Shown in pieces: positions 1 through 64,000 of a stretch of 64,000 bases of DNA (positions are counted from its first letter, which is position 1; each line of letters begins with the position of its first letter). Both the position numbers and the translations under genes were made by a program. This DNA comes from Ylistrum balloti (lineage: Eukaryota): contig NW_026782308.1 in the NCBI RefSeq assembly GCF_031769215.1, positions 372,001-436,000 on the forward strand, read 5' to 3'. The notes beneath the pieces were generated by a model that searched no databases, had not been told where the DNA came from, and was given only the letters and a program-made list of their open reading frames with translations.

Positions 1-600
1 CAAAACCATCTAGTTATAATCCCAAGTTTAACACTATCTACCTACATTCTAATGGACAATAGCTTCTAGCTACAACTTGGAGGTCGACTTATAAGTTTTT
101 AACACAACACCATTTAGCCACAACCTTAAAGTTTTTAACACCATCTTGTTTCAACCATAAAGCCAATACCATCAAGTTACAACCTCAAGATAGACAACAA
201 CCACCTAAAATCTCATGTCCAATAGCTTCCAGCTTCAGCCTCATGTTAACACCATATTGCTTCAACCACAAGGTCAAAACTGTCAAGCTACAACTTCAAG
301 ATAAACACCAACTACTCACAATCGTATGGTTAATAGCTTCTACATACAACTTCAATATCAACACAATCTATCCACATCCTCAAGGACAACATCACCTTGC
401 TAAAACCTCAAGGTTAACATCACCTAGTTACAACCTCAAGATCAATACCACCTAGTTACAACCTCAAAGTAAACATCACAAAGCTACCACCTCAAGGTCA
501 ACATCACAAAGCTACAACCTCAAGGTCAACATCACCTTGCTAAAACCTCAAGCCACACCATCTATCTTTCATCATAAGATTAATACCATCTAGTTACAGC
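1..600. repeat. Degenerate 28-bp tandem repeat in a SUDS3 intron
   Basis: CTCAAG core recurs at 379, 407, 435, 463, 491, 519 and 547 (28-bp spacing; unit ~ctcaaggtcaacatcacaaagctacaac). More diverged copies lie toward position 1. Confidence 0.8.
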
Positions 601-727
601 CTCAATGCCAAATATATAGCCATAAGTGGTTTACAAATTTTTTCAAGAAATTAACATGCTCAGTTTTGCCTAAAAACAAATATGCTGACACATTTTGAAC
701 ATCTCTGTACAAGCATGAATTAGATAC

Positions 728-3700
728 CTCATACTCCCTCCAAATTTCATTGATTCTCATGCGTTCCTTGAACTGCTGGTCAATCTTGCGACGTTTCTTG
801 ATGTACTCTGGTAAAGTGCCTTCCTGCAATTGTTGCAGCTGCTTCTTCAAGTGAGCAAGCTTATCTTGGTACATCCTGTTTATGACATATATAGTCTACT
901 GTAATGCTTGTAATTTGGGTATTTTTACAGTCATAGTGCATTCTGCTTTCAATACTATAAGAATATTCAAGACTACCTCTGATTAACAGATGTACAGAAT
1001 TACAGAACCAAGAGCCAAGAAAACCTTTGATTGTTTATATTCTCAGGAAATCCCCCTACAGCTTAATGACTAGATAATAGTTCTCTGGTATAATGTAGAT
1101 GTAAATTTAAAGCACAATGGTAAGTACAGTTACTGCCTTATTTTCTTATGAATAGACGCCACAAGCACTTGAAAATATTACTATTCCTCTTCTTTCTTCA
1201 TCTTTATGCTGGTCTTATTAACAGGATATTTCACCCTTCTTCCTTTTGCTACAGATTCTATCAGTTAAGTGAATGATGTTACCTGTTCCTATATTTTATA
1301 ATTACTTACTGTTCTTTGATTTCTGTATATTCTGTTTGCTGCTTTGCCATATCAGTCTCACTGGCATCTTCAGTATCTGGAAAGTAGAACTTGATCTTAT
1401 AGTCATGAGAATATTATTATTGTGATTAATAAGAATAATAATAATACAAATTTATTCATTAATAATTGCTCAAAATCAATACATGAATAATGCAAAAAAA
1501 TGAAATAGAGACAGGAAACTTGAAAATTGCTTTTTCAATTTCAATGAATAATTCGACAAGAAATGGCTGTATCACATATCAATTCCTGACTCGACTAATT
1601 ACCTTAATATGTTTTTATTAATCAGACCTTTACTTAATTATAAATACCAATAATCATGTGCTATATATGATATTAAACTATGATTTTATATAACATATAT
1701 ACAAAGATTTTGATAAAAGCAAATATTGCTCAACTTTATAGTCAAGGAAACAAAAATGTAGCTACAGCACTTTACACAAAAAAAGAAGAAGTTGAACACA
1801 TTTTTCTTTCTTCACAAAATAAAATGTCTCCATTTAATTATTTAAATGATTATTTCCCCTTCAACCCACATAAACAGATTTATTTATTTATTTTTGAGAG
1901 TCCTGACTATTCAGTATCTTATATAAAGATTTTTGCTGACAATATGTATTACATTCATGTAATTATGAATGTATATGATAAATTATGAAAGTTCATCTTT
2001 AAATAAGTTACTGTGTTTTAATTAATAAACTATCATTAACATGATCAATCATACTTTGAATTATTACATGATCAAAGATTCATCTGATTCTAGATTGACA
2101 ATATTTAGCTGGATTAATAACGCTCAAGGTATTTTTTTTAAAATGTTTAGTGACATCATGTTCTAAATACAAAGCAGTGATCATTATGAGCATGTGCAAT
2201 ACCATACATCTAAATCTAAACTGATATGACTAATACAACACTAACACAATTTTAAACATTTTTGGGTATAAAGTTTAGAGACCTACATGAAGAAATTCTA
2301 TAATTTCCACTTAGTACATATATATCAATGTAATTTTGAATAAGACAGACTGTTTATGACACTGATAATTTATGAAGGGAAACGAACTAAAAATAACTGC
2401 TAATCATGTGATGAAAGAATACATGAATCAGCATAAATTTCACAGAATGATAAATGAATGTCTGTAAGATCACATTAAATACAAGTCTGTACATCTGTGA
2501 CTGAGGAAATATTCTACAACTGCTGAGTATCGTATCTACACTGCACATGCCTCCAGACAAACAAACAATGGTAATAAACACACACAAGTACACCCAGTAC
2601 TTTACCTCCAGTGGAAGCCATCATGATGCTATTTATATGATATATGGGGATTCCCCTATGAGATCATGATTAGCTTAACAAAGGGAACTAACTGTGATTC
2701 ATAAGTGTTCAATACAATACTTATCTGCATGCAGCACAATATTTTTAAATGTATTTGATATTAGCAAAGTGATAAATTAAATCTATCCTACTGTTTTAGG
2801 ATTTTCTTAACCTTTATTTCTCATATCATTGTTTTTGTTTCACTTTCATACCAAAACTTAAATTCCTGTTTGATATGCAGTCAAAATTTGGGTTCTGGCC
2901 AGTAGTAACTTTTAATTATCCTAAGAAAATATGTCATGAACATAAGACCTAAAACTTGATTCTTGCATATTGCATGTAAAATTTCATATGACTTTGTTTT
3001 ACCTGTTTCTTGATACAGCTAAGTTAGAAAATTAAACTACATTTGAATACTAACAAAAGTATTCATTTCAAAACAACTAGGATAACTCAATAAAGTCAGA
3101 CAATTGGTGATATGCTGAAAATGGCTGGTCACAGTATTATTTGCTTATCTGAGATTGATTGGGGGAAACCATAACACACCAAAAAAACGCTTGGGATTTT
3201 TTTTTAAGTGAGCTTATCAAATAACAGTATTTGTCAATGAATTAGTAATCTTACTAGTGCTATAATTTGAAATATGGATGTGTTAATTTCCAAAATACAT
3301 GGAATAGACTCCCCCTCTACCGGTTTTTATAATGTCTATGATCATAGTAATGACAAGCAATATCTTACACAGATACTCTGGATGATTAACAGAAACAGGA
3401 TTTACATTGACTTGCTCTTCATTATTTACTAAGAAACTATTTACAGTTTATATGTTATTAACCCTTAATAAAAATAAGTATAAAGAAAACATTCTTGTAA
3501 CCAGTAGTCCCAGCTAAGTGCCTGGCCCATTTAATTTGATTAGTTGGCAAACCTTAGCAAATGGCTTACCTCCCTTAGACCATATTATCAACAACATGCT
3601 TTTGCTATTAAATCTAAAACTATGAGAAAATTTGTAATAATTATGCCATCTTTGAGGATATGTTCTCAAAGTACATCTTCGCTTGATAACATTTGCGTGA

Positions 3701-4430
3701 GTGCAAATGACTGCAGGACACGATTAACTTTTCATAAACACAGCAAAAGATTTCTCATTTGGTTTCAAATAGCACCATCTCTTCTGAAATTTGTCCACTT
3801 TGACAATAGTGTAGTTGCTCATTTTAGTTAAATCAAATTAGAGACGAAAATAACACTGATATGTACGTCTCTTGTCAGATCTCCATTTTAATTTAACACT
3901 TTGAAATCTTAATGCACCAGACCCAAAAAGGGGATGGGGGGCAGTAGCGAGGTTTGCGAAAAAAAAGTTGCCTGAGAAACATAATCCGTCAACTGGTCAT
4001 CTCCTACTATATTGGAACTTATTAAGAAATCGTGTCGATGTTGTCTCTCACATGCATACGCCAAGGTAGATTTATAAGGACGAAACGACAGTCTTCGTTA
4101 TCAAAAGAACACGAATCGTTAAGTTTCCTTAAATTCAATACTATGCATGTCAATATTAGTGCAAAGTAACAACCATTATACACATTCCATACACCAGGCA
4201 TACCTATGCATAAGGCAAATTCAGGCAAAATGTCTTATGCTTTGTTACTTGCAACATAACGTTGCAAACTTATCGTAAATTACAGTGCCGTTGCATATAT
4301 TTCTCCTACAGTTACCTTCATCAGTACAATTATCATCAAAATCTCGATCATCGTCGAAATCAAACAGGTCATCGTCGTCCAAATCATCGTCGTTTATGTA
4401 GCGCGGCGAAGATGTGTAACTAGATGCCAT
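728..4430 (-). CDS. SUDS3: Sin3 HDAC corepressor component SDS3, 5' part; exons 4430-4316, 1376-1310, 875-728; continues beyond the left edge
   Basis: Spliced translation [16 protein letters not shown]...TDE|[23 protein letters not shown]|[38 protein letters not shown] closely resembles vertebrate SUDS3 as I recall it ([12 protein letters not shown]...[23 protein letters not shown]). All junctions are GT-AG and phases are consistent (1, 2, 0). Confidence 0.93.
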
Positions 4431-4793
4431 GATGTTGTTCTTCTTTGAAACAACTTCCGGGGAACCATTAACTTTTAAGGTCAATATAGCCCATAAATTC
4501 AGAAGACTTTGTATTGTAAAGAAGAATTGTCTAAATTATTTAATTTTTAGCATTCTATGGTTATGCAATAATGTCTTATAAGTAATTGCGTCAATATAAA
4601 TCGATGAATACACAGGATTTTGAGAATCATTATAACATATTTTTATCGACTACATAGCTTGTAGTTTCACTTCCGTAAAGCTGCACATGCGTCGTACAGA
4701 CAGACTTGAGAGCTATCAACATCTGTAGAGTATACGTAGCATTTACTCACTAGCACGATCAACACTTGTCAACTGGGTTGGAGACATAAAACG
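4431..4793. promoter_or_regulatory. Bidirectional promoter/5'UTR region shared by SUDS3 and DERL2
   Basis: Divergent ATGs at 4430 (-) and 4794 (+) are 363 bp apart. ETS-type ACTTCCG at 4453 and 4669; inverted ACTACA/TGTAGT pair at 4649-4665. Confidence 0.75.
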
Positions 4794-7700
4794 ATGGCAG
4801 CTCAGACTTTTCAACAGGAATATATGCAGATGCCCCCAATTACGCGGGCTTACACAACAGCATGTGTTTTAACAACAGTCGCTATTGTAAGGATTTGGTA
4901 TTGATTATTGATAAGTTAGTAACTCATAACTGTAAGTTCTGGCTTCTAATCCAAATAGAAACATATAAAGATGTTAGAAAAGCCAGCCATGATATCAGAG
5001 GAAGGAATCGTCAAGATTCTCACCCTTGGACTGGTTGGAAATATTTTTGTTTAATCACGATATTGGAAATTCCGTATTCTCCACGTTTTTATATAACCTT
5101 TTCTACCTATTCCCCTGAAAGGACAGTATAGTGGACAAATGACACATTTAATAAATCGATATGCCCAATGGCCAGTGAGAGGTGAATCTTGTGTTCTTAA
5201 TAAAAATGTTGTTAACAAATTAAAGTGACTTTTCATATGTATCAATTGAAAAATATATATTCAGCTTTTTAATGCTGTCAATTTAACGATAATTTTCTTC
5301 GTGGTGTTAGCTGAAAGAGATATACATTATAGGATGGTATTTCCTTTGTATTTAGTTTAAACATGGATTTTGTTTTATAAACATCATTATATGAAAAGTT
5401 AACAGAAATTATTTGTAAAAAAAATCTGTAAGCTTTCTAGTTACTTTTTAATTTTGAGAGAAAAGAAAGCTTTTGCAAGGAAGCATATGCAGTTTGTTAT
5501 CCCTCTGTATCCTCCCCACCCAACCTGTTTACTTAGAAGGGCAGTAAATGACATTCAGATGTGATATCCTTCTCTGACAGCACACAATTGTGCCTCAGTT
5601 TTCATGATCATTAATGCGCTGAATGGTATGACCAATGTAGTCAAGGGAGTGCTTCAGACCACTTTCCTCGAACATGAGTTCGAAATGCATGGGATAATGT
5701 TTGCTTCATCAGTGTACATTATTTTTTCAACTTGATTGTATGAAATGTTATATTGTTGAACTTTTTTTTCACATGTTATCAAATGAAATGAGAGAAAATC
5801 GGAGGTAAATTTTTTGACAAATTTTTTGCATCACTGAGTAGAGCCATTATTGTCCAACAGGTGTAAGCCCTCCCATCAATTTTGTGAGGTTAGAATCTGT
5901 GGATACACAATATATGATTTAGAATTGTACATAGGTGTAATGACTGTATGCATCTATTCTACATTTGTATTCATGATAATCATACTTTTGTTCAGCATCC
6001 CAGCGGGAATTGAACCAGAGTTTTTGGCATTGAAGCAAACTACAGTCGTCATACGTTCTTCTTAAATTAGCTGTTACACACAGTTAGGTTTATAGTATAA
6101 GGAATTCTTCCTTGTACTCCATTAATGTAGAGGTAAAATTGGAAAATGGGGGTCAGTACCCATTGCAGCATACTACTTGACATTCTGTAAATGGTCACAT
6201 TTGATTCCCCACATTTATTGGTAAGGCAATGTGTCGGAAATATATTTCATGGGTCAGTAACATTTCTGTGCTTCACAATTAAGAAATAGCAAAGATCTTG
6301 ACATAGATCAAATTGAACTTAAATTTGACCATTTGTGGACCAAAGACATTTGGAGGATGATGGATATAGGATGATGTTGTTCAACCAAATCATGCTTTTA
6401 AAATCAAAGCCATATTTCTAGGTTTTACACAGGGTTTACTCATAAACATCATGATATTATATAACTCATCCAGTATTTATAGTATTTAAATCCATATTTC
6501 AATAATTTTTAAGTTTCTTGCTCTCCTTTTTCCAAGCTCCTGAATTCCTTGTAGACAGGCTTGTAAAAAGATATTAAGTTTGGTTTTATTTTTCATTCTC
6601 TTTACAGCAACTTGATGTGATAACTCCATTCCAAATCTATTTTAATCCAGACCTTATATTTAGAAAATATGAGGTAAGTTATTTGTAAATTGTGTATAAC
6701 ATCCAACAAGAAAACAATAGGTATTCTCAAGAATTGTATTTGTTAGAATTTGAATTAGCCACAATAAGATTATTTGTTTGTTCAAGATGCTAGTTTGAAT
6801 GGGATAGATGATTAGATATAATTATATGCTAAGTTTCTGCAAATTGGCTTGTAATTCTCTTTTTTCCCAAGGATGGTAACAACATTTCAGTACTGAAAGC
6901 AAAATTTCTCCAATCAAAATTATTATTTTTTTTTTGCCTTTTTTTTCTATTCAGACACTGTAATGATAAGAATAAGCATGTCTCATTTGACACTTAACAC
7001 TTTCTGTACCTCCTCATCATCCAATGATGAAATGTAATTATATCTATTATTTATATTTATGTTTTTTCAGGTATGGAGATTGGTAACAAATTTCATGTAC
7101 TTTGGACCAATTGGATTTAATTTCTTATTTAATATGATATTTGCGTATCGTTATTGTCGGTTATTGGAGGAAGGATCTTTCCGTAATCGAACAGCTGATT
7201 TTTTTTTCATGATAATATTTGGAGCTGCTCTTATGATTGTATCCTTTGTCAATCAAAATTAATTCATTCTGTATTATGTGATAGTCTGATGGTGTGAAAT
7301 GAAAACATTTTAAGTGTTTCAATATTTGTGGTTCAGCATAAGCTTTAGAAAAGACTAAAACACTTGAACTTATGATCTTTGAATTCCAACTCATTTACTC
7401 TAGACTTAATACATTGTATTCATCTTGTGACATTATATAAGAATTTTAGGGGAGCAGTATATGACACCTTGCAGAATATGCATCATTTTCACTAGTGTAG
7501 AAACTGTAAAGAATTCTGACACACTGTGCTGTCACAACTATAAGATATTGGAATAACTGATTGTGAGGCAGCATATCATCAAACTGACCATGTCTTTTTA
7601 TTTAAGCTGTATCTTATTTAAAACCAAAACAAAACAAAAAAGGTACCTGTATCAGCAAAGAGATCGGTTTTGAAATTTATGCGTGGAATCAATCAAATCA

Positions 7701-10017
7701 ATGGATGCTTTCAATTTTACCTTGAACTATTTAAATGACAAAGCAAAACCCAGTTCATCAAGAATAAAACATTTGGATTTTGAAGACAAAGAATATTGTA
7801 TACAACTAAACTTATGACCTCACACTTGCTTTCCTAATTTGTCCTTAACTCTTCTCCAGGTTGTCGGTTTGTTTGTTAATATAGTGTTTTTAGGCAGTGC
7901 TTTCACTATTATGCTTGTGTATGTATGGAGTCGAAGAAATCCCTTTATTAGGATGAATTTTTTTGGGCTGATGACCTTTCATGCCCCATACCTACCGTGG
8001 GTTCTACTTGGCTTTTCCGTCCTGCTCGGAAATTCTGTAATGGTGGATTTAATGGGTAAGATATCTTAGTGTTACTGTGAGATTCTGGAACAGTTGAAGA
8101 AAATAGCAAGATATCATAATGTGTGTAATTGAATATATGTAATTTGTCTATTGTGTGTAAGTATATATATCTATTTGTGTATGTCAATACTAAGTTGTTT
8201 TTTTTTTAAATTATGATGAGTGAGATATTTCAATCCTCTAGGGGAATTCTGTTTCTGTGGAATTTTAAGGGTAAAATATCTTAATTCTGCTTGAAAATTC
8301 TGTATTTATTGGCATAATTTAGAAGATATGATAATCTTGTTAGTAAATTATGTAATGATGGATCTGATGGATAAGATATCTTAACTGAGCTGGGAAACTG
8401 TATTATTTTATAGTTATAAGTAAAGAGTATGTCACCTTTACTTACCTCATGTTTCTATGGTTACAGGTATTGCTGTTGGACATGTATATTACTTCCTAGA
8501 AGATGTTTTTCCTCAACAAAATGGAGGATTCAAATTATTAAAAACGCCAGCATTTTTGTAAGTGCAGCAAAAGCATTTGAGTATTTACCTGTATGTATAT
8601 ATACATGTATAAAGTTGTTATGCTGATCATTAGTGAATTTGCCAACCCTCCATAGCTGTCAAATATGTACAATGGACATGGATATTGAATTATCGTTGTT
8701 CCTGTATGGTTTTAAGTATGGACACAATTTACACTGTTCTTGTCTTGGTAATGATTGGTTATAGAAATGATGTTAGGGAAATGATTGGCTGAAGAAATGA
8801 TGTCGGGGTAATGATTGGCTATAGAAATGATGTCAGGGCAATTATTGGCTATAGAAATGATGTCGGGGTAATGATTGGCTATAGAAATGATGTCAGGGAA
8901 ATGATTGGCTATAGAAATGATGTCAGGGTAATGATTGGCTATAGAAATGATGTCAGGGCAATGATTGGCTATAGAAATGATGTCAGGGCAATGATTGGCT
9001 ATAGAAATGATGTCGGGGTAATGATTGGCTATAGAAATGATGTCAGGGCAATGATTGGCTATAGAAATGATGTCGGGGCAATGATTGGCTATAGAAATGA
9101 TGTCGGGGTAATGATTGGCTATAGAAATGATGTCGGGGTAATGATTGGCTATAGAAATGATGTCGGGGTAATGATTGGCTATAGAAATGATGTCAGAATA
9201 GTGATTGGCTATAGAAATGATGTCAGGGTAATGATTGGCTATAGAAATGATGTCAGGGCAATGATTGGCTATAGAAATGATGTCAGGGCAATGATTGGCT
9301 ATAAAAATGATGTCAGGGAAATGATTGGCTATAGAAATGATGTCAGGGTAATGATTGGCTATAGAAATGATGTCGGGGTAATGATTGGCTATAGAAATGA
9401 TGTCGTGGTAATGATTGGCTATAGAAATGATGTCAGGGTAATGATTGGCTATAGAAATGATGTCAGGGTAATGATTGGCTATAGAAATGATGTCAGGGCA
9501 ATGATTGGCTATAGAAATGATGTCAGGGCAATGATTGGCTATAAAAATGATGTCAGGGCAATGATTGGCTATAAAAATGATGTCAGGGCAATGATTGGCT
9601 ATAGAAATGATGTCAGGGAAATGATTGGCTATAGAAATGATGTCAGGATAGTGATTGGCCATAGAAATGATGTTGGGTTAATCGTTAGCTACTCTTATGA
9701 CAGAACAAGTATTTGTCTGCTTGAAGCATGTTGCATCAGATGCTTGATTTGACCAATATTTCTCATTACAATGACTTTATTACAAGCCAGTGTTAGATTA
9801 CAGACCTTCACCATTCCTAGCTGTTAAATTTTGTATTTATATCCATATTTGAAGGCTTCAGTAATGGCATCATTTGGATTTCTTTTGCAGAAAATATATC
9901 TTGGAAGGAGCACCAGAGGATCCTAATTATAACCCTCTTCCTGAAGATCGGCCTGGAGGGTTTGACTGGGGAGAGGGACAGGCTGCAGGGAACAGAGATC
10001 AGCCTAACCAGGGGTAG
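4794..10017 (+). CDS. DERL2: Derlin-2 (ERAD rhomboid pseudoprotease), 246 aa; exons 4794-4886, 6608-6673, 7071-7238, 7860-8055, 8467-8557, 9891-10017
   Basis: Translation [28 protein letters not shown]|[18 protein letters not shown]|[24 protein letters not shown]...[12 protein letters not shown]|...[18 protein letters not shown]...|[16 protein letters not shown]|...[22 protein letters not shown] is a typical Derlin-2/3. Exons total 741 nt with an open frame and all introns are GT-AG. Confidence 0.96.
7239..7859 (+). other. U12-type (minor spliceosome) GT-AG intron, DERL2 intron 3
   Basis: 5' site GTATCCTTT at 7239; branch site TCCTTAAC at 7842-7849, about 11 nt from the 3' CAG (7857-7859); no long polypyrimidine tract. 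Confidence 0.93.
8747..9682. repeat. 30-bp minisatellite (~31 copies) in DERL2 intron 5
   Basis: Unit atgattggctatagaaatgatgtcagggca, with variation mainly in the last 6 nt. Confidence 0.98.
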
Positions 10018-12559
10018 TGCGGACATTAACACTTTTTAAAGAAGTCTCAAACTTACAGAAGATAAAGAAATCAAGGAAGATGAGATATTTTGCCTACATA
10101 TATAACATTATAATGACGGGCCAGTTGACTGGCATTTAAACTGTTAAACAGTTGTGTGAGCATGTATTAATGAGTACTTGTTATGTATACATATTCTGTA
10201 TAGTAATATAGATTCTTGGATAAGTCTTCATTCATCATCTCACCAGTACATAATATATATATATAGAATTACCTATCCATGTATATTTTTGAAAGATTTA
10301 TATTTATATCTGTGACGTTTCAAATGTTTATTGTGTAGATGTTTCACAATTGTTCAGTGATGCTACACTGCACCAGCGTTTCAAAGAAAACAGCCATTTT
10401 TATGATTTGCAGAAAAAATGTGGCCATAATGTTAGGATCCTGAATTTTACACAAAAATGTCCAGTTTGAGTTTATAACATGAAGACCTAGAATCACAAAC
10501 TGAACTTGGTACAATTTACACTGTGTGTGATGAATGTGTCCATATGTGAATCATGCCTATTTCAATTAATTTGTTGTTTTCAAATATATATGGATAACAT
10601 AACTTTGAAAGGTTGTTCATCTTGAACTTTTAAAATTGTTTTAATTTGGATTATAATAATCAATACATATTAGCTGTTATCAATCAAAAAATAAAAAAAA
10701 ACAGGAGAGACATAAAAAGTGATGTTATTATTTTAAACAATGTAAACTTTTTTTTAATTTGAAGGTAATAACCACCTCTTCTCAAACTATGAACAAACCT
10801 TTTTCTAGCCAAATTTATCATGTGTTTAGTTCTGTCTAAACATTCTTAGCTTTAATATGCCTTTAAAATAGTGTTGTGGGAGGAATTTATTGAGAAAAGT
10901 GAGTTTAGATCTTTTATCCAATGGCTTATTTTCAGCCCTGTATCATCAAGGAAAAGATAATATCTGCAGGAAATTTTACCTGTTTAGAAGATAATTTCTT
11001 TCTTCACATGAACGTTGTCTGTCTGCAGTTTCATGTTCTCTAAATGGGAAATTTAGAGGCAAATTTCTCAATGAATGGAAAATATGTGAAGTACCTCAAA
11101 TGAGCAAATCGTAGATGTGATATTTGGTATGTAGATGGCCAAGATAGTGTACAGAATTAACATTCACTTATTGTACATTTTCTATATGCTAGGCATTATC
11201 AGTAAAACATGTCATCTACTACGTCCACAATACTCTTGTTCACACATGTTCAGAGTTGAACTGTAAGGTTGGTGTCCTCTGTTTGGTGGGAGAAACTATC
11301 AATACCTGTTGTGTTTGGAATGATTCTGATGTTTTATCAACTTTTTTACATCAATTTTTAGTCAATTAATTTAATCAAATCTAGTCTGATACCAAAATGT
11401 TCTTAGCACATTTTAATTATTTTGACTAGAAACAGTGATATTAAAGCAGTCGGCCAATCCTTATGTATTGAATGGTTAGTATAGCTGTTAATGATGTACA
11501 ATATCTGTGTCACTTAGATTCAGCAAGTGAAAACAAAGTGTTTTTCATCATATACAAATTTTGACCTCCATGACCTTTACATTAAACATGGTGAGGATGA
11601 CCTTAAGTTGTTTAATTGTTCAGTTCTTAACACAGTTCTATCACTTATAATTTACTTGTTAAAGAATTTAACTACCGTGACCCTGAACTATGTAATGATA
11701 GACTAAACTATATATTTAGCAAGACACGACCCTTACTTTGGAGACAGATCTGTCACCTGCAATCAGTGCAATTAATCACCTTGAATTGAACTAACATCTA
11801 AATACAAATTTGTGAAAAATAATCCTCTAGTCTTGTTATATGGTGGTGAGAAACTGTATGTATCTAGTAAATGTTTTTATTGCCATGTTTTATGACGGTA
11901 TTGTAACGAGAACCGATCAGCGTTGTAAAGACTCTTCAATACAGAACCCAACAACTACTTACAATATATACAATTTATTCACACTATTTTACATAAATAA
12001 TGATATCACTCTCTCTCAAGTTGCATCCACCTTCACAATTCATACCCTGAAAATATCTACAAATCTACAATTAAATTTCATATTTCCTGTACCTTTACTT
12101 TGACAACAACCAATCAAATGGCTTTGTGATTCCAGTGTAGGTATCAATCACCATCACTACCAGGTAAGTATATGGCTTTCTCACAACGGAATATGCAGAC
12201 TGTCGCTATCACCTTCATCGGACCTTCAGCTTTAGGCCCTATGCCAGGCAGTCAGCGTTGCTTGTTGGTCATCAGCCCATTAAGCTACAATATATAGTAA
12301 CTTTAACCTAACATCTATCATTAATGAATATTTACAAAACAAAATATACTTATTACTCTTACTTTTGGAATGAATATCAATACAAATTTTATATAGATTA
12401 AATACAATAGTTTTAGGGAGTTATTTTTATCTTTCTAAAACAACAATAAGAATTTTTTATATTATGGACACGAAGAGTTCATTTAACATGTCAATAAAGT
12501 AAGACATGGTCGCTAGTGCACAATATATATATAGAAGAGAGAGAGATTATATTAATAAT

Positions 12560-13790
12560 GATGTTAAATGTATATCTTGGGTACGAATCGTCCAATACAC
12601 TGGGTACAAGACGTCCAGTCGTTCTGAGTACGAATTGTCCTGTATCCGTCTGCAGCGCCGCCATCTTGGGAAGGTATTGCCACTAGCGCCACACCATACC
12701 TAAACAGTGGGCCAAATGCTAGAAATCCCACTAGCTCGGTCACTAGACCACGTATCAACACAAATAATACTTTAGTTTAAAGCTGAGAAAAAGTTCTATG
12801 CTGTAGTCATTTTAAAGTCGAGTTATCGGGAATCAAAATTAAAGAAAAAATAACGGAAATATTTAAAATGTGAAAATTATTGGAAAAAAATAAACTCTTC
12901 AGTTATTTTGCATAGCATAATTTATAATGTTCTAGGACTGTCTGTTTAAGAAGTTTATTGGTGTGTGGACATATAGATGTACATCCTAGAGGTTGACTGT
13001 TTTATACAATTTCTTAACAGCTTTTACTTTATCTTAAGTCCCATATTGCACCAGTCGAATACAAAGTATACACTCTCTTCATATGCAGCATTGATACCAT
13101 AAACCAGTCAACAAATCATGTCTTCTGTCTACATGTTCTGTATTCATCACTGATAAGCCCAAGATAACTATATATTGTACAATTTATAGACTAGTTGCTT
13201 ATTTTGTGACCAAAATGAAACTACTGTCAAACACAAAAGGTAACTGTAATCAATCACACTACTTTGCACACGTCAGTACACAATATAATGTTACAGCAAA
13301 ATGAAAAAAACTACTCCTTACATCAGGCGAATGACCATCTCTTAGTTAAGCTGCTCAAATACTTAAAGATAATACTTCAAAACTCCTTTCATCATTACTT
13401 GAAACACTGCCTGTTACAATGACATCTACTACTTAGAACTATATATATGTTTACAAGTCAAAATGAATAGGCCCTATCATACAAATGTAAATCGAATAAG
13501 GTACACATTCTGTAGAACATGAATTTGTACATGGTAGGAACAGGGAAACTGCTTCTGTTTATGACAGCTTGTACAATACCTTCCCAAGATGGCTGACCGC
13601 TAGACATGTCACAGGCGCCGTTGCACGACATCTAGAATTAGATATCTATGGTCTTGTCCGTCAAACCACCTGCCTATTCTCTGGGTCGCGCATGCGTTAC
13701 TTATCGGAACAATGATTTAATAAGTTTATAGCGCGATATTCAAAACTTACCTTTACATATTCCGGTTTAAATGGCATGCGACAGGTATAA
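12560..13790. promoter_or_regulatory. Orphan promoter-like region with two CpG-richer patches
   Basis: Identical 20-mer caataccttcccaagatggc on the minus strand at ~12660-12679 and the plus strand at ~13575-13594 (YY1 CAAGATGGC / ZNF143-like TTCCCA..ATG). NRF1-like GCGCATGCG at 13688-13696. Confidence 0.45.
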
Positions 13791-13998
13791 TAAATTTCAA
13801 TGACAAATAAACTTGTGTTTATTTTCATTCTAACTCAGAGTGAGATCAGCACAGTGCACAGATACCTTTCACATCATTGTCCCGCATTTGAATGACATGG
13901 GAGCTATTCACAAATTTACTCTTTCTGTCTTCAAGAGCGACTGTGGTTATTTATGGCCATTTATACATGACAAAATTCACATCCCCAAATTTGATGAC

Positions 13999-14675
13999 TT
14001 TTTGCTCACCTGGCTGAAAGGTTGAAAGGCAAACTGCAGTGTCCGAAATCTTCTGACGTCGGTCAACTTTTACTATATATTGCAACTATTCAGTAACAGC
14101 TGAACGATTTTAATAAAATTTGGTTTAAAATATCCTTGGGAAAGAGGAACCAACTTTGTATAAATGATGGGTCTGCTCCCCCAGGGGGTCCGAGGGATGG
14201 GGCCCAATTTCGTCTGAAGTACGCTTGGGTGAAGGGAAATCAATTTTGTATAAAGGTTGGGTCTTAGCCACTGGGGCCAGAGGGGCGTGGCATATTAGGG
14301 AAAATCTATCAATTTCTTTTAAATATATCTAGTTCTTATGTAGGAATGCCTGCATTCTGTCCCAGTTTGGTGTGAGACATGCTTTGGAGAAAGGGATCAA
14401 TTTTTTTATAAACAATGGGTTTCGGTTCATTGGAACCAGAGGGCTGGGGCCAAATAGTGGGCACTGAGCAAATTGTTAAAGTCTTTACTCTATTGGAACT
14501 GAGACAATCTTGGTGAAGAGAGCTATTTACAAATAGCTGCATCTAACCCCCACTTACAGGAGGGTCTAGCCTATAATGGGGGAAAAGTGTTTTAAATACT
14601 TTTTACTGAATTGAAATAAATCAATTTTCGCAAACTAAATCAGATAAGTGATATAGGCTTTATGGGCCTATTGTT
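13999..14675 (-). mobile_element. Decayed non-autonomous Helentron/Pearl-like element (HINE)
   Basis: Left end tttttgctcacctggctgaaagg. Right end gataagtgatataggctttatgggcctattgttttt is the reverse-complement homologue of the aacaagaggcccatgggcc...tctga end of the 22342 element. Internal degenerate repeats. Confidence 0.55.
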
Positions 14676-17600
14676 TTTATAAGTAACAGTGAAAATAGGA
14701 GATTATTAAGGTCATCTAACCAGGTCAAGTCAATTACTTGATGGGTTTTGATGAAATTTAATTGATTTCAAATACAGATCTGCAACACCATTTTAAAAAA
14801 TATTGTTTTTGCCAATGATTAACTTTGTAATTTAAATGTTCCTGTGCTTTACAAGAGTATACAAGGACACCATAAATATTTCAAAATCTTCATAAATATT
14901 TGGATCTAAATGAAACATCATTCACACAACCTTTTCTTGACCCTTCTTTGATCTCTCTGGCATTTCCTTGATATGATAAAAGCTCTCCATGTTAGGAAAG
15001 ATATTTTCACAAACCCTCCAATATATTTGCCATGAAACGCTTTCACAAACCCCTTTATATATTCAAGTATCTGTTTTCACTACATATTTAATTTGTTAAC
15101 GAAAATGTCCCTCCTCGTATAAGCCAAGCATCTATATGCTATTCATTAGAAAATGTTTATCAGTCCTTTAAAAGATTGACAACTTCTTCAACCTTTGATA
15201 GTCAGTCCATGATATTGGCTATGCAACTCCTCATTTAAATTCTGGTTATCTTTGAAATTGATTTTACATAGACAAAAACTCACTAGTTCATATGTAGGAA
15301 ATTTGACCTCTGACCTTGACATTTGTTAAAGAACTTATTTCTTTCTGATCAACTTTGCTTCATATGTGATAAAATATATTCTATTGATGTGTGACCCAGT
15401 CACCTTTAGCTTGCTCAATTTCACATATCTTCACATTTTAAACTTTGACATTGATCACTGACCTGGTCATTTTGATAGGTCAGGTGCCTTTGATGATTTA
15501 TTAAAGTCAACTGTGCTTTGTAATGTCATAAAATCTTTAACTAAAAATACTTAGTGTAAATAAATTTTTTAGCAATAGTAACTTTTAGCTGAAGGTCATA
15601 GTGACCTTACCACAGGCCAGTTGGTAAAGCCAGATAGTAATATATGAACGGATATAATTAAAGTTTCAACATATTATGTTACATGGTTCAAAGTAACAGG
15701 TGGGAAAATATGCAAAGAAAATATACTTTCACTTCTAACCTTGAGAACAAGTTCAGTGACCTAATTCCATTAAATGGCGAGACATTATCAGCAAGAGGGA
15801 GCATGTTCACTCACAAGTTTCACATTTCCTTCCCCATTTTTAACAAACTGTCGTCACCTTGCATCTGTAGTCCGTTGTCTTTCCATCTGTTGCCAATCGT
15901 TATACAGTTATTTTGATTTTGGGACTGATCAGAAGAACCGTGTGGTTGACAGTCAGCCAGCTTTGATTTTTTCTTAAGAAGTACTATGTGGACTTCACAA
16001 ACTTTGCCTTTAAAAGCCAGTATTTATCAGCCCAATCTAAAAAAAAACCAGAAAACTTCCCAAAAATACTTATGCCCTCAGGATTGGAATTAGTCTTTAA
16101 GTGAACCAAATTTGAACCAATCTGGATAAAATGAGAATACCTGACACTACACAACCACAGGCTCCTCACGACATTAAAATGCAGCTTAGAAGTCTTAAAT
16201 TATGATCAAGAAAGAAAACAAGACTTAATACATTTTTTCTTTTTAATATTCTCATCTGCAAAGCTGTGTTACACCAATTGAATCTTGTCTGTTGTTGTTG
16301 GAACCCAGAAAACAAAAATGTTTCAATCTTATACTCTTTCAATGAACAACAGTGAAAACTTTACAACGTGAATTTATCAATTAATACATAGTTTGTAAGA
16401 GTGACATCTGATATACACACCATTCAACCTTTATTGATTCAGATTTATCTGCAAATTCTATAATATAAATTCATGTATATGTATTATTAGCCTTTACATC
16501 AATTTCCCCAACACAGTAACTGATATTTTAATCACTTTCCTGAAATGAAATTATTACTGAACATTGACCCACAGTATGTGTTAAAGAATTCTTGATTGAA
16601 TTTTCGCAATAATAATTATATAAAAGAACACACACGAAGAATCGACAGTGATATTAACACAATCAGCTGAAATCTTTAAGCTTTAAAAAAAATTATTTGA
16701 AATACCATTTTGGACAATTTTCTTTTCTAGAAAATTTCTCTTTACTCATGTTGAATAAGTTACAACACATTCGTTACAACCAAGTTGAAACTAGGGACTG
16801 AATGATCACTTAACTTAAGCTGAGGTACACATATTTCTTTGATCCATCAGAAATATTTGAATCCATGTCTGAAAGCTTTTCTCCTTTTTTGACTCCATCC
16901 CTTAGAAACTGGAATTTCTTCACATTAACTTCAAAGAACAATTTCCAAACTTAGAAATAAGATATTTTGGCCTATTTTATCCATTTTTTACTACCTAACA
17001 CTGTCTGCCACACAACAGATTAAGTTAGGTCAGACAAAACAACAGCAATAGTATATACCTCAAGTAATAGAATGAAAAGTCACCTGGTACTTATTGTTTC
17101 CTCTGATTTTTGATACAAGATTAAACAAAATGACATTAATATTGGAAAATCCTACATTTACCTATACCTTTTAAAAGTTTTTGACATTATGGAGGTATAC
17201 CTTGGTATCATGTAATTATCACTGTTACATGTGTCTAGAAATAGTGACTAATCACCACAATATGGATATAGATACTGGCGACTTTCATACCTTGGTACAC
17301 TTCTCAATAAACAAATTAAAAAGACGTAGGTGATAGCCCAAGTTACATAAAAACCAAATCTAGGAAAGATGAAGTGTTTGTCACGTAAAGAAGGGTCTGG
17401 TTATGACATATGATATTATTATACCTATGACCTTAGTTAATCAAAAACACATTGAAATTTCGTTAGTCCTATTTGTTACCTTGTTTTCTTAAAAAAAATC
17501 TGAAGCTCTTTCTCACAGCATTCTAGTTATATGTATATTGAAGCTATTTACAGGTTGCTTTTAATCACATCAGCATTCAACTCAATTTCAAGTGCACACC

Positions 17601-19026
17601 AATTTTCAGAACTAGGAAGTCATTCTACATCTTCTACAGAGAGCACAGAATCAATTATTAGTGAAGAACACTGAACATGACGCATGAAATTGTCAGAGTT
17701 TAGACAGGCAAAGAAAGTCAGTAACATTAACAAAACACAATTAACATATACATTTTCTACACATTGGAATTTGTATGAATCACAAAATGCTGTGTGTCCC
17801 GTTGTAGTACCTTTGACACAAAGTAATCTCCCTTACCGGCTGCCCTTACCCCATTTAAAATGAATATCCCTCACTGGCTGTCCTTCCTTTAATATGATCG
17901 AACCCATCTCCGTGCCAGAAAACATTGCACTAATCTAAAGATCTGACTAAACAGCAAGATAAATCGAACATTTTAAAATAAAAATACATATGTATTGATG
18001 TGAATTATTTTCTTTCAGAAATGACATTTTTGTTATCAATTTCCTGCTGTATGGTTTTGTCCAAGAGAAGCATTGAATGTCTATTGCTTCAAGAGACAAA
18101 TCAGTCACCATGTTAAGGGTTCTGATCACATGGCCTTTGTTTCCATATTGCATCAAGTTGTACTTTCCAATTTTATGAATAACCAACAAATACGGTTTAC
18201 TGAGATTATTTCACTGTCACCAATGCAAGATGTTTTGCACAAAAGGGACAATCACATCTAAAGCGTGTTACATTTTTTTGTCCAATTCAGTTGTCTCTAA
18301 AGCCTTGTTCTAGAAAACACATTTTAAAATTAGTTTTTGTATATTGTAATTTACTGTGCTTAATTTCAATTTAACTGTTGAATTTTCTATTGTATAAATT
18401 AGAAGGCAAAACTTTCAAACAAAATAGATAGATAAATGAAACAACTCTATTGGACATTAACCAAGAAAAAAATCAATATGAAATACAATGTACATGTATT
18501 ATCAATAGGAAATATACAAGAAATCAGCTGTACTAATAAAATGGTTGATAGAATGACTGACACTCAAGTCATAGTTAGAACATAAATGAACCGATACTGC
18601 ATATCATAGGATTGCATATCAGGTTTTCTGAGTTAATCATTTTAAAAGACAGTCTAACTTTTCTCGATGCAACATAAATTAACCTCATGTAAAACAAAAG
18701 GAAGCTTTAAGAACAATGATACCTGTCACTACTACCTTATGGTGTATTTCCTTTACACTAAACCAATACTATCTAATATCAATCACATTCTAATAAAAAT
18801 CTGTTCCAAACATGTGGACAATTATCATTTATGATTTCTTCTTGAAAAAAGGCCACAGTGATCTGCTGTAATTCAAAACCAAGGCCAAAATTTGTAAAAT
18901 ATGAAATAAACAGATATATCGACAGAAAAGTGCCATGATGTTTCCACGGTGACAGCTAAACAATGGTAAATCACAAACAAAGATGTTTGCAAGTCACCAT
19001 GCATAAACTGGACATCATCCAAACTC

Positions 19027-22000
19027 TTAATCTGATGGCCGTTTCTCGGCATGCTTTTTTGTGTGCTCTTCTGCATTTTTCATAAACTGTTTGTGATCTC
19101 TGGAAAACTCCTCAGCTATGTCTGCTCTGAGTGGATGATCTGGTTCAGGGTCATTGACTAAACTAACTAGAGCCTGAATCACTGAAATATAAACCATGAA
19201 TGAAAGTAAACATAAAACTTATATGCCAATGCTCCTACATTAACCAATTACAAAGAAATTTTTTTTAGTGATCATTTAAACACCATTAACATCATGTGTG
19301 TCTGTTATAAAGACAAAATCATTGACAAAGGGATGTAAAGAACATCCATTTAAAAGATCAAAAACTCAGGAATGAATCCTTTATTAGAATGAAAATCAAA
19401 TAGAGTGTTAAAAAAGATATGGGATTGGTTTTTTTTTCTTTTTTTTTTGGTGGTGGGTGGGGGGGGGGGAGGGAGGGGATAATAAGTGGGCAGGCATAAT
19501 ATAGTTGATAAGAAGGGCATACCTTTGCAGGCGACCATAACTTATTGAACAGTTGCTTGCAAAGTCATGTCATTTATAATTAACCGTTAATGCCACATAA
19601 TGTAATCGTAGTTCAATGTTTCAGTAGAGCCATCAATATTTAATTACACATGTATTGAACCATCAAATCTCTCCTCAAATGGTCCATCAAACTTTATAGC
19701 ATGTCACACCACTAGACTTACCCTGGTCGGTCTTTGTTGCTGGTTTCCAATTTTCTGCACTTATGATTGGTAAACATACTTGTCCCTTTTCATCAACATT
19801 TGGATGGTAGATTTTTGTCTTAAATGTAATTTTAGGAGGTTTGAATGGATATTCTGCTGGAAAATTTATCTCTATCCGAAATGCTCCTTTATTATATGGT
19901 GGAATATCCTGGAAAAAAAGGTAATCAGATAATCTCTATAACTTGTAAACAAAAAAAACTTTCTCATTTAGAACATAACAAGAGAATATCCAAATACAAT
20001 ATCAGTTATCAAAGCACAAGGAACTACAGACAAAACAGTCAAAATGGTTCATCCTCGTCATGTTTAAGTGATATGGTCAGTATCTACCAAAACAAAGAGG
20101 ACAGACACTCCCAATTGGATCTTAGAAGAGGGATAATCTGAAGACTTTTGCATCATTTGATCAAAATTTAAAAGGTAATTTAATAACCAAACTGGCAAAA
20201 GTGTACAATGTTTACAAGAGTAAGAAATAAGGAATAAATTTGGGGTGAATACATTACTTTATAATGTTGTGTTGTAAAGAAAGTTATTAGTCAACCTGAC
20301 CTTTGACAATGGCTACTTACAGTTGACCTCATATATTACATGTTACTTCAAATGATTTAATGCTGTGTGTTACTACTTAAAATCCAAAATTTCTCTGTTC
20401 GCTTGGTTTAAAGCCACGGTGACCAATCACTCTGAGGTGGGGTTTTCTAGAAATAGCTGTACATCAATGGACATGATGCAAGTACACATCAAAACACATT
20501 TTTTTTTTATTTTCAAAACTCCATGTTTTCACATAGCCACTATAGGATTAATGGACAACCAAGTAACGCATGTCTGTAAGGTTGGCCAACCCAGTAATGA
20601 ACCAGTTAAGTTTTGTTGATAATCCCACTACAGATAAGGGAACTTACCGAGACCAGGAGTCCATTCCAGATTAATATATTGCTCTCATCTACTGCTATGT
20701 TTTTGAAACTTGTTTTTGGCTGACTCTGTAAATCTGCAAGTTCCTGAAACATAAAGATGTATTTTTTTTACTACAGAGGGTTGATACATATACAAACTCA
20801 CACATACAATAAGTTTTGTGACAATCTTATTTCTGGTGATCATGATACCACAATGCTATTTGGATATCAAAACCGACATGTTTTAATCCAGGTTTCAAAA
20901 TGAACAATAGATGATGTTTGTGTCATACATAATACTGATTGTAAAATGCTGTAATCAAGTCTGTAAGATGATACCAAAATTTTGTATAACATGACCAATA
21001 GTAAAATGGTTTGGAAAACATCTGATAACGGCACATAAACAAGAGGTGATGTTTGTGATATGTATTTTCCAGCATAAAAAAGTCTGTATTTTTGGAGGAA
21101 ATGTAAAATTGCGTTTTTATAGAACTGTCAGGAAGTCCTTTTGTAAATTAATCAAAAAACGTTTATATAGGATTTCCATTTTGTAACCTTGATCTGAATG
21201 ATTTTTAATTCAGGATTTTGTGATGGCTCAAGCAACAAAGGTTTCCAAACCAAACTTTGAGCAACTGGTCCCAAAAGGAACTAACAGGGAATGACATATT
21301 ACTAATCTTGTTTTCATACATTTTGGCGTGATTTGTTCTTTTTACTTTGGGGTAGGTATAATATAGCTACCCCAAAGTAAAAAGAAAAAATATTATAATA
21401 TATAGGACCTCTGGTTATAATTACAGTGAGAGAGCAAGAGATTGCCAGTTAATGAACCAATCTAGGCATTTTATTTCTCCTTTTCATTTAAAATTTGGTG
21501 ATTTTAAACCATTCAAAATGTAATTAATTATATATAAATGACTGAAAGGCTTTGTTGGAGGTATTCTGCAAAGAACATGTGCAGGAAAGGCGAAAAGAAT
21601 TTTCCTACTGTATCTAATGATATTGCTTGTGGTAAGAGGCAGTTTATTGTAGTGCACATAGTATAGGTCAGGAGACTGTATTCTTCAGTCCTCAAATGTC
21701 CCCTAAACATGTCTGAGTCCCTGTTGTATTCAACTATATGATTGTAGGAGGAGACTGAAAGTGCCTCCTCCCTCGTGCAGAATTAGGGGTATTCTACTGT
21801 GTCTTCTGTTGAGGAGACACTGAAGAAAATCAAGACAAATCTGCTTTCCACTCATCGGAGTTTTGCAGATCTGAATGATTTTTTCCTTAATTTCCTGTCT
21901 GCTCTTTCTTCCCGTACTTTGTTTTCCAATCTTGGTGTCTATCTTTTTACCAATTGTTGACGATGGCTTTTGTGAGGACATTTAGCCTCATAAAAACTAA

Positions 22001-25000
22001 CCACAAACAGTTTGCTAAAGAACATGAATTACAGTGGTATCATTTGCAGTGTAAAAGCAATAGCTTAGTATAGCTTGTTGATAGCATTACATCAATTTCT
22101 GTCAACAAAATGCTTCTTTGGCTATGTTGACTGCTATAAAGCAGTGAATTTAAACATATGTAACAAAGTTAATAAAAAAGCAATAATGGCACAGACTGTC
22201 ATCTTTATTGCACTGGCATATATGTTCTTAAACTGGATTGGTGCCTACAAAATCTCAAAATCAACCTTTGTGGTGTATTGGTTGAGACTTGGGAAATTCA
22301 TTAAAAAAAGGAAAACGAAAATGGGCCAGGGGAGTAGAAAAAACAAGAGGCCCATGGGCCTTAACGGTCATCTGACAAAAAGCAAGCCAAACCTAGAAAG
22401 TGGGTTGAGGTCATTCATTTGAACAAACTTGGTAGCCTCTCCTCCAAGCATCTCACAGGCCCAATATCAGCACTCATGGACTTTTGCTTGTTGAGAAGAA
22501 GTCGTTTGTATATTTTAACATATTTGACCCCTGTGACCTTGAAAGTGGGTTGAGGTCATTCATTTGAATAAACTTGGTAGCCTTTCCTCCCAGCATGCTA
22601 CAGACCCAATATCGGCACTCATAGACTTTTGCTTATTGAGATGAAGTCCTTTGTATATTTTAACATATTTGACCCCTGTGACCTTGAAAGTGGGCCAAGG
22701 TCATTCAGTTGAACAAACTTTGTAGGGCTCCATGCCAGCATGCTATGGGCCAAGTATTAGCCCCCTAGGCCTTCTAGTATTTGAGAAGAAGTTATTTAAA
22801 GATTTTGACATATTTGACCCCTGCGACCTTGAAAGTTGTTCAAGGTCATTCATTTGAATAAACTTGGTAGCCTTTCCTCCCAGCATGCTACAGACCCAAT
22901 ATCGGCACTCATAGACTTTTGCTTATTGAGATGAAGTCCTTTGTATATTTTAACATATTTGACCCCTGTGACCTTGAAAGTGGGCCAAGGTCATTCATTT
23001 GAACAAACTTTGTAGGGCTCCATGCCAGCATGCTATGGGCCAAGTATTAGCCCCCTAGGCCTTCTAGTATTTGAGAAGAAGTTATTTAAAGATTTTGACA
23101 TATTTGACCCCTGTGACCTTGAAAGTTGTTCAAGGTCATTCATTTAAACAAACTTGATAGCCCTTCATCCCAGCATGCCACAGGCACAATATCAGCAATC
23201 TGAGCCTTTTGGTTATTGAGAAGAAGTTGTTTAAAGATTTTAACATATTTGACCCCTGTGACCTTTAAAGTGGGTCAAGGTCATTCATTTGAACAAACTT
23301 GGTAGTCCTTCATCCCAGCATGTCACAGGCCCAATATCTACACTCTGAGCCTTTTGGTTAATGAGAAGAAGTTGTTTAAAGATTTTAACATATTTGACCC
23401 CTGTGACCTTTAAAGTGGGTCAAGGTCATTCATTTGAACAAACTTGGTAGAGCTCCATGCCAGTATCCTCTGTGCCAAGTATTAGCCCCCTAGACCTTCT
23501 AGTATTTGAGAAGAAGTCGTTTGAATGAAAAGTTTACGGACGGCGCACGGCGGACGACGACGGACGAAGCATGATGACCTAAAAAGAGAGCGTTATAACA
23601 GAGTGGATATGTCTATGGTTTCAGTCTCTTAACTGACAACTAGAGCAAACATCTTTGTGTTTGACTCAGACTGATAGAGTCATGGACTTTCAAACCAAAG
23701 TAGCAGGTTAAATTCCTCAATGGGTGCTTCCGATTGACAGGAATGTGTTTTCCATACATACTAAGCTTATTAGACCTTTTTTCTTGTGTAAATGGATTAA
23801 GTTTACCTTAGAAAATCCCTACATACTAAGCTTATTAGACCTTTATTTCTTGTGTAAATGGATTAAGTTTACCTTAGAAAATACAACAACACTTAAAACT
23901 GAAAGTATTATCAAAATTCATAGTAGACCAGTCAAAAGGACAACACTATGATATACAAGTATTCAACATGTACAGGGAATACAGCTACGACGAATACAAA
24001 AATTGATTTTAGCTTGGGTAAAAGCAGAGTAGTGGGTTAAACATTGGAATGTAACAATCATGATCGTATCGATGGCGACTGTATTACTTTTTTGTAACAG
24101 AATGTAATATTTCTTACTTATATGTTTTAGCAATTAATGGCAGATAAAGGTAAAAATTTTACTTCTTTCGTTGATAGGGCGACACTTTTGTTTTCTATTT
24201 GTAGCCATAGTGGCGAGCCTTTCCTCAAAGTCTTCTTACTTAGTTGATTCTGAATGTAGGCCTTGATTAGGCCTCTATACTCGGATCCAAATTTTGTCTT
24301 GCATAATTATTCATGTAGTCACTCCTAGTTGATGTAATGGTTGGTTGGCTGTCCACTACCCTGTACATTTTGTCTTCTGATTTCCAGAAGTTGTCCAATC
24401 AATTTTCGAAAGTATTTAGGGTTGGCGATCTGACCACTTTTTCTGGCAATGAATTCCAGGTTATTCACTACTCTCTGCATAAATTAATATTTCCTTATGT
24501 CTAATCTACATCTTCATTTCTCCAGTGATAGTGAGTTCCCTTGAGTACATTTTTTTCTGGTTCACTCTTAATAAGTTTTATGCTGCATTGTCAAAAAGGC
24601 CACTCAGTATTTTATACACTTCCACCATGTCTCCTCTGTCCCTTCGATATTTCAGTGATGGCAAATTTATGTATCTCATTCTATCCTCATATACGATATT
24701 TTTCAACCCTGGTAGACGCTTTGTTGCCCTTCTCTGCACACTCTCTTGTAACTTAATGTCCTGTATTTGGTCAAGATTCCAGATACTGGTCCCATATTCC
24801 AGGTATGTCCTGACAAATGCCTTATACAATAAACAGAACAATCTTTTATCAAGAGAGGTATATGTTCTTCTTACAATTCTTAGGACTCTGTTTGCCTTGT
24901 TCACTGCTGATTGGATGTGTTGTTTAAAACTCAAATTTCTGTCAACAAATGTGCCCAAATCTTTCTGTACACTCTCTTCACTTAACTGAACTGTACTAGT

Positions 25001-26922
25001 GTCTCCTGTGTCCTTGTAAAGATGTAGACTATCTCTGTTAGTATCCCTACCTATTCTCATCCAATGGCATTTAGAAGCCATTCATCTGACCAGCACTGCA
25101 AGTTATCTAAATCCTTCTGTAGATCTTTCCCCTTCCTAGTATAAGTATATACTTTTGTGTCATCTGCAAATAGCCAGTTGAAAGATTCTACTACCTCCGG
25201 CAAGTCATTTATGTACAAGACGAAGGGCATTGGTCCAAGGGCACTCCCCTGTGGTATGCCACTTGGGACTTCCCGCCATCCTAATGTCTGACCATTTACA
25301 TTCACCTGCTGACGCATATCTGACAAAAGTCCCTTTATCCAGTTTCTCACCTTCTCCGATATTCCATACGAGTCCAACTTTCCCAGCAGCCTCCAGCTTT
25401 TTTAAAATCTATATAAACAACATCCACACTCCCACCTTCATCAAGTATTTCTGTCCAGTGGTCCATAACTTTCAAAAGTTGTAATACTGTTGATCTCCTT
25501 TTTACAAACCCAAACTGTCTATTGCTCAATAATTGATTCTTTACCAAGTGCTCCATCACCCTTGAACGAATAATTTTTTCCATCATCTCGCATATCACAC
25601 TGGTCAAACTGACTGATCTGTAGCTGCCTGCTAGCCTTCTGTCTCCTTTTTTGTAAAGAGCTGTAATTTTGGCCTCCTTCCAAACATCTGGTAGCTCTCC
25701 CTCCTTTAAAGTTTGGTTTAATTTAAATTTTTAATGGTTTGATTATGACATCCTTTATTTCCTTCAACAGCCTTGGGTGTATATCATCTGGTCCTTGGGA
25801 TTTATTGGGGTTGAGATCTGAAATAATCTTCTCAATTTCATCCTCTGTTATTTCCCAATCTACAAAGTGACCATTAATATCCTTATGTGGCAGTTTAGGT
25901 ACATCTCCAGGGCTCCCGATATTCGGCCCCATTCCAAATGCAAAACAGTATCTTTTTTTCCCAATTTAGACCCCAAGTTTTCCTAATTCTAAGAAAACGC
26001 CGCAATTTTTCCAAATTCTATGGGCCCCGGAACCCCAGTCCCAAAATGGGGTGTGATAGCCCTGATCTCCATCTGGCTCTTTGGTAAACACACTAGTGAA
26101 GAAATCAACCAAGGTTCTACTTTCTCTTCATCACTTTTTGCTATGTGCTTGATTCTGTTATTTTCAAATACATTTAGTTCTGCGATTCCACTTTTGCTTT
26201 TAGCTTTTGAATTAGCATATTTCCAAAACTTTTTAGGATTCGTTTTCACATTCTCTGTAATTACTCTCTCTTTATGCTTCTTTGCATTCCTCACAAGTTT
26301 TTTCACTTTATTCCTGGCTTTTGTATACTCTCTATATTTCTCTTCCTCTTTAAGTTTTTTGGTTGAAGTTGACATTTTATCAATACCCCACACAAATATG
26401 AATCTGATGCATCCATGATCATTATTTCCTAATGCACTATGTACTTCAAGATCTTCAATCATGTTTTCTTCACTAGTAAATTCTAAATCCAGCAAGCTAG
26501 GTTCCTGGTTTTTCCTTAATCTTGTTGGAGTGTCCCTTAGTTTCCAGGAATTGGTACTCGTATTTGTTGTTATGATCAGTTGCACAATTTCCCTAGTTTA
26601 TATAGCGGTAATTGAAATCCCCCAGAATTAGTTTGTAAGAATAGCCCAAATCGCCAGCCTCATGTAACAATAAGTTTAACCTCTTGTTGTTTTCGTCAGA
26701 GCTATTAGGGCTTCTGTTCACCCAACCCAACAAAAATTTATTTTCGCCATTGAAGTATCGAAGTATTGTTTAAAGTATCCATGGGTAAACCCTCTTGATT
26801 ACCGGATGCAAAATACCGAATGAAAAAATATTCTGTGTTTTTATAGTACATAATTATTTCCCCATTTTATCTAGAAAATTCCTTATAGTGTTTACCTTCG
26901 AAAGTCGCCTGGTCGCTGCCAT
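19027..26922 (-). CDS. UBE2L3: Ubiquitin-conjugating enzyme E2 L3 (UbcH7), 154 aa; exons 26922-26896, 20743-20648, 19908-19722, 19181-19027
   Basis: MAATRRLSK|[10 protein letters not shown]...[14 protein letters not shown]|[62 protein letters not shown]|[21 protein letters not shown]...KRPSD*. Includes the HPN motif and catalytic Cys. Exons are 27/96/187/155 nt, all GT-AG. Confidence 0.97.
22342..23585 (+). mobile_element. Helentron-associated / Pearl(CvA)-like element with ~8 internal 145-bp repeats
   Basis: Starts aacaagaggcccatgggcc (palindrome). Units begin at 22396, 22541, 22686, 22831, 22976, 23121, 23266 and 23411, each with a gacctt.aaagt...aaggtc hairpin. Ends with an (ACGG/GACG)-like microsatellite followed by an A-run, as in bivalve HINE/Pearl elements. 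Confidence 0.8.
23758..23882. repeat. Local ~64-bp tandem duplication
   Basis: actaagcttattagacct...gtaaatggattaagtttaccttagaaaat occurs twice in succession. Confidence 0.8.
24235..26790 (-). mobile_element. 5'-truncated, frameshifted CR1-clade LINE (endonuclease + RT remnant) in UBE2L3 intron 1
   Basis: EN motifs NRSPNS, ILGDFNY, SLLDL.FT and LG.NDH. RT motifs QFGF...[28 protein letters not shown] and DLG..VD..LSF..HI, then C-terminal YLEYG..IWN and RRDRGDM. 3' end ...aatcaactaagtaag at ~24235. Confidence 0.92.
25908..26064. mobile_element. 157-bp MITE with CAGGGCT terminal inverted repeats and 5-bp TSD (ATCTC), nested in the CR1
   Basis: CAGGGCT at 25908 and AGCCCTG ending at 26064; ATCTC at 25903-25907 and 26065-26069. 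Removing the MITE and one TSD copy restores the LINE frame [12 protein letters not shown]. Confidence 0.85.
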
Positions 26923-26934
26923 CTTTTTTCCTGT

Positions 26935-26944
26935 GTCACGTGAC
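26935..26944. promoter_or_regulatory. Palindromic CLEAR/extended E-box GTCACGTGAC just upstream of the UBE2L3 ATG
   Basis: Perfect 10-bp palindrome 13 nt upstream of the start codon; this is the MiT/TFE and USF consensus. Confidence 0.55.
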
Positions 26945-27994
26945 TGTAATTGTTCCGAGAAGAGTTACTTGCCCGTTGACGCATGTACAGCCAATGAATA
27001 TTGGCGCAGTCAATACCGATCAGTAAGCTTAGAGGTAAATTACATATATAAAAAATTATTAAATTCGCCATTCAAAGTCATAAATTACCGGCTAGATATA
27101 CACCTAAAACCGCTTTAAGTTTTATTTATATCTCCATTGCAATACAGATCACGTGTCTATATAATGTCCCAGAATCTGCGGATTTTATTAAAATCAATAT
27201 CAATATATAGCAAGTCTACAGCGTCGTATCAGAACCGTGATGAACAGAGTGAGTGATGTCAATGAAATACCATAATCATAGACATCACCAGTTAGTTACA
27301 TAGTATTTAATAAGTGATGTCATTAAACATCAATAACTATATACGGTATTAAAATTAATTAGTGATGTCATTGAATGCCATTGGAAAATATAATATTTGA
27401 TTTCACCAATTAAATACTGTATATGGTACTATCAAATTGAATAAGTGATGTGACCAAATGCTGCACATGTTGTCTTCTGATAAGGATAGATTGTTGTCCC
27501 TGAGAGACCAACTTAACACTAATTCATCAATAATTGATATTGTCAGGGAAAATGCTTAACTGGATCACGACTTTCTCGGTAATTTTGCACTACAGGTCTT
27601 AACCTGTGTATCCCTTTATCTACAGGTAATCAGTGGATTACCTTATCAAGTTTGTTGTATTGTATGTAAAACGTTGCAATATTCTAACATTTATCTTCAA
27701 AATGTGTTTTATAGTCTAAATCCGGTGACGTGCATTCGAAAAAATTCTGTGATGTATATATATATATATATATCGTAAAGCTTGTGTTATACATTCTAAA
27801 TATTGTCATGTATATCTAATATCTTTTGGTTTAAAATCTATATTTAGGGGTTGTTTGTTTCTGTAAATATTGTAATTATGTATTCAAGAAATCATGTGAT
27901 TTATATCGTAAAACTTGTGTTTTATCTTCCTGCGTTGTAAAATATTCTGTTTTATATACATTCGAAAGCTTGTGATAATTTGATGTTATGAAAT

Positions 27995-30480
27995 AAACAA
28001 CAAAGAAAATACCAGCATGTCAACAGAATTATAACGCAAACTCATATTTAATGAAACTAGGGAAAATGTGAACATTAGAAAGACTTACACTCATGAAAAA
28101 GTACCAAGAGAATACGACCAGGCGTTCCGGAAGTGCAAGCATCTTCTGCTTCATCGACGTGTAATAGGGTTAAGTTTTAGGTAATTTTGGCCGCCGTTGT
28201 CTAGCGTCGCGCCGTTTGGATTTCCGCGTCGTCTGTGATCGTTATAAATGTATGTATATATGTTGCGTCTATATGTTTAGTTTGCCCGTGTGACGTAGTG
28301 TGTCTACGTATGTCCAGTTATTGTCTCGTTTTCGTTCCTTGGTCTTTGTCTGTATTTGGCGGGTTTTCAGTGGACAAAGGAGACATTGACCATTACGGAC
28401 GATTGAAACCTCCGTCCAGATTATGAACACCTTGTCCCGTAAATTGTAAGTCATATTTTATATATTGCTTTGAAACATCGATTATTGTATTATATATCTT
28501 GTTTAACATCATTTGTAATGATGTTATTAATTTATCAAAATCCATGTATTGTATACACTAATAATACTGCCGATCTTACCGTCGGTTTGAAATGGGTAGC
28601 TTTATATATTTGTAGTAAATATACAATTACCCGTATACTGTGTAACTATTTATATATGCGTTGTTTTAATTACAGTAATCATCTACGATCCCAATGATAT
28701 CAGTCATTTGTCTACGATCATAATGAGCCCTATGTTACTTTAGGACCCTTGACCCATTGTTGGGGTAGGTTTTCACATTAAATATTGTTTATTAAATAAT
28801 GTTCTATTAAATGATTAAATAACGTGTAACGTACTGTGGCTATAGTGTGTCGCTATATTCCTTTTTTTTATGTTGTACTAAATATTTGTATTTATATAAT
28901 ATAAGTAGGTATCCATGTACATTGTGGAACAATTAAACTCTCTTTTGAGATAATTACCACTGTGATATTATCTGTAATGTATATTACGTGTGATATTTAA
29001 TGTATTGTAAGGGATCGTATTTATGTGTTTTATGTATGTTATGTTGTAGGGTCTTTAGGGTTTAACCTAATAAACATCTGGAACCGGACCTGGTGTTCGC
29101 CCTCATTATTTTTTATAAAACAACCAAATTTACAGACGACATCTGCCATGTAAACTTGGTCAATTCAAGTAATCAATGCCACGTTCATATTACACAATGA
29201 AATAGAATATTTCCGAATGAAATCATTATATCGCATGTCACACTTCCCCATCATTTTCATCAACCTGTATTCCTAGAATCCCGCGTTTTGAGCTTGTCTC
29301 TGAGTGGTTCCAGAAAATCATAACATTTGAGAACAAGTCGGTGAATATCGAATCAACCGCGACATGTAAATACGATATCGACTGGGGATGCAAGGATGTT
29401 GCTATCAAGAAATGGAAAATTTTGATATGGAAACTGAATTTATCACACTTATCATAGAGCCTAGTAAAAAGGCAGTCCCTGTTTCATTGCAGGAAAGGAT
29501 AGAGATAAGCGACTTATATAGAAGAGTCTGTGGTATCTTTGATTTCCAATATAGGTTGGTATATGCGTGGGACATAGTCAATACATGTCTTGTTAATTAA
29601 AGACAACACATCATTTATATATATCTGAAAGTGAAATTGAAGGACTTTGCAACAAGGTCTTTGTGACTAGTTTTGATAAGATTGTACAAAAATCATAATC
29701 ACCCTTTAATAGATTCAGCTTGGCGTGAAAATAAAATTCAGCCAAACGAGGGCCATGGTTTGTTCCCAGGGGTATTCCAGTAGTCTATTGTAAGATCTTA
29801 CCGCCAAACTCAACGCAGAGATTGTCAACCAGAAATTCGATACAATTTCTCTCGTATTCCTTATTTGGTTTGAACGTATTTTTCACAAAATATGCTTCAG
29901 TGAAATTCACAACCATGTATTTGTACCGCCGTTGTTCACCTTTCCTGGAAAAGAAATCTCTTACAACAAAAGAAGGAAGCGTGCCTCTAGTGTGAAATAG
30001 GACATGGTAGTGTACGTAGTGGAAAATTTTAATATTCTTATAGAAAAAAATGTTGTTTGAAGCTCTTTGAAGTTATGTTAAATCATTATTCCGTTAATTC
30101 CGCTTCTTGAGTTAACACTATAACAACAAGCATGAAACACTGATTTGACAGTACTAAGATTGGTAGTAAGACGCCAGAACAAAGGCTTGGTTGATCAGCT
30201 AAGCAAGCCAGCAACAAAACGTTGTTTATATGGATTCTTGTGATATTTAGAAACTTAATTCAAATAAGAGAGGTCAGCATCCTGATAAATAATTGGCAAT
30301 TTGAATGATTGACGTACTGAAGCGTAATTATCCAGTATTTCTTCTTTGAAAAAAATTGGAGTGTATAAGTAGGATGTTCTTCTGTATCGATCAAGCCTGG
30401 TTCTTTTTTGTATGCAGGAGATGTAATAATGTACGCAAAAAGGACTGATGTATTTGATGCATTGTCTGCAGGCATAATGA
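27995..30480 (-). mobile_element. Decayed Penelope-like retroelement (Naiad-type RT), interrupted by a solo LTR
   Basis: Minus-strand motifs in the correct order, with stops and frameshifts: PADNASN, STKPL, SRSGI, FST.YTT, RRYKYMVV...AYFVK, EFLVDN...GIPLGTN..P, FRYI.DVLSL, LEIKDTT, LYDK.D.F.F. The 3' tail continues left of the LTR to ~28000. Confidence 0.85.
28160..29134 (+). mobile_element. 975-bp solo LTR (probably Gypsy), TGTAA...TTACA, 4-bp TSD GACG
   Basis: Inverted termini TGTAA (28160) and TTACA (29130-29134); GACG at 28156-28159 and 29135-29138; AATAAA at 29069. Excision restores the PLE tail tcatcgacgacatc. Confidence 0.82.
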
Positions 30481-30599
30481 CATACTTATCATGTGCATTT
30501 GAAGTGTTAATTTAACATCAGAATCAAGACATTGTGTTTTGTTTTCATTTAGATTTCAAACTGTGTATTGGTTTAAGAATGATAGACCGAATTTATTTA

Positions 30600-31130
30600 A
30601 TCCATTCCATTTCTAGGTAGTAACATTCCTGCATCCCAAACCTACGGTGTTTATATGTCGCAGTTGATTCTATATTCAATGGTCTGTTTTATAACAATTT
30701 TCATGCAAGAAATCGTCAACTGACGGACACATTTGTAACAAAGGGTTTCAGATGATGTAGTTTGATGAAAATCACGGGGAAAGTTTACGGTCGTCATAGT
30801 GATCTCATTGAGAAATATTCTATTTCTTTGTGTTATGTGAAGCTGGACGTGTGTGATGGTCGTTAGTTTGCATGCTGGTTCCATAACTGTACACATTGTT
30901 TTCAGTTCAGACAGTGACATTACTTACTTGGATTGACCCAGATTTACATGGCGGGTGTCGTCTATGAAGCAAAAGACGCTTACTCTTGTGCTCACCTTTT
31001 CAGAGGGCTCATTGTAAATCATTCGTTTGTTTATATTTTGCCCCTGTTTTATTGAATTTGAGTTTGGATTATGTTGATATGTTTTTTTTTTTGGTTTTTG
31101 TTTTGCTGTTTATTGAGTTGACAATAATAA
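30600..31130 (+). mobile_element. 3' fragment of a Penelope-like element (RT thumb + tail)
   Basis: IPFLGSNIPASQTYGVYMSQLI, followed by the tail gtgtcgtctatgaagcaaaagacgcttactct shared with the copies at 28150 and 46290. Confidence 0.8.
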
Positions 31131-31483
31131 TATTCACTTATCATATCCTTTACAAACATTGTCCCGTAACATTCCGTTCTTGCATGATAGATATTTTCAT
31201 GGCTCCTATACACTGTGGTCACCGATAACAGTTGTTTCGTACCGATATACAATACAGACAGTTTGTTTCAAACCTATTTCTGTGAATGATCTCGAGTCCA
31301 GTAGTCATAACTGTCATGTGTATTCATGTTCCTGACGTAACATTCTATGGAATAATACTTATTAGGAATAATTCCACAGGCGATCCTTGACCTGTGTGTG
31401 GGTGACATTTTTCACGTGAAATTGCACTTATTTTACATAACGCTAACGTTTTGGTATCATTCTTCAGTGAGAACAACTTCAAG

Positions 31484-34400
31484 AACTGGACCCATGTTGT
31501 AATGTCAGGTCAAGATATAACCAGTAAATAACTGGTCCCCATGTTGTAATGTCAGGTCAAGATATAACCATAAATAACTGGTCCCCATGTTGTAATGTCA
31601 TGTAAAGATATAACCAGTAAATAACCAGTAAATAACTGGTCCCCATGTTGTAATGTCAGGTCAAGATATAACCATAAATAACTGGTCCCCATGTTGTAAT
31701 AACAGGTCCCCATGTTGTAATGTCATGTCAAGATAAAACCAGTAAATAACTGGTCCCCATGTTGTAATGTCATGTAAAGATATAACCAATAAATAACTGG
31801 TCCCCATGTTGTAATGTCATGTCAAGATATAACCATAAATAACTGGTCCCCATGTTGTAATGTCATGTAAAGATATAACCAGTAAATAACTGGTCCCCAT
31901 GTTGTAATGTCATGTCAAGATATAACCATAAATAACTGGTCCCCATGTTGTAATGTCATGTCAAGATATAACCATAAATAACTGGTCCCCATGTTGTAAT
32001 GTCATGTCAAGATATAACCAGTAAATAACTGGTCCCCAGTAAATAACTGGTCCCCATGTTGTAATGTCAGGTCAAGATATAACCATAAATAACTGGTCCC
32101 TATGTTCTAATGTCATGTCAAGATATAACCAGTAAATAACTGGTCCCCATGTTGTAATGTCATGTCAAGATGTAACCAATAAATAAGATATAACCAGTAA
32201 ATAACTGGTCCCCATGTTGTAATGTCATGTCAAGATATAACCATGTCATAAATAACAAGATATGGTCCCCATGTTGTAATGTCATCTCAAGATATAACCA
32301 TAAATAACTGGTCCCCATGTTGTAATGTCATGTCAAGATATAACCATAAATAACTGGTCCCCATGTTGTAATGTCATGTCAAGATATAACCAGTAAATAA
32401 CTGGTCCCCATGTTGTAATGTCATGTCAAGATGTAACCAATAACTGGTCCCCATGTTGTAATGTCAGGTCAAGATATAACCAATAACTGGTCCCCATGTT
32501 GTAATGTCATGTCAAGATATAACCAATAAATAACTGGTCCCCATGTTGTAATGTCAGGTCAAGATATAACCAATAAATAACTGGTCCCCATGTTGTAATG
32601 TCATGTCAAGATATAACCATAAATAACTGGTCCCCATGTTGTAATGTCATGTCAAGATATAACCAGTAAATAACTGGTCCCCATGTTGTAATGTCATGTC
32701 AAGATATAACCAGATATGTAATGTCATGTCAAGATATAACCATAAATAACTGGTCCCCATGTTGTAATGTCATGTCAAGATATAACCAATAAATAACTGG
32801 TCCCCATGTTGTAATGTCATGTCAAGATATAACCAATAAATAACTGGTCCCCATGTTGTAATGTCAGGTCAAGATATAACCATAAATAACTGGTCCCCAT
32901 GTTGTAATGTCATGTCAAGATATAACCATAAATAACTGGTCCCCATGTTGTAATGTCATGTCAAGATATAACCAATAAATAACTGGTCCCCATGTTGTAA
33001 TGTCATGTCAAGATATAACCAGTAAATAACTGGTCCCCATGTTGTAATGTCATGTCAAGATATAACCAATAAATAACTGGTCCCCATGTTGTAATGTCAT
33101 GTAAAGATATAACCAGTAAATAACTGGTCCCCATGTTGTAATGTCATGTCAAGATATAACCATAAATAACTGGTCCCCATGTTGTAATGTCATGTCAAGA
33201 TATAACCAATAAATAACTGGTCCCCATGTTGTAATGTCATGTCAAGATATAACCAATAACTGGTCCCCATGTTGTAATGTCAGGTCAAGATATAACCATA
33301 AAAAACTGGTCCCCATGTTGTAATGTGGTATGTTGTAATGTCATGTCAAGATATAATCCCCATGTTGTAATGTCATGTCAAGATATAACCAGTAAATAAC
33401 TGGTCCCCATGTTGTAATGTCATGTCAAGATATAACCATAAATAACTGGTCCCCATGTTGTAATGTCATGTCAAGATATAACCAATAACTGGTCCCCATG
33501 TTGTAATGTCATGTCAAGATATAACCATAAATAACTGGTCCCCATGTTGTAATGTCATGTCAAGATATAACCATAAATAACTGGTCCCCATGTTGTAATG
33601 TCATGTAAAGATATAACCAATAAATAACTGGTCCCCATGTTGTAATGTCATGTCAAGATATAACCAATAAATAACTGGTCCCCATGTTGTAATGTCATGT
33701 AAAGATATAACCAGTAAATAACTGGTCCCCATGTTGTAATGTCAGGTCAAGATATAACCAGTAAATAACTGGTCCCCATGTTGTAATGTCATGTCAAGAT
33801 ATAACCAATAAATAACTGGTCCCCATGTTGTAATGTCATGTCAAGATATAACCATAAATAACTGGTCCCCATGTTGTAATGTCATGTCAAGATATAAATA
33901 AAGTCCCCATGTTGTAATGTCATGTCAAGATATAACCATAAATAACTGGTCCCCATGTTGTAATGTCATGTAAAGATATAACCAGTAAATAACTGGTCCC
34001 CATGTTGTAATGTCATGTAAAGATATAACCAGTAAATAACTGGTCCCCATGTTGTAATGTCATGTCAAGATATAACCAGTAAATAACTGGTCCCCATGTT
34101 GTAATGTCATGTAAAGATATAACCAATAAATAACTGGTCCCCATGTTGTAATGTCATGTAAAGATATAACCAGTAAATAACTGGTCCCCATGTTGTAATG
34201 TCATGTCAAGATATAACCAGTAAATAACTGGTCCCCATGTTGTAATGTCATGTAAAGATATAACCAGTAAATAACTGGTCCCCATGTTGTAATGTCATGT
34301 CAAGATATAACCAGTAAATAACTGGTCCCCATGTTGTAATGTCATGTCAAGATATAACCAGTAAATAACTGGTCCCCATGTTGTAATGTCATGTCAAGAT

Positions 34401-34614
34401 ATAACCAGTAAATAACTGGTCCCCATGTTGTAATGTCATGTCAAGATGTAACCAATAACTGGTCCCCATGTTGTAATGTCAGGTCAAGATATAACCAGTA
34501 AATAACTGGTCCCCATGTTGTAATGTCATGTCAAGATATAACCAATAAATAACTGGTCCCCATGTTGTAATGTCATGTCAAGATATAACCAATAACTGGT
34601 CCCCATGTTGTAAT
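31484..34614. repeat. 46-47-bp satellite array, ~67 copies
   Basis: Unit ggtccccatgttgtaatgtcatgtcaagatataacca(g/a)taaataact, with some truncated or scrambled units; diverged copies continue to ~34940. Confidence 0.98.
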
Positions 34615-35249
34615 CTGGAGGAAATGTTTAATTAGTAAAGAAACGAATCCCATGATGTCAAGACTTTATCAATAAAGAATTGGATCCGATGATTTAAGCT
34701 AGGGCCAATGTTTATTTAATAATTAACTGGATCTCATGGTGTAACTTCAAGGTTTAATCAGTAAAGGAGCGGACCCCATGGTGTAGTCGCAAGTCAAGGT
34801 TTTATCGGTTAAGAATTGGGTCCGATGACGTAAGCTAGGGCCAAGGTTTAATAAGTAATTAACTGGACCCTGGAATCTCAAGACAAGGTTAAATAAATAA
34901 ATAACTGGACACTAGATGTAATCTCGGGTTAAAGTTTAATGAATAAATAGCTCTCTTTCTCCTGATCTCGAGTTTGAATGAAAACAGACAATAAAGCATT
35001 CTGGTATAATTTCATCGAGCACAGCCTTATCGACCGACAATTTGGCCACATGACATTATCTCAAGCCTGAAGTCATTTCGGGCCAAGGTTTTATAACGAT
35101 ACTCTCAGTTTTGACTCCAGGTTTAATCGCTGTATATAACGAAGTCTTGATACTTGGTTTATTTAACACAACTTTTGATCGATAATCAGAACCTTTGGCA
35201 TAATATGGGGAATAACGCGAACAATAGTTGTATCTTTCTTTCCACTTTT

Positions 35250-36170
35250 CCGATCATCTAACACTGTCTAGGAAGGCACATTTTATTAACAAAATAGATT
35301 TACGGGAGGCACATGAAGGTGGAATCCGATCAAAAGCCTTTGTAATCAATTGATTATGTGTCCTTATACTACAACTACAACCATTTAGAAATATATTGTC
35401 TCTTTCATCATTGGTCATCGAAACTTCACATTTTTTCTGATTCTAATAAAAAAAACGAAATAAGAAAAAAGGATTTTCAGCAGAAACAGAATCTGACTGA
35501 AGACATACTTCAAAGTCTGTGGTCATAACTAGCCAATAGTAAACAAACGTCACGCTTTCTTTTTCCTGATTGTGATAAAAACCTCTATTCAATGTACGTT
35601 ATTAACCCGAAGGAAATGTTTCAAGGCTTTGCAATCAACATTTCAGAAACCCCTAATGACCATTCTCTAGCTGCAACACCAACTTCTAACCTTACACAAA
35701 AGCCCGTAAAGAAATGTTTATCACAGCTACACTGAGTAGAGCTTACGTTCCAGCATGTACGGATGTTTGGTACCAGATTTGCCAATCTCGACAGAGATGC
35801 ATAACAAATTTGAAGTAGAAACAAAATTTCTGCGTGAAGACATACTAGTTCAGTGAGCGTGTCCCGTTTAGGTATACAATTGTAGTGAAATGTAAGTATA
35901 TATATCATGTGAAATTTGATATTGGTAAGGTATGAGCACAGACTTTGAATTGTCATCGAAGAAACAGTGTGTGCCGAGTCGCCATGAATGAACTAGAACC
36001 TCTCAAAGAATCAGACATACCTGACAGAATTATATTAACAGATGTCTCATATTCTGAGGAAAGCATTGTTTTAATGGATCCGAATTTGCATGCGAAGAAG
36101 ACTACATTCTTTAAAACTTACGGCATCGAACACAGAACATCAAGCCCTCACTCAAACGGACAATGATAGT
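35250..36170 (+). mobile_element. Highly decayed Gypsy/Ty3 pol remnant
   Basis: KIDLREA (RT-like, ~35290); C...EPL....IP.R; NGSEF; FFKTYGIEHRTSSP.SNG (integrase core), with large deletions. Confidence 0.5.
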
Positions 36171-36210
36171 AAGTAACACTGACACCTAAAGACTTGGCAA
36201 GAAAAGTTTA

Positions 36211-37191
36211 AGAGGAATAATGTATCGGACTCTTTGATGACGAGAGGAATACTGTATCGGACTCTTTGATGGTGAGAGGAATACTGTATCGGACTCTTTG
36301 ATGGCGAGAGGAATACTGTATCGGACTCTTTGATGACGAGAGGAATACTGTATCGACTCTTTGATGACGAGAGGGATACTGTATCGACTCTTTGATGACG
36401 AGAGGAATACTGTATCGGACTCTTTAATGGCGAGAGGAATACTGTATCGGACTCTTTGATGACGAGAGGAATACTGTATCGGAGTCTTTAATGGCGAGAG
36501 AAATGCTGTATCAGACTCTTTGATGGTGAGAGGAATACTGTATCGGACTCTTTGATGGTGAGAGGAATACTGTATCGGACTCTTTGATGGTGAGAGGAAT
36601 ACTGTATCGGACTCTTTAATGGCGAGAGGAATACTGTATCGGACTCTTTGATGACGAGAGGAATACTGTATCGACTCTTTGATGACGAGAGGGATACTGT
36701 ATCGACTCTTTGATGACGAGAGGAATACTGTATCGGACTCTTTAATGGCGAGAGGAATACTGTATCGGACTCTTTGATGACGAGAGGAATACTGTATCGG
36801 AGTCTTTAATGGCGAGAGAAATGCTGTATCAGACTCTTTGATGGTGAGAGGAATACTGTATCGGACTCTTTGATGGTGAGAGGAATACTGTATCGGACTC
36901 TTTGATGGTGAGAGGAATACTGTATCGGACTCTTTAATGGCGAGAGAAATGCTGTATCAGACTCTTTGACGACGAGAGGAATACTGTATCGGACTCTTTG
37001 ATGGTGAGAGGAATACTGTATCGGACTCTTTAATGGCGAGAGAAATACTGTATCGGACTCTTTGATGGTGAGAGGAAAACTGTATCGGACTCTTTAATGG
37101 CGAGAGAAATGCTGTATCAGACTCTTTGACGACGAGAGGAATACTGTATCGGACTCTTTGATGGCGAGAGGAATACTGTATCAGACTCTTT
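36211..37191. repeat. 32-bp minisatellite, ~30 copies
   Basis: Unit gagaggaatactgtatcggactctttgatggt, containing a 318-bp higher-order duplication. Confidence 0.98.
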
Positions 37192-37199
37192 GGTTGCGA

Positions 37200-37330
37200 T
37201 CGATGGTATAGATGAAGTGGAAGATGCTCACTCTCCCGGAACACCTGATCGTATGCTTCTTTCATTCTTCCAGCATACCCGTGTAAATATTCCCTTTCAT
37301 ATGGTGCAATCCTTCTCGTAAGATAAGTCT
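37200..37330 (+). mobile_element. Short Penelope-like 3' tail fragment
   Basis: gatgaagtggaagatgctcactctcccggaacacctga resembles the tails at 28120-28158 and 46295-46335. Confidence 0.5.
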
Positions 37331-39328
37331 TAGTCTTACAAGTAGGCTAAAAAACACAGGGATTTAGATGAAGACCACAGGGCAGTGTTATGGTCGCCTA
37401 CAAAATCTCCTCATCAAATTAGCAAATATTTAATTTCCTTGAGCTTACTTGCAGTTTTATGGCATTTGCCCTATGTACATTATTTTCTTGAATAAGATCT
37501 AGATAAGAAAATGAATGAATACTGAATCGTCATTAAGACCATGAGAATCGGGAAGAATTCAGACCATCGTACATGCCACACGGAAACATTTTTATGACGT
37601 GGAATGTTTGAAAGTTTGTGCCACTTTCTAGATGATGATGACGTTAATAATAAATAAATAAACATAATATTTTCTTTGTTAGACATTTAATTTTAAAATG
37701 CGTAGCTCTCATATATAATAATAACAACAACAACATTATACAATAATGCGTATGGGTAGACAGTATAGAAGTGTAATATTGCATCAAGTTTGAATGTTCA
37801 GTACAACTAACATATTCCCAACGCTGATGAACGATACGTATGGCACATTTTGATCATAGGTGTAAAATGAGAACGAAATGCCTTGTAACGTAAAGCAATG
37901 ACGAGTGAAGAAAATCCCGATTCTTTTGTAAACTGAAGATTTTCAACCTCGACAATTTAGCTTTGACGAACATACATAACAAATAATGCTGACGTCACCT
38001 TTTAATATATTACACAAATACTGATGATGACATTCTCCCACAAATCATGTATAATAATGACGTTATACTCTCTCATATCGCGCAAATAATGATGGCGATA
38101 TTTTCATAATCTCACAGAGAAAGAATGATAAAATCGCAAATTTTGACAATTTTTCTCATATCATAAAATACTGAATAAATATTAAATAATGAAAAACGGG
38201 TATCAACGTTAATATCACGCTAGCTATGACGACGATGTCTTCGTGTATATCACAATAATAAAGATAGATATTCTCTTTTACCTTTAAGAGACGTAAAAGA
38301 ATAATTTGATAATATATATTTGGAAAAAAAACGATGAAAATTTCATCTATCACAGGGAATCAAAGAATGGCTCGGACAAGTGTTATAGGTGTCAGGACGG
38401 ACCATAGACAATCAGCTGGCACATCAATAATCACACCCTGTACATAATCAGCAACTTATATAGTGTTATATAACATAAAAATGTATAAGACAGGTATGGC
38501 GGATTATTTATCACGAACATTTTATACAAGATGAAAAGCCATACTGTATCCAGGTGATTGAAAATGTTCATACTTCACCAAGTAATCACGGTTTGTTTAT
38601 ATTTAAATTTACATTACCAATAATTACTGGAAATTGAAATTCAAACAAATTTGACTGAATTTTTTTCGTACATATTATATATCTGTAGATATACATAAAA
38701 TGTTGTTAATCTTATGTCGACATTTCAGCTACCGTGCCCCATAAGTATGTGTACATGGAACAGGAAATTTCCAATTTAAATCAACGGTAATGAAAATATT
38801 TGTCTATGTGATGTTTTATCAGTATGATATATATTTCCGACTCATGATATAAAACCATAAATGATTTCCAGCTGATATATATCCACTAATATGTTGTGTA
38901 TAAGGACTCCACAAAATACGATAAATACCTGACCAGACTTTCACACCTATTGACTTAAAATGTGAAGATCCTCCTGTCATAACCTCTTCTACGCCCACGT
39001 TTGCCACCAGTTATAAGCACTCTTTAAAAGTAAAGCAACGGGATGTTGATTTGAATTTACTCACTATTAAAACAGATATCTTTTGAATTAATCATTCAAA
39101 TGCAATACAAAATCACCGGTGTCAAGTTGAGGTACACTTCAGTTATATTGCAGGTCTCCATGTTTTTATCTCCTACCTGTTGCATACCTTGAAAACCGAG
39201 GCGTCAATTCATCAGATACCTGGGTGTAGTCTTGTTGTACAGTAAATAACTTCTGACCACATTGGTGCTGGTAAGTTGTAATTCAATGGACAAGTTGGGC
39301 GTTGATATTTTTGTAGAAACAATAAGTT

Positions 39329-42300
39329 TCAGGATGATGGTATGTAAGGCTTTACCAATATGGCGGGGACTTGGTTTTTGTTAGTAATAATGCGAGTGAA
39401 CTCGCCATCTGGGTAGACTACCGTGGGACTGGAGTCCCTGAGGGGAGGACTGGACTTGCCGCTCGTGCCGAAGTAACCATGGGTACCTTGTATCTTCAGA
39501 ATTACTGTATATTTATAGCCTTTGTCGATTTTTGGTGCCGCATTAAATAAAACATCGTATAAGTTATTCTTTTTAATATCTAGTTTTCTTTTTACTTTGC
39601 CAAGCTCTTTGTTGCTTGTGTCAAAGATAGATAGGTCGGCGTCGTAGATTTCGTCAGAGTACGCACTGCCATCAATCTGCACTCCATATACAAGGACCTG
39701 TCGAGAAGCAGAGAAAGAAATGGCTGTCTCTTCGTTGTGGATACAGCTCACTGGTCCAAACCGCCAATGGAGGACGTGGTTTTCGCCTGCTGATCGCTTC
39801 TCCGATTTGAATTTCGTCTCGCCATCACTTTTGCCGGAGAAATATTCCCTGATGTCTCTGACCTCATCAGTATTTAAAATGTCTGAACGCAACACGTCAT
39901 TATTTATGTAGTTAGTTGACATTAAAGGAAACCGGATGTACTTCAGCATGCCACCGATTATTCTCCTCTGATTCCTGCCTGTCACCGGTAATTCTTGTCG
40001 CATGCACTCCATTTCAGACCACCGCATCAATGCATCAAAGACAACCTCTTCTTTCACGGCGAGTTCGTCGGCTTGGATGATCTCTCTTGCGACTGGATCT
40101 GGTAAATCCGAGAAATTATTTGACCGTAAAACTTCTTTTGGGTGACGAAAAATGAAATCCAGACATTTTTTCTTAAGTTCGTGTTCATCAAACTGGTATG
40201 CTTGTCGTATAACCTCACAAACATTCTCAACCGAGATACCGCGTTCGAGGATGCGCACGCACTTTTCCTCGAGAGCATCGATACCGTACTTCCGGGCGGC
40301 GTAAAGTAAATATGGAGCGTTCTTTAAGTCGACCTTAGTGTCTTCACAGTACATGAACCTGTGGAGAAAGGAGGAATGGTTGTAGACAATTGTTGTAGAG
40401 TTAATGTGATCAATATGAGATCGATATACAGATGGTCAATACTCAAAACTTGTAACAACTCTCTAGCTCTAGGTAACATGCTCAATAATATATGAATGTA
40501 AGTATTTCCACATGAGAATTTTACAATGCACTCACAACAATGCTTCAATGCACCCCTACTGATTTCATTTTTGTAACAGTGACAATTTTATAAGTTATTT
40601 TTCGTTTTGGTCCATGGACACCATTGTTGATGTTCCACCATACTATGTATTGTACAAAAGACAAATTATTTACACCTTTCAAACAAATTATTAGATATTG
40701 TAGAATCAAATGATGAATTGAACTGCACATACTGCTCTGTCGTCCTTCTACGACTGAACTCGTTATGTTGAAACATTTTGACACTTCCATTAAATCGGAT
40801 ATATTGGTTATCCACTATAATGACAATGTAAAGGTTTCCAACTATTTTACGTGGTAAACTTACTCTAGTAATTGTTTGAATGTTTCTCTCTTAATATCAG
40901 GAATGTGGATGTATTCAGAAGTTCGCTCGGCCATTGGTCCGTGTAACATTGCACAAAATACGCAACTGCGGCTGATGAGAACATATTTATGAGCATACAC
41001 TCCACTGCGATCATCCCCCAACAAGAATGCGACGTCACAGCCAATCTCATTGTCGAACATGTGTTTGTTGGTCTCGGCCAAAGTTTTCCCAACCTGCCAG
41101 TCATAGGGTGTCGCCATATCTGGTTCCGCCTCTAAAACATTCAAACATTAAAGGTACACTTTTCTTATCTACTCACATAATCATGTTCTTATAATGAAAA
41201 CTAGCTTACGTATGCTATTTATTTTTCAAAATAAAATCTTTAAATGAAACGCCTTATCAACATGAAGAACTAAATAAAGTGAAACATTAACAGAGATACT
41301 GATTTTTCAAAACGATAAACCACCTTTAAAGATAAATAAGACCGGACTGCTCTTCGTTTTATCAAACGAATAACTCCGAAGAAAGTGAAAGCAAGTCGAA
41401 AAAACCAACACGTCTAGGTTAATATATTACTCGGAAACATAAATTTAAGAAAAAAATCAATGTTAAAATGGTAGCGTGATGTCGTTTTGTTACTGCATGT
41501 AAAATACAAGTTATGGAAGCAGAGCCCACTTAATATTGAATATCAATCAATGATATCAGTGGACATTCATTAAAAGAGGGCGTATTTAGCTTAAAAAATA
41601 TTTTCAAGGTTGAACTGATTTCAACGGTAATCGAATGTAACTCCAAGAATTGTACAAACGATACCCAAGTTGATAGCGACTTCCCATAGGAATGTTGAAT
41701 AAGATACGACAGAGCATAATGATAAAATCAACTACATCATACTGCCGTTTTGTCCCTGGTCAGTGATGCTAAGGGACTTAATTTTGAAGCCAAAAAGTCG
41801 ACTGAGTGAAATCAAACTTTATCGAAAAATTGTCTCAAAAGAACGTCAAGTACATGCGGTATATGGTATATTCTGAACCGTGCCACTATTCCTGTGAAGC
41901 AAAATATGGCATGAAGGTAAAGGCAATTTTCATTTTACAAATTGTCCACCGGTATTTATAAAGGACACACATGGTGACAAAACCCCAGTCCTGCGTGTCA
42001 GTATATGAAACTCTGTAAATGACATACCGTTAACGTTTACGTGTTTGTTTTGATATTATTTTAGCGGTTTTCGCGCTTGAAATATTGCTCTAATTGTGAT
42101 ATTGAGCTTGGTTACTTATTGGGTATGGCCGGGCATTCAAGGATCACTCGTTTGCTGTCAGGCGTCATTAAAACAGATTTCCAATCCTGAGGTGCACTAA
42201 ACAAACAGAGAGTGGCAGATAGTTTGTAAGTGAGGATGATTGGGGCATTCAAGGATCGCTTTGTTCCTGTTGGTGGCCATTAAATAGCTGAAAGGTGGTA

Positions 42301-44028
42301 GTTGGTTTATTGGGTTGGATTTAGCACTACCACGGATCAATGAAGGCAGACATATCCGCGTGTTTGTGCTCACTTCCTCCAGCTCTTGTATGACATGTAT
42401 AACGGAACAATATAATCAAATTATTGATTTTCAAATACGGAATGACCTGGCACAAAACATACAGTAATCTCAATACTTTTCAATAGATATTATTCTTTCC
42501 AGCATTACAGAAGACAAATTCAAATTACAGAGGACAAACTCAATCTGTTTATGTCTGTATTTCCACACAAAACACAGTGTAAGTTAACGGGACAACCCTT
42601 CGAGACAAAGGAAATGTGTATCACAACATTAATAGGGCCGAAATTCCGAAGGAAATTCACGATGACACAGCAATGATACCGCTATTTTTAAATACAACGA
42701 CAATAGGACATACACTATGTTAAGGCATATCGGAGCTGATCATTCACAAACAAGACAAAAGTTTACTTTAGGGTGCCAATTTAGAGACAATCCTTGTTAG
42801 TAAGGTTTCCACGATACTTGTCTCTGTGAGATAGATTCTCAAACTCAAAACAAATGATATTTGCCGCTAAACAAGAATTAAGTACAATAAGGTTACTCAT
42901 AAAATAAAAAAAAACATATACCCAAAGGCTGCCATACAAAAAGTACAGAAAAATAGTGTCAAATTAAGTCTGAACAATATTTCCTGTCGGAATGATCAAA
43001 GACATATTATTAATATCGATAAATATCGATATGACCACATGTGTTCGATTTCAAAATAAATATCTTGAAATCAATCGCCAGAAGTATGATAATTTCTATA
43101 AACGTCGGTATTTACTCTCTATATACAATTTCTGTCATATCTGCCTTCAGGCAAATTACAAAGTATTTTTGTTACCTCTAATAAAAACGTTCAAAGTATT
43201 TCATTTCTTTTGTACATGATGAACATTTTACGGTAACACTACAAAGTATTTCATTTCTTCTGTACATGATGAACATTTTACGGTAACACTACAAAGTATT
43301 TCATTTCTTCTGTACATGATGAACATTTTACGGTAACACTACAAAGTATTTCATTTCTTCTGTACATGATGAACATTTTACGGTAACACTACAAAGTATT
43401 TCATTTCTTCTGTACATTATGAACATTTTACGGTAACACTACAAAGTATTTCATTTCTTCTGTACATGATGAAAATTGCGTTTAGTAGAAATAATTTCTG
43501 ATTCATTTCCTTCGTACCGCCAGGTAATGCTATAACAAAGTATATAATGCTTGTCTCATGTCTTGAGTACATCATTTTTGTTGAATTAACGAATATTTTT
43601 TTGTAAAATTTACAAAATACTACAATTTTTGTTAATTTCATGAGCATACTTAATTTCCACAACAACAGAGTGCAATATATATATATATAAATCATATACA
43701 CAGTCACGTCTTGAAAATACGTAAGGATTGATTTTAACTTTGTTGGCTGGAGTACAAATTGTATTTATGCCGTTAGTCCATCCTTAAAATCTGCTTCCAA
43801 GTGACGTTGAATTAGAATAATACCTGTCCTGATAAGCATATCGATCAGTACACATTTTACCTAGCACGACTACATTATATTATGGTATATTGGTTATGTT
43901 ACAATTGGTATTATAATTACAGCCTCTCTCGTCATACATGATGCAGATAAATATATATATAGTCATGCTACGCATGGTTACTTACCGCTGTTTGAGAAAA
44001 GTTCAGTATTTTTTGTTTCCATCTTCAT
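39329..44028 (-). CDS. BTB/POZ-BACK-PHR domain protein (BTBD1/2/3/6-like), 446 aa; exons 44028-43986, 41131-40864, 40358-39329
   Basis: BTB: DWQ...CDVAFLLG...YAHKYVLISRSCVFCAMLHGPMAE...IHIPDI...F..LLE|FMYCE...LLYAARKY. BACK: ENVCEV...CLDFI...EEVVFDALMRW...IRFPLM. Diverged PHR-like C-terminus. Splice phases 1 and 2 join in frame (1341 nt). The first exon is the least certain part. Confidence 0.88.
43192..43472. repeat. 50-bp tandem repeat, ~5.6 copies, in intron 1 of the BTB gene
   Basis: Unit caaagtatttcatttcttctgtacatgatgaacattttacggtaacacta. Confidence 0.95.
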
Positions 44029-44042
44029 TAAATACACCGACA

Positions 44043-44079
44043 GAGTGATTCATCGGTGGGATTCTATACTTTATATATA
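44043..44079 (-). promoter_or_regulatory. TATA box + initiator of the BTB gene
   Basis: Minus-strand TATATATAAAG (44079-44069) lies 29-31 nt upstream of Inr-like TCACTC (A at 44046), which is 18 nt before the ATG at 44028. Confidence 0.6.
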
Positions 44080-45544
44080 GTGTCATTAACTACATACCTT
44101 CTATGACCGGGTGTGCCATCTTAATCGTGTCGTCTGCTAACTCACGTGCCATTATTCTTCCGGTAAACCAAGATCAGTTGTCATTATTCGTTTGAACGTG
44201 AAATTTTTGGTTCTTTGTGAGCCACACTATGTTTCTTAATGCATTGTATATTGATTATACCTGTACAGACTGGTCGTTACTCTATAGTTAAACACCTGAC
44301 AAAGCCTAGGTTAATCATTACAATGTACTCACATACAACGCTTAGTGAATGGTGTAGTATTAAAGTGCCCTAACCACTCATTTTATATAGCAAAAGTCTT
44401 CTTCAACGTTAAAATCACGCATATTTAACAACACCATTAAAACACAAGCCGACATCGTGTGTGATCATATACACTATATATATCGTTTAATTCCCATTAA
44501 TCAACAACAATGACATATTAACACAAAACCTGAACTCAAAGACAAAACATCGATGAAATGAGGGAAAATATGAAGACAAAACCATTTATATGGCGTCCAT
44601 TGCGAATAAGACACGGCGGCGTCCTCATAGTTAGTGAATGAGGTATGCTGTAATTGGTTTGAATCTAGGTTGTGCTTTTTCGTTTATTCTTTTTTCTAAC
44701 CATGTATTGTTGTATTGTGTGAATAGAAACAAAATCGCACACGGTTCTACGTTTTTTTAATAGAAATTCCTATAGCACATGTACCCAGTCAGTGAAAAAT
44801 ATAATAATGAAATTCAATGTTGCAGTTCAAGTAATACGTTCTAAAAATACGCTTAAAATCAAATTTTAATTCAACACGATGAGATCCAATTAAATGCTAA
44901 AAAAATCAATACAAAAATATCCTGGTCTAGATGTGTATCTCGTTACAGGGCCCTATAAATGGTATTAGAATTTTATCGAATTGTTATTGACCTATTTCTG
45001 ACTGCTAAATTTATTTCCATCCAGGTAATTTTAAATGTATCTCTATTGTAATTAACTATAATTACCTACAGGTATATCGGTCTACCCCTGTGTGTCTGTT
45101 GGTCGTATTCCATGTACAGGTATGATTAAACCTGCTTTTAAGGATCATTACTCACACAAAAAAAGAAGGAAAAAAGAAGTAAACATATCAGTTTAATTAG
45201 CACATAATGACAACATTTTAAATTAATATGGAAAACTGTAAACTGAACGGGTCGTAAGAAAGAGTGTTTAGAACCAACAATTTACAGGTAAAGTACACCC
45301 TCCCTAACCCTTATAAATAGCGGAAATAGCGACATTGTGGTACCGAGAACAGAATCTATTTCTTCGACAATAACAGGAAAAGACATGTTGAATTCCATGA
45401 CTCTCACAAGCTGCAAGAGAGGGAACGAAAGCTTTCTTCTTCCCTAACATTTTTCCATCTTTATCACCCTCCATTATTCTCATAAGCAACGGTAAGAGAG
45501 ACGAATGTTGAAGGTACTGGTTTTCTCCTCAGTCTGTGTCAACC

Positions 45545-45806
45545 TTATACAACCATAGGGAAGCGAAAGATACCATAGTTAACATCACATACAACCAGAG
45601 AGAAGCGGAAAGTATCCTTCATAACTTCACATACAACCAGAAAGAAGCGGAAAGCACCCTTCATAACTTCACATACAACCAGAGAAACCTTCATAACTTC
45701 ACATACAACCAGAGAAAAGCGGAAAGTACCCTTCATAACTTCACATACAACCAGAGAAAAGCGGAATGTACCCTTCATAATTTCGCATACAACCAGAGAA
45801 AAGCAA
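45545..45806. repeat. 42-bp tandem repeat, ~6 copies
   Basis: Unit cttcataacttcacatacaaccagagaaaagcggaaagtacc; one unit is shortened. Confidence 0.92.
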
Positions 45807-45889
45807 ACGGAGAGAGCATTCTGCCTTCAATTTAGCATGTTAGGTGATTAAAATTAATTTCGTTTCGAAGATATTCAATCGTCAATTAA

Positions 45890-46450
45890 ATGGTCAGAGA
45901 TCAAGCTGTATGACAAACGCGATGATTTCAATTTTCCTCTTGTGAATGTTCCATTTCTAGATAGCAATATCCCTTCAGCTCCAACCTATAGTGTTAACAT
46001 GTTACAGTTGGTTCTGTTCCCATAATCACGATTTTCGCGCGAGAAGTCGTCAACTGACTGACAAGCTCGTAACAGAGGGTTTCGAAAGATGCAGGCTGAT
46101 GAAAATTATGGAGAATTTTATGGTCGCTATAGGGATCTCATTGAGAAATATTCTATGTATTTTATATGATATGAAGTTGGACGTATTTGATGCTTGTTAT
46201 TTTGCCTGTAGGTTCCGTTGTTGTATACATTGATCTTATGTTACAACATGATGTTACTTTATTGGATTTCTCAATGTTTACAAGGTAGGTGTCGTCGATG
46301 AAGCAGCAGACGCTTACTCTTCCGGAACACCTGGTCTTATACTCTTTCTTCTTTTTCGAGTCTCCGATTAAATCGTTCTTTTGCTCATATTTTGCCCTAG
46401 TTTTATGGAATTTGCGGGTGGGTAATGATTATGGTAACATGCTTGTGTTT
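45890..46450 (+). mobile_element. 3' fragment of a Penelope-like element
   Basis: KLYDKRDDFNFPLVNVPFLDSNIPSAPTY, then the tail gtcgtcgatgaagcagcagacgcttactcttccggaacacctgg. Confidence 0.85.
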
Positions 46451-48739
46451 TCTTGGTGTATCTTTTCTACCAGTAATTCTGATCATCTGAAAATATATTC
46501 TGTCCAATAGCTTTGAATCCAAAAATCTGATACACTGTGGATAGGATAAAAATACTGCAGAACTGACATTCTCATTAGATAAATGAACGTTTCAACTCTT
46601 CTCCGCGCCATTGACACGCCTCATGTCACTTAATGCACCCTGGCTCTATATCCAAGAGAGTTTGTAACGAAATGCGAACGACCTAACTGAAATTTTGAGC
46701 ATATTTTAAAGAATTTAATTTCACAATATACCTTACTTAAAGTTATTTACATGAAGTGTTCCAGTATACATTACCTACCGCCTGAAAAAGAAGTGTCAAA
46801 TTATTGAAGATATTGCTGATTTAAAAGCGACCAACGCTGCAAAAACTATTGAATGCACTGAATATTTGAATGCAATCAGTATTGCTGTCCAATACAATAC
46901 ACTGGAGCAATCACTGTTACCCAGTTATCGATAAGTGTCTATGACTAATGACAATTTAAAACAAACGTGACCTGTACGTGAAAATGCACGCAATAACAAA
47001 CAAATGATCGTTAATATGATATCTGCGAAATATTTTCAGTTCTCCTGTGTAATGTGAAGTTCGGAGTTGTTGGCACATGTTAATATTTTGTTGTTTTTTT
47101 AAAAACAATATCCTCTCTAAAGAAGGTTTGACGATATATCGCGCTATTGGTTTTTCCCTTTGTATTACAATTACGATTCGTTTTTGTCGGGTTTTGCTGT
47201 TGTCATCATTATAAATTAATGCAATTGATCGGAACTCGATGTCGGTAAGTGCAATTCTGTTATCCTGATGTACTAGATAACATTATTTATTATGTAATTA
47301 AATACACTCCACAGGAATTGTTTACACTTGTAGTCTATCATCACCAAATCTGCACCATATACACGCACAAAGAATTAAAACGGATCAACATAGACAACAA
47401 TCCTGTCATAAATTGATTGATATCCGAAACACCTGCGTCTGTCATAGAAGAAGATCGTCCATTCCAACACAGAACAAATAGGTAGGCTCCCTGCCAACAT
47501 TCTAGTTCATTATCGCGTTAAAGTACGCCCGGGAGTGTATTATTCTGGTGTGCAATATACATGTAATTAAAACCAATACTTATTAATTTGTTTCTGTAAT
47601 GATTAACGCCGATATCTTATGACAGTGTGTGAAAGTCATTGTTGAAAAGAATTGTACAAATGACACACGTTTAACATTGGATACAGTAGAACCAAATAAT
47701 GCCGTAAACTGCATCATACAACTGTTTTGTCCTTCTAGAACTCGTCGGTGATGTCAGGGGCCTAAAGTTTTGAAAACAAAAAGTTTACTATGTTTCTAGC
47801 CATTATAATTTCAAATTGTCATTTGTCTGGAAACACCTCTGGTTTGGCTGGTGTGACAACCAAGTGTAATGGTTATAAAGAAATGGCATTTGCGGTTAAA
47901 CCGACTGAATTTTGAGGGTTTTTTTGTTACTCGGCGTTCTTATATGTTAATCTGTGTTTATCTTATTACAAAGAATTATTCTTAAAACGATGTATCGCGT
48001 TATGACACAAAACTTGTTGTCCAAGCACGTAACAATGCCAAACAAGGTCCTACACTTTTTTTTGTGTAAAGATCAATATAAAACCACGCAATATACATCA
48101 ATATATATATATATACTATCGTTTATCAGGGTACACGAGTTTTGTCAAATCAGAATACTCAAACGCAATAGGTTCACTCACTCATCATACCGAAATATGA
48201 CCGAACTTATATATATATTATATATATATATAACCAATATACAGTAACAATTCAATGTCACGCATTATCATGTTTGTTTTCTATCAAATTAGATTTTTTC
48301 ATTGATACATATCTTTAATTTGGCAGCAGTGATCGTTTTTAAATCTCCCGGGTATCGCTAACGATTCTTCAGGATTTGGGATAAGCTGAAAACACACTAA
48401 TTTGAAATAACCTACACGTCGTGGTAGGCAAAAAAGGCAGATTCACCCATGGGAACATAATCCTTTGGAAACTTTTGATAAAAACTTTTCAAAAATAATA
48501 TCGGTTTCAATAAAAGAGTAGAGTACGTCATTGAAGGGTTCAATACACATATTTGACAGTCAAATGAAATCGGGGTTTGACCCCCTCACGAAGGTTATCA
48601 AGATCAGTGCCTCCTAGCGGAACGGTTAAGAATACCGGTAAAAGATAAGATGGTACCTTGTTTATAAATATAGAATTGTTTGATCTCAGATAATCAGATT
48701 TAAACACGACAATACCAACTATTGCCACGATAACATCCT

Positions 48740-48772
48740 TACCTGTACAACCAGGGGGCGCTGGTACAGGTA
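48740..48772 (+). promoter_or_regulatory. CTCF-consensus motif within a short inverted repeat
   Basis: ACCAGGGGGCGCTG matches the CTCF core and is flanked by tacctgta...tacaggta. Confidence 0.45.
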
Positions 48773-51700
48773 TATATATACGTTACCACGGGTCATTGTG
48801 CCCAGGGCTAAATTAATTATCAAATTAATTATGAGGACTTGTTGACATTAGCCAGGTATTCTTAGTGGCTAACCAATGATTCGATAGAGTTAAAATTAGT
48901 GAGATTTTGAGATTTTGAGTGTTAATCTGATTATAAGGTGTGCTATAACTTGGATTGCAGATGTACTTTTAGCATATTTATGTTTTCTTACAAATACCTA
49001 CCAGTCACGAAATACGAGACACCCTTCTTATCGATATTCTTTCATCTGTTAACACAAACGATTGTATTTTGTCGATACAACTGTCAAGAGGAGGGGGGAT
49101 ATTTTTTACAATTGTAGACACTTTGTGAAAAAATGGACCGCAAGAGATTAAGCTCAGTTATCCTAGTTTACCGAAAACTGAAATAGTTATTACAGTACAT
49201 GTATCTAATTTTCAAACAATAAAGGAAAAGAAAAGAAGTTAGAGAGAGAATTGATTTAAAGATTAAACTAAATCTTGATTCAAAATCGATTATGCGGCCG
49301 AGCATTGAAATGAGGCCTTCGATGAAATACAGAATAAGAATGATAAGGAAGGATAATTTCTATGTCAAGCTTGAATTCATACACACGCAACAAATTTTCT
49401 TTTGAATTATGCAACGATTTGGATTTTCCTTAATCGCGTCCTAAGATTCAACAAATTAGGGCCTTAGAGTCCAAAAGGGATAAAACATCTGTATGATACA
49501 GTTTAAGTATTAGGCTTTTCTCTGTCTAATTTTAGATTTGTATTGTATGGTGATATTCATTTGTGCGTGCGCGGTTTTTTTTAACCATCTTCTATTGGAA
49601 TTCTGCTAATCTCTCCTCAAAACATACAATTACTTTTTCTAAAATGCTTTAATAGTAATCAAACTGTTAAAGTTGCAGAAGTAACAAAAAATAAAAACAA
49701 AGAAACGATCCGGTTATATGGTCTAAGTATGATGCGTCAATTCAAAAGGAACGACATCTAAAACTCTTATTGATAGACAAAAAAATCAGATTGGTTTTCA
49801 GAACTTATAAGGATTATTGGTGCCCATACTAAAAAGTGTGGTAGTTGCCATGTAAGTTGATCTTTGATCTTGTGTGACGTTATATAATACTGGGTGATTT
49901 AATTATCTTTTACCATGTTTCTTTCTTTGAGTGCGCGACATTTGTCATCTGACTTTTACTTTTACTATCACTTAAGGAGGATGTGATCCTATTGTCTTTC
50001 TTATATTGACGAACTCGTAATTCTTTATAATTCAATCCATTCTAAATTAAAATCAAACCTTTTTGATCGAGAGACCTAGTACTGTATAGTACTATTATGT
50101 AAAGTTTTGTTATGGGAATGTTTAGTATATAAGGAACTTTTAACAGATACCATGTTTATGTAAACCGATGCTGTAAAATATTACATTCTGAAAATTTGAC
50201 AATTCTTACCCGCAATCTGATTTCCTACTTCTCATACAAGGTTTTAAATTGTCTTGAAACAGACAAATAAGAGAGAGCAATTCAGTTATATTATTGTTTC
50301 GCTTTGCATGTTCCTTTCTAATTCGAATCGCACACAATCACTTCGATCGAATATGTATATATCAAACCTAAATTTTATTATCACTGACAAAGTAGTTTGA
50401 AGTTTGTACTTCATTGATCTGAAGTACAAGATAAGAAAATCTGGTAAATAAGATATGTTTATATATCGTTATTTTATTATTATAATATTTCCGCACTGTT
50501 AATTCTTTTCGTCAAATATCTTAATTATTTCGGTAACAGAAGATGATATGAATAAATAACGGGAATCTGAATAAAAATTTGATTAGACATATTTTCTAAA
50601 GCTTGTAAATTGAATACGTGTGTGATTCTCCCACGTCGAATCTCCTACTGTCTATTTACTTCACGATTTACTATAATTACTGTACGTTACGATAATGATC
50701 GAGAGTTCACTCTTTGGATATTTCTAATCAGTCCAGGAGTGAAAAATGTTCTATAAGAACTTTGAAATATTTCATTGTATACAAATACACAGTAATACAG
50801 TAATATGGTCTACTTTCAATTACAAAGAGTAGGGGTAGTAAGTATTTAAACTTTTTCTCTAACAACACCATTCTATTTAATTGTAATGCACGTTAAAATG
50901 GATTCCTTTCACACGGTAGAAAATACATAATTCCCAGATAAACATAATTATATCATTCAATTATATCACTCACATACAACACCTATCTCGTATAGAAGAT
51001 GGTTTATTGGATATACTGATTCCATAACAGAGTTTCCTTTAGCTCACTTTGAGAATATCATATTCATGCACTATGTAAACATCCATTCAACTGATTGGAA
51101 TTACTTGAAAAGTTATAAATATCATACACAGAGGTCGTTAAAGAAAATATATTAAAAGCAATATAGCGATTTACTACTTAACCAACACATCAGAGAAAAC
51201 ATGGATTTGGAGAAAAGTACATAATTTACAAAACACACATTGAAACATTTAAAAACGAAAGTGACCCATTGTCAATCTGTATTATAAACTAAAACAGTTT
51301 GACAAATCGGGGTCTCCAGATCGGTTCAATGACAGATCCATTTTCACTTTTTGAGGTGCTGCAGGGTTAAAGTAAATAATGGTACACTTCTGCTTTTGTA
51401 CGATATCGTTTATCGATCACATCTCAAATCTTTTCTGTCAAACAAGTTCCAGACCAGATTGAATTACACTTTTCTATTAATTGGTTTGACAATGTGTTTA
51501 AGGACAGCTTTTATCTCCTACTAAGCGAGTTACTCATTTTTTTATCATTTGCCATTAAAAAATCAGCGGGGCGTAGATAATCACACTACTGGTGGTACTA
51601 AGATAAATATAAAAAGGTTAAATAAATGTTTTCATTAGACATTTTACACTCGCATATCTGTTTCCTTTCCATTTTCAACTCAACCGACCCTGCCGATGGG

Positions 51701-54212
51701 CGATATTCGAGCCATTAAAGACGAAAACTCATCATTGTTATAATTACAACGATCGTACAAACGTCAATTATATATCATTTTACGTCTACCCGACCGCGTC
51801 AAAATATATCTTCTAGATATCCCATTTAGATAAGTAAAAAGCATGACTCCTTGTAAACATAGTATTTTCATGGAGTCAGCAATGAAAACGGGGTAGTAAC
51901 AATGTTAGCTTCGCATAAAAAGTATTACTGATTCATGTCAATATCAACATATCTTTTTAAAATCAAAAGGTACTAGTCATGGTAAAATTAGGAAAGAAGA
52001 CCCGGAATTAAAACAATTCTATGGACAAATATTGATGAAAATTTTCTGTTTTCCTTCCAAATCTGCTAATGATAAAACGGCAGTTTAACTACTAGAATCC
52101 ACAAATTCAGAAAAGGATTGAAAAGTTTTACATGTCATAACAGGAAGTACGTTTATTACAGCATATGAACAACAAAAGCCTCTCTATGAACGGAAACTGA
52201 TGACCTATTTTTTTTTAATGAAAAGCATTATCCTGTAAAAGCAAAAGCCTGTTGTCACGGATACTGACCAACCCAAAAGGTAGAGAACGTATGGTTTCAA
52301 CCTTATTTCAACATCATACCCATATATCTCTGGAGAACGATTTCATTGAAAATAAAACACATTATAAAGACACAAAAGCCTACTGTTACTATACTCCTAA
52401 AAGTCATCAGCGAAGGTTAGGAACACCTGTAGTGGTGTTGCATTTGTGTTACCAAATTTCATAACGTCATGTTTATTGCTATGTTGTTGTTTCCGAATAT
52501 TTGCTACAATATTTCTGTCATGCTGTGATGAATGAAACGTCTGTACATAATTATGTCTTCGAATAGAATTGTCCTCCGCCATCTTGTACATTACTTAAGA
52601 ATTTGACACAATTAATTGTGTATATTTGTATCCTCTATGCTGTATTGCATTTGAAAGAAATAAACTTGTAACTTGAACTTAGTTTTAAAATCAGACCGCC
52701 TTTATCGTGGGCAAAATACCTTGCCGTAATTACGTACACGCTTGCCATGGATGTAAATTCGCGTTTCATATTACAGATATAATCTTTAAAAGTTTAAATA
52801 AACTTACCTGAGACAATCCCGATGAGAGTAGATTTCTCACATTTGTGACGGCTAGCAATGATTACTGAATGATATTATATATAGCTCTCAGTGGGTAGTA
52901 TAAACACCTGTCCAGGTAGTGATTATAGTACTAGGACAGGTATGATGTACTCTAACTGTAAACCACACCTGTCCGGTGTCATATCTAATGTCACCTGTCT
53001 CACTGCCTACTTACAATATACCGTACGTCATCTATAATAATTTATATTGAAAAAATATCATATACCTACGTAGACATATTGAAAAGGTACTTTTAAGGTG
53101 CATAGTTCTAATTGATAATTGGCATGAATTGGATATCATCCTTCCACAGGGGTATGATTATAACAATTAAAATGTTCTCTTCAAATTCATATCTACTGGA
53201 ATGCTCATAGTTTACGATAAATAGGAGAGAAATATAACATTTTATTTTTTAGCAACTAAAATTGCAGTTATCATACTCAAGACTTTCGCATATTTACCAA
53301 GTGAATTGATTATTGCGACAATGCGAGTATATCACGAGTATACAACATAATGTTAAGAATTATCTAAAAATCCAATTTTAATTTAACCAGTTGAAGAACA
53401 AAATTCTGTATAGGATGATAAAAGTATCGATAACATGAAAAATTCAGACGATCAAATTAGTTAACATTTGACAAAATAGCATCGTGGATTTTAGAGAGAG
53501 GTTTGAATCTAGTAATTCTAGTACATCACGAACAGCAGATCTGAAGATGATATAAAAGTTATTAATCCCAATGGTTTAATTTTGTTATTGTCTTTTTCGA
53601 GGAAAGTTCAATTAAGATTAAGGTTTTGACATTGACTTGTACCGTTGACTAAAAAAATCGTTCTTAATTACACAGCCTTCTCGCTCGCTAAGTAACTGGA
53701 GCACGTTGTATGATTAAAATGTCAGATTCATTCTTTAACACTTACGAAAACAATTTTATACAAAGATCAAACGTTTGTGAAACTAATTAGAACGTGTTTA
53801 GAGATGATTTATGTCAGAACCAATAAGACGGAACATGTAGAAGTAAACCGATAATGTGATCTACACGGAACAGGCCCTGTATAATATAAAATTAGAATTC
53901 ACCAAAATGTAAACAGCAATTTAATTAAAAATAAAGGAAAATTCTTACTTATATCAATGTAAATCATGACATTTTACGGTTAATTTTATAATAAGTTCAT
54001 CTACAATGGAAATTACAATTATACAACTGTAGGTGGTATGTAGTTGATACCGTAATAGTTCACCTATTGCATTTACAGAGAAATGAATCAGTTTACCCTC
54101 AGGTACTCACACGTACCGTTTAATCATGTCTACCTTTCAAATTAAACATGTACCCGTTATTTAACTATGATAAAGTATATATGAAAAAATAAAAGGTATA
54201 TCAAAAGAACTT

Positions 54213-55850
54213 GACAAAATACACAATGTTATCCTTAACACCGGAGGACAAAATACACAATATTATCCTTAACACCGGAGGACAAAATACCCAGTATTAT
54301 CCTTAACACCGGAGGACAAAATACACAATATTTTCCTTAACATTGGACGACAAAATACACAATATTATCCTTAACACCGGAGGACAAAATACACAATATT
54401 ATCCTTAACACCGGAGGACAAATTACACAATATTATCCTTACACCAGAGGACAAAATACACAATGTTATCCTTAACACCGGAGGACAAAATACACAATGT
54501 TATCCTTAACACCGGAGGACAAAATACACAATGTTATCCTTAACACCGGAGGACAAAATACACAATGTTATCCTTAACACCGGAGGACAAAATACACAAT
54601 GTTATCCTTAACACCGGAGGACAAAATACACAATATTATCCTTAACACCGGAGGACAAAATACACAATATTATCCTTAACACCGGAGGACAAAATACACA
54701 ATGTTATCCTTAACACCGGAGGACAAAATACACAATGTTATCCTTAACACCGGAGGACAAAATACACAATGTTATCCTTAACACCGGAGGACAAAATACA
54801 CAATGTTATCCTTAACACCGGAGGACAAAATACACAATGTTATCCTTAACACCGGAGGACAAAATACACAATATTATCCTTAACACCGGAGGACAAAATA
54901 CACAATGTTATCCTTAACACCGGAGGACAAAATACACAATGTTATCCTTAACACCGGAGGACAAAATTCACAATGTTATCCTTAACACCGGAGGACAAAA
55001 TACACAATGTTATCCTTAACACCGGAGGACAAAATACACAATATTATCCTTAACACCGGAGGACAAAATACACAATATTATCCTTAACACCGGAGGACAA
55101 AATACACAATATTATCCTTAACACCGGAGGACAAAATACACAATATTATCCTTACACCGGAGGACAAAATACACAATATTATCCTTAACACCGGAGGACA
55201 AAATACACAATATTATCCTTAACACCGGAGGACAAAATACACAATATTATCCTTACACCGGAGGACAAAATACACAATATTATCCTTAACACCGGAGGAC
55301 AAAATACACAATATTATCCTTAACATTGGACGACAAAATACACAATGTTATCCTTAACATTGGACGACAAAATACACAATGTTATCCTTAACATTGGACG
55401 ACAAAATACACAATGTTATCCTTAACATTGGACGACAAAATACACAATATTATCCTTAACACCGGAGGACAAAATACACAATATTATCCATAACACCGGA
55501 GGACAAAATACACAATATTATCTTTAACACCGGAGGACAAAATACACAATATTATCCTTAACATTGGACGACAAAATACACAATGTTATCCTTAACATTG
55601 GACGACAAAATACACAATGTTATCCTTAACATTGGACGACAAAATACACAATGTTATCCTTAACATTGGACGACAAAATACACAATGTTATCCTTAACAT
55701 TGGACGACAAAATACACAATGTTATCCTTAACACCGGAGGACAAAATTCACAATGTTATCCTTAACATTGGACGACAAAATACACAATGTTATCCTTAAC
55801 ATTGGACGACAAAATACACAATATTATCCTTAACACTTGGTCACAAAATA
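54213..55850. repeat. 34-bp minisatellite, ~48 copies
   Basis: Unit ggacaaaatacacaat(g/a)ttatccttaacaccgga; the variant attggacgac clusters at the right end. Confidence 0.98.
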
Positions 55851-57846
55851 AACAATATTATCATTTACACCGAAAAGACAATCTATACAATTATTACCGA
55901 AAAAACTGCGATCAATAAATCTTTTGGTATTTTTTCAGAATATTTTAGAATTGCATTTTTTATTACTGATAACCTGTCGAAGTGTTTTATGTATAGCCCA
56001 CCAATAGTGTTATAGATAATTTAAAGACAAACTCATCCAATATTATGACGTAATATATTTTGCAGTAGAGAAGCATCTTTCTCACAAAAGGTAATTATTC
56101 TAGACTGGATTCTTCTGTTGATTGTAATTGTGTAGCACGATCTTAACAAAATGGAGGGGAAAATCATTTTAAAAACTTTTTGGAAAAACGGCTCATCCCC
56201 GATAATCAAGTGAAGCATAGTATCTTTTAAAGTGTTTACAGTTTTCACCGACAAATAAATTCATTCTGATATCAAATTGAAAATATTAACATTTTATGAA
56301 CAAAATAAACGGATTGATATGTGGACAAAATAAATTCAAAGTATTTATACTTTAGAACAAAATACATTGTCGCGTCAATTTATGACGAAATACATCAAAG
56401 CGATAATACTTTAGGAAAAATATACTAACGATTAAATATGTAAACAAAATTAAGTGGTGACACTGATTATCAACATATATACCAAACATATCGTAGTATC
56501 ACTATATAGACAAAAATATCTCAATACTACAGGAAAAATAGATTTCATATTACCACACAGGCAAGAACTCAATATACTCCATCAAAAAAGCCAGTGATCC
56601 AGAATCATAAAGAAGACAGACGAAGATTTATCAAAACCAAAAAGGAACACAATATGAACTTCCATCAAACGTGATGAGTTTTTTTTACGAAGCTATACCA
56701 GATCGTCCACAACAGAAGACGACAGTAAGAATAAACCACATCCAAAGGAAGGAAAAACAAATTGAACCTCATTCAAAAGATCGATTTCATAGCGTCATGG
56801 TGTTTCTTCAGATTTACAAATTCAGCTAGTCAACATTGTCAATTAGGTTTATTTGATTAACTGGTGATAGTGTCAAGTATATTTCTTAAAAATGATAATC
56901 GAGACAATGTTTAACAGATATTTAAAAAAAATCTGAGAGAAATCTGATAGTTACTTAGTTTTATAATTTAGAATACGATTTCCTAAAACACATGGTAGTA
57001 ACATCGAGTAAGTGTAGAAATACTTAAATGTTTCTAACTTACCTGTGTAGGTTATATATGTGATTCCTTTTCGTATGTAGGTGAGAAGGTGATGTATACC
57101 TGGACAAAGACTCAGGTAGATATACCGGCACTCGTCTGTCTCATAGATATATGTACAAACATAGGAGGTAAGTAAATACAAACAGATCAAAAACACGATC
57201 TCCGCGACACACAAGCCGTCTAACAATGCCTATAACAGTTGTCCTTGTCGATGCAATGCCTTGAGATTTTAGTGCCTCTTCTAAGGTATCGCGCCATTAA
57301 TTTGTAGCATAGTTAGTCTCGCTCTCGGGAAGGGAAACACAAACCGATATCATTGTTCATTTCCTGTTCAATTCACAACATAAAAATGTGTTGATTCGAA
57401 ATTACCACAATTGATTAAGTGTAATTAAATGACGCGTTCGGTGTGAGGTAGGTATAAGTCTCAATATGTTGACAAGCTGCAGCAGCTTGGGGTTTCTCAC
57501 GGGTTGGTTATTAATATTGGGTGTTATAGATCTATAACATTATCTTGTTACAGTGTTAAACTGCCTAATGATGCGTCATACCAATCACTCCCCAGCAATT
57601 TATTCTAGCGTGCGTACTTATTACAAACAACTCGCTCCACTGCTCCCACCAACAGCCATATCTACCGAAAATCTCGCTTAATGAGTTCTTTTTAAAGTCT
57701 GATCTAAATTTAATGCGCATGTTTTAATGGGCTGGTTATTTTATGTAAACTTTTCAATAAAACTGTTTTTTTTAATTCAAAAGAAATAGCACTATGCATA
57801 CAGGCCATTATAGCATAGCCATGTTAAAGCCCCGTTATAGATTGTT

Positions 57847-57991
57847 TTAAATATTCCCGCGTTTCGGTAGTATAGCGGGAATAGTTCGTCTTCTCAGGCA
57901 CGTAGAGCACGTGCGTATGCCCAGGTAAGGGTGGGTGCGCGGGTGAATAGTCATTCTCTAGCTCTCCGTCTAGCAGTGCAGTCCAGTTAAT
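57847..57991 (+). repeat. Split direct repeat A1
   Basis: Identical to 62425-62569. Confidence 0.95.
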
Positions 57992-58026
57992 GTCTCTATC
58001 ATATATATAGTATCATAGTTTCTACC

Positions 58027-61000
58027 ATGCAGAACGATTCATTATGCACACTGTCGGACCAGATACAGGCTGCGGTTGGAAAGTCACAAAACGAAATACT
58101 CGGGCATTTGGATACATTAATTTCACAAAAGTTGAGCTCGTTTGAGAGAAAAATGTGTGAAAATTCTGAGGCATCTTTAAACAAGATACAAGAAACAATT
58201 CAGTGTACGGATACCTACAAATTCAAAAAGAGAAGTTGCGAGGAACAGTACAAGTTCAATACCAAAGTGCGCGGGAAATTATTGGACGCCGCGCAGGCCG
58301 TCAGTACGGACATGGACACCGCCAGGCTTAAGATACAGGAGGGTATGTCGCTTATAGACTATCGCAACAAGCTAATTAAGTTGGCGGACAGTTCTGAAGC
58401 AGGCTGGAAAACCGTCGATGAGTATGTAGCAAATCCTATAGCGTCGGACTCCGACGATGAAAGGAAAATCGACAGGGCCAGCTCCAAGGCAGTTAAAAAG
58501 GCAAAGGCGGAAAAGTTAAAGTCCAGCAGGGGAAGACAGCGTTTCAACCCTTATCAAAGAGAGACTTTTGTGTCCAGGAGCCAGACAAACGCCGCTACTA
58601 CGACCGACAGAACAGGTCCTTTCCCACGGGGCGGGACCAAGCCCGGTACATGCTTTGGGTGTGGAAAGGCCGGACATTGGCGACAAGAGTGTCCGGAAAT
58701 CAAAGGAGTCGCCTCGGCTGTATCCGGATATAAGATAAGTGGTTCTTTATTTGATATGCATGAAAAAGTATCGGCGAAGCAGGACGCAGGTAAGGTAGGG
58801 GCGACACAGGACGCTCCACGTGTCACATGTGATACTTCGCCAGTGGGGCGCTTGAAGGGTAAGAGCCAGTATTGGGCAGACCAAGGTACCATTGAAGTAG
58901 TACAATCTATCATCGAGAGAGGTTATAAAATTCCTTTTCACGAAATTCCACCAAGGGTGTCTTTGTCAAATAACAAAACCGCAAAAGATAACCCCGATTT
59001 TGTCGTGGGGGAGATAACTAAGCTTTTACGGTTAGGTTGTGTGTCGGAAGTTTCGTCAGAGCCCGCGGTCATAAATCCGCTCACTGTAGCTTTCAATCAA
59101 TCAGGTAAGCCCCGCCTAGTTTTGGATTGCAGGCACATAAACCCTTTTTTGCATAAATTCAAGTTTAAATACGACGATGCAAGGGTAGCACGGGATGTTT
59201 TCCAGCCAGGAGATTTTTTGTTCACTTTTGATTTGAAGTCTGCTTACCACCATATCGAAATTTTTGAAGAGCACAGGCAATTTCTCGGTTTTGAGTTTGA
59301 AGTGGAAGGCAAAACACGCCAGTTTGTTTTCAATGTGTTACCGTTTGGTATCTCTACTGCTGGTTACGTGTTTACCAAGGTTCTAAGGGAGGTGGTCAAA
59401 TCTATCCGTTTATTAGGTCACAAATTGGTCATGTATTTGGACGACGGTATTGGAGGTCACGAGACAGAGGGCGGGGCTAACGAGTCCAGTAGGTATGTCA
59501 GACAGGCATTGATCGATTACGGTTTTCTCATAGCCGAGGAGAAGTCCAATTGGGTAGCTTCCCAGCATGTCACGTGGTTAGGTTACACGTGGTCGACGGG
59601 AGAAGGCGTGGTCAGGGTCACGTCGGGTCGTGTCGAGCGGCTTTTGTATTGGCTGACCAATACGATGACACATGTCAAACAGAAAGACCTGCCTTTGCTC
59701 TCGGCCAGGTACATAGCGGGCATAGTAGGTCAGGTCATATCAATGCAAGGTGTTGTCGGTCACGTGGCTAGACTACGTACACGGGAGTTGTACAGGTGTG
59801 TATTGGCTAGAGCCAGTTGGAATGCGCGTGTTTTGCTCACGTCGGGAGCTCTAGACGAGATCCAATTTTGGTTGTCTAACGTAAAGGCACTGAACGATAA
59901 GGGTTCACAGTTAAAGCAACACCTAGTCTGTGACGCCATACTTTGTACTGATGCATCCGGTGAGGGATACGGGGGTTATGTTCAATATGTGGACACATCA
60001 GGCAGGTGTGAGCATGTTGGAGTGACGCAAGGTGTCAACGGGTGCACATACATACACGATACAAACAGTATCGAGACAGGTGCAAGCAAATGTTACCAAG
60101 GTGTAATCCCCCAGGGGGACTTTGTAACGGTACATGATACAGATGTTTTTCAACACCCCCAGGGGGCTTGTGAGGTCCGACCCCGGATATATTTAGGCCA
60201 TGATCATGATGGAACAAAATGGGGTCAAACGTTCGAGTTTCTTGGTCAATGCAACAGCACCCAGGGTGTTAGGGGGTCTCCGAGACCCGGGTTTTGCTAC
60301 GGTAGCAGTATTAGTCCCACGGGAGGACTAGTAGGTGGCCCAGTGAGAGACGTGATTGGTCTGCAGGGCAGCGAGGTAAGCGTTTTGGATCGCTCTCTTC
60401 CTACAGTAAGGGATCTTTACCACATGGATAAACATGTCGCCTTGGGAACATGGGATGAACGGGAGAAAAGGTATAGCTCAACTTGGAGAGAGTTAGAAGC
60501 AGTCAAAAGGGTGTTGTTGGCTAAGGTCGATATGGTCAAAGGTAAGCAGGTAAAACTGTTAACAGATAACAGAAACGTTTGTTCCATAGTGAAAACTGGT
60601 AGCAGGAAGCCAGACCTACAGAGGGTCGCACGTGAGATTAACGAGGTGTTGGATTATAATAACACGGGCGTTAGTACACAGTGGCTACCAAGGATTAGTA
60701 ACAGTACCGCCGATTACTTGAGTAGATGTAAAGACTGTGACGATTGGTCGGTGCAGTCATGGGTTTTTGAGGAGTGTCAGTTATTATGGGGTCCACATCA
60801 AATCGACCGGTTCGCGACAGATTATAACAGCAAATGTGTGCGTTTTAATTCCAAGTGGTGGTGCCCGGGTACAGAGGCAGTCGATGCTTTCACGGTAAGA
60901 TGGCAGGGAGTCAACAACTGGTTAGTACCTCCCCCTAGACTCGTTTGCGGTGTGGTTAGCAAAATGAGGGACGAAGGAGCTTATGGGACCATAATTGTCC

Positions 61001-61191
61001 CCCATTGGAGGAGCGCGGCATACTGGCACTTATTGTGTCCTAAGGATGGGGCTTTCGATTCTTTCATAGTAGATTATCGTATACTGCCCAGTAGAAAAGT
61101 CACACTGAGGGGGAGGGGGACCAATGGATGTTTCGGAGCCAGTATTTTGGGTTTCGACATGTTGGCCCTCCGGTTAGACTTTAGACATTGA
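58027..61191 (+). CDS. DIRS-type Gag-RT-RNase H-methyltransferase-like polyprotein, 1054 aa
   Basis: Gag with KLIKLADSSEAGWKTVDEY and CCHC knuckle CFGCGKAGHWRQEC (58651). RT motifs FDLKSAYHH, LPFG and YLDD (59434). RNase H motifs TDAS, REL, TDN and ADYLSR. MT-like domain DRFA...RFNS...DAFT...WLVPP...IVPHW. Confidence 0.95.
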   Translation: MQNDSLCTLSDQIQAAVGKSQNEILGHLDTLISQKLSSFERKMCENSEASLNKIQETIQCTDTYKFKKRSCEEQYKFNTKVRGKLLDAAQAVSTDMDTARLKIQEGMSLIDYRNKLIKLADSSEAGWKTVDEYVANPIASDSDDERKIDRASSKAVKKAKAEKLKSSRGRQRFNPYQRETFVSRSQTNAATTTDRTGPFPRGGTKPGTCFGCGKAGHWRQECPEIKGVASAVSGYKISGSLFDMHEKVSAKQDAGKVGATQDAPRVTCDTSPVGRLKGKSQYWADQGTIEVVQSIIERGYKIPFHEIPPRVSLSNNKTAKDNPDFVVGEITKLLRLGCVSEVSSEPAVINPLTVAFNQSGKPRLVLDCRHINPFLHKFKFKYDDARVARDVFQPGDFLFTFDLKSAYHHIEIFEEHRQFLGFEFEVEGKTRQFVFNVLPFGISTAGYVFTKVLREVVKSIRLLGHKLVMYLDDGIGGHETEGGANESSRYVRQALIDYGFLIAEEKSNWVASQHVTWLGYTWSTGEGVVRVTSGRVERLLYWLTNTMTHVKQKDLPLLSARYIAGIVGQVISMQGVVGHVARLRTRELYRCVLARASWNARVLLTSGALDEIQFWLSNVKALNDKGSQLKQHLVCDAILCTDASGEGYGGYVQYVDTSGRCEHVGVTQGVNGCTYIHDTNSIETGASKCYQGVIPQGDFVTVHDTDVFQHPQGACEVRPRIYLGHDHDGTKWGQTFEFLGQCNSTQGVRGSPRPGFCYGSSISPTGGLVGGPVRDVIGLQGSEVSVLDRSLPTVRDLYHMDKHVALGTWDEREKRYSSTWRELEAVKRVLLAKVDMVKGKQVKLLTDNRNVCSIVKTGSRKPDLQRVAREINEVLDYNNTGVSTQWLPRISNSTADYLSRCKDCDDWSVQSWVFEECQLLWGPHQIDRFATDYNSKCVRFNSKWWCPGTEAVDAFTVRWQGVNNWLVPPPRLVCGVVSKMRDEGAYGTIIVPHWRSAAYWHLLCPKDGAFDSFIVDYRILPSRKVTLRGRGTNGCFGASILGFDMLALRLDFRH

Positions 61192-62261
61192 AAACTTACA
61201 CATGTTCATACCATACTGAGCATTGTTTTACTGTGTTTATTGTTACAGGCATAGGACTGAGGAAGTCGATCAGCGATGCCGTCAAAGCTTCTGGGGTAAC
61301 GGAGGGTTCCGATCTGCACGCTCTGACCGAGGGTATGGCTGGCAGACTTTTACTAAGCAGGAGTGTCAACACAGGCACCAAGTACTATGGAGCTTTCGCG
61401 AAATGGGAACATTTCATTTCCGGACATGGTTTTTCGTCTATCCCGGCAAATCCCATACACGTGGCATTATATTTAAATTCTTTATTGGAAAAGGGAGGGA
61501 CTTACGCAGTGGTGTCGTCTGCAGTATATGCTATCAAATGGGTGCACAATCTTAACGGACACATCGACCCTACAACAAACTCATTCGTACAGAACTTAAT
61601 TGAATTTTCCAAACGAGAGGCTAAAAATCCTGTTTGCAAAAAGGAACCGGTCACGACTGACATTTTGATCAATTTGTGTGGAATGTTTTTGAATGAGAAT
61701 GACTTGTTGGTAGTGAGAGATCTTGCCATGATTTTGTTAGGGTTTTCCGGTTTTTTACGTTTTAACGAGCTCAGTAGTTTGCGTTGCTCTGATGTTCAGT
61801 TTTTCGAGGGGCATTTAACGCTCAATATCAGGAAAAGTAAAACAGACAAATATCGCTTTGGTAGTCAAGTGGTCATCAGTAAAGGTTCGACTGTAGCTTG
61901 TCCGTACACCATGTTATCAAGGTATGTTGAGTTATCAAAAATTGACTTAAGTTCGGATCATTTTTTGTTTAAGCAAGTTTATCGTTCCGGTCAGGGTTGT
62001 AAGCTTATTAACAAAAATAAGCCACTTAGTTACACAGGGGCTAGGCAAGCTGTCATGAAAAGGTTGAAACTAGTTTCCAATGATACAAATTTTGGTTTAC
62101 ACTCGCTCAGAGCAGGGGGCGCCACAGTGGCCGCCAACAACGGAGTGAACGATCGATGTTTCAGGAGGCATGGCCGCTGGAAAGGCGAATCTAGCAAGGA
62201 TGGTTATGTCGCTGACTCTTTGGAGTCTCGTTTACTGGTAACACAGAAGTTAGGTTTGTAA
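61188..62261 (+). CDS. Tyrosine recombinase of the DIRS element (listed start is TTG; first in-frame ATG at 61335; probable splice acceptor at 61248/61249)
   Basis: Complete catalytic set: GFLRFNEL (R), RKSKTD (K), HSLRAGGA (HxxR), HGRW, DGY (Y). N-terminal SRS..T..KY...F.KW is typical of DIRS recombinases. Confidence 0.95.
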   Translation: MKTYTCSYHTEHCFTVFIVTGIGLRKSISDAVKASGVTEGSDLHALTEGMAGRLLLSRSVNTGTKYYGAFAKWEHFISGHGFSSIPANPIHVALYLNSLLEKGGTYAVVSSAVYAIKWVHNLNGHIDPTTNSFVQNLIEFSKREAKNPVCKKEPVTTDILINLCGMFLNENDLLVVRDLAMILLGFSGFLRFNELSSLRCSDVQFFEGHLTLNIRKSKTDKYRFGSQVVISKGSTVACPYTMLSRYVELSKIDLSSDHFLFKQVYRSGQGCKLINKNKPLSYTGARQAVMKRLKLVSNDTNFGLHSLRAGGATVAANNGVNDRCFRRHGRWKGESSKDGYVADSLESRLLVTQKLGL

Positions 62262-62344
62262 TTAATATGGTTATTTGATCAATTATTCAAAGGCGGTTAG
62301 GTATTCCCCAACCACAACCCCCTTGCCCTTTCTTTGTTAATTCT

Positions 62345-62569
62345 CTAATTCGTGACGGGCTAGTACGGCAAATGAGTATTTGCGGGTTTGAGTTTTCTTT
62401 TCGGGCACGAAGTGGAGAGAAGACTTAAATATTCCCGCGTTTCGGTAGTATAGCGGGAATAGTTCGTCTTCTCAGGCACGTAGAGCACGTGCGTATGCCC
62501 AGGTAAGGGTGGGTGCGCGGGTGAATAGTCATTCTCTAGCTCTCCGTCTAGCAGTGCAGTCCAGTTAAT
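62345..62569 (+). repeat. Internal B1-A2 junction (copy of the circle junction)
   Basis: B1 (...gagaagac) abuts A2 (ttaaatattccc...). Confidence 0.93.
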
Positions 62570-63026
62570 TTAGTTAGTTAGTGTGCCTATCAGTATTATT
62601 ATATGTAGTTGGTTTGCTCCGTTTTCTAGTCTTGCTATTTTATGCTTGCATTCCTGGCGAGGAAATCTGGAAGTCTGGGTATGCTTAGTGGGAGTGTGAT
62701 TGGCTGATATTGTGTTAGTGGCGCTCCGGTAGAACGATTGTTTTTATTATTTTTTTTTTCGACACCGGTCCTTGTGTCGGCCCGGAGAACGTATTGCAAT
62801 TGGAGGTAATCGATTCCAGCCCCGTTGGACACAGGTTTCCGGGGATTATCTCCGGTTTTTCCTGGGCGCGCGATACATTCTGTGATGGGAGGTGAGTATG
62901 GAGTGTCTAGGACGCTCTCGTGGGTGAGGAGTGTGTGCGTTAGGGACGTTTGCGTCACGTCTGTCGGAGTGAGATTCGTACGTACAATGTATTTTCTACA
63001 CCATGTATTATTAAACGCCTACTGCA

Positions 63027-63107
63027 CTAATTCGTGACGGGCTAGTACGGCAAATGAGTATTTGCGGGTTTGAGTTTTCTTTTCGGGCACGAAGTGGAGA
63101 GAAGACT
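63027..63107 (+). repeat. Split direct repeat B2
   Basis: Identical to 62345-62425. Confidence 0.95.
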
Positions 63108-64000
63108 GTGAAGGTCTATGGATGGTGAAGGGAGAGACAAATCTCATCACACATTCGGGACGTGGTGTGTACTACATTATTTTGGTCTATGGGTGATGAA
63201 GGGAGAGACAAATCTCACCACACATTCGGGACGTGGTGAGAATATTGTGAAGGTCTATGGATGGTGAAGGGAGAGACAAATCTCATCACACATTCGGGAC
63301 GTGGTGTGTACTACATTATTTAGGTCTATGGGTGGTGAAGGGAGAGACAAATCTCACCACACATTCGGGACGTGGTGTGTACAACATTATGAAGGTCTTG
63401 GGTGGGACAAATCTCACCACACATGGTGAATAGAAGGAGATGGTGAAGGGAGAACAAATCTCATCACACATTCGGGACGTGGTGTGTACTACATTATTTA
63501 GGTGTGTATCGGGACGTGGTGTGAACATTATGGATGGTAACGTGGTGTGTCTATGGGTGGTGAAGGGAGAGACAAATCTCACCACACATTCGGGACGTGG
63601 TGAGAATATTGTGAAGGTCTATGGATGGTGAAGGGAGAGACAAATCTCATCACACATTCGGGACGTGGTGTGTACAACATTATTTAGGTCTATGGGTGGT
63701 GAAGGGAGAGACAAATCTCACCACACATTCGGGACGGGGTGTGTACAACATTATGTACGTCTATGGGTGTTGAAGGTAGAGACAAAACTCATCACACATT
63801 CTGGACGTGGTGTGAATATTGTGACTTTGGATGGTGTGTACGTGGTGTGTACTACATTATTTGAAGGAAGAGGTCTATGGGTGGTGAAGGGAGAGACAAA
63901 TCTCATCACACATTCGGGACGTGGTGTGAATATTGTGAAGGTCTATGGATGGTGAAGGGAGAGACAAATCTCATCACACATTCAGGTCGTGGTGTGAGTA
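63108..64000. repeat. Degenerate ~70-bp tandem array (71+68 = 139-bp dimer), runs off the window
   Basis: gagagacaaatctca(t/c)cacacattcgggacgtggtg at 63132, 63203, 63271, 63342 and onward. Confidence 0.93.

What the first reader, a model, noticed from the sequence alone, without database searches (positions are those of the whole stretch)
58789..61249. Predicted splice that fuses Gag to the tyrosine recombinase and removes the whole Pol region
Seen: a strong donor GCAG|GTAAGG at 58789/58790, just after the Gag zinc knuckle, and a strong acceptor ttttactgtgtttattgttacag|GC at 61248/61249. Both are phase 1, so joining them gives ...KQDA-G-IGLRKSISDAVK..., a 591-aa Gag-YR protein. The YR frame has no ATG until 61335 and its first 20 codons look like intron. 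Known: copia uses splicing to obtain excess Gag from a fused gag-pol ORF. Inference: this element uses an unspliced Gag-Pol mRNA plus a spliced Gag-YR mRNA, which would supply Gag and load the recombinase into the particle. I do not recall this being described for DIRS/PAT elements.
Basis: partly seen in the sequence, partly recalled or inferred. Interest (0 to 1): 0.85.

Follow-up and report, generated by a model that had tools for sequence, protein, structure and literature searches.

The report
Spliced recombinase mRNA in scallop retrotransposon

Summary

The element (57847-63107) is an intact PAT-like DIRS retrotransposon of Ylistrum balloti with at least 14 near-identical copies. The scan had already noted it as such (s1-234397).

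The acceptor is well supported:
- In more than 10 diverged families, protein conservation of the recombinase starts exactly at a pyrimidine tract followed by YAG, always in phase 1.
- The 29 codons upstream of the ATG evolve as coding sequence.
- About half of the relatives have no Met at that position.

It is specific to this family. It falls in phase 0 in the nearest relative, Mizuhopecten. It is one of several equally strong GGT-AAG sites in the ORF.

Two other phase-1 GTs are constrained at the nucleotide level:
- Gag codon 106 (58342|58343) is GGT in 12 of 12 families, while every other conserved degenerate codon varies. A related family has a real intron of about 550 nt at exactly this site, kept in three transposed copies. 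Splicing from here gives a 442-aa product.
- The AAG-NTR-AGT motif after the zinc knuckle (58738|58739) would give a 574-aa product.

No junction was seen in the only runs served. Those runs are contigs of a relative and may be DNA, so splicing remains inferred. I found no description of natural splicing in DIRS/PAT elements.

The parts
57847..57991 (+). Split direct repeat A1 (left end and leader). It contains a strong 5' splice-site-like CAG|GTAAGG at 57924|57925.
   Evidence: It is 100% identical to 62425-62569. The copies share their left edge at 57847. Donor score.
58027..61191 (+). Single Gag-RT-RNaseH-methyltransferase ORF of 1054 aa.
   Evidence: Pfam hits: RVT_1 at 6.7e-16, RT_RNaseH, zf-CCHC, and a weak Dam hit. 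It is 100% identical to Ylistrum balloti LOC132561188.
58027..58342 (+). Proposed coding part of the 5' exon: the N-terminal 105 codons of Gag, predicted as two long helices, plus the first base of codon 106.
   Evidence: AlphaFold single-sequence model with helices at residues 2-58 and 71-104, mean pLDDT 80. The boundary comes from donor D1.
58340..58348 (+). D1, the conserved phase-1 5' splice site AGG|GTATGT (cut 58342|58343) in Gag codon 106.
   Evidence: The codon is GGT in 12/12 families (17/17 sequences), while all other conserved degenerate codons vary. The site lies 14 codons upstream of ADSS..GW in bivalves and in Saccoglossus. A related family has a real intron exactly here.
58651..58692 (+). 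Gag CCHC zinc knuckle.
58732..58740 (+). D2, the conserved motif AAG ATA A|GT (K-I-S) with a phase-1 GT at 58738|58739.
   Evidence: The same codons, AAG-NT[AG]-AGT, occur in about 12 families. Codon usage makes this unlikely by chance. As a donor it is weak (rank 87 of 273).
58787..58795 (+). It is specific to this family.
   Evidence: It is kept in the degenerate 82% relative L015 but not conserved elsewhere.
61224..61248 (+). Pyrimidine tract and AG of the conserved 3' splice site (cut 61248|61249, phase 1). A second in-phase AG lies at 61254.
61249..62261 (+). Tyrosine-recombinase exon: 336 full codons after the split junction codon, then the stop. The first ATG is at 61335.
   Evidence: Pfam Phage_integrase at 1.5e-09. 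Homologues align from the first residue after the AG.
62338..62425 (+). Split direct repeat B1.
   Evidence: 97% identical to 63020-63107.
62425..62569 (+). Split direct repeat A2.
   Evidence: 100% identical to A1.
63020..63107 (+). Split direct repeat B2 (right end).

Best explanation
This is an intact, recently active PAT-like tyrosine-recombinase (YR) retrotransposon.

The unspliced RNA encodes Gag-RT-RH-MT and is presumably the template for reverse transcription. The recombinase has no conserved start codon of its own. Its coding sequence begins at a conserved 3' splice site (61248|61249, phase 1).

The recombinase is most likely translated from a spliced sub-genomic mRNA. In that mRNA a 5' exon carrying the gag AUG is joined in frame to the YR exon, and pol is removed. 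The donor that evolution has kept is the GT in Gag codon 106 (58342|58343). Using it gives a 442-aa protein made of the two-helix N-terminal module of Gag plus the recombinase.

A second nucleotide-constrained, 5'-splice-site-like motif after the zinc knuckle (58738|58739) would give a 574-aa product. Both are also phase 1 and may give minor or alternative isoforms.

Shown: the sites, their phases, their conservation, the codon-level constraint, and a true intron at the codon-106 site in a related family.

Inferred: that codon 106 is actually spliced to 61249 in this element; that the fusion protein is made; and that the Gag helices tether the recombinase to Gag assemblies.
For: Acceptor:
- In 20 aligned homologues, conservation starts exactly at the residue after the AG. 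Upstream there is only translated pyrimidine tract. About half of the homologues lack the Met that corresponds to 61335.
- At the DNA level, a pyrimidine tract plus YAG|G in phase 1 is present in L031, L034, L037, L038, L039 and L026, in L017/18, L021/23/25 and L028 (alone), in Pinctada L040 and in Saccoglossus L041.
- Differences in the 29 pre-ATG codons fall 8/4/16 by codon position against L037. Identity is 0.68 downstream of the AG and 0.37 upstream.
- The YR frame relative to pol varies among families (2, 2, 1, 0, 1; computed). This rules out a conserved frameshift or readthrough mechanism.

Donor D1:
- The GT is invariant and in phase 1 in 13 families. The codon is GGT in 12/12, although GGT accounts for only 40% of Gly codons.
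- 22 other conserved 4- to 6-fold degenerate Gag positions use 3-6 codons each.
- Where the amino acid changes, it becomes AGT, so the GT is kept.
- The position is the same in Saccoglossus, where RefSeq model XP_077866782 joins exactly D1 to the YR acceptor.
- In the L039 family a 545-555-nt GT..AG intron sits exactly at D1 in three copies at different loci, which are 98.5-99.3% identical.

All 14 copies in this genome are identical at every site.
Against: - There is no RNA evidence. No run on record as RNA was listed.
- The four runs laid are contigs of a 90-95% relative, and their RNA status is only a guess. They show no joint from any gag donor to 61249. Contigs run unbroken across D1, D2 and D3 (X1 record 2) and across the acceptor (X10, X18).
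- D1 is only a moderate donor by consensus (7.2 bits, rank 15 of 273).
- No N-Gag-YR protein from bivalves is in the protein collections.
- Annotated models that use the acceptor pick inconsistent donors, so they look largely ab initio.
- This element does have an in-frame ATG at 61335 that could serve without splicing.
Confidence: 0.5

Rival explanations
1. One reading: the principal spliced mRNA joins 58789|58790 to 61248|61249 and encodes a 591-aa protein of full Gag (with zinc knuckle) fused to YR.
For: - It is the best-scoring donor in the element (11.3 bits) and is in phase 1.
- The joined ORF is open for 591 aa.
- The site is kept in the 82% relative L015.
- It is identical in all 14 copies.
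- The acceptor is real.
Against: - It is not conserved in L031, L034, L038 or L039. The homologous CAG|GTAAGA in Mizuhopecten is in phase 0 and so would be out of frame with the phase-1 acceptor.
- It shows no codon-level constraint at this position.
- Comparably strong phase-1 GGT-AAG sites at 59105 and 60542 show that such sites arise from coding alone.
- No joint was seen.
- L015 has broken ORFs, so its retention of the site is weak evidence.
Confidence: 0.15
2. The acceptor is real, but the donor lies outside gag coding sequence: either the strong leader site 57924|57925 in repeat A1 (as in a retroviral env mRNA) or another upstream or trans-spliced exon. The recombinase then starts at ATG 61335 or at a non-AUG codon.
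For: - CAG|GTAAGG at 57925 ties for the best donor score and sits in the leader, upstream of the gag ATG.
- Leader GTs scoring 6-8 bits exist in several other families.
- X1 and X3 contigs break with a k-1 overlap right at 61247/8, with no matching break at any gag donor.
Against: - The leader ATG at 57917 would be in phase 2, out of frame with YR.
- About half of the relatives have no Met near the exon start, yet the exon is conserved from its first codon.
- This model does not explain why Gag codon 106 is frozen as GGT, or why the phase-1 GTs in gag match the phase-1 acceptor.
- Saccoglossus and Pinctada L040 have no leader donor above 6 bits.
Confidence: 0.15
3. There is no splicing. The recombinase is translated from ATG 61335 on the full-length RNA or on an internally initiated RNA, and the splice-site-like motifs are incidental.
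For: - This element has an in-frame ATG at 61335, and many database entries are 308-aa proteins that start there.
- No junction was seen in the contigs.
- No spliced DNA copies exist in the genome.
Against: - The 29 codons upstream of the ATG evolve as coding sequence, and conservation stops exactly at the AG.
- Many relatives lack the Met.
- The pyrimidine tract plus YAG is kept in more than 10 families while the surrounding spacer is unalignable.
- The frozen GT at Gag codon 106 and the true intron there in the L039 family show that these elements do engage the spliceosome.
Confidence: 0.12

Closest known systems
Avian leukosis/sarcoma virus env mRNA, and retroviral singly spliced mRNAs in general (from my own knowledge, not checked here)
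   Same: The unspliced RNA serves for Gag-Pol and as the genome. A spliced sub-genomic RNA removes pol. The downstream protein uses the gag AUG and a few gag codons, fused in frame.
   Different: Here the downstream gene is a tyrosine recombinase, not env. The retained gag part would be a 105-residue helical module, or nearly all of Gag. The element is a PAT-like DIRS retrotransposon with split direct repeats, not LTRs. Splicing has not been shown by RNA.
Drosophila copia spliced gag mRNA
   Same: An internal intron in a fused gag-pol ORF is removed to change the ratio of products.
   Different: In copia, splicing yields Gag alone. Here it would create a new fusion protein and would be the only evident way to give the recombinase a start codon in many relatives.
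DIRS-1 and DIRS1-like elements (PMC3266345, PMC7192593)
   Same: The gene set is the same: Gag, RT/RH, MT, YR. The YR ORF lacks an obvious independent expression signal.
   Different: In DIRS1-like elements the YR ORF often overlaps pol, and the elements have ITRs and an ICR. Neither paper describes natural splicing. This element has split direct repeats, a non-overlapping YR ORF and a 3' splice site in front of it.
Intron-retaining retroelements: Penelope-like elements and plant Ogre (from my own knowledge)
   Same: The related L039 family keeps a spliceosomal-type intron through retrotransposition (3 copies). This implies that unspliced RNA is the template.
   Different: The class of element and the position of the intron differ. 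Here the intron sits at a donor that intron-less relatives also conserve.

Membership tests
PAT-like superfamily of the DIRS order | Reverse transcriptase plus RNase H of the Ty3/gypsy-related type | tested here: met
   RVT_1 at 6.7e-16 and RT_RNaseH at 2.3e-05.
PAT-like superfamily of the DIRS order | Tyrosine recombinase instead of a DDE integrase | tested here: met
   Phage_integrase at 1.5e-09, above the curated cut-off. The R..H..R..Y-region residues are invariant in alignment A1.
PAT-like superfamily of the DIRS order | Methyltransferase (Dam-like) domain after RNase H | tested here: inconclusive
   PF05869 scores E 0.0087 and 16 bits, below the cut-off of 28. The same family is recorded for relatives P0123 and P0125.
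PAT-like superfamily of the DIRS order | Split direct repeats in the order A1 ... B1 A2 ... B2, with no inverted terminal repeats or internal complementary region | tested here: met
   A1 57847-57991 matches A2 62425-62569 at 100%. B1 62338-62425 matches B2 63020-63107 at 97%. No meaningful inverted repeat was found. The L039 family has the same layout.
Retroelement expressing a downstream gene from a spliced sub-genomic mRNA | A 3' splice site (pyrimidine tract plus AG) immediately before the downstream coding sequence, conserved in relatives | tested here: met
Retroelement expressing a downstream gene from a spliced sub-genomic mRNA | A conserved 5' splice site upstream, compatible in phase | tested here: met
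This holds for 58342|58343.
Retroelement expressing a downstream gene from a spliced sub-genomic mRNA | Junction-spanning RNA reads | tested here: inconclusive
   No RNA run was listed. Four contig sets of a 90-95% relative show no such joint, and they may be DNA.

The most novel reading that the evidence does not exclude
In-frame splicing from a gag-internal 5' splice site (Gag codon about 106) to the recombinase exon is an old, shared expression strategy of metazoan PAT-like/DIRS elements, found from bivalves to hemichordates. It would produce an N-Gag-recombinase fusion whose helical Gag module tethers the recombinase to the Gag/RNA assembly. Some lineages have turned the same donor into a true gag intron that survives retrotransposition.
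Probability: 0.4. Interest if true: 0.75.

Novelty: new variant of a known kind. Interest (0 to 1): 0.62.

Why it matters
How tyrosine-recombinase retrotransposons express their recombinase is essentially unknown. The open-access reviews and the one experimental system (DIRS-1) speak only of overlapping ORFs.

A conserved splice acceptor in front of the YR gene, together with a codon-frozen donor inside gag, gives a concrete and testable mechanism. It predicts a specific fusion protein. It also explains why many YR ORFs lack a start codon and are mis-annotated as 'xerD homolog' genes with arbitrary first exons.

The mechanism implies that these elements must balance splicing against retention of full-length RNA, as retroviruses do. 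That balance would be a point at which the host could control them. The active 14-copy family in this scallop would be a good system for study.

Tried and rejected
- RNA evidence. Two run searches listed no RNA library. The single read-laying run gave only contigs of a diverged relative, with no gag-to-YR joint. Contig breaks at 61247/8 in two runs are suggestive, but sub-family variation explains them as well.
- Spliced (processed) DNA copies. Patterns for all three junctions found nothing in the genome.
- Fusion proteins in databases. Searches with YR, with Gag 1-254 and with Gag 1-106 found no bivalve Gag-YR fusion.
- Annotated fusion models. The ones that exist use different donors, and one uses a pseudo-acceptor inside the pyrimidine tract: Pinctada KAK3101897/KAK3101703, KAK3093741 and KAK3097308; Pecten XP_033731784; Saccoglossus XP_077862362. 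I treated them as ab initio and did not count them as RNA evidence.
- Frameshift, readthrough or reinitiation from pol. Rejected because the YR frame relative to pol differs among families and the overlap of open frames is only 4 nt.
- GATA-site or AT-AC-intron readings of the AAGATAAGT motif. Rejected because the variants AAGTTAAGT, AAGCTAAGT and AAGATGAGT break both readings.
- A one-off transposon insertion as the explanation for the L039 'intron'. Rejected because three copies at different loci share it.
- Literature. Four full-text searches and five papers read gave no description of natural splicing in DIRS, PAT or Ngaro elements. The Goodwin & Poulter and Poulter & Butler reviews are not held, so prior mention there cannot be excluded.
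Full report
Observation. One search shows gcag|gtaagg at 58789|58790 and a pyrimidine-rich tract ending in ttgttacag|gc at 61248|61249. A single ORF runs from 58027 to 61191. It encodes Gag with a CCHC knuckle, RT, RNase H and a weak Dam-like methyltransferase region. The recombinase frame is open from 61185 to 62261, its first ATG is at 61335, and it carries a Phage_integrase domain. Joining the two sites gives a 591-aa ORF with the junction KQDA-G-IGLRK.

The element. Split direct repeats delimit a PAT-like DIRS element at 57847-63107: A1 57847-57991 matches A2 62425-62569 at 100%, and B1 62338-62425 matches B2 63020-63107 at 97%. The genome is that of the scallop Ylistrum balloti, because the Gag-Pol ORF is 100% identical to LOC132561188. 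The assembly holds at least 14 copies at 98.2-100% identity (13 of them at least 99.1%), sharing the left edge 57847. All copies are identical at every site discussed here. This is therefore a very young family, probably still active.

The acceptor is real. A search with the YR frame found hundreds of bivalve homologues. In an alignment of 20 of them, conservation begins exactly at the residue after the AG (TG-IGL..). Upstream there are only F/L/S/C/Y/I/V-rich strings, which are translated pyrimidine tract. About half of the homologues have Leu rather than Met at the position of ATG 61335, and no other Met before the conserved core. At the DNA level, a pyrimidine tract followed by YAG|G, always splitting a codon after its first base (phase 1), is present in these sources:
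- Logan contigs L031 and L034.
- Mizuhopecten L037 and the ENA contigs L038 and L039.
- Several diverged families of this genome: L017/18, L021/23/25, L026 and L028.
- Pinctada L040 and the hemichordate Saccoglossus L041.

The 29 codons between the AG and ATG 61335 differ from Mizuhopecten at 8/4/16 first, second and third codon positions. Ungapped identity falls from 0.68 downstream of the AG to 0.37 upstream. The YR frame relative to pol is 2, 2, 1, 0 and 1 in five families, and the two open frames overlap by only 4 nt here. Frameshifting, readthrough and coupled reinitiation therefore do not explain YR expression. The site ranks 3rd of 398 AGs in the element by a crude score.

Between the zinc knuckle and the SPVG motif the linker varies in length and sequence, and L031, L034, L038 and L039 have no comparable phase-1 donor there. 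The closest intact relative, Mizuhopecten (63% Gag identity), has CAG|GTAAGA at the homologous place, but 7 nt shorter. That puts it in phase 0, out of frame with its own phase-1 acceptor. The only relative that keeps the site is an 82% copy with broken ORFs. Within this element the site ties for the best 5' splice-site score. However, equally good or nearly equal sites lie at 57925 in the leader, and at 59105 and 60542 inside pol. The two pol sites are phase 1 only because GGT-AAG encodes Gly-Lys. A consensus donor in phase 2 would contain a stop codon, so phase 1 has a prior of about one half.

Two other phase-1 GTs are frozen at the nucleotide level. I mapped every Gag residue of the window onto the codons of 13 independent families: five from other species and eight from this genome.
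- All 22 other conserved residues with 4- to 6-fold degenerate codons use 3-6 different codons across the families.
- Gly106 is GGT in 12 of 12 families, and in 17 of 17 sequences in a wider scan of 203 conserved degenerate positions across Gag-Pol and YR. In that scan it is the only such position in Gag-Pol.
- GGT is only 40% of Gly codons in these elements.
- Where the residue is not Gly it is Ser encoded by AGT, so the GT is kept.
- The site reads AAG|GTAT-like. It sits exactly 14 codons before the ADSS..GW motif in bivalves and in Saccoglossus.

In the window this site is AGG|GTATGT, cut at 58342|58343.

The second frozen site is the K-[ILM]-S motif after the zinc knuckle. It is always AAG-NT[AG]-A|GT. 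That is improbable given the usage of AAG (0.43), ATA (0.37) and AGT among AGY codons (0.61). The evidence here is weaker, because AGY and TCN serine codons are not connected by single silent steps, and because the site is a poor donor by consensus.

A true intron at the first site. In the family of L039, gag is interrupted exactly after the first base of codon 106 by 545-555 nt. The interruption begins GTAAAT and ends in a pyrimidine tract plus CAG, and no Gag residues are lost. Three copies on different contigs are 98.5-99.3% identical over 5.96 kb, have the same split-repeat layout and intact ORFs, and all carry the interruption. The intron therefore belongs to the transposing unit. The donor must be used to make Gag in that family, and unspliced RNA must be the template for reverse transcription. 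This shows that the codon-106 GT is a working 5' splice site in this group of elements. In intron-less families such as the one in the window, the only conserved partner for it is the phase-1 YR acceptor.

RNA and annotation evidence. No run recorded as RNA was listed for this stretch. Four contig sets from 'organism A' hold a 90-95% relative, and their RNA status is only a guess. Their contigs run unspliced across all three gag donors and, in two runs, across the acceptor. No gag-to-YR joint was listed. In two runs the contigs break with a 30-nt overlap at 61247/8-61276/7, which is what a graph branch at the acceptor would give. Sub-family variation in the tract could do the same, and there is no matching break at a donor.

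Public gene models do use the acceptor, but with inconsistent donors:
- Saccoglossus XP_077866782 joins codon 106 to it.
- Its paralogue XP_077862362 uses a donor 8 codons later.
- Pecten XP_033731784 uses a donor in the MT region.
- Pinctada KAK3097308 uses a donor in RNase H.
- Two Pinctada models use a false acceptor inside the tract.

I take these models as showing that gene finders see the acceptor, not as transcript evidence. No spliced DNA copy of any of the three junctions exists in the genome.

Mechanism proposed. Full-length RNA gives Gag-Pol. A fraction is spliced from a gag-internal phase-1 donor to 61249, which removes pol and gives the recombinase the gag AUG. The conserved donor at 58342 yields a 442-aa protein. 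Its first 105 residues are predicted to form two long helices (residues 2-58 and 71-104, mean pLDDT 80 from a single sequence), and the donor lies at the end of the second helix. Donors at 58738 and 58789 would yield 574- and 591-aa forms that include the zinc knuckle. It is a reasonable inference, but it is untested.

Comparison and novelty. Functionally this resembles retroviral sub-genomic splicing. The nearest case is the avian retroviral env mRNA, which keeps the gag AUG and a few gag codons (from my own knowledge). It also resembles copia's spliced gag mRNA. Structurally the element passes the tests for a PAT-like DIRS element. The open literature I could search and read describes ORF overlap in DIRS1-like elements but no natural splicing. 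Two key reviews are not held.

Noticed in passing
L039:5424-5972; L074:2428-2972; L075:2418-2972: A related PAT-like family (ENA assembly ERZ25069870) carries a GT..AG intron of about 550 nt inside gag. Three transposed copies keep it, so this is an intron-retaining tyrosine-recombinase retrotransposon.
   Followed up: yes
window 59995-60435: An in-frame insertion of about 140 aa splits the RNase H domain; the scan also noted it (s1-234470). The 90-95% relative in organism A lacks about 102 nt here (joint 60157->60260), and contigs of three runs break at 60153-60264.
   Followed up: partly
window 61836-61838: The Ser of the catalytic-region motif KSKTD in the recombinase is AGT in 9 of 10 families (AAR-AGT-AAR, another phase-1 GTAA). 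It was the only codon-frozen position in the YR scan. It may reflect AGY codon inertia or another signal.
   Followed up: no
window 57917-57933 and 62495-62511: Repeats A1 and A2 each contain a perfect CAG|GTAAGG, preceded by a short ATG-CCC-AG upstream ORF. CAGGTAAG occurs 8 times in the window against 1.3 expected.
   Followed up: partly
window 55000-55990: A long tandem array of a 34-nt unit (at least 26 copies, two sub-variants) lies upstream of the element.
   Followed up: no
window 63045-63996: An array of 68-71-nt tandem repeats begins inside or just after repeat B2 and runs to the end of the window.
   Followed up: no
It has a 24-nt insertion after 58834, and an insertion at the same place and mostly the same in sequence is seen in two of the organism A runs, X1 and X3.
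   Followed up: partly
L073:462-824 and 5145-5507: A Saccoglossus contig holds two copies of the Gag N-terminal exon 4.7 kb apart, which suggests tandem or nested elements.
   Followed up: no
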